NCBI GenBank assembly: GCA_965223905.1
Contig: CBDCXV010000009.1
Span: 832,001-896,000, forward strand
DNA from: Candidatus Latescibacterota bacterium
GTDB taxonomy: Bacteria; Latescibacterota; UBA2968; UBA8231
Length of the DNA: 64,000 nucleotides
Direction of reading: 5' to 3'
Under the pieces are notes generated by a model, which saw nothing but the letters and a program-made list of their open reading frames with translations, did no database searches and was not told the origin of the DNA. The position numbers and the translations under genes were made by a program. Below are positions 1-64,000 of this stretch, piece by piece (the stretch's first letter is position 1; each line of letters opens with the position of its first letter).

Positions 1-10309: not shown

Positions 10310-10810
10310 TTACCCCTGGGTCAACGCCTCCCTCCGTTCCTCCAACGCCTCCTGCAGTTCCTCCAGATACGGAAACCGCCTTTCCTCGAGCTCGGAGGCC
10401 AGGGTCTGATACTCGGCCCATTCGGGCGGCAGGACGGCTATCTGAGCGCCGGCCAACCGGGTGTCGGAGGTGACTTTCATTCCGGGGTCCCATTCGCTGG
10501 CGGGGCAGGCATGAATCGCCCTGCCCTCCTTCGTAGCGCGCACTACCACGGCCAGTTGCCACCTGCCCCCTTCGGGTTGCTTCACGCCGACGACGTGGCC
10601 CTTGCGGACTTTCAGTTCGGTGCCGTCGACCAGGGGCACGTGCTTGATCTCCCCGAGGTTTTTCCGAAGGCGCTGATAGTAGGACTTCCAGCGATTGTTG
10701 GCCTTGTTCCCCTGTCGTATCCCTGAGCAGGCCTCGGAGCAGGTCTTGACGTTCGGCTTTTCTCTCAGCCGGGCGGCTGGAATGGTTTTTGGACACACAC
10801 TGCACTTCAT
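10310..10810 (-). CDS. Hypothetical protein with N-terminal Zn-finger-like motif
   Basis: MKCSVC...TCSEAC; purine-rich RBS. Confidence 0.6.
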   Translation of the reverse strand: MKCSVCPKTIPAARLREKPNVKTCSEACSGIRQGNKANNRWKSYYQRLRKNLGEIKHVPLVDGTELKVRKGHVVGVKQPEGGRWQLAVVVRATKEGRAIHACPASEWDPGMKVTSDTRLAGAQIAVLPPEWAEYQTLASELEERRFPYLEELQEALEERREALTQG

Positions 10811-10873
10811 GGTCTTTCCCTTTCCCTCTTTGGTATCCACTCCCTGGTATACTGGGGCGGTCCTGCTCCCCGT

Positions 10874-11065
10874 TCACAGCAGCCCCCTCAGGACACGGAG
10901 GAGGCGATTGAGGATGCGCCAGCCCAGGGCGGCTTTCCTGTTGCGCTCGATCCACTCGGCTTTGAGGCGCCCGTTTTCCCGGCGTCGCTCGTCGGCCGCC
11001 TCCTGGTCGACCGCGGCGGCGGCCTCGAAATCCCGTGGCGTCAGGGGTTTCCGTTCCTCCTCCAT
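10874..11065 (-). CDS. Small hypothetical protein
   Basis: 63-aa ORF with GGAGG upstream, in operon. Confidence 0.5.
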   Translation of the reverse strand: MEEERKPLTPRDFEAAAAVDQEAADERRRENGRLKAEWIERNRKAALGWRILNRLLRVLRGLL

Positions 11066-11120
11066 TTCGTCATCGCCTCCCCGGTGTTCCCCTAAAGATT
11101 GTCTGCCTGCGGGCCGGTAC

Positions 11121-11611
11121 TCAAGCCGGCGGCCCGCTTCTCAGCACGGTCACGGTCCCTTCCTCGTCGGTGAGGGTCAGGGTGTCCCCTGCGACCTCGA
11201 AGAAAAGCGGCGTGTCCTCGATGAGGCCGGCCTCCATGTCGGCGAGGATCTCCTCCCGCGCGGCGGCGATCTCCTCGCCGGTCAGCTTCTCGCCGGTGAT
11301 CTCCTCCATCGCGGCCACCAGCAGGGCCACCAGCTCGTCGACCAGCTCCTCCTGCGTCTGCCCGTTGAAGGTCAGGGTGGAAGGATCGACGGTGACCCGC
11401 AGGGAGTCCCCGTCCGTCTCCCACGTCCCCGAGTACTCGACGGTCAGGGTGTCGGTGCCCAGGGGGATCGTGGCGGACACCGACATACGGCATCGTCGCC
11501 CAGGTGCAGGATCAGGCCCTCGCCGTCCTGTTCGGTCTCCCACGTCCCGACCTGCGCCGTGCTTGCGCCGGCCAGCATCCCGACGAGGGCGAGGGTGATA
11601 GCTGCTCTCAT
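11121..11611 (-). pseudogene. Secreted acidic protein, frameshifted near 11490
   Basis: Signal peptide MRAAITLALVGMLAGASTA then VGTWET; continues in another frame (SGTWETDGDSL..GDTLTLTD). Confidence 0.55.
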
Positions 11612-11625
11612 GATGATTCTCCTTG

Positions 11626-11684
11626 CGGTTTCTTGGACGCGGCGGAAGTGCCGCGCCCTCATCAGCCCGTTGATTCGGGGACCG
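11626..11684 (-). ncRNA. Type III hammerhead ribozyme-like RNA, copy 1
   Basis: Minus strand: CGGUC|CCCG-aaucaa-CGGG CUGAUGA GGGCGCGGC-acuucc-GCCGCGUCC aa GAAA CCG. Confidence 0.7.
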
Positions 11685-11721
11685 ATTCAGGGGGAGCGCC
11701 GGCAAACGCTCCCCCTTGCCA

Positions 11722-13745
11722 TCAACCGCCGTCGCCGGGGTTGGGATCGAAGCCGGGAGGCGTCCAGCGCCGCACGCGATCCTTGGCCCGGTCGGACAGC
11801 ACTTCGCCGTCCGGGTTGCGGAAGATCGCCTCTGCGTGCTCGGCCAGCTCGCCCTTCTTGTAGCCCCTGAACCCATCGGCCCATTCCTCGTCGCCGGTTT
11901 CGGCCATCGTCGTGAGGATGGCTTTTTTGGGGATGCGGTTCCAGAACACCTCCTTGGACAGCCGGACCTCGGCAAACGGCGGCCCGAGGCGCTCGATGGC
12001 GGCTTCCAGCTCGACGGCCCTGCCGGTCTCGATGCCGAGTTGGTTGGTCAGCATCGAGGCGACGCAGAAGGCGAGCACGTCCTGCTTGTCGTTCTCGGGG
12101 ACCTCGCAGAAGGCTTGCCAGCACTCCCGCACCGTGCGCTCCTCCTTCGTGGCCAGCCACGGCTCGTGGCGTTGGGTGAGGGCCGCCGCGATCTCCCGAA
12201 ACCGCGCCTCGCCGGGGTTGTTTTGGGCGAACCCGTCGTCGTTGGTGCGCGGCGGCGGATGCGTCGCCGTGACCTCTGCGGAAAGCTCCAGCGCGCGGCG
12301 GTCGTAGTAGAGGCGGTCGCCCAGCATCTGCCGGCCAAGCTGGAAGATGAGCAGGTCCACCGCAACGAGGGGCCGGGTGGCCAGTTCCGCCTTGACTATT
12401 GAGGTTCGGATGTGCTTCAGGTCGTCGGCCAGCGCCTGCGACACCCCGGCGTCCTTGCGGGCCTCGGCCTCCGGGTTGGACGCTGAGGGGGCCTTCGTCC
12501 GGGGCTTCACGGTGCCGTTGCCGGCGTGGCCGTTGCTGCCCGTTTCGACCACCGCCTGAGCGGCCGCCGCGTCGTCGGGACGGATCAGGCCGCTTTCCGC
12601 CCGGACCGTGCCCCCGTGGGCCAGGTAGATGCACACGCCGGACGCGGCCATCTGCTCGGGAAGGAACGCGGTCCGCTGCTCGACGGCGCCGGTGATCTCG
12701 TTGTGCTGCCGCTCCAGCCTTTCGTATTCGTCCTCGTCCCACTCGTCGCCGCCGTCGTCCTCGTTGTCGTCGTACGCCTCGTGCAAGGTGCCCATCTTCT
12801 CCTCAAGCTCTTCCAGCTTGGCGGCCTCCTCGGGCGTAGGCTCCGGCTCGGGGCGTGAAAGCGGCCGTAGCCGGCCAGCGCGGTGTAGTCGTACTCGAGC
12901 AGCACGTCGACCCACTTCCAGCCCTCCTTTTTCAACTCGGCGGCGACCTCGTTCAGCTTGCTTGTCGCCAGCGTTTTGAGCAGTTGCGGGTCGTCGATGT
13001 AGACGCCGGCCTCGTCGTTTTCCGCGAACAGGTCCCGCGTGACGGTGCCGCCTGCGGCCTCGTACGCCTCGACGCCGACGAACTGCACCGCCGCCGATCC
13101 GCCGTTCAGTTTCTCCTCGACCAGCGCCGAGCGGATCGAGCGCGGGTTGACGTGATAGTGGCCCTCTACCGCCTTGAAACACGTCAACTGCGCCTCGGGG
13201 TCCGGCGACACGGTGAAGGCCATCAGGGCCTCCAGGTTGAGCTCCTCGTCCCGGTAGGCTTGCAGCAGGTCGGGGTGGACGGTCGCCAGCCGCAGCCGCT
13301 TCTCGACGGTTACCGGGGTCACGCCGAAGCGCTCGGCGATCTCCTCGACGGTATGCCCGGCCTCGTGCAGCCCGCGGAAGGCTTCCACCTGGTCGGCGGG
13401 GTGCATGTCGGCGCGCACCACGTTCTCGACAAGGCTGATCTCCCCGATCTCGTCCTTGTCGCCCATGATGAGGCACGGTACCGGGTAGGTGTCGCGGTCG
13501 ATCTTGCCGGCTGCGGCCAAGCGCGTCAGCGCCCCGAGGCGACGGCCCCCGGCCACGACCTCGTAGGCGTCGTCGGCCTCGGGGTGTCCGGACAGCAGGA
13601 CGTTGAGGTTCTGACGGACCCCATGAGCCTCGATGGACGCTTCGAGCGAATCGTCGTCAGCCTGCGACGCGGGGGTGGTGCGGACGTTGTGTTGAGACAG
13701 GCACAGCTGTCTCAGCGGAATCATCTCGATGTGGGATACGGTCAT
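11722..13745 (-). CDS. ParB/Spo0J-like protein of mobile-element leading regions (frameshift near 12855)
   Basis: NVRTT, SIEAHGVRQNL, VVAGGRRL, SLVENVVRADMHPADQ, HTH; C-terminal half in a second frame. Confidence 0.8.
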
Positions 13746-13824
13746 GATTCGAATTCTCACCTCTCAGAGTCGTTAAGAGGGGCGGACGCGCCCTGGTATA
13801 CTCGGGCACGTCCGCCCCCCCGGT

Positions 13825-14193
13825 TTAGTCCAGCGGTTGCAGCCGCCGCGCCTCGATCTCGACGATCGAGTGCGGGTTGTCGTCGTCGTCCCGCCACGAG
13901 TGCGACGCCAGCCTGCCGGTGACGAACACCGGCGACTGCTTGCGGAGGCCGCAGGCGCCGTATTCGGCCTCCTTGCCGCGAGCGATGACGTTGAAGTAGT
14001 GGCATTCGTCCTGCCATTCGCCGTCGCGGTCGCGGTAGGAGCGGTGGACGACGAGCCGCAGGGACAGACGCGGCTGGCCCTCGTCGGTGATGCGGTACTC
14101 GGGGTCCATGTGCAGCCTGCCGGCGATGCACACCTGATTGACGGCGGGCATGGGCAGGGCCGGACGCGGCTCCTGTCGGGTCTGTTCGGTCAT
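13825..14193 (-). CDS. ssb: Single-stranded DNA-binding protein (lacks acidic tail)
   Basis: NQVCIAGRLHMDPEYR, GEWQD..YFNVIA.GK.AE, VFVTGRL..SW. Confidence 0.9.
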   Translation of the reverse strand: MTEQTRQEPRPALPMPAVNQVCIAGRLHMDPEYRITDEGQPRLSLRLVVHRSYRDRDGEWQDECHYFNVIARGKEAEYGACGLRKQSPVFVTGRLASHSWRDDDDNPHSIVEIEARRLQPLD

Positions 14194-14321
14194 GGGGTTC
14201 TCCATTTGGGTAAGGGGGGACAGAAGCGCACAGGCGAGCCCGTGCGCCCCTCTCGTTGGGATTCAGCCGGTTCTCCGGTATTTGTCCGGCAGCCGCCTGA
14301 TGGCTTTCTGGCCCCGGTGCA

Positions 14322-14873
14322 TCACGAAGTCGGCCCCGGCCTCAGCTGCCTGCCGGTAGACGTCGGCGATAGTCGGCCCGGCCCCGTGCCGATAGCGTCC
14401 GAACCGCCACTTGAAATGGAGGTTGCGGCCCGCGAAGCCTTCGACGGCGGGGTGGGGTCGACCTCGATGATCTGCGCGACGGACAGGTAGACTTCCGCCG
14501 CGTCGGCCAGCATCTCCCGCACTTGAGGGTCATAGGTCCGCTTGGTGAAGTCCGTCACCCGGTACAGGTCCAGCGGGAAGTCCAACGGGGCGGGGTCATG
14601 GTACACGAGCCCGTTCCGCTGCTCGTCGAAGCGGGCGATCCACACCCGCGCCTCGGCGGGAAGCAGCCCGGCCAGCAGGTTGCTGTTCTCGATGAATTGC
14701 CCGTTGTCGTAGGCGATCAGGTGAACGCCGCCGGTATCGCAGAAACAGCCGGTGGCCCGGTTCGCGGCCAGCGCCGCAGGGCAGGAGCGGCACTTGGCGA
14801 TCTGCCCGTGCTTGATGTCCCCGTCCCGGATCTCGACGGTGACACTCAGCGCGGGGGTCAGGTTGTTGCCCAT
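14322..14873 (-). CDS. Hypothetical protein (C-terminus possibly frameshifted)
   Basis: GAGGAG RBS; C..CPAALA motif. Confidence 0.5.
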   Translation of the reverse strand: MGNNLTPALSVTVEIRDGDIKHGQIAKCRSCPAALAANRATGCFCDTGGVHLIAYDNGQFIENSNLLAGLLPAEARVWIARFDEQRNGLVYHDPAPLDFPLDLYRVTDFTKRTYDPQVREMLADAAEVYLSVAQIIEVDPTPPSKASRAATSISSGGSDAIGTGPGRLSPTSTGRQLRPGPTS

Positions 14874-14937
14874 TCCGTTCTTTCCTCCTCAGCGTGATGG
14901 GCAGGGGGGCCGGCCCCAAACCGGCCCCCCTTGCCCT

Positions 14938-15117
14938 CTATGCAGCCGTGCGGCGAGCGGTGCGCCGCTGACGGGGGGTCGGGATGCCGTAGCGCCGGCA
15001 GAGCCGCCCGAAGCTGGACGGGGCGATCCCGAGGGCAGCGGCCGCGTCGCCGGTCGTGCGGTAGATCCGCGCCGCTTTCTCGATGCGCTCGGGCGGGTAG
15101 GCGGTTTGTTTGCTCAT
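14938..15117 (-). CDS. Small HTH protein
   Basis: ERIEKAARIYRTTGDAAAALGIAPSSFGRLCRRYGI; ATGA overlap with radC stop. Confidence 0.65.
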   Translation of the reverse strand: MSKQTAYPPERIEKAARIYRTTGDAAAALGIAPSSFGRLCRRYGIPTPRQRRTARRTAA

Positions 15118-15845
15118 ACGATGCCCGTCTCCTTCAGGCTGCAGAAATCCGAGCGGGCGATGATGATGTGATCGAGGACCTCGATGCCCATGATGAGCCC
15201 GGCCTCCCGGAGCCTGTGCGTCAGGTCGATGTCGTCCTTGGAGGGCGACACGTCCCCGGAGGGGTGATTGTGGGCGAGGATGACCGACGCCGCGCACTTG
15301 GCCACGCCGACCCGGAACACTTCGCGGGGGTGGACGATGGAGGCCGACAGCGAGCCGATGCTTACGACCTCCTTGTGGATCACCTGATTGCGGGCGTTCA
15401 GATACAGGCAGACGAAGAACTCTTTCGGTTCGTCCTTGATGTCGGCCAGCAGCGGAATCGTCTCGGTGGGGGTGCTGATGACGGGCAGGATGCCGATGCC
15501 GCGATCCAGCGCACGGCGGGCGATCTCGACGGCGGCCAGCAGACGCGCCGCGCGGCAGGACGTGACGCCGCGCAAGGCAGCCAGCTTGTCGACGCTCAGG
15601 TTGACCAGCTCACCGAAGTCGAAGCGCTCGGCGATCTCGCGGGCGTCCTCCTCGGTGCTGCCCAAGGCCACGGCGAGCAGCTCCGAATCGCGCATGGACT
15701 CGGCACCGTCCGAAATCAGCCGCTCGCGGCACGTAGGAGTCGCCAGAGGGCCGTCGTACACCGGGCCGGTCTCTGCTGATACCCTGTCGGCCCCGTGCGC
15801 CGGACGGGCGCAGGTGACGCGGTCTGCGGGGGTGTGCATCTTCAT
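15114..15845 (-). CDS. radC: RadC/JAB-domain protein
   Basis: KEFFVCLYLNARN, IVHPREVF, LAHNHPSGDVSPSKDD, VLDHII. Confidence 0.92.
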   Translation of the reverse strand: MKMHTPADRVTCARPAHGADRVSAETGPVYDGPLATPTCRERLISDGAESMRDSELLAVALGSTEEDAREIAERFDFGELVNLSVDKLAALRGVTSCRAARLLAAVEIARRALDRGIGILPVISTPTETIPLLADIKDEPKEFFVCLYLNARNQVIHKEVVSIGSLSASIVHPREVFRVGVAKCAASVILAHNHPSGDVSPSKDDIDLTHRLREAGLIMGIEVLDHIIIARSDFCSLKETGIV

Positions 15846-15928
15846 GGCTATCCATTCTCCTTGACAGAGGGTGATGGTGTGTTGTGGGAGGGGGGGACCT
15901 TGCGCGGTCCTCCCCTCCCTTTTTGTGC

Positions 15929-16708
15929 CTACTCCAACAGCCGGCAGGCGATGCGGCCCAAGACTTCGCGGACCGCGTTCGTCGGCTCGGCGTGGATGAT
16001 CTCCTGCAGCTCGGCGGCGACCTCGGCCCGGACCTCGACGCAGACCTCGCCGCGCACTTCGTCGCGGATCCGCTGCCTGTGCCGGGTGGCCTCGGCGATG
16101 CGCTCCTGTTCCTCGACCACATCCCGCGCCCGCCGTACCTGTGCCTTCCAGTGCTCGCCGTTGAGGGTGTGCAGCCCGTTCTCGTACTGCGCCCGCGCCG
16201 GATGGCGGAAGCGCCGGAAGTCGAACGGTACCCAGTTGGCGAAGTCGGCCGCCGCCGCCTTCAGGATTTTCCCGGCGTCCATGCCGTGCTCGGGGTGCAA
16301 CTGAACCTCCAGCCGCTTGTCGAGAGGACGGGCGGCCAGTTCCAGCGCCACCCGCTCCAGCACGTCGAAGTCGCCGGCCCGGTCATAGGCGTCGATGGCG
16401 TTCTGAATCCAGTACTTGCACTGCACGTCGTCGGCCATCTTCACGGCGGTATCAAACTCGATGTCGTCCAGATCGCCGCCGGCGCGGATCTCGGCAGCCC
16501 GCCGCAGCCGCACCTTGCCCCCGTCGAAGCGGAACAGGTAGGCCGGCAGGGTCCACGGTTTCGCCTCGGCCGCCAGCGCGATGCAGGCCATCCGATCCCC
16601 GGCCAGCACGGCGGTGCGGTGCAGCTTGAGGAGCGTGTTATACGACCGCTTCACGGCGTCCCCTTGCCTGTCGTCAGCCCCGGCCCCGTTGCCGTTGGTG
16701 TGCTTCAT
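15929..16708 (-). CDS. Hypothetical protein
   Basis: 259-aa ORF with AAGGA RBS, GC3-rich codons. Confidence 0.65.
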   Translation of the reverse strand: MKHTNGNGAGADDRQGDAVKRSYNTLLKLHRTAVLAGDRMACIALAAEAKPWTLPAYLFRFDGGKVRLRRAAEIRAGGDLDDIEFDTAVKMADDVQCKYWIQNAIDAYDRAGDFDVLERVALELAARPLDKRLEVQLHPEHGMDAGKILKAAAADFANWVPFDFRRFRHPARAQYENGLHTLNGEHWKAQVRRARDVVEEQERIAEATRHRQRIRDEVRGEVCVEVRAEVAAELQEIIHAEPTNAVREVLGRIACRLLE

Positions 16709-16724
16709 CGGTTTTCGTCCTTTC

Positions 16725-16783
16725 CGGTTTCTTGCCCCCCGCCCGATTGCAGGAGGCTCGTCAGCCCGTCGATTCGGGGACCG
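16725..16783 (-). ncRNA. Type III hammerhead ribozyme-like RNA, copy 2
   Basis: Minus strand: CGGUC|CCCG-aaucga-CGGG CUGACGA GCCUCCUGC-aaucgg-GCGGGGGGC aa GAAA CCG. Confidence 0.7.
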
Positions 16784-16830
16784 AGCAGCGCCGGTGCCTG
16801 AGAGGGAGACAGGCCCCGGCGCTGAGATGC

Positions 16831-17472
16831 CTACCGGTACTTCAGATAGGCCGGTTTTCCGACCGAAACGGGCGGACCGAGCTTGAGGGGGAAGGATTCG
16901 CCGGCAAACTCCCGGCAGGGCGCGCACAGGCCGTCCGCATCGTCGGTGCCAGCAAGGCGGGTGTCGCAGCGAGGGCAGACCTTGCGCGAGCTGGCAGGGT
17001 CGGCAGCGCCGTCGACGAGGCCGACGGCCGTCAGGCCGGTCAGGTCCTCCAGCAGCGGCACCGCGGCGCGGTAGCGCTCGATCTTCATGGCCATCATCAA
17101 CGCAAGGCACTTGCCCTTTTCGCCGATCAGGTCCAACAGCGCTAGCACGATGGGCGCCTCGCAATCCTCCTCGGCCCATCCCGAGCCATTCAGGAAGCCC
17201 ATGAGCAGGTGAGCCGGCAGACGGTCCTGAACCTCGACGGACAGCCGCAGGCCGCCGTGGGAAGCCGTAGCGACGAGGTCGACGCCATCGGCGAGGGTGT
17301 CCGTGTGCTCGATCAAGCCCCACGGCGAAGACTTCGAGCAGCGGACAGGGTTGGAGAACTCGCTGTGCGAGGATCTTGTCGCCTTCGGCCAGGCCGACGA
17401 GGCAGGACACACCAGCATGTCGGCGCGCTCAATGAGCTTCAGGCCGCAAGTGCAGTGTCCGGGTTTACGCAT
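16831..17472 (-). CDS. DUF7007-like protein
   Basis: SPWG...LADGV..VATASHGGLRLS...WAEEDCE motif set. Confidence 0.7.
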   Translation of the reverse strand: MRKPGHCTCGLKLIERADMLVCPASSAWPKATRSSHSEFSNPVRCSKSSPWGLIEHTDTLADGVDLVATASHGGLRLSVEVQDRLPAHLLMGFLNGSGWAEEDCEAPIVLALLDLIGEKGKCLALMMAMKIERYRAAVPLLEDLTGLTAVGLVDGAADPASSRKVCPRCDTRLAGTDDADGLCAPCREFAGESFPLKLGPPVSVGKPAYLKYR

Positions 17473-17682
17473 GGTTTCAATCCTTTTCCGGTTGTGAGAC
17501 TCACGATGCCGCAGCGCCGGCATCGCAGGGTGTAGACGTTGGCCGGCACGCTGACCGAAGCCCAATCGCTAACCGTCCCGGCACAGGCAGGACCACACCC
17601 AACCGGGAACAGCGGCCCGCTTGCGCTCCATCGCATCGCGGGAGCGCCGCAGGGTTACGAGGGGTTTGTTGTCCATTCGGGA

Positions 17683-17877
17683 TCAGACCATGAAGTCGAG
17701 GTCGCCGCGAGCGACCGCAGCCATCAGCCGCAGCCGCTCCAAGCGAACGCGAAACACGAAGCGCCGGATGAAGGCATCGTGGCCGTCCGCCGTGTAGCCC
17801 GACAGCGGATAGAGCCGGACTACACGACGGACCGTGATCCCGTAGACCATCCATTCGAGATCGCGGGACACAGGCAT
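17683..17877 (-). CDS. Small hypothetical protein
   Basis: TGATG coupling to upstream ORF. Confidence 0.45.
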   Translation of the reverse strand: MPVSRDLEWMVYGITVRRVVRLYPLSGYTADGHDAFIRRFVFRVRLERLRLMAAVARGDLDFMV

Positions 17878-18332
17878 CAGGCCACCGCCGCCTCGACGAA
17901 GGGTTGAGCATCGATGAAGGCGCGCCTCATGCCTTGCGCCTTGGCCATGCGGAACAGGAAACCCGGATCCAACATCTCGCAGCACTTCGATACTTCGATT
18001 TCACGCCGGAAGGTGTCCGCATCGAGACCGGACAGGGTGTCGTGCATTTCCCTTAAGCACGCCTCGACGCCGACCGCATTTACGGTAGGGTCCATCGAGC
18101 ACACGATGGCCGCCCCGAGGTGCTCGACGAACACGGGAGGGGTCAGCCCCTTCAGGTAGTCGACGAGGTTCCAATCGTCTTGTCGCGATGCAGCCTGCGA
18201 GAGCGTCAGTAGGTCCGAAACCGGCAGGTCCCGAAGGGCCACCGCCTCGCCGTCGTCGAGCACGGCCACGTCCTGCTGCAAGTCGACGGCGCGGAGGTTG
18301 TCATAGGTCAAACCGTTCGTGATCTGAATCAT
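17877..18332 (-). CDS. Hypothetical protein
   Basis: GGAGG RBS; ATGA coupling to upstream ORF. Confidence 0.6.
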   Translation of the reverse strand: MIQITNGLTYDNLRAVDLQQDVAVLDDGEAVALRDLPVSDLLTLSQAASRQDDWNLVDYLKGLTPPVFVEHLGAAIVCSMDPTVNAVGVEACLREMHDTLSGLDADTFRREIEVSKCCEMLDPGFLFRMAKAQGMRRAFIDAQPFVEAAVA

Positions 18333-18484
18333 GGCGCCGCCCTCCATGCCTGAAAGGCCGCATCGAGCGCACCGCCCGTCAGCCGGTTGACGGCGAGCAG
18401 GGCGAACATCACGGCCATGAAAGCCGCGAACACATAGTCCTCCTTGCCCAACCGGAACCGACCCCGAGTGCATCGGTTGGCCAT
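18329..18484 (-). CDS. Small membrane protein, first gene of early operon
   Basis: MANRCTRGRFRLGKEDYVFAAFMAVMFALLAVN.. 51 aa with one hydrophobic helix. Confidence 0.45.
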   Translation of the reverse strand: MANRCTRGRFRLGKEDYVFAAFMAVMFALLAVNRLTGGALDAAFQAWRAAP

Positions 18485-18530
18485 GTCTCTTGTCGTCCTG
18501 TTGGGGTGAGTGAAAGCATCTTGCCCCGGG

Positions 18531-18559
18531 ATAATACGTAACTACCCCACGTAGGGCAA
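18531..18559 (-). promoter_or_regulatory. Putative sigma70 promoter of the minus-strand operon
   Basis: TTGCCC-17 bp-TATTAT on minus strand; the -35 hexamer recurs inverted at 18521-18526, flanking the -10 (possible operator). Confidence 0.55.
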
Positions 18560-19148
18560 CTCTTTTTTCGTAAGGGTGCAGGACGTTTCGCGAAACCGGC
18601 CACATAAAGGCTCAGGCGGTTTCGCTGAATAGCGGGGCGGTGCTGGACAATGCAAGCGCCGCCAGGACGTTTCATTAAGTTGCGAATTTAGCCCGGACAG
18701 CGCCGCGTCCGCCCGCCTCGGGACCGCTTGCCCCTGCTGGACCCCGTTCCGGGAGAAAGGAGGAACGCTCGAAGGAGAGCCCGATCACAAGGCCGGGGGC
18801 CTATCCTTGCGCTGCTTTATAGCGCCAGGATAGAGAGAAGGGGGACGCTCTTCCTCAAAGATCGTCCTTGGTACCTGGGCGGTTTTCAGTGCAACAACCA
18901 ACACCCGGGGGGGGGGTGAACAATTGAGACACCCCCGGTCAGGGGGGTATCCTCACGCTGTTTTTTGACCCGTCGCAGAAACGAATCCAACTTATGACAA
19001 TACTATGGCCATTTTGATTATCCCTATACTTCATAAGGAGTTATCAGAGTTTTCAGGATTGGACTCCTTTTCTCGTTTTTGTCACATATTCCATTCGAAC
19101 GTCGATTTGCACCTGGAAATAGGGAAATCCACGAAAAAGGGGTGAACA

Positions 19149-19457
19149 ATGGCTCGAGGACGCCTCTGGACGCCGGAAGAGGACGCACAAATCCGCCGGA
19201 TTGCCGGTTCGGATCCTGGCTACCTGGACCGTGTTGGGCAGCTCGCCGACGAGTTCGGCCGAACCCCCGAGGCCGTGCGCCGACGTGCTCAGCGCATCGG
19301 CGTTCACCGGCAGCAGTCAAACCCCACCCAAGAGAAGACGGCGCCTGTGCCCAGGGCGCCCGCACCTCCGCCTCCGCAGCCTGTTGAGGAGCCGATCGGC
19401 GCCCCTTACCCGGATGGTGAGATCGTCTACTGGAACGAGTTCGATACCATGGTCTGA
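19149..19457 (+). CDS. Myb/SANT-like HTH protein
   Basis: WTPEEDAQIRRIA...LADEFGRTPEAVRRRAQRIG. Confidence 0.7.
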   Translation: MARGRLWTPEEDAQIRRIAGSDPGYLDRVGQLADEFGRTPEAVRRRAQRIGVHRQQSNPTQEKTAPVPRAPAPPPPQPVEEPIGAPYPDGEIVYWNEFDTMV

Positions 19458-19459
19458 GA

Positions 19460-20050
19460 ATGGCACGCGGTCGCATTTGGACACCCGAAGAAGATGATCG
19501 CCTTCGCGCCCTTGCGAAGGAGAACGCCAAGGGGATTTCGATACGGGGGCACCGCCGCCGGTATCATGGCCGTTTCAGGCAGATCGCCGAAGAGTTGGGG
19601 CGGTCCTACGCGGCCGTGTTGAAGCGCGCCAGTCGTATCGGCGCCGACAGTTACCGTCCACGCCGATCTCCCGAATTGCGGAGATTATTGAAGGGAATAA
19701 GAGCGATGCCGCCGAAGGAGAGAGCGAAACGGCGATGCGGAGGACGCGGCCGGCCCTGGACCGAAGCCGAGGACGAGGAAATACGCCGGGCGGCGCGTTT
19801 CAACGCAACGCAAGGCCCCTTCCTCTTGTGCCTGGACGACGACGGGAAGTATGTGTGGATCAGCCGCTTGAAGGACCTCGCCGATCAGATGAGGCGGACC
19901 CCTGCGGCGGTGCGCAAGCGAGCCAGCCGCCTCGGTGCGAGAAGTCTTCCCCGACACTACGATTCGACCGATCCTACCAGCGTCTGGCGCAGGTCCTCCA
20001 CGTCGTCGAATCGCCCATCAGCGAACGCGGCAAGCAGCGCCCCAGCCTGA
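19460..20050 (+). CDS. Protein with two Myb/SANT-like repeats
   Basis: WTPEEDDRLR..IAEELGRSYAAVLKRASRIG and WTEAEDEEIR..LADQMRRTPAAVRKRASRLG. Confidence 0.7.
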   Translation: MARGRIWTPEEDDRLRALAKENAKGISIRGHRRRYHGRFRQIAEELGRSYAAVLKRASRIGADSYRPRRSPELRRLLKGIRAMPPKERAKRRCGGRGRPWTEAEDEEIRRAARFNATQGPFLLCLDDDGKYVWISRLKDLADQMRRTPAAVRKRASRLGARSLPRHYDSTDPTSVWRRSSTSSNRPSANAASSAPA

Positions 20051-21059
20051 ATCCCCTGGCCCATAGCAACCTGCAAGGCCCACCTGAAAAGGTGCTCGGG
20101 CGTGCACCCTTTTGGCGGGGTTTTAACTTCGCATATTTGTGTTTATCGAAAGTAAAACGGGGTGAATGGCCCGTGGCATCAGTGCACGTTCGTTCAGTTG
20201 GGCAAGGGGAGCGAAGGGGGCGACAAGCGAGATCTGCGGAAGCAACGGAGGGCGACGCCCGCCGCACCGCCCCCCGCTTCAGCTCGGCGCGCGGGACGCC
20301 GCCCGCGCGGGAGGTGCGTCGGCACCAGGCGCGAAGGAACGCGCGAGGGGGGGACCGTCCGGGGGTGCCCAAGCGCCGGAGTCCCGCGCGACCGGTGCGG
20401 ATCTCAGCGAGTCAGCCCCCTCGCTGTGATCGCGGGGTTTGAATTTTTTTCAAAAAAAAAGCGGCGGAAGCCAGCTTTCCGAAAGAGCTTATCCCAGGGT
20501 TAAAGATCTGTTTGGAAAGGGAAGCAAAGTGATCCCACCGAACCGCTCGACGAAAATCGCACGAGAGCTCTGACAAGAAAGCACCGCCTCCTCGTGCGCG
20601 TCCGTGCTTGGTGCCTTTATCCGACTTAGGTCCAAGGTCGGGGACCACTTCCTGCCCTTCGACCCGGACCCTGCTCCTGGTCGCCGATAAGCACCGCGAA
20701 CCGGCTGGACTCGCCATCCAATCAGGACCGCCTGGGTTGAGGGGGTAAGGCCGGCCGAGACGATTCGTGGTCCAGCGTTCAGGCGGTGGGCCTTAGCCAC
20801 GGCCTGTTTCCTGGGTCATCCCCTTGTTCTGGAGGCGTTTCTTCGTCTTGAACCGCCTATCATCGCAGCGACCATTTTCTGGTTGTCTCCTGTTGTCTCC
20901 TAATATTCGTTATGATCCGCTTCCTGTAGAGGGGTCCATCCGTATTCCCAGTCCTCCACATTTGGATCGGCTCCGGCGTTCAGAAGTGCGGCAACGACAG
21001 CCAGGTCGTTTCCCTGTACCGCAAGGTGCAGGAAAGTTTCTCCGGAAAAGGGATTTGGG

Positions 21060-21240
21060 TCGGCCCCCGCATTCAAAAAGCACGGTGACGGCAGCCAAGT
21101 CCCCTCGGTCTACCGCATGGTACAAGGGAGTTTCGCCGGTGTCGTCCGACGCATTAGGATCAGCTCCAGCGGCTAAACCCGACCGGCAGGGGAGGAAGCT
21201 CGTATGGGCTGCCGCCGCATCCTCTGGTTCCTGGTCAAAT
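21060..21240 (-). pseudogene. Ankyrin-repeat gene remnant
   Basis: AAGADPNASDDTGETPLYHAVDRGDLAAVTVL embedded in non-coding-looking frames. Confidence 0.55.
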
Positions 21241-21471
21241 GCGCCGAGTAGGGATGGAAACGCCCGACTTGGTATTTTTTTTGAGCGGATTGAGCGGGAC
21301 CTCCCGGAATATCCTGGAAAACTATGGTTCCTAATGAAACCTGACTGCTCGGAAGCTTTATTTTTCCCCTGGTCAGAACCATGTTGACAACTAAACAAAG
21401 ACGCGGTTGCATAGGAGGTGTGAGATGTAAAGCTCAGTTGTTTGTGAACCCGTTCCATTACCCCCCCTTCA

Positions 21472-21660
21472 ATGGAGCAACCTGGAATGCCCCCCAAACC
21501 GTATTCCTTCATCGAGCAGGTCTGGTCCCGTGTCTCCCCGAGGCTTCTCCGGAGAATGCATCAGGCGATAGAAAAAGACGAGTCCGTCGACTCGCTGGCC
21601 GCGTGGGTTCGTTTGGCCATCGTCGAGAAGCTCGAGCGCGACGAACGGTTTCACGTTTGA
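21472..21660 (+). CDS. Small ribbon-helix-helix-like regulator
   Basis: VWSRVSPRLLRRM...SLAAWVRLAIVEKL; precedes and overlaps primase. Confidence 0.5.
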   Translation: MEQPGMPPKPYSFIEQVWSRVSPRLLRRMHQAIEKDESVDSLAAWVRLAIVEKLERDERFHV

Positions 21661-22901
21661 GGACTACCCTGTTGAGCAGCGCGGACAACATCGACTTCGC
21701 CGCCCTGATGGCGGAGGTGGCCCGCCGCCTGTTGGGAGAACCTACGTCGGTCGACAACGGCGGGAACACCTGGCGGTATCGAGGGAAGGGTTCGCTGGCG
21801 GTTCATGTTGGCGGTGACCGGGCTGGCACCTTCAAGGACTGGGAAAGCGGCGACTCCGGCGGCGTGCTGAAGCTGATCAAAAAACAGAAGGATTGCGACC
21901 GCGCCGCGGCCATGGCCTGGCTGGAACGCGAAGGGCGGATACCGGCCAAGTCAGACCGACGTCGGACCGGAGCACCCCCGTCGAACCGCACCAGAACCGC
22001 TCAGAAGCCCGCCAAGCCTCGATCCACGACCTCCACCTCGACACCTGTCCACAAAGAGGAAGACCCTCAGGCGATTGCCTACGCAGGCCAGCTGTGGGAT
22101 GCCGGGGTCCGGGCCGACGACACCCCCGGACGTGTCTACCTGTCCAGGCGTTGGATCTGGCCCGGCGTCGATTTGGCCGGATCCCCGAATCTGCCCTTCG
22201 AGACCGTGCGCTGGCTGTCCCGCCAGGCCGCGCACCAGGTCCCCGTCCCCCAAACTGAACAACCCTTGAAGCTGCCCGGAGACGCCGACGGAGCCCTGCT
22301 GTTCGCGTTCACCGACGCGGCCGGCAACGTGGTCGCGGTGCAGGTCGAGGCCCTGACCGCGGCTGGGAAACGCACCCGAAAGCGATTACGGCCAAACCGG
22401 GGACGCATGGAGGAGGTCATGCGATTGTCCCCTCGAGGATCCCGCCAGCCCCTGCTTGTCCTGATCGAGGGCCCTGTGGACGCTTTGGCGGCAATCTGGT
22501 TATATCCTGGTGCTGTGGCGTGGTGTTGTGGCGGCCGCCTGAAGCCTCCGGCGGATTTGCCGGACGGCTACGCCGTGCTCATTGAAGCAGACGGCGATGG
22601 TTCCGGACGAACGGCAGCGGCCGAAGTGCGCGATGCTCTGGAGCTCAAGGGCGTACCGGTGAGGGTGAACTGGCGAACCCAGGGAGACTTGGCAGAAGGA
22701 TGGGCTGACACGGTTCGCTACGAGCGTATTGAGCGTGCGGCCCTTCTGGAGATCGACGGAGAGCTGACCCGAGAAGAAGCCGAAGCCGCCGCCGCCGAAG
22801 CCTGGCCGCCAAGCCGGCTATGGGCGCCCTGGATAGCAGGCGAAGGCGTGCCCTTTTTCAACCAAGTGACGTTGAACGTCGAGAAAGGACCTGAAAAATG
22901 A
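21657..22901 (+). CDS. Toprim primase (DUF7146/Toprim_3-like); start uncertain
   Basis: WRYRGKGSLAV..GTFKDWESGDSGGVL, YLSRR, LIEGPVDALA, IEADGDGSG. Confidence 0.75.
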   Translation: MRTTLLSSADNIDFAALMAEVARRLLGEPTSVDNGGNTWRYRGKGSLAVHVGGDRAGTFKDWESGDSGGVLKLIKKQKDCDRAAAMAWLEREGRIPAKSDRRRTGAPPSNRTRTAQKPAKPRSTTSTSTPVHKEEDPQAIAYAGQLWDAGVRADDTPGRVYLSRRWIWPGVDLAGSPNLPFETVRWLSRQAAHQVPVPQTEQPLKLPGDADGALLFAFTDAAGNVVAVQVEALTAAGKRTRKRLRPNRGRMEEVMRLSPRGSRQPLLVLIEGPVDALAAIWLYPGAVAWCCGGRLKPPADLPDGYAVLIEADGDGSGRTAAAEVRDALELKGVPVRVNWRTQGDLAEGWADTVRYERIERAALLEIDGELTREEAEAAAAEAWPPSRLWAPWIAGEGVPFFNQVTLNVEKGPEK

Positions 22902-24166
22902 ACGACAATCCGACCACCGCCCAGCCTTGGCGAGCCGTCATACGCGATTTGTTCACTGAGTGGGAAACGCGACGTAATGATGAGCCCAACCCAGCTCTGG
23001 AGATGCTGGAACGCCTGCGCAACTTTTTTGAGCCCTCTGAAGACGTCCCGACTGAACAGGAACCGCCGGCCGCCGAAATCCTGGATGCAGCCCACAAGGC
23101 ATGGAAAGAAAACCCTGACGACCCGGCAGTTCTACACAACCTGCTCGAAAAAAAGAAACCGCAGCTGTTTCAACCCGCGTCCGTATGGAAAGACGCCGTA
23201 GACCCGGCCCCCATACTGTGGCGTGACAACCCGGAGGACCGTTATGCCCACAGCGTAGTGTCAGAGGGGGAAGTCGGCATCCTGAGCAGCGCCGGAGGAA
23301 CCGGCAAATCCTACCTGTCCCTGGCGTGGGCTCAGGCGGCCTGCAAGGCTCATGCGGCGCTTCCCCCGGTAAGCCACGGAGCCGCCTGTGGTCTGCGAGT
23401 AGCTGCCGGCCCGGTGGCCCTGATCAGCTACGAGGATACCCCGGAGCGCATTGCGGTGCGCCTCGGGAACATAGGCTCGATTCCGGACGACCTGTACGTG
23501 TGGCCCGACCCGGCCCCCTTGTGGCACGGAGAAGCCGAGGTAGGCGGCGTAAGCCTCCCGGCTCCACAATGGTCCGACGTGTGGGAACAGATCCGTCAGA
23601 TCGGAGCAAAGCTGCTGATAGTTGACCCGGCATCGGCCGCTCTCGCCGACGTGTCTACGTCAGAAACCGGTCCCGTGCGCGCCTTTCTGCGCGCGATGAC
23701 CTTGGAAGCGAAACGCGCCGGATGCGGTGTCCTGATCGTGGCCCACAATACCAAAGCCGCCCGCATAGCCATAGCGCAAGGCGACCTGGAGACGGGGGCC
23801 GCGGATCCAGTGGCCGGTTCGTCGGTGTGGCATGACGGTGCCCGCGGCGTGCTCGTGTTGACGCGCGATCGGCTATCCAAAACCGATCGCGTATTGGTTC
23901 TTGCCAAGTCGAACTACGGTCGTACTGGCTGGGGGGCCCGGTTGAAGGAACGGTTCCTTGACGAAAACAAACAACATTTTGCCGGCTTGGAACTGGGGAC
24001 CGTCATGGATTCGGATGCAGTAAACGCATGGAGCGAGTCCGTTGCGACGAGCAAGAGAAGAACCAATCAGGAAAAGAAGGAAAAACCAACCTCCAGCCGG
24101 ATTGCCGACTCCGGTTCACAAGACCCAGAAGATTGGACAGTAGAAGAGGATGAACAACAACAGTAA
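22898..24166 (+). CDS. AAA_25 / RepA-like SF4 helicase
   Basis: Walker A AGGTGKS, SYED, LLIVDP, VLIVAHNTK, GSSVW..GAR, KSNY; ATGA overlap. Confidence 0.85.
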   Translation: MNDNPTTAQPWRAVIRDLFTEWETRRNDEPNPALEMLERLRNFFEPSEDVPTEQEPPAAEILDAAHKAWKENPDDPAVLHNLLEKKKPQLFQPASVWKDAVDPAPILWRDNPEDRYAHSVVSEGEVGILSSAGGTGKSYLSLAWAQAACKAHAALPPVSHGAACGLRVAAGPVALISYEDTPERIAVRLGNIGSIPDDLYVWPDPAPLWHGEAEVGGVSLPAPQWSDVWEQIRQIGAKLLIVDPASAALADVSTSETGPVRAFLRAMTLEAKRAGCGVLIVAHNTKAARIAIAQGDLETGAADPVAGSSVWHDGARGVLVLTRDRLSKTDRVLVLAKSNYGRTGWGARLKERFLDENKQHFAGLELGTVMDSDAVNAWSESVATSKRRTNQEKKEKPTSSRIADSGSQDPEDWTVEEDEQQQ

Positions 24167-25943
24167 ATGTCGAAAGGAAGAAAACCCTGTCCTCGTAGTC
24201 TGTTCTGCCCTTGCAAACCGGGATCGTCAAGAACGATGGAAAAGGTTGGGGAATTCCAAAACCAAGGCTCTGGCCTTCTGTTTGCAAGGCGTCGAGTTCG
24301 GCGGTAGGCGCTATGTCTCTCCAGAACCCTTTCGCCCTTCGGAATTGCTTGACGTCCCTGCTTTGCCGGGACGATACCGGATCCAGGACGGTTTGTTTCT
24401 ACTATCCGGGACTTGGGGGAAGAAAAACGAGGGAGAGCCCGGAATCATAGGCAGAAAGTCGCCCCCCGAACCCCCCGACCATCAACCGCCAGGGAAACGG
24501 CTAAGCCCGGATCATTTCTCGATTTCTACTCCTGACCCTGACCCTGATCCTTTTTTTGACCCGGACATCGCATGGAAAAGCCTTCGTGCCGCGATGTGGA
24601 ACCTTGTGCGCAGCTATTTACCAGAGGAGATGGTTCCACAAGACTGGCCGCCCAAGAACCGAGACCTCGCCCAATTTCTGTGGAGAGAAGCATCTAGGCG
24701 GAGCCTTGCGCCTGTTTTTGACGAAATGGGCAGACGATGGTGTCCCAATCCATTTCCGATTGCATGGATTATCGACGCCTTAAAACAAACACCGGTAGGA
24801 CCGGGAGTATCAGCCTATGCCGAGGTAGTTGAACAACTACAACCCTCCCCTCCGATAAGAGAGGCGAGCCTGCTTGCAAATAGAGAAAAGCGGAAAACAA
24901 CAGGACCGGGAATCGTCCTAGTTCGATTTCCGGGGGTGATGAGCCTTCTTGACGCCCCCCTGGTGAAAGTAGCTTGTGAAAGTGACCCTGAATTAGTAGC
25001 TACCGCACCTTTTGATCGCCCATTACGGCGTTATCGGGTAGAAATCCCCCTCCAACGGACTCTTTTTCCAGGACCGATGACGCTGGAGGGAAATCCAACG
25101 GAGGGGACATGGATAGATGCTTTAGCAGAATTAGACCTCTTGGACAATCGTTCGCCGATCAGAAGCGACCTCTTCCGGTTTGCCCTCATTGTCTATGCCT
25201 TGCCTGGCCCCGTCACAATTACTGAAGACGTGGGCGCCATTCTGGTAGGTGGACGCGACACGCCATCGAATCGGATCCGCTTTTGGACGCTTTATGAAGT
25301 CATGCGGTACCTGCATGGAAAAGTCGGCCGTCACGGTGGACGGTATGACTTCTTTGATACCGAAGCCGCTGGCAATGTGGCCAGAATTGGCGCGCCGGCT
25401 TGGTGGATCAACCAAACCAATCTGAGACACTACAAGCTGTCAGGTGGACTACTTCGTTTGCCAGATGCCAGAGCAGGGAACCAATGGAAGGGCGGACTCT
25501 TTCGATCCTTGAATGGAATCGAAACCGCATTGCTGTACGGTCCGACCTCAGGCAAAAAGAAGGGAGGGCGAATGTCTCATTACTTTCAGGCCACGACGCC
25601 TGGAGGTCCCGGCCCGGAGGTATTCGTCCGACAATGGCAGGTGCTCCGATTTGCAGGCGAAAATGTGACCGAAAACAGCATAAAGGAAAGCAGCAAAGAT
25701 CGGAATCGATACATGAGACGGTTAGAAGCGATGTACGAGAAAGGCTATGTCTGTACAGATGGGAAACCGGCCCCTGCCGGAGATACCATTGAAATCACAC
25801 GTCAAGTGAAGGGCGGCGGAAATCATCCCAGTGGGTTGTTTGTTCGCGCCTCGGCTCGCGGCTGCGCATTGCACACCCGCAATGGCTCAGAGGAGTTTCG
25901 GTTGCCAGGGTCGCATTTGGTTGAAAAGCTGAAAAACCGCTGA
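24150..25943 (+). CDS. Unknown 597-aa protein, candidate replication initiator
   Basis: Overlaps helicase end; stop codon is immediately followed by iterons; no family recognised. Confidence 0.65.
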   Translation: MNNNSKCRKEENPVLVVCSALANRDRQERWKRLGNSKTKALAFCLQGVEFGGRRYVSPEPFRPSELLDVPALPGRYRIQDGLFLLSGTWGKKNEGEPGIIGRKSPPEPPDHQPPGKRLSPDHFSISTPDPDPDPFFDPDIAWKSLRAAMWNLVRSYLPEEMVPQDWPPKNRDLAQFLWREASRRSLAPVFDEMGRRWCPNPFPIAWIIDALKQTPVGPGVSAYAEVVEQLQPSPPIREASLLANREKRKTTGPGIVLVRFPGVMSLLDAPLVKVACESDPELVATAPFDRPLRRYRVEIPLQRTLFPGPMTLEGNPTEGTWIDALAELDLLDNRSPIRSDLFRFALIVYALPGPVTITEDVGAILVGGRDTPSNRIRFWTLYEVMRYLHGKVGRHGGRYDFFDTEAAGNVARIGAPAWWINQTNLRHYKLSGGLLRLPDARAGNQWKGGLFRSLNGIETALLYGPTSGKKKGGRMSHYFQATTPGGPGPEVFVRQWQVLRFAGENVTENSIKESSKDRNRYMRRLEAMYEKGYVCTDGKPAPAGDTIEITRQVKGGGNHPSGLFVRASARGCALHTRNGSEEFRLPGSHLVEKLKNR

Positions 25944-26024
25944 GACCGTGACGCAGAACCCCTTGGACCGTGACGCAGAACCCCTTGGACCGTGACGCAG
26001 AACCCCTTGGACCGTGACGCAGAA
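25944..26024 (+). repeat. 22-bp tandem iterons (3 perfect + 15-bp partial), putative oriV
   Basis: GACCGTGACGCAGAACCCCTTG at 25944, 25966, 25988, partial at 26010. Confidence 0.85.
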
Positions 26025-26622
26025 ACCTCCTGATTTCGTCGTAACTCGTTGTAAAACAATCGGGTTCTCGATTTCCCAAGACCCCCTACGCCCCTACGTC
26101 CCTAATAGTAGGGGAGGACACCGAGAAGGGGCCTCTATCGGCCTTCTCGGTGTCTCCCTTTTCCAATATTCCAATGCTCGTCGAGGTGCGAGGAGTATCA
26201 TCCAAGCCTGATTCGGGCCTTGGATCGGCCCGCCGGTCGAGAACCATCCAGAGGACCACGCCGGCAGCGCATGCGGCGGCCAGCCCCAGCACGGCCGCGC
26301 AGCCGAAATCCCGAAATCGTGGAAGATCCGCCCAAGAGGGAACGTCCGGGATTTGCTCTCAACTTGGAGGATAGGTACGATTCCCTTCCCTATCCGACAC
26401 GCGAAGAAATCGCCACCACGGTTGAGGAATATTGCGCTGCCGAGACCAGGCTTTCGACTCTCCAAAAAGAGCTGGAAAACCACCTCCCTTAGCGGATGAT
26501 GGCCTTGGCCTTCTCGGCCCCCTGCCTCCTCGACGGTCTGCCAAACCGGCCGCGGCCGCGCACTTTCCACCGAGCTCTTGTCGCCGCGGGCAAAAATATC
26601 GTCGCTGGCACGATGGAGAACG

Positions 26623-26979
26623 CTAGAGGGGGGCCGAGCAATCGTCGAGCAGCCCGTCCCTCCGTAGCGCTTCCCGGTGACGTTCAACGCTTTCCTTCCG
26701 TAGTTCCTCAGCGGTCTTTTTCGGTCCGTGAACCCAGCCGATAAGCCCCCCGATCAACGCCGCTGCGACAAAACCGATCAGGTGGAACAGGCTCCAAAAG
26801 TCCCAGCTCAGGAAGTAGCAGGCCGGGGCAAACAAGGCGCCGCCCAAGGCCGCGTTGAGCAGTCTGGGCTTTTGCATCCAATCGTCCAGCGCCTCGAGGA
26901 CGCAGCCGGGTCCCAGGCCGAGAATGGCGCCGATCAGGGCCACCCCCGCGTAGACCTGCCAGGTCGGTATCGTTTCCAT
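26623..26979 (-). CDS. Small membrane protein (paralog of 28038-28379)
   Basis: Three hydrophobic segments; AALIGGLIGWVHGPKKT shared with paralog. Confidence 0.7.
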   Translation of the reverse strand: METIPTWQVYAGVALIGAILGLGPGCVLEALDDWMQKPRLLNAALGGALFAPACYFLSWDFWSLFHLIGFVAAALIGGLIGWVHGPKKTAEELRKESVERHREALRRDGLLDDCSAPL

Positions 26980-27073
26980 TTTCGGCTCCTTCACGTTTCC
27001 TCGGTCCGTTGGCGACGGCCCGGTTTTCGGACAAGGACAGGCTGTGGTAAACCGCGTCCCCATCTTCGTCCTC

Positions 27074-27690
27074 CTACTCCTTCCACATCAGCGCCATCTC
27101 GATTAATTCCTCGCACTCCATCGCCACATCCGGGTCGGCTCCCGCGTCCAGAAACACAGCGACCACGGCCAGGATCTCTTCGACAGGAAAATCGACCGAA
27201 TCGGTCACCCTTTGGACCACCTTGTAAAAGGGAGATTCTTCGAGTTGGTCCTGCACATTCGGGTCGGCTCGGGCGGCCAGGAGCACAAGTGATTTACTGG
27301 CAGGATGTCTCGGACCGAATATCCGTCGTCCGGGTCCAGAATCCTGTGAAGGGGGAAATCCCCTGAATGGTCCTGAACATTTTAGGATCGGCCCCGGCTG
27401 CCAGGAGCGCGGTGACGAATCGCCAGACGATTAAACCACACCGTCAGGTGAAGAGGGGTTCGACCGAAATTGTTCCGAACATTCGGGTCGGCTCCGGCCT
27501 GCAGGAGTGCGACGACAACCGGCAGATCGTTTCTTGCTACCGCCTCGTGTAGGGGATGGCGACCGTTTTCGCCCGGTGCGTTCGGGTTGGCTCCGGCATT
27601 CAGGAGGGCGGCGATGAGGGCGGCCGGGTTTGTTTCATAATGTTGCATTCTAATCGCTACCCGATTAGAATTTGTGCTGCCACACATCAA
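27074..27690 (-). pseudogene. Frameshifted ankyrin-repeat gene
   Basis: LLNAGANPNAPGENGRHPLH, LLQAGADPNVRNNFGRTPLH, ARADPNVQD, FLDAGADPD in different frames. Confidence 0.7.
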
Positions 27691-28037
27691 CGAGAAACCC
27701 GATGTGCCGGGTTTTTCGCTGAATACAACAGCCAGAAATTCCCGGCATAGGGGTAGCTCCCCGGTGCTTGGCGAATAGGCGGAACCACATCGTTCTCGTT
27801 GATGGTGGCAGGGCCCGGCAACCCTTTTTTAACAGCCGGGCTTCCTCTCATCCTTTCAGGAGGACGACCCATGCGCTGTGATCTCGTACCCCCCCCCTTC
27901 CGCACCACCCGCTGAACCCGCTCAACAGCTAACGAGAGGCCGGTCCCCTCCGGTCCTTTCTCGCACGTCCCTGCCTTTCGATGCCCCCCTTCGGGCGCGC
28001 CGTCGAACGACCCTTTGAGAACGTGAGGTAAGCGAAA

Positions 28038-28379
28038 ATGGAAACGGCTCAAACAGCCTGGGTGGGCGTGGGCCTGTTCGGCGCCTTTATCGGCTTCGCG
28101 GTGGGTTCTTTTTGCGAATGGATGGAAGGTTGGAGGGACAAACTCCGAATGCTCACCGCGGCTCTGGGCGGCGCCCTCGGCACCCTGACCTACTTCTTGA
28201 TCTGGACCCCGTGGACAATCGACGAAATCTGCGGCTTCCACCCGGTCGTCTTGCTCCTGGCAGCGTTGATCGGGGGGCTTATCGGCTGGGTTCACGGACC
28301 GAAAAAGACCGATGAGGAACGATGCAAGGCCTCCGTAGAAGCCCACCGGGAGGCGCTGGGGAGGGACGGGCTGATGTAA
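28038..28379 (+). CDS. Small membrane protein (paralog of 26623-26979)
   Basis: GAGG RBS; hydrophobic helices; shared C-terminal motif. Confidence 0.7.
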   Translation: METAQTAWVGVGLFGAFIGFAVGSFCEWMEGWRDKLRMLTAALGGALGTLTYFLIWTPWTIDEICGFHPVVLLLAALIGGLIGWVHGPKKTDEERCKASVEAHREALGRDGLM

Positions 28380-28380
28380 A

Positions 28381-28686
28381 ATGGGGCAAGCCGATCAGAG
28401 ACGGAAAGAAAACCAAGCCCGCCGGCAGATGCTGCCGCTAGCGTGGGAATTGAAGCACCAGTGGACGCAGGCCCGCCCGAAGATGGTGGAGGAGATGAGG
28501 GCGGGGGGGGTCTTGTTCCAGTTATTGGAACAGGCCGGGGAGAGGGGGGCCCGGATGTACGACCACCTCCGGGACAACAAGGGCCTGACACACGAAGAGG
28601 CGATGGAGCTGGTCCTGGACGACCTGGAGAAGCTCCCCGAGGAGAACCAGCCGGAGATCGGGGGGCCGGTGCTCCCCTACAGCTAA
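28381..28686 (+). CDS. Hypothetical protein
   Basis: Starts 1 nt after previous stop; LKHQW..ARPKMVEEM..GLTHEEAMELV. Confidence 0.6.
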   Translation: MGQADQRRKENQARRQMLPLAWELKHQWTQARPKMVEEMRAGGVLFQLLEQAGERGARMYDHLRDNKGLTHEEAMELVLDDLEKLPEENQPEIGGPVLPYS

Positions 28687-28795
28687 AACGGCTACTAACC
28701 GGAAGCCTCTCCAAATTCGGACAAGGCTTGGGTGGGGGGGCCGCGCCCGCGTGGCGGCATCCCCCCCACCACTTCCAAGGAGAGGGAGGGAAGAA

Positions 28796-31384
28796 TTGAC
28801 CACGAAAAAACGGGGCATCGAGCCTTACGAGCACACAGATAAGACCCGCGCGAACAATCCGGACGTCGGCCTCGTCACCCCGTCGACGGATCCGGACGCG
28901 GACGCGAAGACCTACGACCACGACCCCCACCTCGACCCGCAGCTGTCCTGGGCCGGCAAGGCGGAGAACACCTCGTTCGAGGTGCCCACCGTCTCCCTGC
29001 ACGTGCACGAGCGCATCGAGCCGCGCACCATCATCGAAGCCGTGCGCAAGGGCAACGGCCGGCCGGAAGATCAACTCTCGTTCTTCTCCCGGCCGGAGGA
29101 GAACCGCCCGCTCCGCGAGGCCATCGACTTCTACCGCCACCGACGCAACTGGAGCAACCGCCTCATCGCCGGCGACAGCCTGCTGGTGATGAACAGCCTG
29201 CTGGAGAAGGAGGGCCTGGGCGGACAGGTGCAGATGGTCTACGTCGACCCGCCCTACGGCATCAACTACGGCTCGAACTTCCAGCCTTTCGTCAACAAGC
29301 GGGACGTGCCCTCCAGCGACAAGGACGAGGATTTGACAACCGAACCGGAGCAGATCCGCGCCTTCCGGGATACCTGGGAGCTGGGCATCCACTCCTATCT
29401 CTCCTGCCTGCGGGACCGCCTGTTGCTGGCCCGCGAGCTGCTGCACGAAAGCGGCAGCTGCTTCGTGCAGATCGGCGATGAGAACGTGCACCTGCTCGGC
29501 GCCGCGATGGACGAAATCTTCTGTCCCGAGAACCGCGTGGCCACCATCACCTACGCAACGACGGGCGGCAGCTCCGCCAAGACGTTGCCGGAGGTCGCCG
29601 ACTACCTGCTCTGGTACGCGAAAGACAAGAACCAGGTGAAGTTTCGGCAGCTGTACGAACCGCTCACACGGAGAGAAACCATCGATTTTTTCAGTTCGTA
29701 TGCGGGCGTCGAGTTGCCAGACGGTCAAAGCCGCAAACTGACACCGGAAGAGCGTTTTGATCCGGACAAGCATTTACCGGAGGGCGCGCGGATTTATCGG
29801 CGCATGAACCTGGCTTCCCGAGGTGCTTCAACTACAGGCCGTTCGGATCCTTACGAACATGAGGGCCGAGTCTTTGATGTAAGTTTCGGGGGAAATCTTC
29901 AGTGGAGAGTTTCTCCGGAGGGACTAGACCGCCTCGCGGAGCTAAGCCGACTGGAGGCGAAAGGGCAGGGATCGCTGGGGTGGAAACTGTACGAAGACGA
30001 GGTTCCGGGCCGGCGAATCCACAACGTCTGGTCCGCCCAGATGTCGGAGAAGAACAAAGGCTACGTCGTCCAGACCGCGGCGAAAGCGATTCAGCGTTGT
30101 ATCCTGATGACTACCGACCCGGGGGACCTGGTCTTCGACCCCACCTGCGGCGGCGGTACCACCGCCTACGTCGCCGAGCAGTGGGGCCGTCGCTGGATCA
30201 CCTGCGACACGTCCCGGGTGGCGGTCTTCGCCGCGCGAGCGCGACTGATGACCGCCCATTTCGACTACTATCAGCTGGCCCATCCCGCCGAGGGCGTCGG
30301 GGCGGGTTTTCGATACCGAAGCGTCGATACCGTGTCCGCCAGAACCCTGGCCTACGACGAACCGCCCAACAAAACCTTCCTCTACGACAAGCCGCACGTC
30401 GATCGCAAGAAAGCCCGCGTCACCGGCCCGTTCATGGTCGAGGCGGTGCCTCCGCCGGCGGCACCGGCGCAGGTAACGTCGCTGGACGAAATCGGCGAAG
30501 TGGCCGCGCCACCTGCTGTCTCCCCCGATTCGGCTGCCCGCAGCGGCCCGACCGTGAGCCAGGCCGACTGGCGCGACGAACTGCTGAAAACCGGCATCCG
30601 CTGCAGGGCCGGGCAGCGCCTCTCCTTCACGCGGCTCGAGCCCCTGCCGGCGACCCGATGGCTGCACGCGGACGGCGAGACCTCCGACCCCGATTCCGGA
30701 TCCACCCGGATCGTGGTCTCCTTCGGGCCGGATCATGCTCCCCTGGAACAGCGCCAGGTCGCCCGCGCCATTGAGGAAGCACAGAGGCTCGTTCCCGAGC
30801 CCGGAGTCATCGTCTTCGCCGCCTTCCAGTTCGACCCCGAGGCGGCCAAGGACATCGACGAAACCCACTGGCCCGGCGTCACCCTGCTCAAGGCGCAGAT
30901 GAACGCCGATCTGCTGACCGACGATCTCAAGAAGAAACGCGCCAGCAACGAGACCTTCTGGCTGATCGGGCAGCCCGACGTGGCAGTCGAGAAAATCGCG
31001 GAAAACGGAATGCTGCAAATCTCCGTTCAGGGCTTCGACTACTACAACACCCGGACCGGCACCGTCGAACCCGGAGGCGCTGACCGAATCGCCGTGTGGA
31101 TGCTCGACCCCGACTACGACGGCCGTAGCGTGTTTCCCCGGCAGGTGTTCTTTCCGATGGCCGACCCGAAATACAATTGGGACGTGCTTGCCCGCATCCT
31201 CAAGGCCGAAATAGACGCCGACCGGATTGTAGCCTACCGCGGCACCACCTCCTTGCCGTTCGAGTCCGGAGAACACGGCCGGGCGGCCGTCAAGATCGTC
31301 GACGACCGGGGGATCGAGAGTCTCAAGGTGATCGTGCTCGAGGAAGAGCAGTTCCAGGGCGGCGACCGAGTGAGCCCCGGATAG
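28796..31384 (+). CDS. mod: Type III R-M DNA methyltransferase (Mod)
   Basis: NRLIAGDSL, VYVDPPYG, FDPTCGGGTT; TTG start after GAGGGAGG. Confidence 0.9.
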   Translation: MTTKKRGIEPYEHTDKTRANNPDVGLVTPSTDPDADAKTYDHDPHLDPQLSWAGKAENTSFEVPTVSLHVHERIEPRTIIEAVRKGNGRPEDQLSFFSRPEENRPLREAIDFYRHRRNWSNRLIAGDSLLVMNSLLEKEGLGGQVQMVYVDPPYGINYGSNFQPFVNKRDVPSSDKDEDLTTEPEQIRAFRDTWELGIHSYLSCLRDRLLLARELLHESGSCFVQIGDENVHLLGAAMDEIFCPENRVATITYATTGGSSAKTLPEVADYLLWYAKDKNQVKFRQLYEPLTRRETIDFFSSYAGVELPDGQSRKLTPEERFDPDKHLPEGARIYRRMNLASRGASTTGRSDPYEHEGRVFDVSFGGNLQWRVSPEGLDRLAELSRLEAKGQGSLGWKLYEDEVPGRRIHNVWSAQMSEKNKGYVVQTAAKAIQRCILMTTDPGDLVFDPTCGGGTTAYVAEQWGRRWITCDTSRVAVFAARARLMTAHFDYYQLAHPAEGVGAGFRYRSVDTVSARTLAYDEPPNKTFLYDKPHVDRKKARVTGPFMVEAVPPPAAPAQVTSLDEIGEVAAPPAVSPDSAARSGPTVSQADWRDELLKTGIRCRAGQRLSFTRLEPLPATRWLHADGETSDPDSGSTRIVVSFGPDHAPLEQRQVARAIEEAQRLVPEPGVIVFAAFQFDPEAAKDIDETHWPGVTLLKAQMNADLLTDDLKKKRASNETFWLIGQPDVAVEKIAENGMLQISVQGFDYYNTRTGTVEPGGADRIAVWMLDPDYDGRSVFPRQVFFPMADPKYNWDVLARILKAEIDADRIVAYRGTTSLPFESGEHGRAAVKIVDDRGIESLKVIVLEEEQFQGGDRVSPG

Positions 31385-34209
31385 TGCCCCCCCGAAAAAA
31401 TATCGATCAGTTGATCGTCAACTCCCCCTATGAGGAGCCGACGAGATATTGGGACCAGGACCGAAAGTCGCGGCTGTTCGACCTGAAAGATGGCCGGCGT
31501 CCGGCCGGGTACGTCGTTTCCTCCAACGGAGCCGATGCCTTCGACGATCCCGGCAGGTTCATTGAGATTCCGCTGGTCAACCGCATCCGTCCTCGCGTCA
31601 AAGCCTGGCGTGAGGCCGGGTACCCGGGCGTGACCGGAATCACCAAGCGCCTGTTGGAGTACTGGACCGACGAGCCGGAAATGCGGGGCGATCACCGGTT
31701 CTTTTTCTGCCAGCTGGAGGCCGTCGAAACGCTGATCTGGCTCACCGAGGGGCCGGAGGTCGAGAAGGTCGGCATCGAGATCCCCTCCGATGGAGGGGCG
31801 TTCCGGCGCTTGTGCGAGAAGATGGCGACCGGCACCGGCAAGACGGTCGTCATGGCGATGGTCATCGCCTGGCAGATCCTCAACAAGGTCGCCTACCCGC
31901 AGGACGCCCGGTTTTCCAGGCACGTCCTGGTCATCGCGCCCGGGCTCACCGTCAGGAGCCGGTTGGGGGTGTTGGTTCCACCCGATCCGAACAACTGCTA
32001 CCGCGAATTCGACATCGTACCGTCCGCCCAGCTCGACAAGCTGCGCCAGGGCACGGTGATCGTTCGCAACTGGCACGCGCTCAACTGGGAAACGGAGGAG
32101 CAGGTCGCTCGGAAACGGGGCGTGGACAAGCGAGGCCCCAAAAGCGATGCGGCCTATGTGCGCGAGGTCCTGGGCGAAATGGAGAAGGGCCGCAACATCC
32201 TGGTCATCAACGACGAGGCGCATCATGCCTACCGTCCTGCAGCCGAGACCAAAGCCAGCAAAACAGAGGAAGAGAAAGCTACCCGATGGGTCGCCGGCCT
32301 CGACCGGATCGCTCGGAGGCGGGGAATCCTGGCCTGCTACGATTTCTCGGCAACCCCCTTCGCCCCCTCGGACAAGCGGCGCCCTGAAGAGACCCTGTTC
32401 GACTGGATCGTCAGCGACTTCGGCTTGAGCGACGCCATCGAGTCGGGACTGGTCAAAACGCCGCGGGTGGTGATCCGGGACGACACCTTGCCGACGTCGC
32501 AAACCGACCGATCTCGCTACTACTCTCGCTTCTACCACCTCTACAACCATCCCGAGGTCAAGGACGACCTGAACCGCCGCGCCAAGCCCGAAGAACCCCT
32601 GCCGGACCTGGTCACGAACGGCTATTTCCTGCTCGGCTACGACTGGCGCGAAACGGCCCGGAACTGGAGCTCGCGGACCCCTCCGAGCCAGACCCCTCCG
32701 GTGATGATTACCGTCGCCAACCGCACGGAGACGGCGGCCCGGATCAAGTATGCCTTCGACCGGAGGAGAATCCGCATCGACGAGCTCTGTCGTCCGGAGC
32801 GCACCCTGCACATCGACTCGAAGGTGCTCGCCGAAGCCGAGGAGGCCGAAGAACCGATCGCCGACGTCCAAGGATCCCCGGACAGCACCCCCAACGGCCG
32901 CAAGCCGTCCCGGAAACAGCGGGCGGAGCTGCTGCGGCGGCAGGTGGACACCGTGGGCCGGGCCGGCAAGGAGGGCGGACAGATTCAGAACGTCATTTCG
33001 GTCCAAATGCTCTCGGAGGGCTGGGACGCGAAGACAGTGACTCACATCATGGGGCTGCGCGCGTTCACCAGCCAGTTGCTCTGCGAGCAAGTCGTGGGGC
33101 GCGGGCTGCGCCGGACGTCCTACGAGATAAATCCGGAGACCGGTCTGTTCGAGCCCGAGTACGTCAACGTTTTCGGCGTGCCTTTCCGGTTTCTGCTCCT
33201 CGAGGGCGGCCAAAACGACGACGAGCCGCCACCGCCGCCGCCCGAACCGAAGACCGCCATCGAACCGGTTCCGGAGAAGGCGGAGTTTGAAATCTCCTGG
33301 CCTAACGTGATCCGCATTGACCACAGCTACCAGCCACGCTTGGCGCTGGATTGGGACCGCCTGCCGCCCCTGGAGATCGACGCCAGCCAGACGGCCTCGC
33401 TTGCGGAGCTGGCACCGGTCGTCGACGGCGAGCCGGACGTGACGAAGATTAAGGCCATCGATCTAAAAAAGCTGCGCGGGGAACGCCGCACCCAGACGAT
33501 CATTTTCGAGACCGCGGCGGAGGTGTACGATCAGCTGCAGGCCAACTGGAAGGGGCGCCGGGAGTTTTTGTTGGCGCAGGTGGTGAAGCTGGTCGAGCAG
33601 TTCATCAGGCGACCCGGCACCCTCCGCATCCATCCGGCCCTGTTCCAGCGCGACGAATTCAAGCGGGACCTCGCCATCACCCTCAACATGACCAAGGTGG
33701 TGCGGCACCTGTGGGAAGCGATCCGGGACGCCGGGACCGAGAAGCGGATTCCGGTGTTCGATCAGGATCAGCCGGTGCGCTCGACTGCGGACATGCGAAC
33801 CTGGTACACCAGCAGGCCGGTCGAATACACCCAACGCACCCACATCAACTACTGCGTCGTCGACAGCACCTGGGAATCGAGCGATTCCTTCGCCCTCGAC
33901 CATGCCGACGAAGTGGCCGCCTGGGTCAAGAACGACCACCTCGGCTTCGAGGTGTTCTACGTCTATCAGGGGGTCGTGCGGAAATACCGTCCGGACTTCC
34001 TGGTCCGCCTGATGTCAGGGGATATGCTGGTGCTGGAAACGAAAGGGCGGGACAGAGACAGCGAGCAGAATAAGGAAAAACGCAAAGCGCTGGAGGAATG
34101 GGTCGCAGCCGTCAACGATCACGGCGGCTTCGGGCGCTGGTGCTGCGCGGTGGCCAAGCGCCCCGGCGATATTCAGGATATTTTCGCCATTTCAAGCTGC
34201 TGTTTGTAA
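31384..34209 (+). CDS. res: Type III restriction helicase-endonuclease (Res)
   Basis: KMATGTGKT, INDEAHH, FSATP, MLSEGWD, QVVGRGLRR, YRPDFLV..LETKG. Confidence 0.9.
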   Translation: MPPRKNIDQLIVNSPYEEPTRYWDQDRKSRLFDLKDGRRPAGYVVSSNGADAFDDPGRFIEIPLVNRIRPRVKAWREAGYPGVTGITKRLLEYWTDEPEMRGDHRFFFCQLEAVETLIWLTEGPEVEKVGIEIPSDGGAFRRLCEKMATGTGKTVVMAMVIAWQILNKVAYPQDARFSRHVLVIAPGLTVRSRLGVLVPPDPNNCYREFDIVPSAQLDKLRQGTVIVRNWHALNWETEEQVARKRGVDKRGPKSDAAYVREVLGEMEKGRNILVINDEAHHAYRPAAETKASKTEEEKATRWVAGLDRIARRRGILACYDFSATPFAPSDKRRPEETLFDWIVSDFGLSDAIESGLVKTPRVVIRDDTLPTSQTDRSRYYSRFYHLYNHPEVKDDLNRRAKPEEPLPDLVTNGYFLLGYDWRETARNWSSRTPPSQTPPVMITVANRTETAARIKYAFDRRRIRIDELCRPERTLHIDSKVLAEAEEAEEPIADVQGSPDSTPNGRKPSRKQRAELLRRQVDTVGRAGKEGGQIQNVISVQMLSEGWDAKTVTHIMGLRAFTSQLLCEQVVGRGLRRTSYEINPETGLFEPEYVNVFGVPFRFLLLEGGQNDDEPPPPPPEPKTAIEPVPEKAEFEISWPNVIRIDHSYQPRLALDWDRLPPLEIDASQTASLAELAPVVDGEPDVTKIKAIDLKKLRGERRTQTIIFETAAEVYDQLQANWKGRREFLLAQVVKLVEQFIRRPGTLRIHPALFQRDEFKRDLAITLNMTKVVRHLWEAIRDAGTEKRIPVFDQDQPVRSTADMRTWYTSRPVEYTQRTHINYCVVDSTWESSDSFALDHADEVAAWVKNDHLGFEVFYVYQGVVRKYRPDFLVRLMSGDMLVLETKGRDRDSEQNKEKRKALEEWVAAVNDHGGFGRWCCAVAKRPGDIQDIFAISSCCL

Positions 34210-34251
34210 AAACGCGCTTCCATTCCACCTTTAAGCCAAGGATTTACGACG

Positions 34252-34587
34252 ATGCCTTCCGAGAGTGAGAGGCAGTTGAATGCTAAGATTTTGAACGAGT
34301 TACAACTGTACGGATTAGCTTATCAAGAAATTTTACGAGACGTGTCTCATTTTCTTCAGAGTTTAGAAGACGCAACCCCCAGAATGGCCTCTGTTCAGAA
34401 GAGGGCAATAGCGGCTTATAAGCCTCCCGAAATGAGCGGCTTAGAGCTTCCCGATCTGCACGGAAAGATGAAGAATCTTCTAGCTGATGGGCGCCAGTTT
34501 CACACATCTCTCGACGAATTTAGGACCTCGCTCATGGAGTTTGCTTTGCGGCTATATCCAGAAATGGATCAGCCAGAAGAAGACTAA
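34252..34587 (+). CDS. Hypothetical protein (low GC)
   Basis: 111-aa helical ORF. Confidence 0.5.
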   Translation: MPSESERQLNAKILNELQLYGLAYQEILRDVSHFLQSLEDATPRMASVQKRAIAAYKPPEMSGLELPDLHGKMKNLLADGRQFHTSLDEFRTSLMEFALRLYPEMDQPEED

Positions 34588-34638
34588 AAAAAATACCATA
34601 AAATTCTGGCACACAAATCCCAAAAAGGAGGCTTTACC

Positions 34639-35130
34639 GTGCCCGACACCCCCAGTGAGAAAGAGCTAGTCGGTAAATTTGAAGGCGTCGAGTTTGGTTC
34701 AGTGGAGACCGACGAGCGTTTCCTAGTGTCACTACAATACCAAGATGTTCTTGGTGAGATGCACGAACTGTCTTTTCAACCATCCGACTTACTGTATCTG
34801 CAAGCCCTACTAAGGGTAATCTTGAAGCAGATGGAATCCCGGATGGAGAATTGGTCCCGTGAGCGCGTTCTTCAACGGCTGATTGACACATATGAATTCC
34901 CGTCTGAAGCAGCCAGTAATCTTTGGAGAGACGCCACTCCCCCCCCCCAAGCAACCAGTGAGGTTGTCCCCCCAGGGGGCAACCGGGGCTTGACTTGGAA
35001 GGGGAAACGTCCCTATATGTGGTCAGAGTTGGGAAGGGGGGGAGTTGTCCCAGGGCGGGTAATCCCCCCCCTTCCGCGTTTTATCGACAGCCGCTGCCTG
35101 ATCTCTCAAGGTAGCGGCTTTGTCGTCTAA
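34639..35130 (+). CDS. Hypothetical protein
   Basis: AGGAGG RBS before GTG; C-terminal part looks degenerate. Confidence 0.45.
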   Translation: MPDTPSEKELVGKFEGVEFGSVETDERFLVSLQYQDVLGEMHELSFQPSDLLYLQALLRVILKQMESRMENWSRERVLQRLIDTYEFPSEAASNLWRDATPPPQATSEVVPPGGNRGLTWKGKRPYMWSELGRGGVVPGRVIPPLPRFIDSRCLISQGSGFVV

Positions 35131-35254
35131 TAACTGCACAGACGGGCAAAAGCGTTGGTCTTTAGCCCTGTGGCTCCTGCCTTATGAGGGCATTTCGTTC
35201 GATTCATTTACTCGTCCTCCCCAGGGTTCCCCCGGCGATTTCGGGGGTGTGCTG

Positions 35255-36013
35255 TTAGAGGGATTGAAAGAAACCGAAATCGATCTCCGAATCCTCCACT
35301 TTGCGGACACCGAGGTTGGCTTGTCCCATAGTTTCGACCAGTAACTCCCCGTCGATTAGATCAATGCGGCCAACGCCATCTCTGCCCGCTTCGGCTTTCG
35401 CATCCCTCGTAAACGTGCTTGTTGTCAGGATCATTCCCTTTTCGGCGCGCCCCGCCATGGCGCCGCGAAAGTCTCTCACCACGTTGGGTCCCACCGGGTT
35501 TTTCCATCGCTTGCACTGGAATACCACCGAGAAGCTGATCAGGGCATACTTCCCCCGAAGTATGCCCGTTCCGTCAATGCCCCCGTCCCCGGACCTTCCC
35601 GTTATCGTAACCTCTTCAAACCCCCTTTCCCGCAGGAGCCGCTGACACAACCTTTCGAACACTTCAGGAGGCATGTCCTGAAGTATCCGCATCAGCATTT
35701 CCTGCCAGGAGGAGGCTGCGAGAACGTCTTCCTTTGCTTTTTCCAGGTAATTCTGCACGACCCTGGGAGGGGCGGCAGTGAGTGTCCATATTCCGGAAGC
35801 CGAATTATGAATCAACCCCTGCCTCTTCAGGTAGGTTCTTGCCCATCCCATATTCTTTTTCAAGAGGGGATCGGATGCGATCTCGGGGGGAAGCTCCAAG
35901 TCCTTTATGATTTGGTCGGCAATTTCGGAGTTGGATGCACTGCCCCCCAATTTCCCGATAGCGTCAATCGTCGGGTCCATCAATTTTTTATTTGTGGGAA
36001 TGGGAACCTTCAT
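35255..36013 (-). CDS. mrr: Mrr-family (type IV) restriction endonuclease
   Basis: Mrr_N (GWARTYLK..GIWTLT) + FERLCQRLL, SGDGGIDG, QCKRW, LIDGELL. Confidence 0.92.
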   Translation of the reverse strand: MKVPIPTNKKLMDPTIDAIGKLGGSASNSEIADQIIKDLELPPEIASDPLLKKNMGWARTYLKRQGLIHNSASGIWTLTAAPPRVVQNYLEKAKEDVLAASSWQEMLMRILQDMPPEVFERLCQRLLRERGFEEVTITGRSGDGGIDGTGILRGKYALISFSVVFQCKRWKNPVGPNVVRDFRGAMAGRAEKGMILTTSTFTRDAKAEAGRDGVGRIDLIDGELLVETMGQANLGVRKVEDSEIDFGFFQSL

Positions 36014-36287
36014 TTGTTCCCTCGTTTGGGATCGGCGTTACCTCGACCTTTCCCTGAAGGCTTTCCCGTTGTGCTGGGAAGGTTGGACGGCTTTCCACTT
36101 TTGGGAGGGGTAGACTTCCCTCCACCGCGATGACTGCCTGAATCCTTCGCCATTTTCCAGCTTCCTTATTCGATCGATGTGCTATGGGATCAATCTGGGA
36201 AGGGGCCTAAGCTGGCCGGGAATCCCTGAAATGACCGGAAACCTATTTGAACGAAGAGGGTGGGTCAACGGTTCAGGGGTTATACTG

Positions 36288-36316
36288 TTGACAAGGTCCT
36301 GTCCACTTTTGATAAT
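36288..36316 (+). promoter_or_regulatory. Putative sigma70 promoter
   Basis: TTGACA-17 bp-GATAAT. Confidence 0.55.
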
Positions 36317-36572
36317 CCCGGCATATCGTAAACAAGGAGATTCTTCCCGCGCATCCGCGCCAGATCCTGCTGGTCCGGTGGCACCTCGGCGACCGTGTCT
36401 GTGGGTGATGGGAGAAACCGAACGACTGACCGACGTCGAGATCCGGTGCTACCAGACCGGGGATCGCATTGACGACGTCCTTCTCTACCTGGGCTCTGCC
36501 ATCGATCCCCACCAGCAAACGGTATGGCACTACTTCGAGAAGCGATGACTTGGTTTACCAGGGAGGTATTCC

Positions 36573-38288
36573 GTGCGTAGTCTGCTGCCCGTTCTGGCGG
36601 TCGTTTCGGCAGCGACTGTGTCCCTCCAGGCGGCACCCAGTCTTCTCCCGCAAACCCCGCATCAAGAAGCCGTTCCTCCCGTTCCGGGACTGCTCGGAAC
36701 GAAAATCGGCGACATTGTCTGGAGCGGCCGCTACCTGTGGATCGTCACGGAACACGGACTGGCGCGGCTCGACCCGAAGGACAGCAACGGCCTCAAGGAC
36801 AGCGACTGGGTTACCTTCACAGAGGCCCACGGACTTGGCCGCGGTGCGGTGAGCGCCCTGGCCGCTTCCGGCGACACCGTCTGGGCCGCCACCCTTTTCG
36901 ACACGACCCTGGGATCCGGCCAGGCCGGGGGTGGCCTGAGCTTCAGTCTGGATGGCGGCGAAACCTGGGGGCACATCCCGAACGAGACCATCTTCGATCC
37001 GTCGCGCCCCTCGTTCGCAGGCGGCCCGTCCACTCCGGTCAACAACGCCTGTTTCGGACTCGCCCTCGACGGCGACACCATCTGGGCGGCCTTTTTCGCC
37101 GGCTCCTCGGTGCGCTCTCGCGACGCCGGCCGCACCTGGGAACGGGTCCTGCCCGATGGCGCCGACGAGATCGTCTATTTTCTCGGCGAAAACGATGCCG
37201 AGAAGTTTCGCATCTTCGCCGACAGCCTGGCCAACAGCGGCGACGCCGACGAAGAACGGGTGCGGGAAGCTCGCGCCGCCGCCGACAGCCTCGACCTGCA
37301 ATCGTACGTACATCGCACCTTCTCGGCCCTCGCCTACGACGACACCGTCTGGATCGGAACCTCCGCCGGGGTTGCCCGCAGCTTCGATGGAGGAACCACC
37401 TGGAAGCACTCCCGGGCCGCCTTCGACGAGTTCGGAGAGCGGCTGGCAGGCAGTCTGAGCGCCAATTGGGTGGTTGCCCTCGCCAGGCAGCGGCGCCCCG
37501 GTGGCAGCGTCGTCTGGGCCGGGGCGAACCTGAGGCCGACCACCCTGGAAACAGCGGGCATCAACTTCAGCGCGGACAACGGGGAATCCTGGCAGTTCGG
37601 GGGGCCGACGTTTGCATGGGGGTTCGCCTTCGCCGAGTACGCGGTCTGGGCCGCCAGCAACGACGGTCTGCTCCGCAGCGGCGACGGCGGCCTCACCTGG
37701 GAGACGGTCATCGTCGAGGACCTGCATGCCGGTTGCCCAGCTTCCAGGGCGGCTTGCCCCCCGTCGCGAGATTTTCTGCGCGAGCCCTTCGTCGGCGTGG
37801 AGATCGCGCCGAACCCCGAGGGGGGAAAGACGCTCTGGGTCGGGGCGGAAAACGGACTCGGCCAGGCCGCGGTCGCCGACTCGAACGGCGAATCTGTAAC
37901 GGACATCGAATGGCGAATCCTGGTGTTTCCCCTGAAAACGCGCGCCTTCGATTCGGGAGACTTCCTCGGCGAAGGAGGCGCTGCCGATCCCGACAGCACC
38001 CTCACCTACGCCGCTCCGAGCCCGTTTGCCCCTTCCCGGGGGGAGCACACCCGCATCGTCTTCGGCCTTCAGAATCCCGCCGAGGTTTCGATTTCCCTCT
38101 ACGATTTCGCCAGCCGCCCGGTGCGCGAACTCGTGGAGAACCAACCGCGTTCCGGACAGGGCTACCACTACATCAACTGGGATGGACGGGACGAGGACGG
38201 CGACCTTGTGGCCAACGGCGTCTATTTCTACCGCCTGAGCACCGACGCCGGCGACCATGCCTTCGGCAAGGTGGTGGTGCTGGATTGA
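36573..38288 (+). CDS. Secreted BNR/Asp-box beta-propeller protein with C-terminal FlgD-Ig domain
   Basis: S.DGG.TW repeats; YAAPSPFAP..WDGRDEDGDLVANGVYFY; GGAGG RBS. Confidence 0.85.
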   Translation: MRSLLPVLAVVSAATVSLQAAPSLLPQTPHQEAVPPVPGLLGTKIGDIVWSGRYLWIVTEHGLARLDPKDSNGLKDSDWVTFTEAHGLGRGAVSALAASGDTVWAATLFDTTLGSGQAGGGLSFSLDGGETWGHIPNETIFDPSRPSFAGGPSTPVNNACFGLALDGDTIWAAFFAGSSVRSRDAGRTWERVLPDGADEIVYFLGENDAEKFRIFADSLANSGDADEERVREARAAADSLDLQSYVHRTFSALAYDDTVWIGTSAGVARSFDGGTTWKHSRAAFDEFGERLAGSLSANWVVALARQRRPGGSVVWAGANLRPTTLETAGINFSADNGESWQFGGPTFAWGFAFAEYAVWAASNDGLLRSGDGGLTWETVIVEDLHAGCPASRAACPPSRDFLREPFVGVEIAPNPEGGKTLWVGAENGLGQAAVADSNGESVTDIEWRILVFPLKTRAFDSGDFLGEGGAADPDSTLTYAAPSPFAPSRGEHTRIVFGLQNPAEVSISLYDFASRPVRELVENQPRSGQGYHYINWDGRDEDGDLVANGVYFYRLSTDAGDHAFGKVVVLD

Positions 38289-38539
38289 CGCACACGCGCG
38301 TGTCCAGAACAAAACGGGGGTATCAAGTACGGAGTAGGAACCGGACACACCTATCGGGGGATCACAGCTTCTCTTGAGATTATTCGCAATCAGGGACAAA
38401 GGGCGGTTTTCACTGATAATGAAGGGTACGTTTCATACCACAAGGGCTCTCAGGTTCAGGTAGGCATAGGTCCTTTTCGAATAGGGGATTAAGGCGCGTC
38501 CCGCGCTTCCGCTACGCCCCGTGATTCATCCTTCTAATT

Positions 38540-38850
38540 CTAAGGCGGCGGCCCGGCCTTCCCGCTCGTCGACCAGAAACAATAGGGCCCCCCGCCGGCA
38601 AGGAAGAAGAAGACGAGCGCCACGATGCCGATGCGGCTGCCGCCGGTCACCTGACCGACCACCCCGAACACCAGCGGCCCGAATATGCGGCGAAACGAGC
38701 TGGTGCTGTAGAAGCCGAAGAACTCCGCCGATTTCGCCGGCGGAATCATCGAGCTGTGAACGAACGGCTCAGCGCCTGCGTGCCCCCCAGCACCATGCCG
38801 ACCAGCCCCGCCAGGATGTAGAAGTGGAGGGCGGTCTGCATGAAATAGCC
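38540..38850 (-). pseudogene. MFS transporter (UMF1/ATG22-like) C-terminal remnant
   Basis: GMVLGGTQALSRS / IPPAKSAEFFGFY..IFGPLVFG across frames. Confidence 0.7.
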
Positions 38851-39156
38851 CGCACAGAGATCAGCCCGTTCGGCCAGGTTCGTCCTGAAGGCGGCTTGAC
38901 CAGGAAAAAGGGGACGAGGCAAGTGTTGACCGATTCCGCTGTTCGTCCAACCTGCCATTTCGGCCGATCCCCTCGAGGGCGGTCCTTTCGTTGCCCGGAT
39001 TGCCCCGGATATGACGAATACGTTTGAACAGGGACCCAACCGTATTTGCATTAAACGGGCACAAGCCGCTGGCTCGCTCGTCCGCGTGGGCAACCTCAGG
39101 AAGAAAGGGCCCGCCGTCGGGGCAACCTTGAGCGTGGGACAGGGCCTGTCCCTGCG

Positions 39157-39654
39157 CTACTCCGGCGGTTCTTTGTTCATCCTGCTGTTTCCCAACTGCC
39201 TCTCCCGAGGTGTCAAACCTGCCCGGGATCGCAGAGAAGCCATGATCTGCAGCACTAGCCGCTGGTGGCGCGCCTTGCTGACGGTCAGCTCCGACAGCTT
39301 GATCCAGGGTGCGCGATGCAGTACGTGGCCTTCCGCCTTCGACAGATGCGCTCTCACCAACTCCTCGGCGAGCCCGAGAAAGCCCCCGATCTCCTCGCAG
39401 GAGCTCCCCTCGATATGGAAGAGAACGAAGATCCGGCGACTTTCCCGGGGAATCTCGTCCAGGAGGTTCCAGAGTTTCGCCGGCACCTCCGCCCTTTTGC
39501 CGAAATCCAGATCCTCCGGAGGGCGCGGCGATCCTTTCATGCAGGCGTGGACGCGCCCATCCGGCTCTTTTTCGTCACTGCGGATTTCCAAGTCTCGCAT
39601 TCTCGACATGTTGTTTTTGTCCCCCCGGTGGGCTGTTCTCAAAAGCCTTTTCAT
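39157..39654 (-). pseudogene. ECF sigma factor region-4 remnant
   Basis: LDEIPRESRRIFVLFHIEGSSCEEIGGFLG..VRAHLSKA. Confidence 0.55.
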
Positions 39655-39789
39655 ATATCAGACGGAAATGGACAGCGAAGGTACTATGTGGCAGAATGGG
39701 TTGTCCTCGACAATGGACAACTGTCAGGTGAATACCATCACAGAGCAAGAAAGGCACCCCTTTCTCGGAGGCCCTCTAGCCGAGGACAC

Positions 39790-40582
39790 GGTGACCGCGC
39801 GGCTGCCGGAGGCTTACCGGTGGCCGCTGGTTCCTGAGCTGGAGAGACCGGATGCGTGGGGATCTCCCGCAGGCGATCCGTCTGACCGCGTCAGGGGCGC
39901 TGGCGGAACGGCTAGGCAAGGCGGCTGCGCAAAGACGAGTTGATGGTGACCGGTCTTGGCGCGGGGATCACGTCGCGGTGCGGCAGCTTGTCGAGGGATT
40001 TCGGCCGTTACCTGTACCTTCCTCGCCTTCACGGCCCGGAGATCCTCATGGGCGCCGTCCAAGACGGCGTCGCCTTACTGACCTGGGAGTCGGATTCATT
40101 CGCCCTGGCCGAGAGCCACGACGAGGCCGTTGGACGCTACCGCGGTTTGCAGGCGGGACAGACGGCCGCAGTCTCCCCCGAAAGTCCGGCCCTGCTGGTC
40201 AAACCGGACGTCGCCCGCCGGCAGCTGGACGCGGAGGTGCCGGCGGCGCCGGCGCCGGCTCCCGGAGGTCAGGAGGAACAACCTGGTCCGGACGGGACTG
40301 AGCCGCCGCCACCGCCGCAACCCGCCACCGCCGCAACCTGGGAAGAAGGCGCGGCGGTTTCATGGCGCGGTTGCGCTCGACGGCGCACGGGTGGGACGGG
40401 ACGCCGTCCAGATCGCCGCGAGGTGATCTCCCACCTCTCCAGCCTCGCGGCGCGGAGGTAAGGGTCACCCTGGAGATCGACGCCGAGATCCCAGAGGGGG
40501 GCCCCCGGAGAACGTGGTGAGAACGGTCACCGAAAACAGCCGCACCCCGAGGTTCGCCAGCCACAGGTTCAAGGAGTCCTGA
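39790..40582 (+). pseudogene. DUF499 ATPase C-terminal remnant
   Basis: DFGRYLYLPRL, LLTWESDSFALAE, RRFHGAVALD..RVGRDA, VTLEIDAEIPEG..VRTVTENSR, multiple frameshifts. Confidence 0.75.
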
Positions 40583-40636
40583 TACCGGGCCGAGGGAGCG
40601 ACAGGGCTGGTCGCCACGACGCTCAAGCTCAAGGTT

Positions 40637-41497
40637 TTACCAAGGACGAAGCATCTCGCCTCTATGATGAATGGGGGGCGGAGCATTGTGATGACCACAC
40701 TGTCGACATAGGTATCGTTTTTCTGACTCCTCCTGAGACCTTTCCTTCCTCAGGAGGTCCTCGTCGGTGTGGCTGTCAATCGCCTCGCGGAGCAATCGCA
40801 GCAGGTCCGGTTTCGGTAGTGCCTCCGCCTCTACCGTGGTCTGCGTTGTTGGATTTGCTGGAAGGAAAGAATCCACTTGCTTAGAGGTGACGGCAATCCG
40901 TTTCACCTCTACATCACTTATTCCTCGAGCGGCAAATTCTTTGGCAACGGAATTGGGAGAGTTCCGCCTTGTCAGGACAAAATCGCCGACGTAAAGAAGA
41001 ATCCACGGTTTGCTGTCAAGGCCAAGGGACGCAGCGTTTCGAAGGGCCTCGTTTACGGACCAGGGCACCGAGAGACGGCTCGCATTCGATACCTCCCACA
41101 GTTCCAAGCGGTTTTCCAAGCAAAAGGTCTCGATGATTCCGGCCAGAGGTCGCGATTCGACCCACACCTGCAAATGCTCGGGCTGCGTGGAACGCAGATT
41201 GCGCCGGTAGTTCTCGGCGTTGAGGTAGTCATGTGCCTCGTTCCAGCCCAACGTCTGTCGGAATCGCGGACCGTCCACGACGGCGTCGTACCCAATTTGC
41301 CCATCTCGTTGCAGCTGTATCAGGTAGCGCTCAAGGTTCTGGTACTCGAAGGAGGTGTTTTCAAAATCCAGTTCGGGCCTCGACACCAGGGCGTAATGCA
41401 CTTGACGAACCGTCATCGGTCCGTGCTCGGCCATCAGGTGCTCGATGGCAACGCGAACCTCCTCGATCTCGGTAGGGGTGCGCCGTTTTCGTGGCAT
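40637..41497 (-). CDS. TopoVI-A/Spo11-like TOPRIM protein, possibly degenerate
   Basis: MTVRQVHYALVS, QVWVES..LAGII, LYVGDF, RIAVT, EAEALP. Confidence 0.65.
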   Translation of the reverse strand: MPRKRRTPTEIEEVRVAIEHLMAEHGPMTVRQVHYALVSRPELDFENTSFEYQNLERYLIQLQRDGQIGYDAVVDGPRFRQTLGWNEAHDYLNAENYRRNLRSTQPEHLQVWVESRPLAGIIETFCLENRLELWEVSNASRLSVPWSVNEALRNAASLGLDSKPWILLYVGDFVLTRRNSPNSVAKEFAARGISDVEVKRIAVTSKQVDSFLPANPTTQTTVEAEALPKPDLLRLLREAIDSHTDEDLLRKERSQEESEKRYLCRQCGHHNAPPPIHHRGEMLRPW

Positions 41498-41672
41498 CAG
41501 AAACTCCGTGAGAAGGCGTGGAAGAATCAGCCCGGGGAGCCGGCGTTTCCGCCAGCTCGCGGTGGGGATGGCACGGTGCTCTCTTTACCCCCCCCTTGGG
41601 AATTGTCGTAGCCTGACAGACGTCGAGTTGGAAACCGCCGTCCGCCCCGAAGCTCAGGCGATCCGCAGGTTT

Positions 41673-44060
41673 CTACTCCGCCTTTCCCAGGCGATATCCG
41701 ACGCGAGACTCGTTGAAGAGATAGGCCGGTTTTTTCGCGTTGTCGCCCAGCTTGCGTCGGATGCTATTTACGGTCGAGCGCAACGACCGCAGGTCGGAGG
41801 AGGACTCCAAGCCCCAAATCCGGTGCAGCAGCACCTCGTAGGTCACTGGCGTGCCGAGATGGACCGAAAGTTCCACCAGGAGTCGGTACTCGATGTTGGC
41901 CAACCGCACCCGCCGTCCGGCCAGGGTCACCCGTCGTTTCCCGTAGTCGATGGTCAGATCTCCCAGCACACACGGTTCGGTCGGCTCGGCCTGACCGGGT
42001 GCGGCCCGACGGCGCAGGGCCGCCCTAATCCTGGCGGCCAATTCCGTCGGCGAGAACGGTTTGAGCACATAGTCGGTGGCCCCCCGGTCGAAGGCCCGGG
42101 CAATCACCTCTTCCTGTCCGTAGGCGGAAAGGAAGAGGACCGGCACGGTGGCCTTCTCGAAGATCTCCTGCATCAGGTCAATGCCGTCGACCCCCGGCAG
42201 CACGAGGTCGAGCAGCACGAGGTGGGGAAGGTGCTCCTCCATGAGGCGAGGCACCTCCTCCGGGTCGCCGGTTACGATCGCGGCGAAACCGGCTTTCGAG
42301 AGGGCGTCCCGAACCTTCCGCAGGGTTTCCGGGTCGTCGTCCACGGCCAGGATGCGGGTCTTCTTGCCGCTTGGTCGGCGTCGGGGGGAGGTGGGAACGG
42401 ATTCGGCCAAAGCGACCGTTGTTCCCTCCTCGAACGTAGGGAGGGTGAAGGTGAAGCGGGTTCCGCGGCCTGTGCCGTCGCTTTCGGCCCAGATGCGCCC
42501 CCCGTGGGCCTCCACGATGCCCTTGCAGATGGCCAGTCCCAAGCCCGTCCCCCCTTCGCCTTTCTCCGGATCTTCTCCGGCGAGGCGGGGGAACTTCCGG
42601 AACAGGTGGGGCAGTTGCTCGGCCGACACGCCCCGGCCCCGGTCGGTAACGGAGATCGCCACGTGGGTCTCCTCCCGTACCGCCGATACCAGGATGGGTG
42701 CGGTTTCCGGCGAGTGCCGGGCGGCGTTGGACAGCAGGTTGCCCAGGACTTGGACGATGCGCAGCCGGTCGGCCATCACGGAGGGAAGCTCCGGGGGCAA
42801 CTCGATCCGCATGTTGCCTGCCCCCCCGCTGTTCAGGAAGGTGCTGCGGGCCTGGTCCACCAGGCCGGCCACCGAGGTCGGTTCGGGATGGACCAGCAGG
42901 GTGCCCGTCTCGACGCGCGCCACGTCGAGCAGATCGTTTATCAGGCCGCTCATGTGGTCGGCCTGTTGATTGATGATGCGGAAGAACTGAAGGACCATCT
43001 CGGCGGCGCCCAGCACGGACGTGTCGCCCAGCACGGTGGCAGCGGCCCCCTTGATGGAGGTCAGCGGGGCGCGCAGCTCGTGACTGACCATGGCGAGAAA
43101 ATCGGCCCGCAGCCGCTCCAGCTCCTGCACCGGGGTCATGTCCTGCAGGGTGACCACGACGGACTCGACCTCGCCCTCTTCGGAGCGGATGGGAGTGGCG
43201 TTGACCAGGGTCGTGACGCTGCGGCCGTCGGGCACCTGGAGGACGATCTCCTCGACGCGCACCGTCTCCCCGGCGCTAAGCACTTGGGCCAGGGTACCCT
43301 CGTCCAGGGAGACTTCCCTCCCGTCGCCGCGCCGTAAGGTCATGACCTTGATGAGCTCCTCTACCGACTGGTCCGGCTTGCCCAGTCCGTCGACCATCCG
43401 TCTCGCCTCCCGGTTGAACAGGACCGGCACTCCCGTCCTGGCGTCCAGGACCACCACACCCACCGGGGAGGTGTTGATCAGGGTCTCCAGGTCGGTTCGG
43501 GCCCGCTGTTCGTCCCGGTATCGGCGCGCGTTGGCCATGACCATGGCCGCATGCGAGGCGAACAGGATCAGGGTCTCCTCGTCTTCCCGCGTGAACTCCT
43601 CGCCGGTTTCCTTCTCAGCCAGGTAGATATTCCCGGCTTGCTCGCCCCGATACAGGACCGGGGCCGCAAGAAAGGAGAAGGTCGGGCCCATCTCAACGGG
43701 GGGGCGGAACTCGGGAAGGCCCATCGACCGGATATGGCCGAGCAGGTCGGCAAGCCTCAGGGGTTCCTCAAGGCGGCCGAGGTACTCGAAGAAGAGCGGC
43801 CCGTCGGGCAGGTCCCAGAGCTGACGGGCCTCCTCGGCCGTCATCCCGGAAGAGAGGAAGTCCTGGGGACGACCTGCCTCGTCGTGAAGCGTCATCACCC
43901 CGTAGCGGGCTTCCGTCAGCGACCGGGCCGAATCAAGGATCCCGTTCAACACCGTGTTGAAGTCGAGGCTCTGGTTGATGCGCATGCAGGCCTGGCTCAG
44001 GCGCGACATGCGCTCCCGCAGCGTCTCGTTCTCTCGTTGGAGTTCCTCGGCCGGCTTCAT
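41673..44060 (-). CDS. Hybrid sensor kinase/response regulator (GAF-PAS-HisKA-HATPase-REC-wHTH)
   Basis: SHELRAPL, NLLSNA, GTGLGLAIC, VDDD, LLDL, DYVLKPF, RVGYRL. Confidence 0.92.
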   Translation of the reverse strand: MKPAEELQRENETLRERMSRLSQACMRINQSLDFNTVLNGILDSARSLTEARYGVMTLHDEAGRPQDFLSSGMTAEEARQLWDLPDGPLFFEYLGRLEEPLRLADLLGHIRSMGLPEFRPPVEMGPTFSFLAAPVLYRGEQAGNIYLAEKETGEEFTREDEETLILFASHAAMVMANARRYRDEQRARTDLETLINTSPVGVVVLDARTGVPVLFNREARRMVDGLGKPDQSVEELIKVMTLRRGDGREVSLDEGTLAQVLSAGETVRVEEIVLQVPDGRSVTTLVNATPIRSEEGEVESVVVTLQDMTPVQELERLRADFLAMVSHELRAPLTSIKGAAATVLGDTSVLGAAEMVLQFFRIINQQADHMSGLINDLLDVARVETGTLLVHPEPTSVAGLVDQARSTFLNSGGAGNMRIELPPELPSVMADRLRIVQVLGNLLSNAARHSPETAPILVSAVREETHVAISVTDRGRGVSAEQLPHLFRKFPRLAGEDPEKGEGGTGLGLAICKGIVEAHGGRIWAESDGTGRGTRFTFTLPTFEEGTTVALAESVPTSPRRRPSGKKTRILAVDDDPETLRKVRDALSKAGFAAIVTGDPEEVPRLMEEHLPHLVLLDLVLPGVDGIDLMQEIFEKATVPVLFLSAYGQEEVIARAFDRGATDYVLKPFSPTELAARIRAALRRRAAPGQAEPTEPCVLGDLTIDYGKRRVTLAGRRVRLANIEYRLLVELSVHLGTPVTYEVLLHRIWGLESSSDLRSLRSTVNSIRRKLGDNAKKPAYLFNESRVGYRLGKAE

Positions 44061-44373
44061 CTCCCTCTCCTGATTGGGCGGCCTCTGCCCAATAAAAGCA
44101 CCCTCCTTCCCAAATTTAATAAAAAGACCATTATTCAGACTCCCAATTTCATCTTTTTTTGATCTTCAAGTAATAAATTTATTCGGGGGAAACTTGGGGG
44201 AGTGGATTCCGAGGTCAAGGAACCCCCGTGGGGGAACCTTGAGCCAGGCTACCGCGGGGTTCGGACGGGTCGAGGACGCGCGACGACCACCGCGCCTACG
44301 GTGCGACGGGTGGATGCTAGGCGGCGCACAGGGTGAAGGAACTCGGCTGGCGAACACATGACGGAGAGACAGG

Positions 44374-46155
44374 ATGAGAATCAGAGACCTCATGTTCGTG
44401 TTGAGTAGTGTCGCGGTGACGGCCGCTTGCGCAGGACTGCGGGAGAACGCAACGCCCGAGCGAAGCGCCGCAACCGAGACGGTGTACATGAATGGCCGAA
44501 TCCATACCCAGGACCAGGATCTGCCCTGGGCCGAGTCGCTAGTCACCAGAGGCGACCGAATCGTCCTCGTGGGCTCTGACGAGGACGCCCTGCGGTATGC
44601 CGGTCCGGACGCCAAGCTGGTAGACCTGCAGGGCCGATTCGTGATGCCGGGGATAATCGACGCACACACCCACACCGGCTTGATCAGCACTGGGGCCGAC
44701 CTGTCCGGGCTGGATGAAACCGTTGGAGAGAACGAAGAGCCTGCCACACCCGACAGGATGCCATCCAGGCCGCGGGAGGCAACGCTCGCCTGGTTGCAGC
44801 AGTACGCAGACGATCACCCGTTTTTTCCTCTCGTGATCTCACAGGGGGTATGGGATGTTGCCGCCTACGTGCCTGACGGCCCCCACAAAAGAGACCTGGA
44901 TGAGATTGCCAGCATAAGACCCATTGTGTTGTTCGACAATTCGGGACACAGCGTCTGGGTTAATTCCGCGATGCTACGGACACTGGGCATCGACAGAGAT
45001 ACGCCGGACCTCAGCGAGAACCTGTCGTATATCGTGCGCGACGAGGCCGGAGAGCCCACAGGCTGGCTCAAGGAGTTTGTCCTAACCCACCACACGGGTG
45101 GCAAGTCGGTGCCGAGTCCCGATAAATTGAAGGAACGAATGCTGAAGTATCTGAACTACATGTCAAGCAAGGGCATCACGACCTTGTGGGACGCCGGCAG
45201 CTTCAACATGGAGGACGCGGTGTACCAGGCTGCGCATGACATCGCAATAGAAGGCAATCTGCCGTTGCGTTGGGAGGGGTCGCACCACATCTGGGCGCCG
45301 GGTCAGATCGAAACTGCGGTGGAATCCCTGCTCCGGCTCAGGGAAAGGTATGGCCATGGAAAACTCCAGTTCAACACCATCAAGATTCACTACGACGGCA
45401 TGCTGGATATTCTTACCGCGGCTGTGCTGGAGCCCTACGTTACAGACCCTGACAACTACGGCGGCGTCTTGTTCACGCCTCAGAGGTTGAGCAGCTTCAT
45501 CCAGGAATTGGACGGCCACGACATTGATCTGCACCTGCATGCGTCGGGTGACCGTGCAACCAGGAATATTCTCGACGCAGTCGAGCAAGCACAGGGCGCG
45601 CTGGGTCGGCCTTTGAAAATCGAGGTCACGATAAGTCACCTGTTCTTGGTTGCCGACAGGGATGTCAAACGCTTTGCCGAGTTGAACGTACACGCCAATT
45701 TCTCGCCGCACTGGTTCGGCGGAACAGTGTACGGGAAAGCCAGAGAGATCAACGTCGGCCCGGAACGGGCCAGCCGCTCTCAGGTTGTTGGTCACTTTGT
45801 GCAGCAGCAGGCCAATGTCACGCTGTCCAGCGACGTTGTTCATAACCCGCGGCGAGTAAATCCCTTTCTTGGTATGGAATTGAGCATTACCCGACGGGCA
45901 GCAGACAAGCCCGATGCCGTCACCCTACCGCCGCTTGACGCCAGAATTTCATTGGAGCAGGCGCTGGCCGGCTATACCATCAACGGCGCTGCGCAGCTCG
46001 GATTGGAAGAAGAAATCGGCGCCCTAAAGGCCGGCTTGCTGGCGGACTTCATCGTCCTGCCACAAAATCCGTTCGCAACCGACGTGGAGACCATCCACGC
46101 CATCGAGCCCAGCGCCACAATTGTGGCCGGTGAGCTGCGAAGCGGTAGCCTGTAA
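44374..46155 (+). CDS. Amidohydrolase-3 (YtcJ-like), probable lipoprotein
   Basis: TAAC lipobox; PGIIDAHTH, HSVWVNS, HASGDRA, SSD, YTINGA, G.LADF. Confidence 0.9.
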   Translation: MRIRDLMFVLSSVAVTAACAGLRENATPERSAATETVYMNGRIHTQDQDLPWAESLVTRGDRIVLVGSDEDALRYAGPDAKLVDLQGRFVMPGIIDAHTHTGLISTGADLSGLDETVGENEEPATPDRMPSRPREATLAWLQQYADDHPFFPLVISQGVWDVAAYVPDGPHKRDLDEIASIRPIVLFDNSGHSVWVNSAMLRTLGIDRDTPDLSENLSYIVRDEAGEPTGWLKEFVLTHHTGGKSVPSPDKLKERMLKYLNYMSSKGITTLWDAGSFNMEDAVYQAAHDIAIEGNLPLRWEGSHHIWAPGQIETAVESLLRLRERYGHGKLQFNTIKIHYDGMLDILTAAVLEPYVTDPDNYGGVLFTPQRLSSFIQELDGHDIDLHLHASGDRATRNILDAVEQAQGALGRPLKIEVTISHLFLVADRDVKRFAELNVHANFSPHWFGGTVYGKAREINVGPERASRSQVVGHFVQQQANVTLSSDVVHNPRRVNPFLGMELSITRRAADKPDAVTLPPLDARISLEQALAGYTINGAAQLGLEEEIGALKAGLLADFIVLPQNPFATDVETIHAIEPSATIVAGELRSGSL

Positions 46156-46209
46156 GCGGCTGACCAGGGGACGACCGGACTTGTTGCTGTGTTGCTGTAT
46201 AAGGAAATC

Positions 46210-49200
46210 ATGATTTTCAGATTGCTGTCATCCGCTTTTCTTGTTGCTGCCCTGATGGGGGTGGGTTTGACTCCCCTGCCGAGCACAGCGCAGTCAGAGG
46301 ACGACTTATATGAGGTCGCGGTCAGCAACATAGACCGAGGACATAACAGTATAGAACGTCGGGACGTACCTATTGCCCAAGTATTTACTACTGGCAGTAG
46401 AGATGGAGGTTATCGCATTTCCAGTGTCGATATCCGATACAATGATCTTCAGGGTGACGAGTTCTCTGCTGCTATTCATGCAGTATCTGGCGGCTGGCCT
46501 ACAGATGAAGTGGTTCTTGAGCTGGAGACGGAGTATGATTTTTCTTCTACAGGAATTGTTACCTTCACTCCTGCTGAAAGTCCTGGGGACTTTTTGGATG
46601 GGGAGACGAAGTATGCAGTGGTTGTTGAAGGGATAGATTCTGATAGTGAGATAGATTATCTTACAACGCGGCGTGGAAAAAGACTTGATTGTCGAGTCCC
46701 TCCATGCGCTTTGGTAGAATCTATTTTGTGTCCACCGCGTCCACAAATATGCAATAACAATACACCAGATCCGTATGGATGGGCTGGCTGGAAGATCAAC
46801 CCTAAGCTATCTGTATGGAGGGCTGGGCAGAGTGAATGGGAGATCAGTGGTGTGGGTGAAACCGACTATTATAATAATAATATCGCTCTCTCGATCAGAA
46901 TCAATTCTCCGAGGGTTACGGAGCCTCCGAGGAATCTCAATGCGATCAGCACGTCCAGAGGAGTGATTTTAAGTTGGGATTCTCCTGAGCCATCCGGCGT
47001 GTCACCCATAACAAGATATCGTCACCGTTCACAGGTAGCTGATGGGTCTGCTGAATGGAGCGACTGGAAAGAAGAGGGTAAGAGGACCAGGTCTGCTACC
47101 ATTAATAGCTCTACCAATAACAGGTATGCTATTACTAAGGGCGTGGAGTATGAGTTCCAGATGCAGGCAGGAAACTTAGGAGGATGGAGTGAAAGTTCGT
47201 CTTCTGTCTTCGCTACTTGGATAGACGGTCCACCAGCCCCCGATCTTTCGTGGACGAACGAATACATCAAGGGAAGTATCGATGTGATGTGGGAGCCGTC
47301 TACTTCAGCCGCTCGGTATGATATTAAATGGAAGTGCCATCGGCTTGTTGACCTCAATGATGGTTGGGCTTCTTGTCCTGACAGAGATTCATCTGATGAG
47401 CAAGAGGCATGGGAGAATATCGGAGATGTGACCGAGTCCAAGGTAGGTGACTGGACTAAGTCAGGTAGTGGTACTAGTAGTAGTTATAGTCATTGGCTTA
47501 TCTCTGACGGTAGAGAATACCGAGTTACTGTAAGAGGAGTTGACTCGGAAGGCAACGCGGGATCTGAGAGTTCAGTAGATGTCACGGCCCGGCGTGCTCC
47601 TGGAAAACCCACTGAAGTAAGAGCTGAAGCGTATGAGAATCACATTAAGTTTGACTGGCTTAGTCCTTTTTACAAACCATTATCATCCTTACTCCGAGCA
47701 ATATCACGGCCATGTTGGTCTAGGAAAAGTGAGCCGGGATAAATTGGACTTTGAGTATCGGGTTGATGGTGGGGAGTGGCATAGCGTGAACGATTCATGG
47801 CAGCGTCTCATAATGGAGCCTCCGAGTAAGGATACAATCTACCTGAACAATCTGGAGAGCTCTCGGGATTATCGGATTGAAGTGCGGTCAGTATCTCTAG
47901 ATAATGGTCGTACAGGGAGTTCTGTGTCTGTAACTGAACAATCTGGTTTTTTCACGAGTGACTTTGGTCTTCGTCGCCAGGTTACTGAAGTCAAGCTGAA
48001 AACCTCGGATGTAGTCAAGAGGAGCTCTAATCCAGATCCAAATCATCCAGGCCATCACTGTTCTCTGTTGTCGGTTCGTGGGTGGGATTTTGACTGTTTT
48101 TGGATAGTAGGGAGTGGTCCTTATCGGATCTGGGAGGAGTTTGAGGATACAGAGTTTTTTCTACCAAGTAATATTGTATTTGTAGATGGTCATGTACAGA
48201 TTATACCAGCGAAATACAAAATCAAGCGTTATTGCTGCAAGGAAGGAACAGGAACAGGCCCTGAAGATCCTGTAGAACCCTATCCTCTCAAATCAGGAGA
48301 CATTATAGCGATGTCTCTGGCTGCCGAGTACCATCATCATGGCGAATGGGTAATCGCTCGATTGACGAACCGACTACCAAGTAGTGTCGTGAGGTTGGAA
48401 ACTCCAGGTATGTCTGGGTATCTTGAAGCCTTAGCTGACGGAACTAAGGTAGATCTGGTCTGGGTTACTACTTACCCGGCGTCAACCAGTTATGATATAG
48501 AGTGGTCTACAGATAGTGAGACTTGGCAATCTGTAGATCCTCTTGATGATGGTGGCGACACCATTTACAGTCATACTGGTCTGCAGGAATACACAGGCTA
48601 CTACTATCGAGTTCGTGGCGTAAATAGTCATGGTCCTGGACCGTGGTCTTCAATAGCTGTTACAGAGACTGGAGAGCATGTTCCGGAGCCTACGCCAGTG
48701 GAGGAGCCGGAGCCTGATGAGCCAGAACCTGAACCGGAGCCTGAACCTGAACCTGAACCAGAACCTGAACCGGAGCCTGTAGTACCAGAACCTATACTTC
48801 TGACTGCTAGCTTTGAAGAGGTCCCTGCTACTCATAATGGACATGGTAAGCATGTAACCTTTCGCCTTTCATTTAGCGAGCCGGTTAAAGCCAGCTATCG
48901 CACGCTAAGAGACATTGCCTTACAAGCAACTAATGGTAAGGTGAGAAAGTGCAAGAGGTTCAATGGGAGTAATCAGTTCTGGGATGTTACGGTCAAGGCT
49001 CTGTCCAATGATCCGGTAACAGTCACTCTTAACGGTGGCGTTGCTTGCGGTGAAACGGGTGCAGTCTGCACTGCCGATGAACGGTCCTTGTCCAATAGTC
49101 CAAGTGTGACCCTTGGATCACCTTCTCCCAAGGTTGTAGCAAAGCAGACAAGGCTGATGAATAATCATCCGAATCCGTTTAATAGCAGCACTCAGATTAG

Positions 49201-49420
49201 TTATGAACTGAATGCTGCTTCTCAGGTTCGCTTGACGATCTACAATATCGTCGGTCAAGTAGTGGCTACCTTGGTGGATGAACACCAACAGGCCGGAATC
49301 TATCAGGCGGTATGGGATGGCCGTAATGATCGAGGTAGCAGGGTGGTCAGCGGGGTATACCTGTATCGCTTGCAGGCAGAGGGCTTTGACGCAGTGGAGA
49401 GAACGACTCTTTTGCAATGA
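46210..49420 (+). CDS. Large secreted FN3-repeat protein with C-terminal FlgD-Ig domain (frameshift near 47670); low GC
   Basis: Signal peptide; FN3 motifs (LSWDSP, YEFQMQAGN, YYYRVRGVN); NHPNPFNSST; split over ORFs 46189-47742 and 47633-49420. Confidence 0.75.
48683..48793 (+). repeat. Glu-Pro linker repeat
   Basis: (GAA/GAG CCN)n encoding EPEPEP. Confidence 0.8.
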
Positions 49421-49579
49421 ATATCCCTGTATGGACTACATGAGGACTGGGATCCCGAGGACCTAAGCTCTCCTGATGTAGGGACATTGTATATTTTTGA
49501 AGGTTCAATTTTCCGCCAAATTACCTTGGCTTGGGTAACGAAAATCGGAACTCGAGTCCACCCTTACCGGCCTCCTTAC

Positions 49580-52171
49580 ATGACAGCAGAACACCGCCGG
49601 TTTTCCGGAATATCCCGGATTTTCCACGGCCTGTTAATCCTGGCAGCAGCCGTACCCGGCTGGTCGGCCCCGGCTCCACCGGATTGGATCCTGATCGACC
49701 CCAGCGACGAGCCCGGGTTCTGGGTGGTGACCTGGCCTTCGGTTGCCGACGCCGACGGCTACCAGATTTACCTGCAGATCGGGGCCGCCGACGTCGAGGG
49801 GGACCAGGCCCCCGAGCCGGTCCTGGCCCGGTGGGGCTACGTCGAACAACAGGACGGGGTGATCCGGGTCAAGATCGCCGGCCTGTCTCAGGAGACGTTC
49901 TCCTTCGGGGTGGCCACCGTCAAGGACGGGGTCGAATCGGAAATCACCTGGCCGGCACAGCCTTCACAGCCTTCTTCGGCACTCGCGCCACCGGATTCGG
50001 TTTGGGTCGAAGAATACGGAGAAGGTATTGTAGTTCTTGCCTGGACTGCCGTGCCGGGAGCCGATGGGTACAGGATTTACGGAGAGGTCTTAGTGACCGT
50101 TGCATTGAATTCTCAAGGGGAAATCGTAATCCTTGAAAGCCCAGAAGTAGTTTGGGTGTCGTGGGGCTATGTGGACCAGCAGGATTCGGAAATAATCCGG
50201 GCTACCATTCCGATCCTGGATGAGGGGCCGCCCGCGCTTGCCGTAGCCGCAGAAAAGGACGGGGTGAAATCAGAAATCGCCTGGCCGCCGGCACATCCGG
50301 ACTTCAACCGGGATGGCCAGGTGAACCTCCTCGACTTCTTCCTGCTCGCCGACGCCTTCGGGAGCACCCTCCGGGGATTCGACCTCGACCGGGACGGCCG
50401 GGTCGACCTAGACGACTATTTCCTGTTCGCCAATGCCTTTCAGACCGGCCAATGGCAACCGGAGAACGCAACGCCCGAGCGAAGCGCCGCAACCGAGACG
50501 GTGTACATGAATGGCCGAATCCATACCCAGGACCAGGATCTGCCCTGGGCCGAGTCGCTAGTCACCAGGGGCGACCGAATCGTCCTCGTGGGCTCTGACG
50601 AGGACGCCCTGCGGTATGCCGGTCCGGACGCCAAGCTGGTAGACCTGCAGGGCCGATTCGTGATGCCGGGGATAATCGACGCACACACGCACCCCGGCTT
50701 GATCAGCATCTGGGCCGACCTGTCGGGACTGGATGAAACCGTGGGAGAGAACGCAGAGCCCGCCACACCCGACCGGATGCCGTCCGGGCCGCGGGAGGCG
50801 ACGCTGGCCTGGGTGCAACAGTACGCCGACGATCACCCGTGGACTCCCGTGATCTCACAGGGGGTATGGGATGTTGCCGCCTACCTGCCTGACGGCCCCC
50901 ACAGAAGAGACCTGGATGAGATTTCCAGCGTAAGACCCATTCTGTTGTACGACAACTCGGGACACAGCGTCTGGGTTAATTCCGCCATGCTACGGCTATT
51001 GGGCATCGACAGAGATACGCCGGACCTCAGCGAGAACCTGTCGCATTTCGTGCGCGACGAGACCGGAGAGCCCACCGGCTGGCTCAAGGAGTTTGTCCTG
51101 ACGCACTACATGGGTGGCAAGTTGGTACCAAGTTCCGAACAATTGAAGGAACGGATGCTGAAGTACTTGAACTACATGTCGAGCAAAGGCATCACGACCT
51201 TGTGGGACGCCGGCAACTTCAACATGGACGACGCGGTGTACCAGGTCGCCCATGATATCGCGAGAGAAGGCGATCTGCCGTTGCGTTGGGAAGGGTCGTA
51301 CCACATCTGGGCGCCGGATCAAATCGACCTGGCAGCCGAATCCCTGCTCCGGCTGCGGGCAAGATACAGCCACGGCAAACTGCAGTTCAACACCGTCAAG
51401 ATCCACTACGATGGCATGCAGGACATTCTGACCGCCGGCATGCTGGAGCCCTACGTCACAGACCCCGACAACTACGGCGGCGTGCTGTTCACGCCGCAAC
51501 GATTGAGCCGCTTCATGCAGGAGCTGGACGGCCACGGCATCGATCTGCACCTGCATGCGGCCGGCGACCGTGCGACCCGAAATATTCTCGACGCCGTCGA
51601 GCAGGCGCGGGCGGCGCTGGGACGGCCTTTGGGAATCGAGGTCACGCTGAGTCACCTGTTCTCGGTCGCCGACAGTGATATCGAACGCTTTCCCGAGTTG
51701 AACGTACACGCCAATTTCACGCCGCACTGGTTCGGCGGAACGGTGTTCGGGGAGGCCAGAGAGATCAACGTCGGTCCGGAACGGGCCGGCCGCTCTCAGC
51801 TCGTCGGGCATTTCATGCGGCGACAGGCCAGTGTTACGCTCTCCAGCGACGCCGTCCACAACCCGCGGCGGGTGAACCCCTTCATCGGCATCGAAATGAG
51901 TATTACCCGAAGGGCGATAGACCGGGCTGACGCCGCCGCCCTGCCGCCGTTCGATGCCGGAATCTCATTGGAGCAGGCGCTGGCCGCCTATACCGTCAAC
52001 GGCGCTGCGCAACTGGGATTGGAAGAAGAAATCGGCGCCCTAAAGGCCGGCTTGCTGGCGGACTTCATCGTCCTGCCACAAAATCCGTTCGCAACCGACG
52101 TGGAGACCATCCACGCCATCGAGCCCAGCGCCACAATTGTGGCCGGTGAGCTGCGAAGCGGTAGCCTGTAA
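49580..52171 (+). CDS. Fusion: secreted FN3-like/dockerin module + amidohydrolase-3
   Basis: N-part matches 57127-57987; C-part is a paralog of 44442-46155. Confidence 0.8.
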   Translation: MTAEHRRFSGISRIFHGLLILAAAVPGWSAPAPPDWILIDPSDEPGFWVVTWPSVADADGYQIYLQIGAADVEGDQAPEPVLARWGYVEQQDGVIRVKIAGLSQETFSFGVATVKDGVESEITWPAQPSQPSSALAPPDSVWVEEYGEGIVVLAWTAVPGADGYRIYGEVLVTVALNSQGEIVILESPEVVWVSWGYVDQQDSEIIRATIPILDEGPPALAVAAEKDGVKSEIAWPPAHPDFNRDGQVNLLDFFLLADAFGSTLRGFDLDRDGRVDLDDYFLFANAFQTGQWQPENATPERSAATETVYMNGRIHTQDQDLPWAESLVTRGDRIVLVGSDEDALRYAGPDAKLVDLQGRFVMPGIIDAHTHPGLISIWADLSGLDETVGENAEPATPDRMPSGPREATLAWVQQYADDHPWTPVISQGVWDVAAYLPDGPHRRDLDEISSVRPILLYDNSGHSVWVNSAMLRLLGIDRDTPDLSENLSHFVRDETGEPTGWLKEFVLTHYMGGKLVPSSEQLKERMLKYLNYMSSKGITTLWDAGNFNMDDAVYQVAHDIAREGDLPLRWEGSYHIWAPDQIDLAAESLLRLRARYSHGKLQFNTVKIHYDGMQDILTAGMLEPYVTDPDNYGGVLFTPQRLSRFMQELDGHGIDLHLHAAGDRATRNILDAVEQARAALGRPLGIEVTLSHLFSVADSDIERFPELNVHANFTPHWFGGTVFGEAREINVGPERAGRSQLVGHFMRRQASVTLSSDAVHNPRRVNPFIGIEMSITRRAIDRADAAALPPFDAGISLEQALAAYTVNGAAQLGLEEEIGALKAGLLADFIVLPQNPFATDVETIHAIEPSATIVAGELRSGSL

Positions 52172-52399
52172 GCGGCTGACCAGGCGACGACCGGACGATC
52201 CGCATGTTGCTGAATCGCCTCGACCCCCGCATCCCCTCCTCGATCAAAGCCGTGTTTCCCATCCACAGTACCGGTTTCCAGGCTGTGTTTGACGCGCTTC
52301 CGGGAAACTTCCCGTACCATGGGAACGAGGGGAGCCGTGCTGTTTCAACCTGACCTGACCTCGCGAACGCTTCTATCGCAACGGGTTGCCCTCCCATGC

Positions 52400-52691
52400 C
52401 CGCCTCTCCTTCAGCGAGCCGGTCAAAGCCAGTTACCGCACGCTGCGGGACAATCGCCCTGCAAGCGACCAACGGCCAAGTAACCAAATCCAAGCGAGTC
52501 AACGGCAGCAATCAATTCTGGGACGTCATGGTCGTGCCCTCGTCCAACGAGCCGGGGACCGTCACCCTGACCGGCGGCGTCGCCTGCGACCAAAGTGGTG
52601 CGATCTGCACCCACGACGACCGGCCCCTGTCCAACAATCCCGGTGTAACCATCGGCTCGCCGCCCGCGTCCAAGATCGTAGCAACGCAGAC
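52400..52691 (+). pseudogene. Remnant paralogous to the C-terminal region of the FN3 protein (48865-49150)
   Basis: SFSEPVKASYRTLR / IALQATNG..NGSNQFWDV..GGVAC. Confidence 0.75.
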
Positions 52692-53302
52692 GAGTGAAGC
52701 CGGACTGCTGGTCGTCCTCGACGGCGGCAAGGGACTGTACAAGGCGGTGCGGTCGGTGCTGAAAGGGCATGCCTGCGTACAGCGCTGCCAGTATCACAAG
52801 CGCCAGAACGTCGTCTCGTATCTGCCCAAGAGCGAGCAGGCCCGGATCCGTTACAAAATGGAAGCGGCCTACGGGCAAGCGACGTACGAGGAGGCCAAGG
52901 CTGCCCTGGAGGCGCTCAAGCCGGGCTTGGAGCTGACGAACCAGTCCGCCCTGCACAGCCTCGAGGAAGGCCTGGAAGAGACCCTCACCCTGCACCGCTT
53001 GGGAGTGATGCCGATGTTGAAGAATTCCTTCCGTACCACCAACTGCATCGAGAACGTCAACGGTCTTCTGGGGCAGTTGACGCACAACGTGCGGCGCTGG
53101 AGCAACTCATCGCAGCGTCACCGCTGGGTAGCCACGGCGCTGTTGGACATCGAACCGCGTCTTCGCCGGGTCAAAGGCTACCGTCACTTACCGACGTTGC
53201 GGCACGCCCTGCAGGCCGAGCTCGGTATCGAACAGCTCGCTATGACGGGCTGATCTATTCACTCGAGCCTGTGGTTTGTTTCAACTAAAAATGGGACTTG
53301 CC
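52692..53302 (+). mobile_element. IS256-family element, 3' part only (truncated transposase to 53253 plus right end)
   Basis: DGGKGL, QRCQYHK, RTTNCIENVN; tttcaactaaaaatgggacttgcc resembles an IS256 terminal repeat. Confidence 0.8.
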
Positions 53303-53376
53303 CTACTCGCCGATCCCGCCCTTTTTTGTTCGACGGTGATCGCGTCTGGTTCATCCACATACATCGGAGGAAAGCC

Positions 53377-54126
53377 ATGCTCGAAAAACTAAACGAGTTC
53401 TACGAATCACACGGAATATCGCCGGTTGATTTTCGCTGTAAGAAGCGGCAATGTTGCTCGGCCAACTCCCCGGATTTCACGGAAGCCAAGGCGAGTTTCG
53501 TGGGTCCGCTCTATGAAAAGGGAACAGCCCTCCCGCGCTTGCTCTTTCTCTCGATGGACCCCGGTTGCAGCAACCCGAATCCGCAGGAACGTACCACCGA
53601 AGCTGTGCGCAAATGGACCCTCGAATGTGTGGTAGCGGAACTTCCCAAGAACCAGCACTGGTACCTCACCCACGAAATGGCTGTCGAGCTACTCCGCCAG
53701 TTCGAGCCCGAGCTCACGGTCGCCGACACGCCGCAGTACTTTGCCCACGTCAACAGCGCGAAGTGCTGCCAGAACAAGCCTGGGAACAAGGGAGCTGACG
53801 CGACCTTGTTTAAGAATTGCCGCCCGTTCGTTCCGGGAGAACTATGCATCCTGAAGCCGGACGTTATCGTGACGCAAGGCAACCCGGCAAAGGAAGCGAT
53901 TTGCTGTAGCTTCCACGTCCGAAAGCATGACGTGCGCAAAATGGAGGGCGCTCACTACGAGACCGGCCTCATCGAACTCGAGCCGAACGGAAAGACGTCC
54001 CTCTGGCTTCATACCTACCATCCCAGTTACTACAAGGGCTTCTATCCACAGCGCGCCCATTGCTGGCCTTTGTATGCGAAAAGGGTCGGTCGATTCTGGC
54101 GTTCGACGACGGGGGGCAGCCGATAA
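53377..54126 (+). CDS. Uracil-DNA glycosylase-like superfamily protein
   Basis: LLFLSMDPG, NSAKCC, EL.ILKPDVIVTQG, YHPS; GGAGG RBS. Confidence 0.7.
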   Translation: MLEKLNEFYESHGISPVDFRCKKRQCCSANSPDFTEAKASFVGPLYEKGTALPRLLFLSMDPGCSNPNPQERTTEAVRKWTLECVVAELPKNQHWYLTHEMAVELLRQFEPELTVADTPQYFAHVNSAKCCQNKPGNKGADATLFKNCRPFVPGELCILKPDVIVTQGNPAKEAICCSFHVRKHDVRKMEGAHYETGLIELEPNGKTSLWLHTYHPSYYKGFYPQRAHCWPLYAKRVGRFWRSTTGGSR

Positions 54127-54299
54127 AGTTGCCGCGCCCCGCTGCACGGGCAGCCGTCGCCGACCGGGCCAGGCAATCTATTCGCGTGCTGGCCGGGACC
54201 CCGGCGCCAAGGCCGTGACCGGGGCAAGCTGGCGGCCCGGGGCGGCCGTCGCCTCGCGCATCCGCTACGACAAGTGAAGGATTAGGAGGAAAATGAGCT

Positions 54300-55220
54300 A
54301 TGAGCTTTTTGAACAAAGTAATGGAAGTACTGGAGTTTGTGGGTGAGGCATTGGAGTCATACCAAGCGCCGAAAACCTATCCGACGCTGCAAGCCGCGTT
54401 GCATAAATATCTCGATGGGGAGGGTTACTTAGTAAAGAAATCTAGCCCATTTTCCGCGAAACTGGAAAAGCCGGGGACGTTTAGCCCAAAGACTGTGACG
54501 CTTACCGTGAAAGAGGACGGATCTGTGTACATTGTCGAAAGCGGTTTTTTTGGGGAGGAAACCGTATTCCCTAAAACAGCGGGAGCTCCAACACCGGAGA
54601 AATTTAAGCAGACATTGGAAGAAGAGAAAAGAGAAAAGATCGTCTTCACTAGGTTTTTTATGATGTTTGGAAAGCTTGCAAAGGCCGATTCCAAGGTATC
54701 AAAAGAAGAAAAAAACGCTATTAAGGCAATAATGACCGAGGCCGGATTTGACAAAAAGACACGAAAGATGGCCATTGAGCGGGTTAGGAAGGGTAAGGAG
54801 ACGAAAACCCCATTTCGGGAAATAGCCATTGAATTTGCAAAAAACGCAAAAGATAAAGAAATGCTAGAAGCTGCTCTGAATTGTCTCGTGCAAATTGCTA
54901 CTGCTGATGGCGTGTTACACGCCCAAGAAGAACGCTATCTCAACGAGGCAGTCACCGCCTTTGAATTGCCCTTAGAGACCTTAACGGAAGCATTAGAGGA
55001 AATTCTCCCAGATATGGAGAGGTACTATGGGATCTTGGGCTGTGATTCTTCAGTTTCGGATGACGAATTGAAACGGTGCTACCGCGAAATTATTCAGCAA
55101 TATCACCCTGATCGAACATCCTCAAAGGATCTAGCCCCGAGTATTATCGAATTCGCTAACCATAAATTTCAAGAAATTCAAAACGCATATGAAGCTATAG
55201 TCGAAAATCGAAAAAGGTAA
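54300..55220 (+). CDS. TerB + DnaJ domain (DjlA-like) protein
   Basis: LAKADSKVSKEE, IATADG.LH..E, YYGILG...YHPDR..KFQEIQNAYE. Confidence 0.85.
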   Translation: MSFLNKVMEVLEFVGEALESYQAPKTYPTLQAALHKYLDGEGYLVKKSSPFSAKLEKPGTFSPKTVTLTVKEDGSVYIVESGFFGEETVFPKTAGAPTPEKFKQTLEEEKREKIVFTRFFMMFGKLAKADSKVSKEEKNAIKAIMTEAGFDKKTRKMAIERVRKGKETKTPFREIAIEFAKNAKDKEMLEAALNCLVQIATADGVLHAQEERYLNEAVTAFELPLETLTEALEEILPDMERYYGILGCDSSVSDDELKRCYREIIQQYHPDRTSSKDLAPSIIEFANHKFQEIQNAYEAIVENRKR

Positions 55221-55225
55221 AGGAA

Positions 55226-56050
55226 ATGGCAGAATTAAATGAGTATGAGAAAATTCAGATAAAGGAGATTGAAAAGTGGAAAAATGAAGATCCTGGAGTG
55301 GTCAGCCAAACTATGGGTAAAGCCATCGAACCACTCGCTTGGCTCTTAAGGAAACTTGTGCCCGATGCTGCCATACGAGGAGCTCTATACTTCTCAAATA
55401 CGATGGCGGAGTGGTTGACAGATACTAAAGATGTTCTTCGTGATGGAGAAGTGGCCAAAGTTTCCGATCTTCGGAAAAAAAGTCTCGAACTCTCCGACAA
55501 ACTGGCAGATTCAGTCCACAACTGCGCCATAGGTATCGCTGCAAGTGAAGGAACTGCCACGGGGATCTTTGGATTACCTGCGACAGCTGTAGATGTACCG
55601 GTGGTGGTCACTCTGGCTTTACGGACGATTCACAAAATTGGCATCTGTTACGGGTACGAAAGTACTAACGACACGGAAAAAAAGTTCATCCTGGGCATTA
55701 TGGCTGCCTCTAGTGCAAACAGCCAATCCGAGAAAGTGGCAGCTATTGCAACACTTAGATCCATCGAGACCACACTTGCTAAGGTCACATGGAAGAAAAT
55801 GGCTGAGAAGGCCGCCGAGAGCCAAGTCAGCAAAGAGGCAGCCATTCTTTCAATCAAAAGTTTGGCCAAGCAGTTAGGGGTTAACATTACTAAGCGAAAA
55901 GCCTTAGCAGCAATACCCGTCGTGGGAGCCATCATTGGAGGATCTGTAAATGCCTGGTTTCTCAAGGAGTGTGGATGGGCGGCTCGAAGAGCATTCCAAG
56001 AACGATGGCTTATTGAGAATTGTAAAATTGAAAGTACGCGACCGTCCTGA
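55226..56050 (+). CDS. EcsC family protein
   Basis: EGTATG.FG....VDVP...LALRTIHKIG.CYGY, AIPVVGAIIGGSVN..RAFQERWL. Confidence 0.85.
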   Translation: MAELNEYEKIQIKEIEKWKNEDPGVVSQTMGKAIEPLAWLLRKLVPDAAIRGALYFSNTMAEWLTDTKDVLRDGEVAKVSDLRKKSLELSDKLADSVHNCAIGIAASEGTATGIFGLPATAVDVPVVVTLALRTIHKIGICYGYESTNDTEKKFILGIMAASSANSQSEKVAAIATLRSIETTLAKVTWKKMAEKAAESQVSKEAAILSIKSLAKQLGVNITKRKALAAIPVVGAIIGGSVNAWFLKECGWAARRAFQERWLIENCKIESTRPS

Positions 56051-56145
56051 GTCTCAACGCCCCAAGCAACATATTGGAATGTCAGGCAACACCCTGGCGC
56101 CTTCAAAATCAGCGCCGCATCGTGCCCAAGGGAGGGCTTACCTCC

Positions 56146-56751
56146 ATGAAAGTGACGCTGGATTTTCTGCTTCTGCCTTTTCTGTCCTATGCCGATGAAG
56201 CCTTTGTCGGCACGTGGCAGAGCGGTTCTGATGTGGCCGAAATAGGCAACGACGGCACGGTCGTTCTCCATACCAGCATCGAAGTAGCCGAAGTGGTGAC
56301 TGCCACCGAATTGGGATTCGGCGAATATCCTGATACCGAGGAAGTTCTGGCGGTGCTGCTGGAAGGCCGAAGAATCCACGCATCCCTTGCGGGAACATGG
56401 AAAATTCGCGGGAGCCGGTTTGTGACCGGGTACCAGACGGCCGAGACGATGGGGTGGGATGAGATCGTCCAGGACATCATGGACGTGGCAGGCCCGGTTA
56501 TCGAGGCTCGCCTGGAGAGGTCCAGCCAGGAAAACCGAAAGGCCATGGTATCGGCCTACAGGGAATTGGTGTCTTCCCTGTTCTCGGCTGAGGAGACTTT
56601 CCGGATCGGAGAGGAAATCTCTGTCGCCTGGAGTTTCGAAGGCGATGCCCTTACCCTGGGCGAGGCGGTCTACAACAGGGCGGGTTCAACCGCCGTCAAG
56701 TCCGTATCCTGGGGAGAACTGAAGAAAACAGGGAGGAGATGGGGGAGATAA
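56146..56751 (+). CDS. Secreted hypothetical protein with TAV..SWG.LK C-terminal motif
   Basis: GGAGG RBS, VGTWQS, TAVKSVSWGELKK. Confidence 0.6.
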   Translation: MKVTLDFLLLPFLSYADEAFVGTWQSGSDVAEIGNDGTVVLHTSIEVAEVVTATELGFGEYPDTEEVLAVLLEGRRIHASLAGTWKIRGSRFVTGYQTAETMGWDEIVQDIMDVAGPVIEARLERSSQENRKAMVSAYRELVSSLFSAEETFRIGEEISVAWSFEGDALTLGEAVYNRAGSTAVKSVSWGELKKTGRRWGR

Positions 56752-56855
56752 GTTCTTTCCTGTTCTGCTCCTGATTGGCCCCCCCATGCGTTTCCTTCCC
56801 CTCAAGAAGAAACCCGGGCCGGTGGCCATTGAGGTTCTCCGATCCGAACGGGGGA

Positions 56856-57081
56856 ATGATCGATCGCCCGCAGCCAAAGCAGGCTGCCCGAGGTCAAGGC
56901 CCAGGTTGTGGAGCTCTACTTGGCCGGGCGGCCGATTTCTCAGATCGCCGCCGAGGTCGGGGCGTCGAGGGGCATGATCCGGCGGTGGCTGGAACAAGCC
57001 GCCCGGGAGGAAGCGGCCGCTCAGAGTACGGCCGAAAGCCCAGATCCTGTATCGAACCAGATTCCGGAAAAGGAGGAGTAG
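56856..57081 (+). pseudogene. Small HTH protein, start disrupted by 4-bp ATCG duplication
   Basis: VKAQVVELYLAGRPISQIAAEVGASRGMIRRWL in a frame lacking its own start. Confidence 0.4.
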
Positions 57082-57117
57082 TCGAATGGTCACGACAGCT
57101 TACGAGGGAAATCCATC

Positions 57118-57990
57118 GTGGTCTCGGGAATATCCCGGATTTTCCACGGCCTGTTAATCCTGGCAGCAGCCGTACCCGGCTGGTCGGCCCCGGCTCCACC
57201 GGATTGGATCCTGATCGACCCCAGCGACGAGCCCGGGTTCTGGGTGGTGACCTGGCCTTCGGTTGCCGACGCCGACGGCTACCAGATTTACCTGCAGATC
57301 GGGGCCGCCGACGTCGAGGGGGACCAGGCCCCCGAGCCGGTCCTGGCCCGGTGGGGCTACGTCGAACAACAGGACGGGGTGATCCGGGTCAAGATCGCCG
57401 GCCTGTCTCAGGAGACGTTCTCCTTCGGGGTGGCCACCGTCAAGGACGGGGTCGAATCGGAAATCACCTGGCCGGCACAGCCTTCACAGCCTTCTTCGGC
57501 ACTCGCGCCACCGGATTCGGTTTGGGTCGAAGAATACGGAGAAGGTATTGTAGTTCTTGCCTGGACTGCCGTGCCGGGAGCCGATGGGTACAGGATTTAC
57601 GGAGAGGTCTTAGTGACCGTTGCATTGAATTCTCAAGGGGAAATCGTAATCCTTGAAAGCCCAGAAGTAGTTTGGGTGTCGTGGGGCTATGTGGACCAGC
57701 AGGATTCGGAAATAATCCGGGCTACCATTCCGATCCTGGATGAGGGGCCGCCCGCGCTTGCCGTAGCCGCAGAAAAGGACGGGGTGAAATCAGAAATCGC
57801 CTGGCCGCCGGCACATCCGGACTTCAACCGGGATGGCCAGGTGAACCTCCTCGACTTCTTCCTGCTCGCCGACGCCTTCGGGAGCACCCTCCGGGGATTC
57901 GACCTCGACCGGGACGGCCGGGTCGACCTAGACGACTATTTCCTGTTCGCCAATGCCTTTCAGATCGGCCAATGGCAACCGGAGAACTGA
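57118..57990 (+). CDS. Secreted FN3-like/dockerin (EF-hand) protein; 5' end may be truncated
   Basis: DFNRDGQVNLLDFFLLADAFG; 861-bp duplicate of 49607-50467. Confidence 0.75.
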   Translation: MVSGISRIFHGLLILAAAVPGWSAPAPPDWILIDPSDEPGFWVVTWPSVADADGYQIYLQIGAADVEGDQAPEPVLARWGYVEQQDGVIRVKIAGLSQETFSFGVATVKDGVESEITWPAQPSQPSSALAPPDSVWVEEYGEGIVVLAWTAVPGADGYRIYGEVLVTVALNSQGEIVILESPEVVWVSWGYVDQQDSEIIRATIPILDEGPPALAVAAEKDGVKSEIAWPPAHPDFNRDGQVNLLDFFLLADAFGSTLRGFDLDRDGRVDLDDYFLFANAFQIGQWQPEN

Positions 57991-58269
57991 AACCCCGGGG
58001 CGGCACCTTTCCCCGCTGGTGGGGGGAAACTTTTCGCTTAGGAGATTGACGTTACGCCAACAGAGGAATTTGTAGGTAGATCGATCCCCTACCTTTATGT
58101 AATGGTTCATTCCGTGGAAAAGCCCCCCCAGCGATTTGGAAGAGCGGCTCCATAGATTGGAAGAAGCCGTCTCCTGGATGGTTCAATGGCACAACGAGAA
58201 CGGAGCCAGTTTCGCGCAACCCAAATATCTCGGTTCCTGCTTTGGATAGGAATAGGGCTCATTTTTGCC

Positions 58270-58290
58270 GGGGGGGGGGGGGGGGGGGGG
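58270..58290 (+). repeat. G21 homopolymer
   Basis: 21 consecutive G. Confidence 0.9.
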
Positions 58291-58479
58291 TGATTTCGGG
58301 TATTGCTACCATTTGCCTTCAAGACAACAGATTGCTGCCGGAGTAGCAGAAGTAGGTAAAAACATGACAGCCTTCGGCATTTGGACCGGAATACTCGGAT
58401 GCTATCTGTCTTCATGGGGTGCATCGTTCGGGCCCTTGGCCGCTGATTATTAATTCCCTTTGACCTTGAGGAAAAAGCC

Positions 58480-59142
58480 ATGCGCTACCTGTTCATCTTG
58501 GCCGCCCTGGCACTATGGGCCGGCCCCGACCTTCACGCTGCCGAAGGGAGGCCAACGGCTCCAGATTCGGCCCGATGGGCTTTCGGCCTGTCCTTGCCCT
58601 CCGCGAATTTAGCAAGTATTTGGCGCCTGGGACCGGCCAGCGCCTGGGGCTTGGAACTGAGCTGTTCGGCTTTGAGTTGGACCGACGCGAAGGGACCCCG
58701 GGCGGAATATACCGAAGTTGGGTCATTCCTGAACCGGACTCGGGATTATGACGACCGGCAAAGGAAGACGGTGGCCGCCTCCTTTACGGCAAAGCGATTC
58801 CGCCCGCCTATTCGTGATGTGGCCCCCTTCGGCTTTGTCCGCCTCTATGGCTCGGTTGATAGCATCCACTGGCCGGCGTGGCCGGAATGGCGTACAGGCC
58901 CCCAGACGCTGTCCGAATTCGACTGGCGAATTTATGCCGGGTTTGGCGTGGCCTGGACCCCCTTCGACCGGGTGGGTTTGTGGGCCTCCCAAGGCGTCAT
59001 GTTCTGGTACGAGAAAGAGGACCTGCCTTCCCGCCGGATACAACACGAGGACCTGCCCGAAAGCATCCAAGTTGAGCGCCAAGAGTATCGCCACGGATTG
59101 GGCCTGTCGAGGCCCCGGCTGTTGGTGTTCTTCAAGTTCTAA
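58480..59142 (+). CDS. Putative outer-membrane beta-barrel protein
   Basis: Signal peptide, alternating aromatic strands, C-terminal F. Confidence 0.6.
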   Translation: MRYLFILAALALWAGPDLHAAEGRPTAPDSARWAFGLSLPSANLASIWRLGPASAWGLELSCSALSWTDAKGPRAEYTEVGSFLNRTRDYDDRQRKTVAASFTAKRFRPPIRDVAPFGFVRLYGSVDSIHWPAWPEWRTGPQTLSEFDWRIYAGFGVAWTPFDRVGLWASQGVMFWYEKEDLPSRRIQHEDLPESIQVERQEYRHGLGLSRPRLLVFFKF

Positions 59143-59581
59143 ACCCGGATCGTTTCCCGGGTTGGACCAAGGGAGTTGGAGCGGGATTCAGGCCATCTGT
59201 ATGGACATGCACGACCCCTCCTTCGCGGTCGTTGAGGGCCTGCATGCCGGAGGGGGTGGACAAGATCGTCTTCGGCAGGTTCCACGTCCTGCGTTTGCGG
59301 CTATCCACGAACTCGGTTCCGCGACTGCACCATGGTCTTCCCCTCGATAATGCCAAGTTCGTCCTTTTTATATCCGAATTTATCGAAACCTAATCCGGCG
59401 CCCGGAGGGGGGTGCCGAGGCGGGATTGGGTAGATTGGGGGCCTAACCGGAGTGAACCGCCTGCCGACATTCCGCTGCCCTGCCCGGAGGAAAGCACTGA
59501 TGGGGAGGTTGGTGTGTTGGGGCAACGGCGATGCACGCCTGTTCGGCGAGATTGCCTTCGGCGAGGCGGTCTCGAACCGAA

Positions 59582-61831
59582 CTACCCGCTGGCGGCGGCC
59601 TCCCACAGCTGTCTTGACCGCATATCTACCCACTCACAGTGCAGATCCAAACGGATCTCCTCACTGCCCGACGGCACAAGAAAACGCGTCAATTCCATCG
59701 GTATGGGGAAATACAAGCCACCAGACAACGACTGGAGCCGGCGATCCAGCTCCAAGGCTCCCTCGGCGCGCAAAACGCCGCCGATGTCTACGCCCACTAT
59801 CTCGTCCAGCCGAATGTCGTATTGGAACTGAGCACTCACACCATCCGATGCAACGAACGTCACCCTGTTTCCCGTCCACACAACGCCATGCGTTTCGCAA
59901 TCCAGGACGAGATCCCCATACGCGTCAAACGCCCACCCAGGCAACCTAATGTAGTGCCCCCCTAGGTTGGTCCGATCATCCTCATCGACGATCAGCAGCA
60001 AACGATGCGGGTTCTTCGCGTCCATCTGTGTCGCTTCTTGGTTAGCCACATTGAGCACCGCAACATCCTGCTGTGTCACGACTTGGCGCTGCCCGCCTTT
60101 TCGGACCACCCCGATGTCGTCCTTCACCAGCACCCATAGCTCTGAACGACGCCTCGCGAACAACTCCAGGTTGAGCGCACCGTCGCCAAAAAATCTCGGA
60201 CTCCATTTCTTCAACGCTGGCCCGATGTACTCACGACAGAATATGGAGATCAGCGAGTAGACTAGGTCGTTTAGACCCAAGTCCTTCAGCTTGGTGACTT
60301 CCGCATGGCGAACATCTACGATTACATCGACCCGGCCGTGCCCACCCTTCTCCTTAACGAAACTAGGTATGTCCTCCGTGAGCCTGCCTGCGATGAGGTC
60401 GAAATCCCTGATCTCGTACGAGCGCATGATGTTCCGTTCGACCTCGGAGAGAAACACTCTTTCGAATATCGTCAGATCATCGTACACCTCAGCACAGTCC
60501 ACGACGCCATCGAACGCCTTCCCCCCGCAGTACTGCTCAAGATAGCTCCGCTCCGCCGCCTGGCGATGTCTGTCTGCCGACAGCTGCACCACAATGTGCC
60601 CCTGCGCCTGCATTACCTGACTCAGCGCCTGCTTCCTGGCCGTTCCGTAGAAGACGGACACGCCACCGGCGCTAGCTCGGCGCCTGACATCCCCGAGCGT
60701 CGCTTCCGTTCCATCGGCCAGCCGAACTGCCACGTTCGTCATCTTATCGATCAACCCGCGCCGGCTGATGTACTGGAAAATCCTGGTGTGTTGGGCGATT
60801 CGATCCGGCGATTCCAGAACCACATCGACGGCCACCTCCTCCAGCAGCGCAGTCAACTGGCCGAGCAGGCCCATAGTCTCCGAGTCCAGCGAGTCACGCC
60901 CTGCGGTCGGCACGAATAGATCGCAATCTAACCTGCCCGACACGCCAATCGTTGTAGGAACCTGTGTCGCGCAGAGCTTGAACCCTCGCTTGAATGCGTC
61001 TAGCGGACCTGCTTCGAATCGCAGTCGACCCTTCATCGACGTTTTGGCCCCTCGCCACACGAGTTCCTCTATAGAGGCAACCAGGGTGTGGCCACGATCC
61101 TCCCACAGTCTTCCGAAAACGACTGCTTCGCCGCTCTGCCATCGACGGACGGTCTCTCCGATCTGAACCAGGTTGTCCTGTTCTTCCAGCGCCTCGAACC
61201 GCCCGCGCGAGATACACTCCCCATTGAAGCGGACGTCAATGGGCACATATCGAACGAAGTCCCGCAAGTAGGCCTTTAGTTCCTCGACGTTGGGCGGACT
61301 ATTCAGTTCGCCCACGACCAGCGTACCGCGCGGGTCCGCGTCGTTCGAATCGACAATGGTCACCTTGGGAATCGCGGTCCCTGCGCGTCGGATGTCCTCG
61401 GCCGACAGCGAGGTAGCCGTCCCTGTCGTAGACGTGCTGTCCTTCGACGTCACAACCAAACGGTCGCAAACACCGAAATTGGCGAATCCCCCAATTCCGA
61501 ACATTCCGACGCAGCCTGCTTCCCTTGCCTCGTCGCCCCGTTTTCCGCTCGAGCCGATCGTCCAGAAAAAACCCTGCAGGTCCTTTTTTGACATGCCGAT
61601 CCCGTTGTCGCGCACGCTCACGCTTTCTCTATCGACGTGAATGTCGATCATGTACTCCAACTCGCCCGCATCTCTGTCATCGCGCAGAGCCTGGATCCGC
61701 ACAGCGTCTATCGCGTTCTGGACGTTCTCCCGCAAGAACGCATGCGGCGTCTCGTAGATCTGTTTGGAAATCGCGCGCAAGACACTGTCGAACTCGATCC
61801 CAATCTCGAACGATGATGTACCGCTACTCAC
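59582..61831 (-). CDS. HSP90-like GHKL ATPase with unknown C-terminal region
   Basis: FLRENVQNAIDA, VRDNGIGM, IGSSGK, GMFGIGG. Confidence 0.85.
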   Translation of the reverse strand: MSSGTSSFEIGIEFDSVLRAISKQIYETPHAFLRENVQNAIDAVRIQALRDDRDAGELEYMIDIHVDRESVSVRDNGIGMSKKDLQGFFWTIGSSGKRGDEAREAGCVGMFGIGGFANFGVCDRLVVTSKDSTSTTGTATSLSAEDIRRAGTAIPKVTIVDSNDADPRGTLVVGELNSPPNVEELKAYLRDFVRYVPIDVRFNGECISRGRFEALEEQDNLVQIGETVRRWQSGEAVVFGRLWEDRGHTLVASIEELVWRGAKTSMKGRLRFEAGPLDAFKRGFKLCATQVPTTIGVSGRLDCDLFVPTAGRDSLDSETMGLLGQLTALLEEVAVDVVLESPDRIAQHTRIFQYISRRGLIDKMTNVAVRLADGTEATLGDVRRRASAGGVSVFYGTARKQALSQVMQAQGHIVVQLSADRHRQAAERSYLEQYCGGKAFDGVVDCAEVYDDLTIFERVFLSEVERNIMRSYEIRDFDLIAGRLTEDIPSFVKEKGGHGRVDVIVDVRHAEVTKLKDLGLNDLVYSLISIFCREYIGPALKKWSPRFFGDGALNLELFARRRSELWVLVKDDIGVVRKGGQRQVVTQQDVAVLNVANQEATQMDAKNPHRLLLIVDEDDRTNLGGHYIRLPGWAFDAYGDLVLDCETHGVVWTGNRVTFVASDGVSAQFQYDIRLDEIVGVDIGGVLRAEGALELDRRLQSLSGGLYFPIPMELTRFLVPSGSEEIRLDLHCEWVDMRSRQLWEAAASG

Positions 61832-63605
61832 CTTGGTCCCCTCGCGCCTGTCGGATCAGCCAATCTCGAAAGCTCCTATCTCCACTCGCCTGTACTATCC
61901 TCATGCCAGTCTCCACAAACGCTTGAGACTGGTCGGGAAACCGCCGCATGCCATCTCCAATCACTGTCTTGGCCTCTTCGTGCCTCCCCACTTCCGCCAT
62001 CAGCGTCGCAAGCGCTCCACAATCGCCGGGCTCCGCTTGATCGGATTCCATCGCTTCCCGGTACAACTCGACGGCCCGGGTTTTGTCGCTCTCCTCCGTC
62101 GACCGCGCCAAGCAAAGCGCTAGGATCCGAGCCACTCTTACCCTCGACGCACCTTCACTCACGTCGATCGTCCGCTCCGCCAGATCCTGTGCGCCATCCC
62201 AGTCGTCCATAGCCACCAGATCCACTAACAGGTCCACTGTATGCCTTAGCGGTTCGCCGTTGGCGGCCGCTTGCGGTCGCGCTCTTGCCTCGTTCTGCAT
62301 CGTCATGTAGTTCTTCACTATTGGCTGCATCTCCGCGAGACTCGCCAGCCTACGGACGAACACAGGTATTGAGTCGCCATGTGCCTCCAGAATCTCGTCC
62401 AACGGTTTGCGCCCGTACAGTAGCCTAACAACACGACCCACGCCTCTGAACTTCGCGGCCACATTCCTCAACGACTGGTCACCAATGCCGTCGATAGAGT
62501 CCCAGTTGCCAAACACGACACCACCGTCCGACATCAGTGGGACATCCGATGAGAACCCCAACAGTAAGGCCGCAAGGTAGCCTGAGAACCCGCTTGCCCC
62601 CTTGCAATATGCGTCGATTGCGTCCGCCAACTCCGCAACCGTGCAATTGCATGGTCCGTCTATCTCGTAGTTCAGACTCCTCCGCGACACGTACTCGAAA
62701 GCACTGATTTGCGGGTTGTATTGGATGAATTCTACGTCGGCTTTGCCGGCAAGCGGGTCCAGCATAATGATCGTGTATGTATTCCGAGCCACCCTTGACT
62801 CGAATGACGCGCCAGCCGTGATCGTGATACATCGACCGCCTGCCACCGCTACCTCTTTCACTTCGGGATCGTGTAGGTGGCCGCAGTGCACAAAATGACA
62901 TGCTTCCTCCATCCTATGCTGCACGGACCGCCGGTCGAAGCGTCGGAGCAGATCGAAAGGGTGATGCTGCAGACCCAACACGACATGGGGCGAGTGTCCT
63001 TTCGCCATGTCTATCGCGCTCTTCACCTGACTTTCTCCAATTACCAGCTTGCCCTCGTCGGTGGCTCCCCCTTCCGACAGCCACGACGAGTTCAGCCCCA
63101 TTATCGCGATGCGCAGATCGTCCACTTCGACCATCGAAACATAGCCAAGCCCGTCCTCTGTGTAATCTCTCTCATGTCCTTGCAGGAAACCCGCCTCAAA
63201 CGCTCGATAGTCTTCCTGTCGAAGAAGCAGGGTGTCTCTCTCGGCATCATCCGCCAAGAACCCATATACGTCGCTCTCGTTCTTCAATGCTTCCCGCGCA
63301 CCCCTGAAGCACATCTTACTTCGCTCTCGTTGTACGTCATGATTCCCTGGGACACAGAAGATCATGTTCCGAGAAACTCCTATCGACGCAACCATCTGAT
63401 CCAGGAACTCTCCAACGAGTTCGTATTCCGAGCCTTCGCCGGAGAACGCCAGATCTCCCGTCGCGACCGCGAAATCGAACTGTCCCTCCGTCGTGCCTCG
63501 ACGACGTATGTCTTCAAGCATGGCCGACAGAACGGTCTTCCGCTGCGCGTTTTCCGCTTTCCGCATGTGCAAGTCTGAAATGTGCACCCAACGTACTACA
63601 CGCAT
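61824..63605 (-). CDS. Calcineurin-like metallophosphoesterase with C-terminal TPR-like helices
   Basis: HISDLH, TGDLA, VPGNHD, HHP, GHLH; 8-bp overlap with ATPase gene. Confidence 0.88.
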   Translation of the reverse strand: MRVVRWVHISDLHMRKAENAQRKTVLSAMLEDIRRRGTTEGQFDFAVATGDLAFSGEGSEYELVGEFLDQMVASIGVSRNMIFCVPGNHDVQRERSKMCFRGAREALKNESDVYGFLADDAERDTLLLRQEDYRAFEAGFLQGHERDYTEDGLGYVSMVEVDDLRIAIMGLNSSWLSEGGATDEGKLVIGESQVKSAIDMAKGHSPHVVLGLQHHPFDLLRRFDRRSVQHRMEEACHFVHCGHLHDPEVKEVAVAGGRCITITAGASFESRVARNTYTIIMLDPLAGKADVEFIQYNPQISAFEYVSRRSLNYEIDGPCNCTVAELADAIDAYCKGASGFSGYLAALLLGFSSDVPLMSDGGVVFGNWDSIDGIGDQSLRNVAAKFRGVGRVVRLLYGRKPLDEILEAHGDSIPVFVRRLASLAEMQPIVKNYMTMQNEARARPQAAANGEPLRHTVDLLVDLVAMDDWDGAQDLAERTIDVSEGASRVRVARILALCLARSTEESDKTRAVELYREAMESDQAEPGDCGALATLMAEVGRHEEAKTVIGDGMRRFPDQSQAFVETGMRIVQASGDRSFRDWLIRQARGDQGE

Positions 63606-63808
63606 GGTTTTATTTACCTTACGGACCTACCGACTCGAATGGCCGACTCTGGCAAGCGTAGTCCCAGGGGGGCAACGGGATCGTCCGCACTCCTATCCCA
63701 GCTCCGCGACAGCGATATGATTTCCATACAGTATACGTCAAGCATTCGCTAGGGTCATCGTCCTACTCACGTTCCCCGTGTTCACGCCTTCGACATTCCT
63801 TCGGCCAC

Positions 63809-64000
63809 CTACGCCGGGTTGTCCGTCGCGAAGCTGACGCACTCGGACACCAGCTCGGGATAGGCGATCTCGATGTACTGCTGCGCGTGGTTGATCGTCG
63901 GCCACAACAGGTCGCCCTTTGCCGCCGTGATGAGCGCTATTCAGTGGGTCGGGTAGTAGCGGACCAGCATTCCAGCGCGTACGACGTCATGTACGTGATG
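63809..64000 (-). pseudogene. YaaC-like protein C-terminus (frameshift + premature stop; runs off window)
   Basis: SYAL/GMLVRYYPTH*..GDLLWPTIN. Confidence 0.45.

Follow-up and report, generated by a model that had tools for sequence, protein, structure and literature searches.

Two hammerhead-like RNA elements with an AA insertion in a mobile-element-like region of a Latescibacterota genome, and their relatives in phage DNA

The window analysed here is a 64,000-nt stretch of a Candidatus Latescibacterota genome (contig CBDCXV010000009.1). Its minus strand carries a row of co-directional genes that comprises a DUF7007-domain gene, a 259-aa ORF, RadC, SSB and ParB-like genes and small ORFs. An earlier note on this DNA had described the row as an early operon, but the DUF7007, RadC, SSB and ParB-like genes indicate only that the region is mobile-element-like. 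Two 59-nt elements lie 5.1 kb apart on the coding strand, clustered between these mobile-element genes (Table 1). As the earlier note had noticed, each follows an upstream stop codon and a GC-rich hairpin and stands just before a ribosome-binding site. The ATG is 14 nt away for copy 1 and 16 nt away for copy 2, with AAGGAG or GAAAGGA in between. No U run follows either hairpin, and neither is called terminator-like on the minus strand. The two overlapping frames of the ParB-like region upstream of copy 1 may be one gene with a frameshift. No family match was found for the 55-aa ORF downstream of copy 1 or for the 259-aa ORF downstream of copy 2, and homologues of the latter were found only beside other copies of the element, in genome G000 and in the congener (G002).

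Table 1. Coordinates of the two elements and of their flanking features in the window.
Feature	Position	Strand	Remarks
First gene downstream of copy 1	11444..11624	-	SD AAGGAG 11619-11624; 55-aa ORF from ATG 11611
Hammerhead-variant copy 1	11626..11684	-	59 nt; 84.9 bits (model R1), 79.6 bits (model R2)
Copy 1, stem III	11681-11684 with 11626-11629		
Copy 1, C17	11680		Predicted cleavage 11680/11679
Copy 1, stem I	11676-11679 with 11666-11669		Loop I AAUCAA 11670-11675
Copy 1, 5' core strand	11659-11665		CUGAUGA
Copy 1, stem II	11650-11658 with 11635-11643		Loop II 11644-11649
Copy 1, inserted AA	11633-11634		GAA at 11630-11632
12-bp GC-rich hairpin	11689..11716	-	Between upstream stop TGA 11722-11724 and copy 1; without U tract
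ParB-like gene region	11722..13760	-	Ends just before hairpin and copy 1; two overlapping frames, 12585-13760 (ParB N-terminal and HTH domains) and 11722-12742 (no match)
259-aa ORF downstream of copy 2	15929..16724	-	SD-like GAAAGGA 16718-16724; ATG 16708
Hammerhead-variant copy 2	16725..16783	-	59 nt; 83.3 bits (model R2); geometry as copy 1
Copy 2, C17	16779		Predicted cleavage 16779/16778
Copy 2, 5' core strand and loop I			CUGACGA; AAUCGA
GC-rich hairpin	16786..16824	-	9+5 bp, C/U-rich 9-nt loop; between stop TAG 16831-16833 and copy 2; without U tract
DUF7007-domain gene	16831..17565	-	Ends just before hairpin and copy 2; start uncertain

Both elements were found exactly where they had been described and have the same geometry. 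Each reads CGGUC, CCCG-AAUCRA-CGGG, CUGAYGA, a 9-bp stem II with a 6-nt loop, AA and GAAACCG. Stem II is formed by GGGCGCGGC/GCCGCGUCC in copy 1 and by GCCUCCUGC/GCGGGGGGC in copy 2; the sequences are almost wholly different and yet, as the earlier note had claimed, both pair. The pairing is complete and includes a single G.U in copy 1 and two U.G in copy 2. The hammerhead core is present in both copies (C3 U4 G5 A6 Y7 G8 A9, G10.1-C11.1, G12 A13 A14, A15.1-U16.1 and C17), with GUC at the cleavage site and a nucleotide other than G at position 17. The cleavage positions proposed earlier are correct, as positions, for a cut 3' of C17. In both copies AA lies between C11.1 and G12, and G12 does not directly follow C11.1.

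The two elements are not due to chance and are not private to the window. The 27-nt 5' half common to both copies occurs twice in the window and in none of 100 dinucleotide shuffles. The looser pattern CTGAYGA-N18-34-GAAAC occurs three times (the two elements and an unrelated plus-strand site at 23115-23159) against an expectation of 0.28, and 0/100 shuffles reached three occurrences. Folded alone, copy 1 adopts the proposed structure as its minimum free energy fold (-26.7 kcal/mol, z -2.48, 3/200 shuffles as good). The minimum free energy fold of copy 2 (-26.1 kcal/mol, z -1.85, 7/200 shuffles) keeps stems I and II and replaces stem III with a GUC:GAC pairing; this is not the active fold and counts against a self-cleaving reading.

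Collecting homologues, a check that the earlier note had named, revealed relatives in the same genome, in the congener and in viral contigs, with a nearly invariant core and conserved pairing. The genome itself carries four copies and the congener one. At the second locus of the genome, two copies lie 770 nt apart with a 145-aa gene between them. A paralogous copy in this genome (C9:429334-429389) has A in place of G5, a change expected to kill hammerhead catalysis, and keeps all other features. Pattern scans and a covariance model (R2) built from six GC-rich copies alone brought the relatives in viral contigs to more than 80; in AT-rich viral loci, R2 scored another 78 places at 19.6-56 bits (39 bits or more for 72), and many viral members are close kin, so that these counts overstate independent events. 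A complete 92-kb phage contig (L067/G101) contains one copy, and second copies occur about 360-900 nt apart in seven viral loci. One relative, at a metagenomic locus (L111), is a circular permutation (type II) that shares both stem I and the AA. At another locus (L134), a hammerhead with a canonical core and the same loop I lies 1.4 kb from an AA variant on the same strand. The elements are members of a broader family, apparently not catalogued before, that occurs mostly in phage DNA and sits immediately before ribosome-binding sites. In 44/60 viral members an anti-SD in the 5' flank pairs with the SD, and this anti-SD:SD helix extends stem III. Both window copies lack such a complement, and a GC hairpin precedes each instead.

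Alignment of 56 distinct sequences supported the earlier description of the elements as covarying. Standard pairs made up 97.9% of 886 pair cells, compared with 19-45% when the partners were slid. Changes on both sides were seen in 12/17 pairs (194 cells) and in all three helices, and none of 500 shuffles reached the covariation score. The six GC-rich copies alone gave 98% standard pairs, double changes in 7/17 pairs and 0/500 shuffles. The family therefore has three helices with covariation support around one junction, as hammerheads do. Within this set, A6, G8, A9 and GAAA are invariant (56 each), and C3 (53), U4 (55) and G5 (55) nearly so. Position 17 is C in 54 members, U in one and never G, and the A15.1-U16.1 pair is U-A in 55/55. 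The catalytic positions, including the non-G nucleotide at the cleavage site, are conserved across members that range from 35% to 70% G+C. The exceptions in the core are the A5 paralogue and three relatives found by the covariance model, with U[A/G]UGAAGA for CUGAYGA and a single A; because of these three, the core is less rigid than that of classic hammerheads. Stem II often has U.G at two of its pairs (40/56 and 38/56), and an SD lies within 22 nt downstream of 59/60 viral elements, both of which mark the element as strand-specific.

The AA between C11.1 and G12 is present in 53/56 distinct members, with a single A in the other three. It goes with a 4-bp stem I and AAUYRA loop in 81/81 elements found through their 5' half alone (by pattern: 4/4, 1/1, 1/1 in L111, 67/67 with 4-bp stem I, and 8/8), so the insertion is not an artefact of the search patterns. 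Fourteen relatives with a 5-bp stem I carry no inserted A (9), one A (3) or could not be resolved (2). Four copies in the genome, one in its congener, more than 80 viral elements and the permuted type II form show that the earlier note was right to take the AA preceding GAAA and the short stem III of 4 bp as signs of a variant family: both features are real and conserved. G12 is the general base of the hammerhead, and the AA adjoins it. Loop I is conserved as A-A-U-Y-R-A and the sixth pair of stem II is C-G in 56/56, whereas loop II and distal stem II are variable and complementarity between loops I and II is not general. The conserved loop I, the invariant C-G pair and the coupling of AA to stem I suggest a tertiary contact between stems I and II. 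Given how strict this coupling is, AA and loop I may themselves form the contact. In the parts of the published hammerhead literature compared, no active hammerhead is described with an insertion between 11.1 and G12. The accessible text of Perreault et al. 2011 describes only the insertions A6a, U13a and 2a/2b, two of which strongly lower activity (PMC3088659).

The search with Rfam hammerhead models that the earlier note had proposed remained below threshold. The window had no match at the gathering score. RF00008 scored copy 2 at 14.7 bits (E 1.6; gathering 48.5) and gave no match to copy 1 at E up to 10, nor any in G000 and G002 at E up to 1. Across the family, RF00008 scores were 14.7-26.3 bits, and 144 kb with at least 12 copies had no match at gathering. 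The assignment to the hammerhead type holds for the three-way junction and core on the sense strand; strict membership in the hammerhead group (Rfam clan CL00010) fails on G12 directly following C11.1 and on Rfam's threshold.

Our best explanation is that each element is probably a self-cleaving type III RNA that derives from the hammerhead and belongs to a separate subclass, and that it cuts the polycistron after a 3' hairpin and before the next SD. The marks of the subclass would be the 4-bp stem III, the 4-bp stem I with its AAUYRA loop, a stem II that is long and always has C-G as its sixth pair, and AA between C11.1 and G12. Homology to hammerheads and the conservation of every catalytic nucleotide point to catalysis. 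Transcribed within the minus-strand polycistron, the element would cleave itself 3' of C17. The upstream message would then end in the GC hairpin and a 2',3'-cyclic phosphate, and the folded ribozyme, carrying a 5'-OH, would open the downstream message 3-5 nt before the SD. We infer that this would split the operon into units of possibly different stability and translation. A bolder version is that the subclass is active and uncatalogued, that AA, the 4-bp stem I, the AAUYRA loop and the C-G pair replace the loop-loop or pseudoknot contact as a new tertiary architecture, and that the anti-SD:SD build in phages lets self-cleavage license translation of the next gene; we offer this combination only tentatively.

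A different reading keeps the hammerhead-derived fold and drops the catalysis. Cleavage would be lost or negligible, and the RNA would be a structured leader that binds a protein, stabilises the 5' end or acts in translation from its place before the SD. The insertion next to the general base, the G5A paralogue that retains everything else, the subvariant with an altered 5' core strand, the position of members directly upstream of an SD (59/60 viral elements) and the sub-threshold Rfam scores would all fit such a leader. However, structure alone needs neither the catalytic positions nor the non-G cleavage-site nucleotide, which are kept over the whole G+C range, and a circular permutation (L111) and a canonical hammerhead in the same operon (L134) are typical of active ribozymes. 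We regard a non-cleaving leader as unlikely.

It seems quite improbable that the AA variant is active only with a metal, a protein or ribosome engagement, making operon processing regulated. Some hammerheads found in nature have core changes that alter their dependence on metal or salt, as passages of PMC3088659 and PMC7151607 document for the saltern 2a/2b insertion and for Bcep176 A6C, which favours Mn2+. The anti-SD:SD helix that extends stem III in viral members could also link cleavage and translation. Against this, there is no ligand-binding domain, loop II and distal stem II vary, and both window copies are without the anti-SD complement. A role at the DNA level, as operator, recombination site or single-stranded structure of a mobile element, would be very surprising. 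The element is repeated in a mobile-element-like region, and the 5' edge of copy 2 is the exact point at which contigs of related elements break in three runs (joint 16784 to 17021). But the pairing relies on G.U wobbles, which would be A.C mismatches on the other strand, and the orientation is always sense, between a stop and an SD. The unpaired positions that are conserved match the hammerhead core, and the stem sequences vary freely, which an operator would not allow.

A natural 2-nt insertion beside the catalytic guanine, yet kept invariant by evolution, bears on how the active site assembles, and the coupling of stem I length to the inserted adenosines points to a new stabilising tertiary contact. 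The fixed place, with a 3' hairpin or anti-SD before it and the next SD after it, leads to the hypothesis of operon punctuation and cleavage-dependent translation. An active subclass with the anti-SD:SD arrangement in phages would be a natural counterpart of engineered ribozyme switches that mask the RBS, and would give bacterial hammerheads a concrete function. Passages of two reviews (PMC6155905, PMC6765202) still describe what hammerheads do for bacteria and phages as an open question. Elements of this kind go unannotated in phage and mobile-element genomes because they are invisible to Rfam at its thresholds.

Among known systems, the type III hammerhead (RF00008) shares the three-way junction open at stem III, GUC, CUGAYGA, G10.1-C11.1, GAAA and A15.1-U16.1. 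The elements differ from it in the AA between C11.1 and G12, in a stem I of only 4 bp with a conserved AAUYRA loop, and in a stem II of 6-10 bp whose variable loop cannot reach loop I. Synthetic hammerhead devices (bacterial aptazymes, RiboJ-type insulators) mask the RBS in a ribozyme stem. The pairing of 5' flank and SD in 44/60 viral relatives resembles this, and cleavage would sever the anti-SD from the message; the devices are engineered, however, and the window copies have no anti-SD complement.

The type II hammerhead (RF02276) of phages and bacteria shares the core and the kind of genomic setting, ahead of an SD. The locus L085, with a similar stem I, scored 38.2 bits with RF02276, and the type II permutation of the AA variant in L111 gave nothing at E up to 0.1. 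Canonical type II hammerheads are described with a 5-bp stem I, no AA and a pseudoknot from loop I to the 3' tail (PMC3088659), unlike the AA variant. The clustered hammerheads of Perreault et al. 2011 differ in having consensus cores and demonstrated cleavage, and the insertions described in the main text are not at 11.1/12, although the alignments of Dataset S1 and Figures S6-S8 may hold such sequences (PMC3088659). They are alike in that several ribozymes lie on one strand between mobile-element genes, and according to that text the clusters include anti-restriction and leading-region-type genes. Cleavage in vitro is established for those that flank genes in prophage-like regions, and cleavage in E. 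coli for those of A. tumefaciens; the role proposed there is the processing of polycistronic RNA (PMC3088659).

Both elements lie on the minus strand. From 5' to 3' they begin with CGGUC and a stem I of 4 bp (CCCG/CGGG) capped by the 6-nt loop AAUCAA or AAUCGA. CUGAUGA or CUGACGA comes next, then a stem II of 9 bp whose loop also has 6 nt, AA and finally GAAACCG. We refer to this hammerhead-like layout, with two adenosines inserted between C11.1 and the core nucleotide G12, as the AA variant. An ATG follows the element end after 14 or 16 nt, with a sequence resembling a Shine-Dalgarno (SD) motif in between. The element reads, hairpins, stops and ATG spacing described in the earlier note were all borne out. 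The 27-nt 5' half was found in the window only at these two sites and in 0 of 100 shuffles, and a loose core pattern gave three matches in the window against 0.28 expected. The minimum-energy fold of copy 1 is the proposed structure; that of copy 2 retains stems I and II, and its short stem III has an alternative pairing. A long-range pairing of pre-hairpin sequence with the start-codon region, seen in the minimum-energy folds of the window copies, was dropped, as the paralogues do not conserve it.

Features of the element region and relatives with a divergent core strand
Feature	Position	Strand	Remarks
DUF7007 protein	16831-17565	minus	first in transcription order, copy 2 next
GC-rich hairpin before copy 2	16786-16824	minus	3' of upstream ORF stop
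Copy 2	16783-16725	minus	same layout as copy 1
259-aa protein	15929-16708	minus	no family; directly after copy 2
RadC	15114-15845	minus	after 259-aa gene
183-aa protein		minus	between RadC and SSB
SSB	13825-14205	minus	after 183-aa protein
ParB-like protein	12585-13760	minus	top NCBIfam match PRTRC ParB; apparently carries on in another frame to 11722
GC-rich hairpin before copy 1	11689-11716	minus	3' of upstream ORF stop
Copy 1	11684-11626	minus	loop I AAUCAA, CUGAUGA core strand; follows ParB-like gene
Three small ORFs		minus	downstream of copy 1
U[A/G]UGAAGA subvariant	L270:2368-2422	minus
U[A/G]UGAAGA subvariant	L265:13288-13341	minus
U[A/G]UGAAGA subvariant	L256:3647-3698	minus

The gene content of this region is that of an integrated mobile element. 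Divergent genes on the plus strand encode a DUF7146 protein, an AAA_25 ATPase and a methylase/ResIII pair; a search within the window for an integrase or tRNA found neither. The N6/N4 DNA methylase and ResIII helicase ORFs (28589-34209, plus) overlap by about 200 nt and look like a type III-like restriction-modification system inside the island. The ParB-like gene (11722-13760, minus) appears to be split between two frames that overlap: the ParB N-terminal and HTH domains fall in 12585-13760, and 11722-12742 has no match. Related profiles span 555-634 residues, and the split may reflect a frameshift or a mistake in the assembly. Neither pre-element hairpin has a U tract or was called terminator-like on the minus strand. 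The hairpins upstream of copy 2 (window 16795-16815) and copy 4 (locus L005 of the source genome) have the C/U-rich loops UCUCCCUCU and CUUUCCCCUCUC, respectively, which account for a weak CcsR1-like Rfam match (18.5 bits, E 0.019). The base of the copy 4 hairpin includes CCUUU, the complement of AAAGG downstream. Between the 259-aa gene and radC, a strong G/C hairpin of 14 bp (15886-15919) stands with no ribozyme next to it; it scores as terminator-like on the plus strand only. Contigs from four public DNA runs contain related elements. In three runs (X3, X4 and X10) contigs leave out 236 bases, running straight from 16784, the base adjoining the 5' end of copy 2, to 17021. The related elements seem mosaic, with a boundary at the ribozyme edge.

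The whole source genome contains four copies: the window pair and, at a distance of 404 kb along the contig, a second pair. The distant pair flanks a 145-aa gene and precedes a paralogue (87% identical) of the 259-aa gene, which is followed by RadC. One distant copy (C9:429334-429389, equivalent to L005:2274-2329, minus) reads CUAACGA, with A in place of G5, and has an 8-bp stem II with a 5-nt loop; the rest is intact, and this may be an inactive copy. A congeneric genome (G002) has a single copy, again in front of the 259-aa gene; its stem II has 10 positions, one of them a G.A mismatch. All five copies keep C-AA-GAAACCG, a 3' part that was not in the query, as they were located by their 5' halves alone. 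The 259-aa protein occurs in these two genomes only among 132 genomes of the class, and had no match among plasmids or phages.

Searches of further bacterial genomes returned little. A covariance model of the AA variant (R1) gave nominal matches in 34 of 101 genomes at E up to 0.1, and among the 33 that were aligned (29 loci) only that at locus L014 was real. A pattern scan of genome contigs gave 24 loci with one real element (L066), identical to that of L014. A second model built from six GC-rich copies only (R2) found nothing real beyond the two congeneric genomes in a 151-genome sample of the phylum. No match to named phages or plasmids came from BLAST of the elements, which are short queries.

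Scans of viral and metagenome DNA widened the family. A first viral scan, requiring only GGUC, CUGAYGAG and AAGAAACC at suitable spacing, returned 15 loci, and the full architecture is present in one of them (L067), which lies in a 92-kb phage contig that is complete and has terminal repeats. Stems I (CACG/CGUG) and III (AGGU/ACCU) of this element have changed in a compensatory manner, its 7-bp stem II is of unrelated sequence, and its loop I is AAACGA. Querying metagenomes with the 5' half alone gave 31 loci. One (L111) is a circular permutation of type II with a closed stem III: stem I is CCCG-AAUUAA-CGGG, CUGAUGA is followed by GGAACC that pairs with upstream GGUUCC, and then come AA, which the query did not demand, and GAAAC. 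The same scan returned canonical type II hammerheads with a 5-bp stem I and without AA, among them L085 (38.2 bits on the Rfam type II model RF02276). An int-alpA RNA (RF02996, 49.2 bits) lies 2.5 kb from the latter, at L085:3031-3102 (plus). None of nine loci from a viral scan for type II AA variants was real, L121 being a canonical type II hammerhead. At least 122 matches in at least 120 loci came from a scan with GUC, CUGAYGAG and CAAGAAAC. Among the matches listed, at least 22 pass a stem filter; in all 22, stem I has 4 bp and a loop of 6 nt (AAUUAA, AAUGAA or AAACGA), and stem III has 3-5 bp. Most remaining matches listed are one conserved coding sequence without these stems.

Scan counts from both directions tie the insertion to the length of stem I. 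In the converse scan the only fixed parts were GUY, a stem I of 4 or 5 bp closed by G-C, loop AAUUAA and CUGAUGAG; stem I is fully paired in 81 matches. C-AA-GAAA follows stem II in 67 of 67 matches with a 4-bp stem I (56 by parser, 11 by eye). The 14 with a 5-bp stem I comprise nine without the insertion, three with a single A and two without GAAA downstream. Using the window's own loop type, AAUCRA, we obtained ten loci; stem I is paired in eight, and all eight have AA (one with U at 11.1). A 4-bp stem I with its loop therefore implies AA, and AA with the core implies a 4-bp stem I with its loop. In the 5-bp relatives without the junction insertion (for example L134:1687-1745, L263 and L274), the stem II 3' strand seems to bulge by one or two additional nucleotides, two to four pairs from the core as read by eye only. 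The position of the extra A, as a partner of loop I, may thus be movable.

The interpretation in the earlier note was supported in part. The variant family that it suggested proved real, with copies in both bacterial genomes and in viral loci, and with covariation over 56 sequences; self-cleavage, a slow or regulated rate and early expression of the operon stand as proposals. R2 scores AT-rich viral members at 39-56 bits and also finds second copies within these loci, none of them picked up by a pattern. In the alignment of 56 distinct sequences, which was fitted to the model and in which many viral members are close kin, standard pairs fill 97.9% of 886 pair cells, compared with 19-45% when partners are slid. 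Both sides change in 12 of 17 pairs (194 cells), and none of 500 shuffles reached the covariation score. U.G pairs are frequent, and the structure is therefore strand-specific. Catalytic positions are almost invariant, although GUC, CUGAYGAG and G10.1-C11.1 were demanded by one or other search pattern; position 17, the predicted cleavage-site nucleotide, is C in 54 sequences and U in one. The loop I consensus is A-A-U-Y-R-A. Stem II pair 6 is C-G in 56 of 56, and pair 5 is C-G (52) or G-C (4). Three relatives found by covariance model have the 8-nt 5' strand U[A/G]UGAAGA, with core nucleotide C3 replaced, and a single inserted A, as if an indel in one strand of the junction had been offset in the opposite strand. 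Kissing of loops I and II (AAUUA/UAAUU) fits some viral members only and was dropped, because loop II varies freely; a pairing between loop I and the pre-AUG spacer was also dropped as inconsistent.

Of 60 unique viral elements, 59 have an SD within 22 nt downstream. In 44 of these elements, a perfect complement of at least 5 nt overlapping the SD (anti-SD) lies within 20 nt upstream, compared with a mean of 7.1 and a maximum of 16 for shuffled flanks (200 trials). These 5' flanks read CUCCAA, CCUCCA or UCCUCC (for example L309-L316, L253, L248 and L278), and in the AAUCGA-loop group a 10-bp anti-SD:SD helix is stem III itself. Predicted cleavage of the phage members would detach the anti-SD from the message. 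Single examples of 5-bp canonical relatives have the same arrangement, so the flank is not specific to the AA variant. An anti-SD role was dropped for the window copies, which have no complement of at least 5 nt and carry the hairpin in its place.

The AA-variant elements are plainly homologous to hammerheads: they keep the junction, the eleven core nucleotides and the cleavage-site rule, and they show natural permutation. They also share operons with canonical-core hammerheads: locus L134 has one (1687-1745; 33.4 bits on RF00008, the Rfam type III model) with the same loop I, and an AA variant at 3153-3207 on the same strand. Given this homology and a genomic habit matching that of prophage hammerheads that cleave, the two window elements are most likely self-cleaving processing sites. 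After the predicted cut, the stable hairpin would form the end of the upstream message, and the downstream message would have a 5'-OH end and open with a compact fold that lies a few nucleotides before its SD. The insertion beside G12 and the G5A change in one paralogue count against catalysis. The strict coupling of AA to the length of stem I suggests, along with the conservation of loop I and the invariant stem II C-G pair, that the inserted adenosines belong to the tertiary contact holding stems I and II together.

The Rfam hammerhead search proposed in the earlier note returned nothing at gathering threshold in the window or in 12 viral loci; only sub-threshold RF00008 matches appeared (14.7 bits for copy 2, none for copy 1). 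Since G12 is displaced and scores are low, the window elements are not members by the consensus definition or by Rfam, yet by the other defining features of sequence and helix pairing they would be. The abstract of Weinberg et al. 2015 (Nat Chem Biol) reportedly mentions divergent hammerhead architectures. In the parts of the hammerhead literature consulted, we found no precedent for an insertion beside G12. The AA variant thus appears undescribed in these sources; the supplements of Perreault 2011 or Weinberg 2015 may contain such sequences. In genomic habit the window elements match the clustered prophage hammerheads (PMC3088659), which have been shown to cleave, whereas cleavage of the window elements is predicted.
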